Source: Promethearchaeota archaeon
Lineage (GTDB): Archaea > Asgardarchaeota > Lokiarchaeia > Sigyniarchaeales > SOKP01
Length of the DNA stretch: 10,612 nucleotides
Direction: 5' to 3'
Assembly: GCA_016839585.1 (NCBI GenBank)
Contig: JAEOTZ010000082.1
Span: forward strand, 1 to 10,612
This document shows, in pieces, positions 1 to 10,612 of the stretch; position 1 is the first letter of the stretch; each line of letters starts with the position of its first letter. The position numbers were made by a program, and so were the translations under genes. Under the pieces are notes generated by a model, which worked only from the letters and a program-made list of their open reading frames with translations, ran no database searches and was not told the origin of the DNA.

Positions 1-120
1 AATTACATGACAATTTGGACAATATTTTTGTGTTTGATCATTAATTTTTGTCCCGCAATTATAACATAAGAGCAGTTCATTATCTAATTTTCTATTATTT
101 TTAAGCTCAATTTTTAACAC
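1..120 (-). CDS. Zinc-ribbon domain protein, 5' part only (runs off the left edge)
   Basis: Manual translation from GTG at 120: MLKIELKNNRKLDNELLLCYNCGTKINDQTQKYCPNCHVI... It has a CxxCG-x10-CPxC zinc ribbon, and an in-frame TAA lies 9 codons upstream of the GTG. Not in the ORF track. Confidence 0.75.
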   Translation of the reverse strand, partial: MLKIELKNNRKLDNELLLCYNCGTKINDQTQKYCPNCHVI

Positions 121-276
121 ATCGAAATTTACTATAAAATGAATTTATAATATGATTATATAAAATGACGACTAATTTCTATATAATATTTAAATAAAAT
201 TAAATTATATAAGCATTGTTAAAACAGAACTTATATATTTTATTGTTACCTTAAAAGTAATATTAATTGGGAAAAA

Positions 277-639
277 ATGAAGCTCTTAGCAGAAAAGGAT
301 ATAAAAATTGAAGATATTACAATTTATTTAACTCTTTTTCAATTACATAAAAGTTTTCTTTTACTTATATCAGATCAAGAAAATATGGGAATTGGAAATG
401 TAACATTAGGAACACCCCCTCCTATTGAAGGTTTAAAATCAACCACAGCATCATATAATTTGTTTGGTGTAGACCCAAAACTCTTAAGTACATTGATAGC
501 TGAAAGAGCTTCAAATATTCTTAAAGCACCTGTATTGCTTCTCTTATTTCTGAAAATTAAGAAAAAGGATAAGGAAATAGCTAAACCACTTATAGATTTC
601 ATAAATAACGTTTTAAATGCTATTAAAGAAAAAAAATAA
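277..639 (+). CDS. Putative proteasome assembly chaperone 4 (PAC4/PSMG4)-like protein
   Basis: 120 aa. The motif order (IYLTLFQLHKSFLLLIS, IGNVTLGTP, SYNLFG, STLIAERAS..KAPVLL, C-terminal helix) parallels human PSMG4 as I recall it (VHFHVMRLTDSLFLWVG, LRNLAVAM, STSLLG, STGLAQRLARKTNKQVFV). Judged by eye only. Confidence 0.6.
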   Translation: MKLLAEKDIKIEDITIYLTLFQLHKSFLLLISDQENMGIGNVTLGTPPPIEGLKSTTASYNLFGVDPKLLSTLIAERASNILKAPVLLLLFLKIKKKDKEIAKPLIDFINNVLNAIKEKK

Positions 640-641
640 AA
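625..641 (-). terminator. Oligo(T) tract, likely the archaeal terminator of tRNA-Leu
   Basis: The minus strand immediately after the tRNA reads TTTTATTTTTTTTTCTTT, overlapping the Lys-rich end of the convergent 277..639 gene. Confidence 0.5.
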
Positions 642-773
642 TGCAGGGAGTGGGATTTGAACCCACGTACTCCTGTGAGACCGGATTTCTCATCAGAAAT
701 TGCATTAATCAACGGTAATTGTTTTTAACAGATCTTGAGTCCGGCACCGTTGACCAGGCTTGGTTATCCCTGC
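642..773 (-). tRNA. trnL: tRNA-Leu(CAA) with 47-nt canonical intron (37/38)
   Basis: Acceptor GCAGGGA/TCCCTGC plus discriminator A; anticodon arm CCGGA-CT-CAA-G^A-TCCGG (anticodon 737-735); long variable arm CTC-ACAG-GAG; T arm GTGGG-TTCAAAT-CCCAC. Mature length is 85 nt and CCA is not encoded. Confidence 0.97.
687..733 (-). other. tRNA-Leu intron with strict bulge-helix-bulge motif
   Basis: 5' GGA-CTCA-AG^A-TC ... GA-TGAG-AA^A-TCC 3': a 4-bp helix CTCA/TGAG, two 3-nt bulges and both flanking helices. Confidence 0.93.
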
Positions 774-966
774 TTGAAGAATTATTTATATAAATTAATA
801 CTTTAAAAAATAAAAACTATGTTAAAATCCCTCTATTATTCTGTTATCTCTGCTTTTACATAATAATATCATTTAATTTTATTATAAATTCTTTCGATAG
901 TATTTTCCTTTGAATCACAAAATAAGGATAATATAAAAAGGTTAGAGGAGAAAACTTTTAGTTATT

Positions 967-1200
967 TTATAAGAGCATAGGTACAGTCATTACCAACATC
1001 ATTACTGCCAGCATTACAATTAAGAAAATACACTGGATCCTCGATTTTTTCTTCTGTTTTCTATCTTGTTCGATATAGTTATCTTTACAGCCTTGGCTGC
1101 AAAATTTTCTATCAGTTGGCATTGCCTTACCACAAATAGGACAATGTTGATGGGGTCCCCATTTTTTTTTAATTTGATCTTTCCACGAGGATTGAGACAT
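967..1200 (-). CDS. DUF2116-family Zn-ribbon membrane protein
   Basis: PHQHCPICGKAMP..KFCSQGC motif, then a basic stretch and a C-terminal hydrophobic helix. AGGA lies 7 nt before the ATG. Confidence 0.85.
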   Translation of the reverse strand: MSQSSWKDQIKKKWGPHQHCPICGKAMPTDRKFCSQGCKDNYIEQDRKQKKKSRIQCIFLIVMLAVMMLVMTVPMLL

Positions 1201-1277
1201 AATGTTTTCCTTTTAATTTGATTAAATTAAATGCTATATTAATTAAATAATCTTAGTTAAAATAATTTATGAGATCT

Positions 1278-2006
1278 TTATTCTTTCGAGATAATAGTTC
1301 CATTTATAGCTTTATCTCCACTCCAAAATTTTTCGAATTCACTAAGCTCTTTCCCAGACATTATAAAAACTTTAATATTACTGCGTTTTAAGATTTGTAA
1401 AGAAACAGCATCAAAAATACGATATTCTCCTGCAGCAGCCTGTTTAGAATATGATATTTTTAAAATTAATTCTTGTAGTTCATCGTAATTAAGGTGTTTG
1501 AATATTTTTGCATCATCAAACTTTTTTGGATCTTTGTCATAAATACCATTTACGTCTGTTAGAATTATTAGATTTTGTGCTCCTATAAACTCTGCTACTT
1601 CAAGAGCTACAGAAGTTGTAGATTGTCCTGGTTGCAATCCACCCATTATAATAATTTTATTAAAAAGAATTGCTGTAGACAATTCCTCAATTGATTTTGG
1701 TACAAGTGGATAAGCAAAATCTTGAAAAGATGCTATAAGTAATTTTGAATTAATACGGGATATTTCAATACCAAAAGCATCACATAATGCTTCTGATCCA
1801 TTAAACGATCTTACTGCATTGATATACTCTCTTGCAACTAATCCCCCGCCACAAACGATAACATGATTACCCGAATATGCCCTGCTTTTAAAAATTTTAC
1901 AAAATTCAGCAATTTTTTTTAAATTAATTTTGTACTCTTCAGTAAATAATAATGATCCACCGATTTTTATGACAACATTTTTATCTTTCATAATATTTTC
2001 ATTCAA
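1278..2006 (-). CDS. pyrH: Uridylate (UMP) kinase, archaeal type
   Basis: Motifs VIKIGGS, VCGGGLVAREYI, MGGLQPGQSTTSVA, TDVNGIYDKDPKK, AGEYRIFD. The start is either TTG 2006 (preceded by AAGGA) or ATG 1991. Confidence 0.95.
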   Translation of the reverse strand: MNENIMKDKNVVIKIGGSLLFTEEYKINLKKIAEFCKIFKSRAYSGNHVIVCGGGLVAREYINAVRSFNGSEALCDAFGIEISRINSKLLIASFQDFAYPLVPKSIEELSTAILFNKIIIMGGLQPGQSTTSVALEVAEFIGAQNLIILTDVNGIYDKDPKKFDDAKIFKHLNYDELQELILKISYSKQAAAGEYRIFDAVSLQILKRSNIKVFIMSGKELSEFEKFWSGDKAINGTIISKE

Positions 2007-2060
2007 TTTATCCTTTTATTAATATATAGTTGATTTAATAAATTAAGTTTCTTAACATAG

Positions 2061-3026
2061 ATGACCTTAGATTCAAAAGAAATTATTGTTGAAGTTCCTC
2101 ACAGAATATCAGCATTCTTTGAGATTGTAGATAAAATTAATGATAAAAAAATAAAAAACCCTGAAAAAATTGGCTCAAGAGGAGCTGGCTTTAACGTTAG
2201 TGCTGTGGGCAGAACTAAAGTAATAATCGAAGGAGTGGATGAATTAGATAAAAATGAATTTAATATATATATTAACAAAAAGAAAGTTAACCAAAAAGCC
2301 GAAACTACCTATTACATTTATAATTATATTAACAAATTTTATTTATCGAAGTCTATTAAAATTGAAATTTATCATGATTTTGATTTACCTGTTGGATGCG
2401 GATATGGAGCAAGTGGCTCAGGAGCTTTAGGTGCAATATATGGCTTAAACCAAGTTTTAAAATTGAATTTATCGAAAATTGAAAAAGGTAGAATTGCTCA
2501 TATTGCCGAGGTTGTAAATCGAACAGGATTAGGTACAGTATGTGGACAATTGGCAGGTGGATTATGCATATTAAAAGAACCTGGGTATCCCTGTGTTTTT
2601 GAGCGTATAGTCTTTCCTAAAGATTTAATAATTATTAGTGGATCTTTTGGGATAATCCCTACCAAATCTATTTTAACAGATCCCGTATTAAATTTGAAAA
2701 TAAAGTTAGCCGGTAGAAGGGCTTTAGAGAAATTAACATTCAAACCAAATATAAAAACCTTTATTAATGCTTCAATTGAATTTGTAGAAGAAACAGAGAT
2801 ACTTAAAATCTTAAACTTAACTGAAATTAAAGAGTTAATGGTGAGTTTAAATAAATTGAATATATTAGGAGCAAGTATGAATCAATTAGGACGTTCAGTA
2901 TATTGTATTTGTAAAAATAAGAATAGAGAGCAAGTTTTAGAAATATTTAATTCATATAAACCGCAAATAGAAATTTATAACTTATTATTTAACGATAAAG
3001 GGCCTCAAATTCTAGAAAATATTTAA
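2061..3026 (+). CDS. pok: Pantoate kinase (GHMP kinase family; archaeal CoA biosynthesis)
   Basis: VPHRISAFF, GSRGAG, GHMP motif LPVGCGYGASGSGAL, AHIAEV..TGLGTV and GASMNQLG, characteristic of archaeal pantoate kinases. Confidence 0.88.
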   Translation: MTLDSKEIIVEVPHRISAFFEIVDKINDKKIKNPEKIGSRGAGFNVSAVGRTKVIIEGVDELDKNEFNIYINKKKVNQKAETTYYIYNYINKFYLSKSIKIEIYHDFDLPVGCGYGASGSGALGAIYGLNQVLKLNLSKIEKGRIAHIAEVVNRTGLGTVCGQLAGGLCILKEPGYPCVFERIVFPKDLIIISGSFGIIPTKSILTDPVLNLKIKLAGRRALEKLTFKPNIKTFINASIEFVEETEILKILNLTEIKELMVSLNKLNILGASMNQLGRSVYCICKNKNREQVLEIFNSYKPQIEIYNLLFNDKGPQILENI

Positions 3027-3050
3027 AAAAAGAGATTCTTCTTATGGAAT

Positions 3051-3569
3051 TTATTGGAATATATTGTTAAATATGTCACTAATATTATGGCAATTTCTTA
3101 TACCATAATCATTCCATAAATTATATTTTAAAATAATTTTATTTACTTTCTTACCTACATGTTGAAAATTATTTTTGCTTAAATATTTAATTCCTTCTTT
3201 ATAATTTTGAGGAATTTTTATATAGATGTATGCTATTCCTTTTTGTTTTTGAATACTTAAGAATTCTTTTAATATTTTTTCTCCAATTTTTTTATTACGA
3301 GAGATTGGATTCACAAATAATAAGTGTAAGTACATTATAGGGACTAATTTCTCTAGTGAATCCAATTTTTGACTTTTAGCTTCAGCTACTAAAATACCTA
3401 CTAATATATCATTAAGATGAGCTGATAGAACAAAAAAATCTTTATTTAAAAACTTATTCTTAAAATCATCAATAAAATCTATAAACTCTTTTGCACATAA
3501 ATCTAAATCAGTTAAACTTTCATTATTTGCCGGTCTAATCTCAATTTTTAAGTTAGATGTTTGAGGCAT
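3051..3569 (-). CDS. GNAT-family N-acetyltransferase
   Basis: Motif A (LHLLFVNPISRNKKIGEKIL) and a motif B-like segment (NYKEGIKYLSKNNF). Confidence 0.8.
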   Translation of the reverse strand: MPQTSNLKIEIRPANNESLTDLDLCAKEFIDFIDDFKNKFLNKDFFVLSAHLNDILVGILVAEAKSQKLDSLEKLVPIMYLHLLFVNPISRNKKIGEKILKEFLSIQKQKGIAYIYIKIPQNYKEGIKYLSKNNFQHVGKKVNKIILKYNLWNDYGIRNCHNISDIFNNIFQ

Positions 3570-3579
3570 TGTTAAGGGA

Positions 3580-4311
3580 TTATTTGTATAATTCTTGCTT
3601 TAATTTTTGTATTAGATCTGCCTTTATCATTCCATTATTTCTATCATTTCCTTCACATATAACGCTTCTTACACCAATTATATCTGGAGAGATCTGCTTA
3701 ATTTTAGGTAAAACTTTAAGATTTAAATTTCCAGCTAAAGCAACTCTAAGATTCGATTTTATGGCTTTATTTTTAAACTCAAGTAGTTGATCAACATTTA
3801 AAAAATCAAATAAATTTTTTTCATCTTTAATATAAGTATCTAGCATAGCAATTTCAGCTCCAGATTTAGTTGCTATTTCTGGAATTGATAAAAATTCAGG
3901 TGATGTTTCCATTCTAGAATAATCAGCATAACCAGCAGCTACGACTAAGATATTTTTATTAAAATCTTTTACTGCTTTAACAACATTCTTCATTAATTTA
4001 ATACCCTGTTCCTTATTTTTTGGACCTTTCAATCCTACTTTTATAATATCTGCACCTGAAACTGCTGCTCCTAAAGCAGCTAATGAAGCAGAGCCCGGTA
4101 AATAAGGAAAATCACCAATCGTTGCACTTAAAAGTTGAGAACTATGAAACGGGATTAAATCTTTCATCATTTTAATCATCCAAGGAAAATTTGCCCCCAA
4201 AGATCCCTCTTCAGGGTTTTTGCAATCTATATAATCAGCTTGAGCTGCAATGGCAATTTTAGCCTCTTCAATAGTTTTAGGACTTACTAATAGTTTGATT
4301 TTGTTCCACAT
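3580..4311 (-). CDS. mfnB: (5-formylfuran-3-yl)methyl phosphate (4-HFC-P) synthase, methanofuran biosynthesis
   Basis: KLLVSP..EEA, ADYIDCKNPEEGSLGANFPW, SATIGD, IKVGL, VAAGYAD, MLDTYIKD, ALAG, PDIIGVRSVIC: the DUF556/MfnB signature. Confidence 0.95.
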   Translation of the reverse strand: MWNKIKLLVSPKTIEEAKIAIAAQADYIDCKNPEEGSLGANFPWMIKMMKDLIPFHSSQLLSATIGDFPYLPGSASLAALGAAVSGADIIKVGLKGPKNKEQGIKLMKNVVKAVKDFNKNILVVAAGYADYSRMETSPEFLSIPEIATKSGAEIAMLDTYIKDEKNLFDFLNVDQLLEFKNKAIKSNLRVALAGNLNLKVLPKIKQISPDIIGVRSVICEGNDRNNGMIKADLIQKLKQELYK

Positions 4312-4479
4312 AACTTATCTATATTAAGTAAAAAATATTTAAAATATTTTTTAGATATTAATTCATACTGCTATTTAATCTTAGTTAATTAACCTATAAA
4401 AAAATCTTAAATAAGAATATTATATAAAAATTTAAATTAAATTATTATTATTAAATATAAAATAAAATTTGGTAATATT

Positions 4480-5007
4480 ATGTCTCCAAAAGAAATTACA
4501 AAAGTAGACATGACTAATGAAGTTTTTAAAGAACCAATTGAAGTGATTAAACAATTATCTGTTAATCTAGATTTAAAGTATACTAAAGTAATACAAACCT
4601 ATGTTATGGAAGATAGGCGATTAAATCTATCATTAGAACATCAAGGCTCTAGTTATTTTAAAGGAAAAGTAGTTTGGATTGGTAATAAGAAAGATGATAC
4701 TGAAGGATCTATATTTTGTGTTGATACAAAAGATGAGCTCAAGCAAATTAATCCTACTGCGGAAAATACTGAAAAAGTAATTTTAGATATAAAAAAAGAA
4801 TTAATTAAAGTTAAAACTGCGTCGAAAACAAAGTGTTCTGTATGCGGCAAAAATATAGAAATCTTTGACGAACTAACCGGTTGTCCTATATGTGAAGCAA
4901 AAGCGCATAAAGATCATTTAATAGATTGGGTTAGAATGAAACATTCTTGCCCTGTTTGTAAGAAAAATTTAAATGTATCAAGTACAGGTGTTATTTTTAT
5001 CGATTAA
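4480..5007 (+). CDS. Protein with C-terminal RING-like zinc finger (putative E3 ligase)
   Basis: C-x2-C-x12-C-x2-C-x4-H-x2-H-LIDW-x6-CPVC. It retains the Trp and CPxC typical of E2-binding RING domains. The N-terminal ~115 aa are unrecognised. Confidence 0.75.
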   Translation: MSPKEITKVDMTNEVFKEPIEVIKQLSVNLDLKYTKVIQTYVMEDRRLNLSLEHQGSSYFKGKVVWIGNKKDDTEGSIFCVDTKDELKQINPTAENTEKVILDIKKELIKVKTASKTKCSVCGKNIEIFDELTGCPICEAKAHKDHLIDWVRMKHSCPVCKKNLNVSSTGVIFID

Positions 5008-5757
5008 ATTTTTTTTGTTTTGCTTAAAACTTTTCAATTTATCAATATTTAATGATCCATCATATAAAGCAGTAGCAATTAATACACCTGAGAAATTTTG
5101 TTCTTTATAACTTATTATATCATTGAAATTTTTAATACCTCCTCCTACCAATATGTTTCCCTTAAAAGAACGCAAAATTTCTTGATATGATAAAGGAATA
5201 CCTCCCAATTTCTGCCCAACTCGATATAAATCTAAAAGTATAATTTCCCTAATCCCTATTTCTTCTATTTTTTTAATCACTTTCAAAGGTATTTGGTTCT
5301 TTGTTTCTTTAATACTTGAGATGATTTTTCCCTTACACATATCTATACTTACAATTAATTTATCAATCCCTACAATATTTATAGCGTCAGAAATTATTTG
5401 AAAATCTCCTATTGTTTCTAGGCCCAAAATTAATTTATTAAAATCAAATTTAGAAAAAATTAAAAGATCTTTTCTATTTCTAATTCCTGGATCTATCATT
5501 ATATTTACATTTAAAGTTTCTAATATTTCAATATATAGGTCTAAATTCGGTTTTTTTTTAATAATCGCATCTAAATCTGCAATATAAAACTCATAAAAGC
5601 AAATTTGTTGTTTTAAATCTTTTATAATTTCAATTGGATTTGAAGATTTAAGAATTTTGGATTTTAAAGGTTTATATTTATTTCTCTCACCTTTTACCGC
5701 ATGTACCGCTTCAGAATTTAATATGTCTATTACGGGTATAATTTTAAAGCCGACCAT
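4978..5757 (-). CDS. HisA/HisF-related TIM-barrel protein (family associated with methanopterin/methanofuran C1 gene sets)
   Basis: IIPVIDILNSEAVHAVKGERNKYKPL, YIADLDAI, IDPG, LILGLET, VSID, ILLDLYRVG, VGGGI, VLIATALYDG. The AVHA..G.R..Y.P N-terminus differs from true HisA. Confidence 0.85.
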   Translation of the reverse strand: MVGFKIIPVIDILNSEAVHAVKGERNKYKPLKSKILKSSNPIEIIKDLKQQICFYEFYIADLDAIIKKKPNLDLYIEILETLNVNIMIDPGIRNRKDLLIFSKFDFNKLILGLETIGDFQIISDAINIVGIDKLIVSIDMCKGKIISSIKETKNQIPLKVIKKIEEIGIREIILLDLYRVGQKLGGIPLSYQEILRSFKGNILVGGGIKNFNDIISYKEQNFSGVLIATALYDGSLNIDKLKSFKQNKKNLIDKNNTCT

Positions 5758-5934
5758 AGAATTTAACTAAAAATAATTTCTATAATTAAAATAAAAGTTC
5801 AAAAAATTACAGATATGGAATACTCTTTTTTTTTTAAAAAATTGATATTAATTAATTATTAAATAATTTTATTTTTAAAGTATAATTTCTAAAATACCAT
5901 TGATTAATCAAACTGCAAATTTGTTGTGTTTTAT

Positions 5935-7644
5935 ATGAAAACTGAGGCATATATTAGGAAAATAATTGAAAACACTGGTTTAGAAAGAAAGGAAATTGAA
6001 CAATTAGTTGAAGAAAAGAAGACAGAGTTAAAAGGTTTAATTTCTGATGAAGGTGCTTTATTTATTATTGCTAAAGAGTTAGGAGTTGATATAAAAGAAG
6101 AAACTAAAAAACTCCTAGAAGATATTGATATCAAGGTTGTTGACATCAACGTAAATATGAGAAACATAACTCTGATAGGCAGAATTAAAGAAATCTATGG
6201 TATCTTCACTTTTAATAAAAGTGATGGTAATATTGGAAAAGTGGGATCCTTTTTATTACATGATGATACTGGAGATATACGAATTGTCTTATGGGACGAA
6301 CACATAAATATTTTTAAAGAAAATAATTTTGTTAAAAATGAATTGGTTAAGATTTTAAATGGATATGCCAAAAAAGGTAAATATGAAGAATTTGAAATTC
6401 ATATAGGTAACTTAGGAAAGATAATCTTATCACCCGAAGATGTTGATTATAAAAATTATCCTAAAATAAAGGAGGAATTTATCCCAATAAGTAGTCTTGA
6501 TTTAACAATGAAATCAGTTGCTATTGAAGGAAAAGTAATACAAAATTATCCAATAAAAGAATTTGTAAAAAAAAATGGTGAAAGCGGAAAGGTAGGATCT
6601 CTTATTTTGATGGATTCTACAGGATCTATAAGAGTTACTTTTTGGAATGAAGAAACTCAAAAAATTAAAGAAATTAAAGAGGGAGATTTTACTTCAATTA
6701 CTAATTTGAATCCAAGATTAAGCAATCTTGATTCTACAACAATAGATTTATTTGCTACTTCTAGTTCAAATGTTACTAAAATAGATAAATTTATCCAACT
6801 AGAAGTTGAATTAGTTGAAAATATTAACCAACTTCAAAGTAGACAAAATATTGTCTCATTTAAAGGGATAATATATTCAATAGATGACCTAAAAAAAGTT
6901 ACTTTAAAAACAGGAGAAGAAATCTCATTATTAAATTTAGAGGTGAGTGATGAGACTGATGCAATAAGAGTTAGTATTTGGGGAGATAAAGCAGAGGAGT
7001 TATCTAAAACCCTAACTGTTGGTCAAGGAATAATATTAAAAAATGTTTTACTTAAAACGTTTGCAGGTAGAAAACAAGTCTCTTTTAGAAAAGATTCAAT
7101 TTTAGAAAAAATTGATTTAAAGATTTCAAATCTTAAAAGTATAGAGTCAAAAATAGATATAACCAAAAAAAATTTTACAAGAAATTATACTAAGATTAAT
7201 AGAATTGATTCTTCGAATTTTTATGAAATTAAAGGATCCATAAATGAAGATTTAACAGATAGAAATATAATAATCTATGATGCATGTTCAAAATGTTTAA
7301 AAAAAATTGATAGATGTATGTGCCAAGATAATAATACACTTATAAAAAGGATGATTATTAAAGCATTTGTAGACGATGATAGTGAAACTATTAAAACTAT
7401 TTTTTTTAATGAACAAGCTGAAAAATTAATTGAGAAAAATGCTGAAGAAGTTTCTAAAAACCTCAATAATAAAGATTTTTTGGAAGATTTATCAAAAAAA
7501 TTAAGATCTAAGAATTTAGTAATTAAAGGTAAAGCAGAATTCAATGATTATAATAATATTAACAGATATGAATTAAAAGTTAATGATTTTCAAGATATGA
7601 ATGTTACTGAAGAATTAGAGGAAATAATGAAAGAAATAGAATGA
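5935..7644 (+). CDS. rpa: Replication protein A large subunit (multi-OB-fold ssDNA-binding protein)
   Basis: Helical N-terminal domain (LKGLISDEGALFIIAKELGV), three OB folds with D.TG.IR..W motifs (DDTGDIRIVLW, DSTGSIRVTFW, DETDAIRVSIW), and a fourth OB fold with Zn motif YDACSKCLKK..CMC and DDSETI..FNEQAEKL. ATG 5935 is preferred over GTG 5926. Confidence 0.92.
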   Translation: MKTEAYIRKIIENTGLERKEIEQLVEEKKTELKGLISDEGALFIIAKELGVDIKEETKKLLEDIDIKVVDINVNMRNITLIGRIKEIYGIFTFNKSDGNIGKVGSFLLHDDTGDIRIVLWDEHINIFKENNFVKNELVKILNGYAKKGKYEEFEIHIGNLGKIILSPEDVDYKNYPKIKEEFIPISSLDLTMKSVAIEGKVIQNYPIKEFVKKNGESGKVGSLILMDSTGSIRVTFWNEETQKIKEIKEGDFTSITNLNPRLSNLDSTTIDLFATSSSNVTKIDKFIQLEVELVENINQLQSRQNIVSFKGIIYSIDDLKKVTLKTGEEISLLNLEVSDETDAIRVSIWGDKAEELSKTLTVGQGIILKNVLLKTFAGRKQVSFRKDSILEKIDLKISNLKSIESKIDITKKNFTRNYTKINRIDSSNFYEIKGSINEDLTDRNIIIYDACSKCLKKIDRCMCQDNNTLIKRMIIKAFVDDDSETIKTIFFNEQAEKLIEKNAEEVSKNLNNKDFLEDLSKKLRSKNLVIKGKAEFNDYNNINRYELKVNDFQDMNVTEELEEIMKEIE

Positions 7645-7736
7645 ATGTAACATTATTATTTTGAAATATACATTATCTTCCTAATTTGAGTAATTTTATT
7701 AAATTTTCAAAATCATTACAATTTTAATGAACCTAA

Positions 7737-8672
7737 ATGAATAAGGCAGAAATTATTGGTTTAGGGGAAGTAGTTGTCGATTGGGTTACAGAATTATCAT
7801 ATTTTCCCAAACCAGATGAAAAGATTGATGCATTAAGCGAGAATTATTTTTCTGGAGGAGTTACAGCTAATTTTTTAGTTGCAGTTGCGAGATTAGGATG
7901 TTCTTGCGGTTTTATTGGAGCAGTTGGAGATGATTTATATGGAGATTTCTTAATTAAAGACTTTAAAAATGAAAATGTAGATGTATCATTTATAATCAAG
8001 AAACTAGGCAAAAAAACTCCAATCAATTTTATATTTATTGCTAAAGGGGAAAAAACAATTATCCAATCACCTCATATGTATAATACAAAATTAAAAATTT
8101 CTGATTTAGATGAATCGTATATAGCTGAAGCAAAACTTTTGCATACAACAATAATTCATCCTGAACTTACTAAAAGAGCGATAGAAATAGCGAAAAAACA
8201 TGATGTAAAGGTTAGTATAGATTTGGAACCTCAGATTGCTCAGAGAGGGTGGAAAGTTTTAAAACAGATAATTTTAGAGGCAGATATCCTAATACCTAAC
8301 AAGGAAGGCGCTAATTTAATTACAAAATGTAAAACACCTAAAAAAGCTGCTGAAAATTTAATTAAGAAAGGAATACCAATTGTAGTTATAACTTTAGGAA
8401 ATGATGGGGCTTTAGTTGCAACAAAAGAATTTCAAAAAAAAATTCCATGTTTTAAAGTTGATAATATAATAGACACTACAGGTGCGGGTGATACTTTTAA
8501 TGGAGCCTTATCAGTAGCTTATTGGATTAAAAAAATGAATTTGGAAAAATCAATCATTTATGCAAATGCTGCTGCTGCATTAAAAATTCAGAGATTGGGA
8601 GCTAGAACCGGAATGCCAAGCAAAAGTGAATTAATAGCATTTTTACAAAGTAAAAATATAGTTAATTTATAA
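7737..8672 (+). CDS. PfkB/ribokinase-family carbohydrate kinase
   Basis: GGVTANFLVAVARLG, GAVGDDLYG, PNKEGA, VITLGNDGA, and PfkB signature DTTGAGDTFNGAL plus ANAAAA. Substrate unknown. Confidence 0.93.
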   Translation: MNKAEIIGLGEVVVDWVTELSYFPKPDEKIDALSENYFSGGVTANFLVAVARLGCSCGFIGAVGDDLYGDFLIKDFKNENVDVSFIIKKLGKKTPINFIFIAKGEKTIIQSPHMYNTKLKISDLDESYIAEAKLLHTTIIHPELTKRAIEIAKKHDVKVSIDLEPQIAQRGWKVLKQIILEADILIPNKEGANLITKCKTPKKAAENLIKKGIPIVVITLGNDGALVATKEFQKKIPCFKVDNIIDTTGAGDTFNGALSVAYWIKKMNLEKSIIYANAAAALKIQRLGARTGMPSKSELIAFLQSKNIVNL

Positions 8673-8726
8673 TTATTTTGTATAACCAACTAAAAAATTA
8701 AGTAGTAAAAATAAAAGATTAATATT

Positions 8727-9167
8727 TTATTGGTCTATTAGGCAAATATTTGCATATTCATGAGGTTTGTTTATTAAATTTCGATAATTTTTAAGAACCT
8801 TCTCAGATGATAAATCTGTGGTTTGTAAATTAAATGGCCAAACTCCTACCACAATATCACCCAATTTTTTCACATTTCCAATTAAATAACCTACTTTTGC
8901 TCCATCTGATTTAAGTGTATATAATACAATAAAATAATAATTATATGAATATCTAGATTTTTTAGAACCAATTACAACAACCTCTTCAATATTTTGAAAA
9001 TATAAAATGTTTTGACTTAATTCACTCAATTTTTTTAGCTCCAAGATAAATTGAGTTTTAACCTTTATTGGTTTATCTGAAGTTATATCTTTAAAGCTCA
9101 ATGTTAATTTCTTATTTTCAGACTCTTGAACTCCTTTAAAGATTACTTTATAAATATTGAAATCCAT
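8727..9167 (-). CDS. Hypothetical protein
   Basis: 146-aa ATG-started ORF filling the gap downstream of aIF1, with no recognised motif. Confidence 0.7.
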   Translation of the reverse strand: MDFNIYKVIFKGVQESENKKLTLSFKDITSDKPIKVKTQFILELKKLSELSQNILYFQNIEEVVVIGSKKSRYSYNYYFIVLYTLKSDGAKVGYLIGNVKKLGDIVVGVWPFNLQTTDLSSEKVLKNYRNLINKPHEYANICLIDQ

Positions 9168-9241
9168 AGAAATTAGGTAAAGATTTATTTTTTAATTATA
9201 TAACTTTTTATATCTAGACTTCTGATGTTAATTATTATTAT

Positions 9242-9574
9242 TTAACTTTTTTTTGTTTTTTCTTGAATAAGGATATTTTCTTCAGGAAATCCTAAATCAA
9301 TTAAAAACTTTTTCATCTTAAAACGATGATCTCCTTGAAGTTCAACCTCGTTATTTCTTACAGTTCCGCCTGAAGCACACTTTTTCTTTGCTTTTGTTAA
9401 GATATCTTTAAGATTAACATCAAAGTTCCCTACAAATGTTATTACTGTAACCACTCGCCCCCATTTCCTTGTGTCATTAGATATTATTATTTGTTGCTCA
9501 TCAGCACTTAAGCCTTCACAAATACATAGTTCTTTTGGAAAACTACATATTGGACAAATGTCGTCGTCTTTAAT
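9242..9574 (-). CDS. sui1: Translation initiation factor aIF1 (SUI1/eIF1 family), 110 aa, probable non-canonical ATT start
   Basis: The frame is open upstream of the track's GTG (9454): (I/M)KDDDICPICSFPKELCICEGLSADEQQIIISNDTRKWGRVVTVITFVG...KKKCASGGTVRNNEVELQGDHR. CPxC..PKELCxCE is the standard archaeal aIF1 N-terminus. The frame is closed by TGA at 9586-9584, with no ATG/GTG/TTG between it and 9454. Confidence 0.9.
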   Translation of the reverse strand: MKDDDICPICSFPKELCICEGLSADEQQIIISNDTRKWGRVVTVITFVGNFDVNLKDILTKAKKKCASGGTVRNNEVELQGDHRFKMKKFLIDLGFPEENILIQEKTKKS

Positions 9575-9583
9575 ACTCTCTTT

Positions 9584-9592
9584 TCACAACCT
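9584..9592 (-). promoter_or_regulatory. Shine-Dalgarno-like element (AGGTTGTGA) upstream of the aIF1 ATT
   Basis: GGTTGTGA matches GGAGGTGA at 6/8 positions and ends 9 nt before the ATT. The divergent GTPase gene has GTGA 9 nt before its ATG. Confidence 0.45.
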
Positions 9593-9659
9593 TTAATATT
9601 AAAATCTTTTTAAAATACAATACTTGAAAAATAATAGAACAATATCTTTTAAAAATCTT

Positions 9660-9673
9660 TCACTCTAGAGTGA
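9660..9673. repeat. Perfect 14-bp palindrome TCACTCTAGAGTGA
   Basis: It is its own reverse complement and lies in the divergent aIF1/GTPase intergenic region. Confidence 0.8.
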
Positions 9674-9852
9674 CACTTTTATAATTTAAAAAAGAGGGAA
9701 CTTGAATTTGATAAATTAAACATTAAAAATTTATCTTTTAAATTTATAATATTAGATTTAATTTATCAAGTAAAAAAATATATAAAGATTAAATTTTATT
9801 TAATATAAAAAACTGTACTCTTTATTTTAGTTTAATAATGTGAATTATTAAT

Positions 9853-10386
9853 ATGCAAAGTTCATGGATATTTAAAGTAATTGTGGCAGGGGCTGGCGGA
9901 GTTGGAAAAACTGCTATGATAACTCGTTATTGTACAGGGAGATTCGAAGAAGGGTATAAAATGACTATAGGTGCAGGTTTTCATACAAAATCTGAAATTC
10001 TTGATACAGGAGAAGCTGTTAAAATGCAACTCTGGGATTTTGCAGGAGAAAAACGTTTTCGCGAACTTCTACCTGACTATTGTAAAGGGGCTAGTGGAGC
10101 ATTCATATGTTTTGATATAAGTGATTATGATACATTTAGAGAAATACCTGAATGGCTTAAGATCATCCGCCAAAAGGCTGGATTTATACCAATAATTCTC
10201 ATGGGTATGAAATGGGATCTACCCAACCATGAAGTTGTTTACGAAATTGCAAATGATTATGCTGAAAAAGCTAAATGTAACCAGTGTGTATTTTGTTCTT
10301 CGAAAGGAAATATCAATATAACAGATTCTTTTCAGGCTATGGCAAAATGGTTAATCTATTATGCCACTCAAACAAATAAGATATAA
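9853..10386 (+). CDS. Rab-like small GTPase (Ras superfamily)
   Basis: G1 GAGGVGKT, G2 T(IG), G3 WDFAGE, G4 MKWD, G5 SSK. RabF-like motifs IGAGF, KMQLW, RFREL, YCKGA and ICFDIS are present. There is no C-terminal prenylation Cys. Confidence 0.93.
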   Translation: MQSSWIFKVIVAGAGGVGKTAMITRYCTGRFEEGYKMTIGAGFHTKSEILDTGEAVKMQLWDFAGEKRFRELLPDYCKGASGAFICFDISDYDTFREIPEWLKIIRQKAGFIPIILMGMKWDLPNHEVVYEIANDYAEKAKCNQCVFCSSKGNINITDSFQAMAKWLIYYATQTNKI

Positions 10387-10500
10387 TATTAAAATTCTGA
10401 TTTTAATCTGGTTTTATTAAACAGTAAAAGCTAAATATAATATTTAATCTAATTATTATAAAATAATCATAAAAAGCGCCTCTGTAGCTCAGTTAGGTAG

Positions 10501-10527
10501 AGCACCGCCTAAATTATGTGTGCCTAA
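10501..10527 (+). other. tRNA-Asn intron 1 (27 nt, position 22/23)
   Basis: AGGT-AG^A-GCAC ... GTGT-GCCT-AA^A: 4-bp helix AGGT/GCCT, 3-nt bulges, inner helix GCAC/GTGT, weak outer helix. Confidence 0.8.
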
Positions 10528-10538
10528 AGCACCCGGCT

Positions 10539-10569
10539 AAGTAAGCTTGATTTCACAGCTTCTCCGGAA
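10539..10569 (+). other. tRNA-Asn intron 2 (31 nt, position 33/34)
   Basis: CCGG-CT^A-AG-T-AAGCT ... AGCTT-CT-CCGG-AA^G: 4-bp helix CCGG/CCGG, 3-nt bulges and an inner hairpin. Removal creates CT-GTT-AA. Confidence 0.85.
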
Positions 10570-10595
10570 GTTAACCGGGCGGTCGCATGTTCGAG

Positions 10596-10612
10596 ATTCT
10601 GTCTGATGATAT
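10596..10612 (+). other. Probable tRNA-Asn intron 3 (position 59/60), truncated by the window edge
   Basis: After T-loop TTCGAG the expected T-stem partner CATGC is absent. TTCG-AG^A fits the 5' half of a BHB motif. Confidence 0.6.

Follow-up and report, generated by a model that had tools for sequence, protein, structure and literature searches.

The single gene for translation initiation factor aIF1 (SUI1) in the Asgard archaeon studied here very probably begins with AUU, and this weak start codon seems to have been held on the gene by selection. The window analysed is a stretch of 10,612 nucleotides, contig JAEOTZ010000082.1 of assembly GCA_016839585.1, from a Loki-type archaeon whose assembly has a G+C content of 29%. 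As the most likely reason for the retention of AUU we propose negative feedback, by which aIF1 would limit initiation on its own mRNA, and we give this explanation as a whole, i.e. the AUU start, its selective maintenance and the feedback taken together, a probability of about 0.5.

The aIF1 gene and its gene models

The first-pass annotation of the window had recognized the gene as aIF1/SUI1 of an Asgard archaeon, and profile and structure comparisons agree with this assignment. The predicted protein scores 66 bits against PF01253 (SUI1; cut-off 25.5), covering profile positions 2-77, and 114.6 bits against NCBIfam NF002096 (cut-off 98). Its residues 5-103 align with residues 3-101 of aIF1 from Methanocaldococcus jannaschii (PDB 4MO0; E 9e-25), including the N-terminal Cys knuckle that both proteins possess; the aIF1 proteins of Pyrococcus abyssi and Sulfolobus solfataricus are members of the same family. 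All four cysteines of the CxxC...CxC knuckle are invariant across 21 Asgard families, and the gene is the only SUI1 copy in an assembly that is 99% complete. Judged by homology, the host aIF1 should bind the small ribosomal subunit and discriminate against non-AUG codons.

Names and taxonomic labels of the related database proteins vary. At NCBI such archaeal aIF1 proteins are labelled as "stress response translation initiation inhibitor YciH" (e.g. P0001, P0002, P0008), the bacterial name of the same SUI1 fold. In the databases, the closest proteins bear the labels Promethearchaeota or Lokiarchaeota; at about 90% identity there are also proteins labelled Odin-, Hod-, Heimdall- and Hermodarchaeota, even though the query is of Loki type, which suggests loose labelling of assemblies. 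Some genomes of the family have a diverged second SUI1 paralog of about 60% identity (G212, G221), with further second matches in G024, G007 and G161; the start region of the paralog comprises a canonical GAGGTGA, 8 nt and then ATT, with the GTG of the Shine-Dalgarno sequence in frame.

Table 1. Features of the aIF1 locus (positions in the window)
Feature	Position	Strand	Basis
aIF1/SUI1 coding sequence, from the probable ATT start to the TAA stop, 110 codons + stop	9242..9574	-	frame read; PF01253, NF002096 and 4MO0 matches
ATT, probable start codon	9572..9574	-	invariance in genus; family-wide codon counts; NCBI models of relatives
Second in-frame ATT	9559-9557	-	frame read
First Cys codon	9556-9554	-	frame read
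In-frame TGA closing the frame upstream of ATT	9584..9586	-	frame read
Stop codon TAA	9244-9242	-	frame read
N-terminal zinc knuckle CPICSFPKELCIC	9518..9556	-	C3, C6, C13, C15 invariant in 21 Asgard families; aligns with CPRCGLPKELCVC of 4MO0
SUI1 domain	9284..9499	-	PF01253 positions 2-77
GTG within the SUI1 domain, first canonical start of the frame, from which the 70-aa gene call begins	9452..9454	-	ORF reading; record P0097
SD-like element AAAGGTTGTGA, interrupted match to GGAGGTGA; contains in-frame TTG-TGA and out-of-frame GTG	9584..9594	-	kept across genera
Two AT-rich blocks TTCTATTATTTTT, ATTTTAAAAAG, candidate BRE/TATA promoter	9606..9640	-	conserved in genus consensus and across genera; promoter role putative

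On the minus strand the start region reads AAAGG TTG TGA AAA GAG AGT ATT AAA GAC GAC GAC ATT TGT CCA ATA TGT (Table 1). Between the in-frame TGA and the zinc knuckle the host gene contains no canonical start (ATG, GTG or TTG). The first-pass annotation had placed the first Cys codon 10 codons below this TGA and 34 codons above the GTG at 9454, and had named ATT 9574 and ATT 9559 as the only codons one base away from ATG between the TGA and that Cys; both the counts and the codons proved right.

The same annotation expected gene callers to truncate the gene or to miss it. This is true of Prodigal-type callers, but NCBI PGAP starts the relatives at ATT (MKDDDICP...). The record for this window (P0097) is a 70-aa protein that begins at GTG 9454, the ORF given by Prodigal-type callers, and the JGI, ENA and Logan records of this protein have 64-91 aa. 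It is extremely unlikely that this 70-aa protein is the real product, or that the gene is broken or misassembled: GTG 9454 lies within the SUI1 domain, and translation from it would cost aIF1 40 conserved codons, the zinc knuckle among them, which are under purifying selection and align to solved aIF1. A broken gene is also at odds with the occurrence of the same layout in 56 independent assemblies and with the position of this gene as the sole SUI1 gene of a nearly complete genome.

As to the surroundings of the gene, a Ras-family small GTPase (9853-10386, plus strand) is divergent from aIF1 and shares with it a common intergenic region of 278 bp; an RPA-like single-stranded DNA-binding protein with several OB folds (5926-7644, plus strand) and a PfkB kinase are further neighbours. 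The Ras-family GTPase and the RPA-like protein represent typical Asgard gene content.

The start codon and the element upstream of it

The start region was compared in 56 genomes of the family, representing 12 genera (the host, 30 other species of its genus, and 11 other genera). At the fixed start position we found ATT in 50 genomes, ATA in 4, ATC in 2 and ATG in none, which is the outcome the first-pass annotation had said would support its model, namely ATT, ATA or ATC in the relatives and no ATG. In all 30 other species of the genus the ATT is unchanged, while the remaining isoleucine codons of the same stretch are distributed among ATA (100), ATT (43) and ATC (20), and the isoleucine codon directly before the first Cys exhibits synonymous variation within the genus. 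The fixation of ATT at a position where ATA would be the preferred isoleucine codon counts for a start at this codon. Variable sites in codons 1-42 of the 30 congeners are distributed as 10/6/32 over the three codon positions, from which it follows that these codons are translated and under purifying selection. All 56 genomes have an in-frame stop a few codons before ATT; in most congeners the TGA is directly followed by an in-frame TAA, and two congeners (L004, L011) have an in-frame TAG one codon before ATT. In the genus, as in most of the other genera, there is no canonical start between the stop and the knuckle, the exceptions being genera g12, g18 and g19, in which the GTG of the SD-like motif is in frame, four codons upstream of ATT. 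As the same layout recurs in all 55 further genomes of the family, it is due neither to chance nor to an assembly error. On the strength of the conserved codon, of the coding-type variation that follows it and of the NCBI models, we conclude with high confidence that translation of aIF1 starts at ATT 9574, as the first-pass annotation had suggested.

The element AAAGGTTGTGA, which stands 8-9 nt before ATT, shows almost no letter changes between genera. The 3' end of 16S rRNA in the genus is GGATCACCTCC(T), and comparison with this tail identifies the element as a Shine-Dalgarno sequence with two central mismatches. Its core motif GGTTGTGA has been kept letter for letter across genera, with no drift to GGAGGTGA. 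The first-pass annotation had put this motif (9591-9584) at a distance of 9 nt from ATT, which we confirmed; the element is not a weak one. The predicted energy of its duplex with the 16S tail is -7.9 kcal/mol here and -9.3 kcal/mol in the form common among relatives, i.e. the predicted pairing is stronger than that of 90% of the ATG genes of this genome, the median of which is -3.2 kcal/mol. A "doubly weak site", combining a weak Shine-Dalgarno sequence with a weak codon, was considered and dropped on the grounds that the duplex energy is in the genome's top 10%; with pairing this strong for the genome, the AUU site may in fact be reasonably efficient. The spacer of 9 nt compares with a genome mode of about 6, which means that some 3 nt more separate the element from the start than at the modal position. 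No RNA structure around the start was predicted beyond that of shuffled controls (z -0.9).

The TTG-TGA and the GTG within GGTTGTGA also suggest a different reading, in which translation would begin upstream, at TTG or GTG, and reach the aIF1 frame by read-through or recoding of TGA, by a +1 frameshift, or by termination and reinitiation after a tiny ORF. The TTG-TGA is indeed in frame with aIF1, and in this genome the GTG opens an ORF of 5 codons, whose TAA overlaps the ATT (ATTAA); as noted above, the GTG is in frame in genera g12, g18 and g19, and the same holds for a paralog. Some public calls read MWKKS..., i.e. TTG followed by TGA taken as W. However, the TAA that directly follows TGA in most congeners rules out read-through from TTG, and the ORF opened by GTG does not have a conserved end: it ends earlier or runs on in other members of the family (G157, G163, G171, G175 and genus g22), and genus g17 lacks the GTG altogether. 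Therefore neither frameshifting nor translational coupling is a conserved mechanism, and the +1-frame ORF was rejected. Besides, the G-rich run abuts both TTG and GTG, so that neither codon has a suitable Shine-Dalgarno spacing, and the NCBI models begin at ATT. Taken as a whole, an upstream start is very unlikely. The metagenome calls that begin with MWKKS... (TTG TGA AAA...; P0003, P0012-P0014, P0017, P0021-P0024, P0031) look like calls made under a wrong genetic code, with TGA read as Trp. The in-frame TTG-TGA and the out-of-frame GTG might act as decoy start sites.

A search for the initiator tRNA with aragorn and by pattern did not find it in this assembly, in which aragorn reports only 11-18 tRNAs in total. 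An anticodon arm GGGCTTCAAACCC with the anticodon TCA and a tRNA-like context was observed on the minus strand of contig C86, near index 7886, and possibly belongs to tRNA-Sec.

Near-cognate starts in other lineages and in other genes

The other four families sampled from this class begin aIF1 with ATA, TTG or GTG, and among the 70 genomes of the class, from five families in all, there is no aIF1 with ATG. Elsewhere in the phylum we found ATA after AGGAGG in two families, ATT, ATA or TTG in one, GTG or CTG in a large family, CTG in one and GTG in three. On the other hand, ATG is used by the Freya-, Atabey-, Odin-, Jord- and Hod-type families and by several others, and since so many Asgard families carry it, a weak aIF1 start is evidently not required. 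Among 73 non-Asgard archaeal genomes, sampled by a conserved-peptide scan from an alignment of 5 sequences and biased towards sequences resembling the query, aIF1 begins with ATG in 69, with TTG in 3 and with GTG in 1, and differs in this respect from aIF1 of the host. No link was seen between the loop residues of aIF1 and the type of start codon. In Jordarchaeum madagascariense (L245) the gene reads ATA GCA CAA CAA at the place of the Freyarchaeial ATG GCA CAA CAG, with an ATG and a GTG of the same frame a few codons before it; here, too, aIF1 may have turned to a weak start.

AUU is not peculiar to aIF1 here, which weakens the argument of the first-pass annotation: ATT, ATA, ATC or ACG is also the start codon of at least 17 more genes of the genome. 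They emerged from a screen of 3603 open frames of 100 codons or more, after removal of the shadows of longer frames (of 362 candidates from a first screen by coding score alone, 242 only shadowed longer ORFs and were set aside). We identified 117 non-shadow frames whose 5' part looks coding over at least 18 codons and contains no canonical start; 17 of them have a six-base Shine-Dalgarno sequence at the 5' end, and in all 17 cases an in-frame ATT, ATA, ATC or ACG follows 3-9 nt downstream (loci L167-L183; e.g. L174, C86:8881-10134; L178, C19:5128-5862; L172, C54:16176-17252). In at least 7 of the 17 genes a Pfam domain reaches upstream of the first canonical start; for instance, the GFO/IDH/MocA fold begins at residue 1, ThiF at residue 10 and a glycosyltransferase at residue 7. 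In about 100 more open frames, too, the 5' part looks coding but lacks a canonical start. The 17 genes with their Shine-Dalgarno sequences, together with the upstream Pfam domains, indicate that near-cognate starts are a general habit of this genome. Because such starts are common, standard callers cut or miss real genes in these genomes, and the sole aIF1 of this one has been shrunk to a 70-aa fragment.

For three of the other genes (ThiF, a GFO-type and an HdrD-like gene; L184-L243, L324-L348) the start codon was traced through the same family. The first codon of the ThiF orthologs is ATT in about 14 cases, ATG in 13 and GTG in 1, with swaps even within one genus. In the GFO/IDH/MocA oxidoreductase ATT is confined to the host genome and its nearest relative (2); ATG, with Leu as the next codon, is found in about 23 orthologs. 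The HdrD-like gene has ATT, ATG, TTG and GTG in different members of the family. In all three genes ATT stands exactly at the position of the orthologs' ATG, which argues that ATT works as a start codon in this lineage, and near-cognate starts come and go fast in ordinary genes. The small initiation factor aIF1A served as a control: its gene starts with ATG in 28 of the 30 family genomes compared.

Probable selection on the start codon and possible feedback

With at least 17 other near-cognate genes in the genome, autoregulation in this lineage cannot be read from a weak codon alone. What distinguishes aIF1 is its constancy. None of its 56 starts is ATG, as opposed to the swapping seen in three other genes, a comparison that involves few genes and related genomes, so that the 56 genomes stand for far fewer independent events. 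Given that ATT and ATG replace each other in these three genes and never in aIF1, and that aIF1A mostly has ATG, we consider it probable that the weak start of aIF1 is kept by selection.

According to the proposed mechanism, the only aIF1 mRNA of the host would be translated from the AUU at 9574, read by initiator Met-tRNA through near-cognate pairing, with the interrupted Shine-Dalgarno sequence GGUUGUGA, 9 nt upstream, placing the small subunit. Selection would keep the start codon weak, and aIF1 on the small subunit would disfavour AUU; much aIF1 would then mean less initiation on its own mRNA, and little aIF1 would mean more. In vitro, Sulfolobus aIF1 permits complexes on AUG and blocks those on AUU (PMC4705826). 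That the host aIF1 restrains initiation at its own AUU in this way, with a response to the aIF1 level that we infer, is in our estimate a serious possibility, a little short of an even chance. Its best indirect support is that other genes in these genomes exchange ATT for ATG, whereas aIF1 never does.

The chief rival is an AUU start without feedback, in a lineage that simply tolerates near-cognate codons backed by Shine-Dalgarno sequences, so that AUU on aIF1 would set a fixed modest rate or be frozen history. We regard this as a possibility of some weight, yet one that more probably fails than holds. It is in accord with the near-cognate genes found elsewhere in the genome, with their strong Shine-Dalgarno sequences and their Pfam domains upstream of canonical starts, with an aIF1 duplex that ranks in the genome's top 10%, and with the many Asgard families that do well with ATG on aIF1. 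However, simple tolerance does not readily account for a gene that has no ATG in the family, or in the class, where other genes of the family exchange ATT for ATG, which argues for gene-specific selection, and there are many other means by which a low rate could be fixed.

Feedback by aIF1 on its own start would have counterparts in both other domains. IF3, the product of bacterial infC, is made from an AUU start under translational autocontrol (Butler et al. 1987, as cited in PMC4705826), and eIF1 is autoregulated via an AUG in poor context (Ivanov et al. 2010, as cited in PMC6237735 and PMC4705826). In the case of infC the likeness is close, as the gene of a start-codon fidelity factor begins with AUU, has long kept this codon, and encodes a protein that disfavours AUU. 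IF3 and aIF1 are, however, unrelated proteins, and the feedback is proven for infC, whereas for aIF1 of the host it is proposed. The two settings differ as well: to our knowledge, very few genes of E. coli besides infC start with AUU, whereas the host genome has at least 17 genes with near-cognate starts. Eukaryotic eIF1 (SUI1) is homologous to aIF1, has the same small-subunit role and likewise has a poor initiation site on its own mRNA, but this site is an AUG in poor Kozak context that is reached by scanning, and not a near-cognate codon with an SD-like element as in the host. Thus, the conserved weak start on aIF1 fits, but does not prove, a self-limiting feedback of the IF3 or eIF1 type. 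Papers and reviews on aIF1 and archaeal initiation (PMC6237735, PMC7531240) describe no regulation of aIF1 synthesis, and neither a non-AUG start nor self-control of aIF1 appears in the aIF1 paper, in the 2014 review or in the 2020 review of archaeal initiation. The first-pass annotation knew of no account of such a loop for archaeal aIF1, and the searchable literature holds none for archaea, nor one of the AUU start, but the start itself is already present in NCBI gene models.

It is also conceivable, if rather unlikely, that AUU on aIF1 serves as a cell-wide set-point of start-codon stringency. The factor would be held at the level at which initiation on AUU is just workable, which would make AUU, AUA and AUC usable for at least 17, perhaps about 100, genes, and the output of these genes would move with the availability of aIF1. 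If this is true, the archaeal lineage closest to eukaryotes would possess a start-codon regulon. In Bacteria (IF3, with AUU) and in eukaryotes (eIF1, with AUG in poor context) a fidelity factor is controlled via a poor start on its own mRNA, and the conserved AUU on aIF1 of Loki-type Asgard archaea would provide an archaeal case, in the very protein that eukaryotes inherited.

Follow-up and report, generated by a model that had tools for sequence, protein, structure and literature searches.

The tRNA-Asn(GUU) gene of a Lokiarchaeial genome starts at position 10478 (forward strand) of the window, the whole 10,612-nt stretch of DNA that was analysed, runs past its end, and is interrupted by four introns with BHB motifs. 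The preferred reading, which is held with a probability of about 90%, is that of a functional, single-copy gene whose transcript would be processed by an (alpha-beta)2-type splicing endonuclease (EndA) together with RtcB, intron 4 being removed before intron 3. The earlier note, which was made from the window alone, had counted three introns; this count was one short, as the fourth intron (63/64) lies beyond the window.

The window is the entire contig C73, whose final 127 nt are an exact match of the first 127 nt of contig C72 and are absent from all other contigs. The assembly contains 45 exact 127-nt contig junctions of this kind. The C73/C72 join is crossed without interruption by an independent, public JGI metagenome contig, Ga0209977_10004000, which is 96% identical over 3.2 kb. 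The Asn gene of this sister strain differs from that of the joined contigs at a single site within intron 1, where the substitution changes a G-U pair of the inner helix to G-C; this is one change in the 195-nt gene, compared with about eight expected from the 4% difference of the surrounding 3.2 kb. An extension of the contig had been expected to reveal a contiguous 3' exon, CATGC-CAGAGGC. The 3' part does lie directly downstream on C72, but the contiguous exon is absent, CATGC being split (CAT^GC) by intron 4 and the acceptor strand being CAGGGGC. The 3' end after intron 4 reads GC-CAGGGGC-G, in which a G instead of the perfect-complement A gives a U4-G69 wobble pair. Because the 3' part was found directly downstream on the adjoining contig, two outcomes that had been named in advance, a pseudogene and a split tRNA, are set aside. 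The region upstream of the gene is very AT-rich, and TATA-like strings there are uninformative.

Most contig ends of the assembly (G000) have a 127-nt overlap with one other contig, and a GC-rich island is found near 12 of the 45 junctions. With these overlaps, much further scaffolding of the assembly is possible, and genes cut at contig ends, such as tRNA-Asn, can be rejoined.

Table 1. Parts of the tRNA-Asn(GUU) gene and tRNA and GTPase genes around it; window positions unless L002 (contig C72) is given, "joined" marking window numbering continued across the contig join, and ^ marking the cut within a bulge.
Feature	Coordinates	Strand	tRNA positions or content	Central helix, bulges, inner helix
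Exon 1, 23 nt	10478..10500	+	1-22: acceptor 5' strand, U8 A9, D-stem 5' strand, D-loop to G22	
Intron 1, 27 nt	10501..10527	+	22/23	AGGT/GCCT; bulges AG^A, AA^A; inner helix GCAC/GTGT
Exon 2, 11 nt	10528..10538	+	23-33	
Intron 2, 31 nt	10539..10569	+	33/34	CCGG/CCGG; bulges CT^A, AA^G; inner 2+5 bp
Exon 3, 26 nt	10570..10595	+	34-59: anticodon GTT, anticodon-stem 3' strand, variable loop, T-stem 5' strand, T-loop up to G59	
Intron 3, 33 nt	10596..10628 (joined); first 17 nt inside window (10596..10612), remainder on C72 (L002 111-143)	+	59/60	TTCG/CGGG; bulges AG^A, TT^C; inner helix 9 bp
Exon 4, 4 nt, CCAT	L002 144-147 (C72)	+	60-63	
Intron 4, 30 nt	L002 148-177 (C72) = 10633-10662 (joined)	+	63/64	TTCC/GGAA; bulges AT^A, AA^G
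Exon 5, 10 nt	L002 178-187 (C72)	+	64-73	
tRNA-Leu(CAA), class II	642-773	-	one 47-nt intron at canonical 37/38	full BHB, CTCA/TGAG; 6-bp outer helix
Ras-family small GTPase gene	9853-10386	+	Pfam Ras, E = 6e-37; about 90 nt upstream of tRNA-Asn	
Interrupted tRNA gene	L002 258-400 (C72)	-	about 70 nt beyond Asn 3' end, convergent	
tRNA-Leu(TAG)	L002 644-728	-	next after the 258-400 tRNA	

The 5' part of the gene consists of the acceptor strand GCCTCTG, TA, the D-stem strand GCTC and a loop containing GG, while exon 3 ends with the T-stem 5' strand GCATG followed by TTCGAG (Table 1). The introns that had been proposed at 22/23 (27 nt), 33/34 (31 nt, before the wobble base) and 59/60 are read directly in the sequence, the second of them sitting immediately 5' of the wobble base G34, and the proposed 11-nt exon 2 is confirmed as positions 23-33.

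In the published motif rule applied here, which matches the Methods of 10.64898/2026.10.13.758758, the central helix joins the last four bases ahead of the 5' bulge to the last four intron bases ahead of the 3' bulge, and cleavage falls after the second base of each 3-nt bulge. All four introns have central helices with 4/4 pairs (Watson-Crick or G-U) and two 3-nt bulges, and excision after the second base of each bulge would restore the cloverleaf exactly. The inner helices of introns 1-4 comprise 4, 2(+5), 9, and 2(+6) bp, and the outer helices 1, 0, 3, and 2 bp. In every intron, one or both of the flanking helices (h, h') reach two or more contiguous pairs, introns 1 and 2 being of the HBh' type; the relaxed BHB motifs described earlier for these two, with a 4-bp central helix, 3-nt bulges and poor outer helices (just 1 and 0 bp), are therefore those found. 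A search for motif and cloverleaf paths over a 600-nt stretch, without preset boundaries, returned the same four boundaries with zero mismatches, and the sole other zero-mismatch answer was the same solution with a chance fifth jump at the discriminator. When the introns were shuffled with the boundaries fixed, the canonical BHB test was passed by 47, 12, 682, and 97 of 20000 sequences for introns 1-4, respectively (0.24%, 0.06%, 3.4%, and 0.5%). Structure prediction on the precursor, starting at D-stem position 10, gave a fold with the inner hairpins of introns 2, 3, and 4. A genome-wide search for paralogous copies of the four introns, which would be a sign of recent transposition, yielded nothing beyond matches of 11-14 nt that are attributable to chance.

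Mature positions 51-60 recur inside intron 4 as a 10-nt copy, ATGTTCGAGC, at L002 150-159, the original running from window positions 10587-10595 into exon 4. At the variable position 59, the intron 4 copy and the exon agree with each other, both having G here and both having T in G006, G009, and G016. This single change faintly hints that the internal copy may reflect an origin by local duplication or gene conversion.

Removal of the four introns leaves 74 nt, which ARAGORN folds as a tRNA-Asn(gtt) cloverleaf, U4-G69 being the one stem pair that is not Watson-Crick. The spliced product preserves each of the 21 stem pairs as well as the conserved nucleotides, and the discriminator read from the sequence is G73, as expected for tRNA-Asn. 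The unspliced DNA of the gene yields no tRNA with ARAGORN, and the gene was undetected by ARAGORN run with and without introns and by the Rfam tRNA model, as the earlier note had anticipated for standard scans. Genome-wide, some two dozen tRNAs are recovered by the Rfam model and 29 by ARAGORN with introns allowed, none of them Asn and several of the latter visibly mis-typed, although the genome is rated 99% complete. Since both tools find so few genes in a genome of this completeness, non-canonical or multiple introns must conceal roughly half of its tRNA set.

A second copy of the Asn gene was not found in the assembly by BLAST with the gene, and a purpose-built BHB path finder located the anticodon GTT genome-wide only at this gene. 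The census of the finder is incomplete, about 20 credible anticodons having been recovered, so that the uniqueness of the gene leans mainly on the sequence-similarity and model searches. In reversed-sequence controls, the finder gave zero hits at 0.5 mismatch or less over 137 target strands; with five jumps and half a mismatch allowed, it produced false hits, such as the anticodons AAA and ATT. The mature T-arm junction, which would mark a spliced copy or an intron-free allele, was not found among public metagenome contigs, where short tRNAs are seldom assembled.

The same gene was traced through the genus. In 19 other species, a syntenic Asn orthologue adjoins the same Ras-like GTPase gene, with zero to four interruptions distributed over 18/19, 22/23, 33/34, 59/60, and 63/64 and with a nearly invariant mature sequence. 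The orthologues of G007 and G008 have no interruptions; eight genomes have that at 59/60 only; G006, G009, and G016 have that at 63/64 only; G022 combines 33/34 and 59/60; G017 and G023 combine 18/19 and 59/60; G013 and G015 combine 22/23, 33/34, and 59/60; and G021 has 18/19, 33/34, and 59/60 together with a 60-nt insert at 63/64. The boundaries in G017 and G021 come from spliced alignment only, the BHB finder having given no solution for either. Because presence and absence are precise around a constant mature sequence, the interruptions are identified as introns by evidence that is free of any motif. For the 59/60 intron, the BHB fold is kept across 11 relatives in 92% of cells, compared with 24-50% for slid partners, and four pairs are altered on both sides, a number reached by 0 of 500 shuffles.

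In the Asn gene of G021 (L007 1448-1677), the first half of the 60-nt insert at 63/64 resembles the 30-nt intron 4, and no BHB was found by the path finder for the insert as a whole. The insert may consist of two nested or adjacent introns, in which case that gene would have five introns in all. In G006 (L009) and G009 (L010), whose Asn gene has the 63/64 intron only, the gene is inverted relative to the Ras-like GTPase gene; in the other 17 of the 19 relatives, the two genes are oriented as in the window.

Three alternatives to the preferred reading were weighed. One concerns the register of intron 1, which may also be drawn as 25 nt (GGTA/TGCC), with the 5' cut one base 3'-ward and the 3' cut one base 5'-ward. 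This register was the second solution of the path search; it also has 4/4 central pairs in this genome and is the only one with 4/4 pairs in G013 and G015, the closest relatives that bear intron 1. Its product would be a tRNA of 76 nt, in which the D-loop has 11 nt and C13 is mismatched with A22. The 27-nt register restores the D arm exactly as it stands in the intron-free orthologues; in the sister strain, the substitution costs the shorter register one pair and strengthens the longer one. The 25-nt register is accordingly regarded as unlikely, with a small but real chance of being the true one.

The other two alternatives deny that the gene is whole or working. It might be a decaying, insertion-filled pseudogene, with Asn decoded by an unassembled or unrecognised tRNA gene, and hidden tRNA genes do exist in this genome, where standard tools miss about half of the expected set. 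Decay is hard to reconcile with an intact set of 21 stem pairs and conserved nucleotides after splicing, with canonical central helices and bulges in all four inserts, and with one difference in 195 nt from a strain that is 4% divergent around the gene, a difference that moreover improves pairing; nor did BLAST, ARAGORN with introns, or the path finder reveal a second Asn-like sequence in the assembly. This reading is very improbable. Still less credible, to the point of being almost certainly wrong, is an origin of the 3' part at another locus, whether by an assembly artefact or as a split, trans-spliced tRNA. The gene does span a contig break, and the assembler kept C73 and C72 apart, but the exact 127-nt overlap is unique, as at 45 other junctions of the assembly, the whole gene lies on one contig in an independent assembly, and the two acceptor strands pair with each other. 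The intact spliced cloverleaf, the unique overlap, and the independent contig across the join are the grounds for rejecting the readings as a pseudogene, an assembly artefact, or a split tRNA.

Under the preferred reading of a functional gene with four introns, the motifs of the two T-arm introns share bases. Two of the four 5' bases in the central helix of intron 4 come from intron 3: both T's of TTCC/GGAA are the last two bases of that intron, and the 2-bp outer helix uses the G's preceding them. The motifs of introns 3 and 4 cannot coexist, as intron 3 needs these very bases for its own 3' bulge and central helix. When intron 3 was removed first in the computation, the bases before intron 4 became AGCC and 2/4 pairs remained; no BHB for intron 4 was found after this excision, even at a relaxed 3/4 central pairs. 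When intron 4 was removed first, intron 3 acquired a full hBHBh' motif, with the 5-bp T stem serving as its outer helix. Under the motif rule, intron 4 must go before intron 3 because its central helix uses intron 3 bases, and the predicted order of removal is thus 4 and then 3. In the same model, the interlock would keep the 4-nt exon joined to a larger piece at every step. Even odds are given to the full proposal that the T-arm introns form an interlocked pair with a fixed order, in which the cuts around CCAU would be mutually exclusive in time and the micro-exon would never be a free tetramer.

The eukaryotic enzyme for tRNA splicing descends from the archaeal splicing endonuclease. Two PF01974 genes are present in the genome, encoding proteins of 201 and 200 aa, and RtcB is encoded as well. 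The two EndA subunit genes map to the regions C2:77426-77650 and C39:1832-2080. The 201-aa protein has as its best match the catalytic subunit of Aeropyrum pernix (3P1Z chain B, E = 7e-36) and retains the Tyr/His/Lys motifs of EndA alpha. Its loop, GINKPR, aligns without gaps to DVEKPR of 3P1Z_B, which places the Lys, the conserved loop residue required for non-canonical introns, opposite chain residue 44 by count. PMC3241643 describes the Crenarchaea-specific loop as a novel RNA recognition site for non-standard introns, and Asgard archaea are described to have an (alpha-beta)2 EndA with an L1 loop (PMC5829648). In the 200-aa paralogue, Phe stands opposite the His of the KEHS motif in M. jannaschii EndA, and because the catalytic His is replaced, the protein is assigned as a structural, beta-like subunit. 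The endonuclease looks like the (alpha-beta)2 broad-specificity kind, its assembly and its cleavage of HBh' motifs being predictions from the two protein sequences; the broad-specificity enzyme that the earlier note had postulated thereby gains an alpha subunit with the loop Lys and a putative beta subunit without the catalytic His. Since introns 1 and 2 have no real outer helix, their cleavage would depend on the acceptance of HBh' motifs by EndA, a property predicted by homology. The close EndA homologues come from records titled Promethearchaeota or Promethearchaeia, which puts the genome within the Loki lineage, and a Ras-family GTPase gene lies just upstream of tRNA-Asn, both in agreement with the Asgard-like origin suggested for the genome.

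In the proposed processing route, transcription would yield a precursor of about 195 nt, not counting its leader and trailer. [quoted passage not shown] Introns 1 and 2, which have separate motifs, could be removed in any order, while intron 4 of the interlocked T-arm pair would leave first, followed by intron 3 with the restored T stem as its outer helix. RtcB would join the exons of 23, 11, 26, 4, and 10 nt, and CCA would be added after splicing because it is not encoded.

Several neighbouring genes were also characterized. The tRNA-Leu(CAA) is the sole tRNA in the window seen by the Rfam model. For the interrupted tRNA gene at L002 258-400, ARAGORN forces an Arg(tct) with a 58-nt "intron", and the path finder gave no solution; its relatives match in two blocks, skipping about 31 nt, and for this reason at least one intron of the gene is absent from them. 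The Ras-family GTPase gene has 89-92% identity in 19 of 19 relatives and is a handy anchor of synteny. The other genes of the window encode an amino-acid kinase, a GHMP kinase, a 4-HFC-P synthase, a His-biosynthesis barrel protein, an RPA-like ssDNA-binding protein, and a PfkB kinase, and no mobile-element genes were found near tRNA-Asn among the window genes.

Multi-intron tRNA genes with relaxed motifs are known from Thermoproteales, with a reported maximum of three introns per gene (PMC4033280). The tRNA-Asn gene resembles them in its non-canonical, relaxed-BHB introns and in the predicted (alpha-beta)2 EndA with a CSL/L1 loop (Sugahara 2008; PMC4033280). It differs from them in having four introns and, whereas related introns recur between genes in Thermoproteales, in having introns without paralogous copies in the genome. 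Among Asgard archaea, 92-95% of the tRNA genes in Atabeyarchaeia and Freyarchaeia are reported to contain introns (PMC11291895), and the 2026 preprint 10.64898/2026.10.13.758758 gives up to five intervening sequences per Asgard tRNA gene, of which tRNAscan-SE misses about 30%. The published Asgard cases share with tRNA-Asn the presence of more than one non-canonical BHB intron in a gene, at sites in the D arm, anticodon loop, and T arm, the failure of standard annotators, gains and losses that recur among close relatives, and two EndA paralogues. Both papers centre on Jordiarchaeia and Atabeyarchaeia, and Lokiarchaeia are not named in the main text of the preprint.

Heavily interrupted Asgard tRNA genes are thus already published, and tRNA-Asn adds a Lokiarchaeial example. 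The searched text of PMC11291895 and 10.64898/2026.10.13.758758 contains no intron motifs that share nucleotides and no 4-nt exon; relative to this searched literature, the nucleotides common to the motifs of two introns and the 4-nt exon are new. An ordered processing of multi-intron pre-tRNAs with BHB motifs has been described in the red alga Cyanidioschyzon merolae (Soma 2013; PMC3728597). The likeness lies in several BHB motifs per precursor, removed in a preferred order; the algal motifs, however, fold independently and their order follows stability or position (PMC3728597), whereas in tRNA-Asn the order would be forced, the neighbouring intron supplying part of one motif.

The gene is a clear example, open to checking, of how an essential tRNA gene present in a single copy can be invisible to standard annotation. 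The same syntenic gene, with zero to four interruptions over five positions within one genus, provides material for a study of intron gain and loss. The nucleotides shared by introns 3 and 4, together with the 4-nt exon, yield a simple and testable prediction on the order of splicing by the archaeal endonuclease. If the interlock is true, the splicing signal of one intron would have come to include part of its neighbour, and this dependency would be what lets so small an exon survive.
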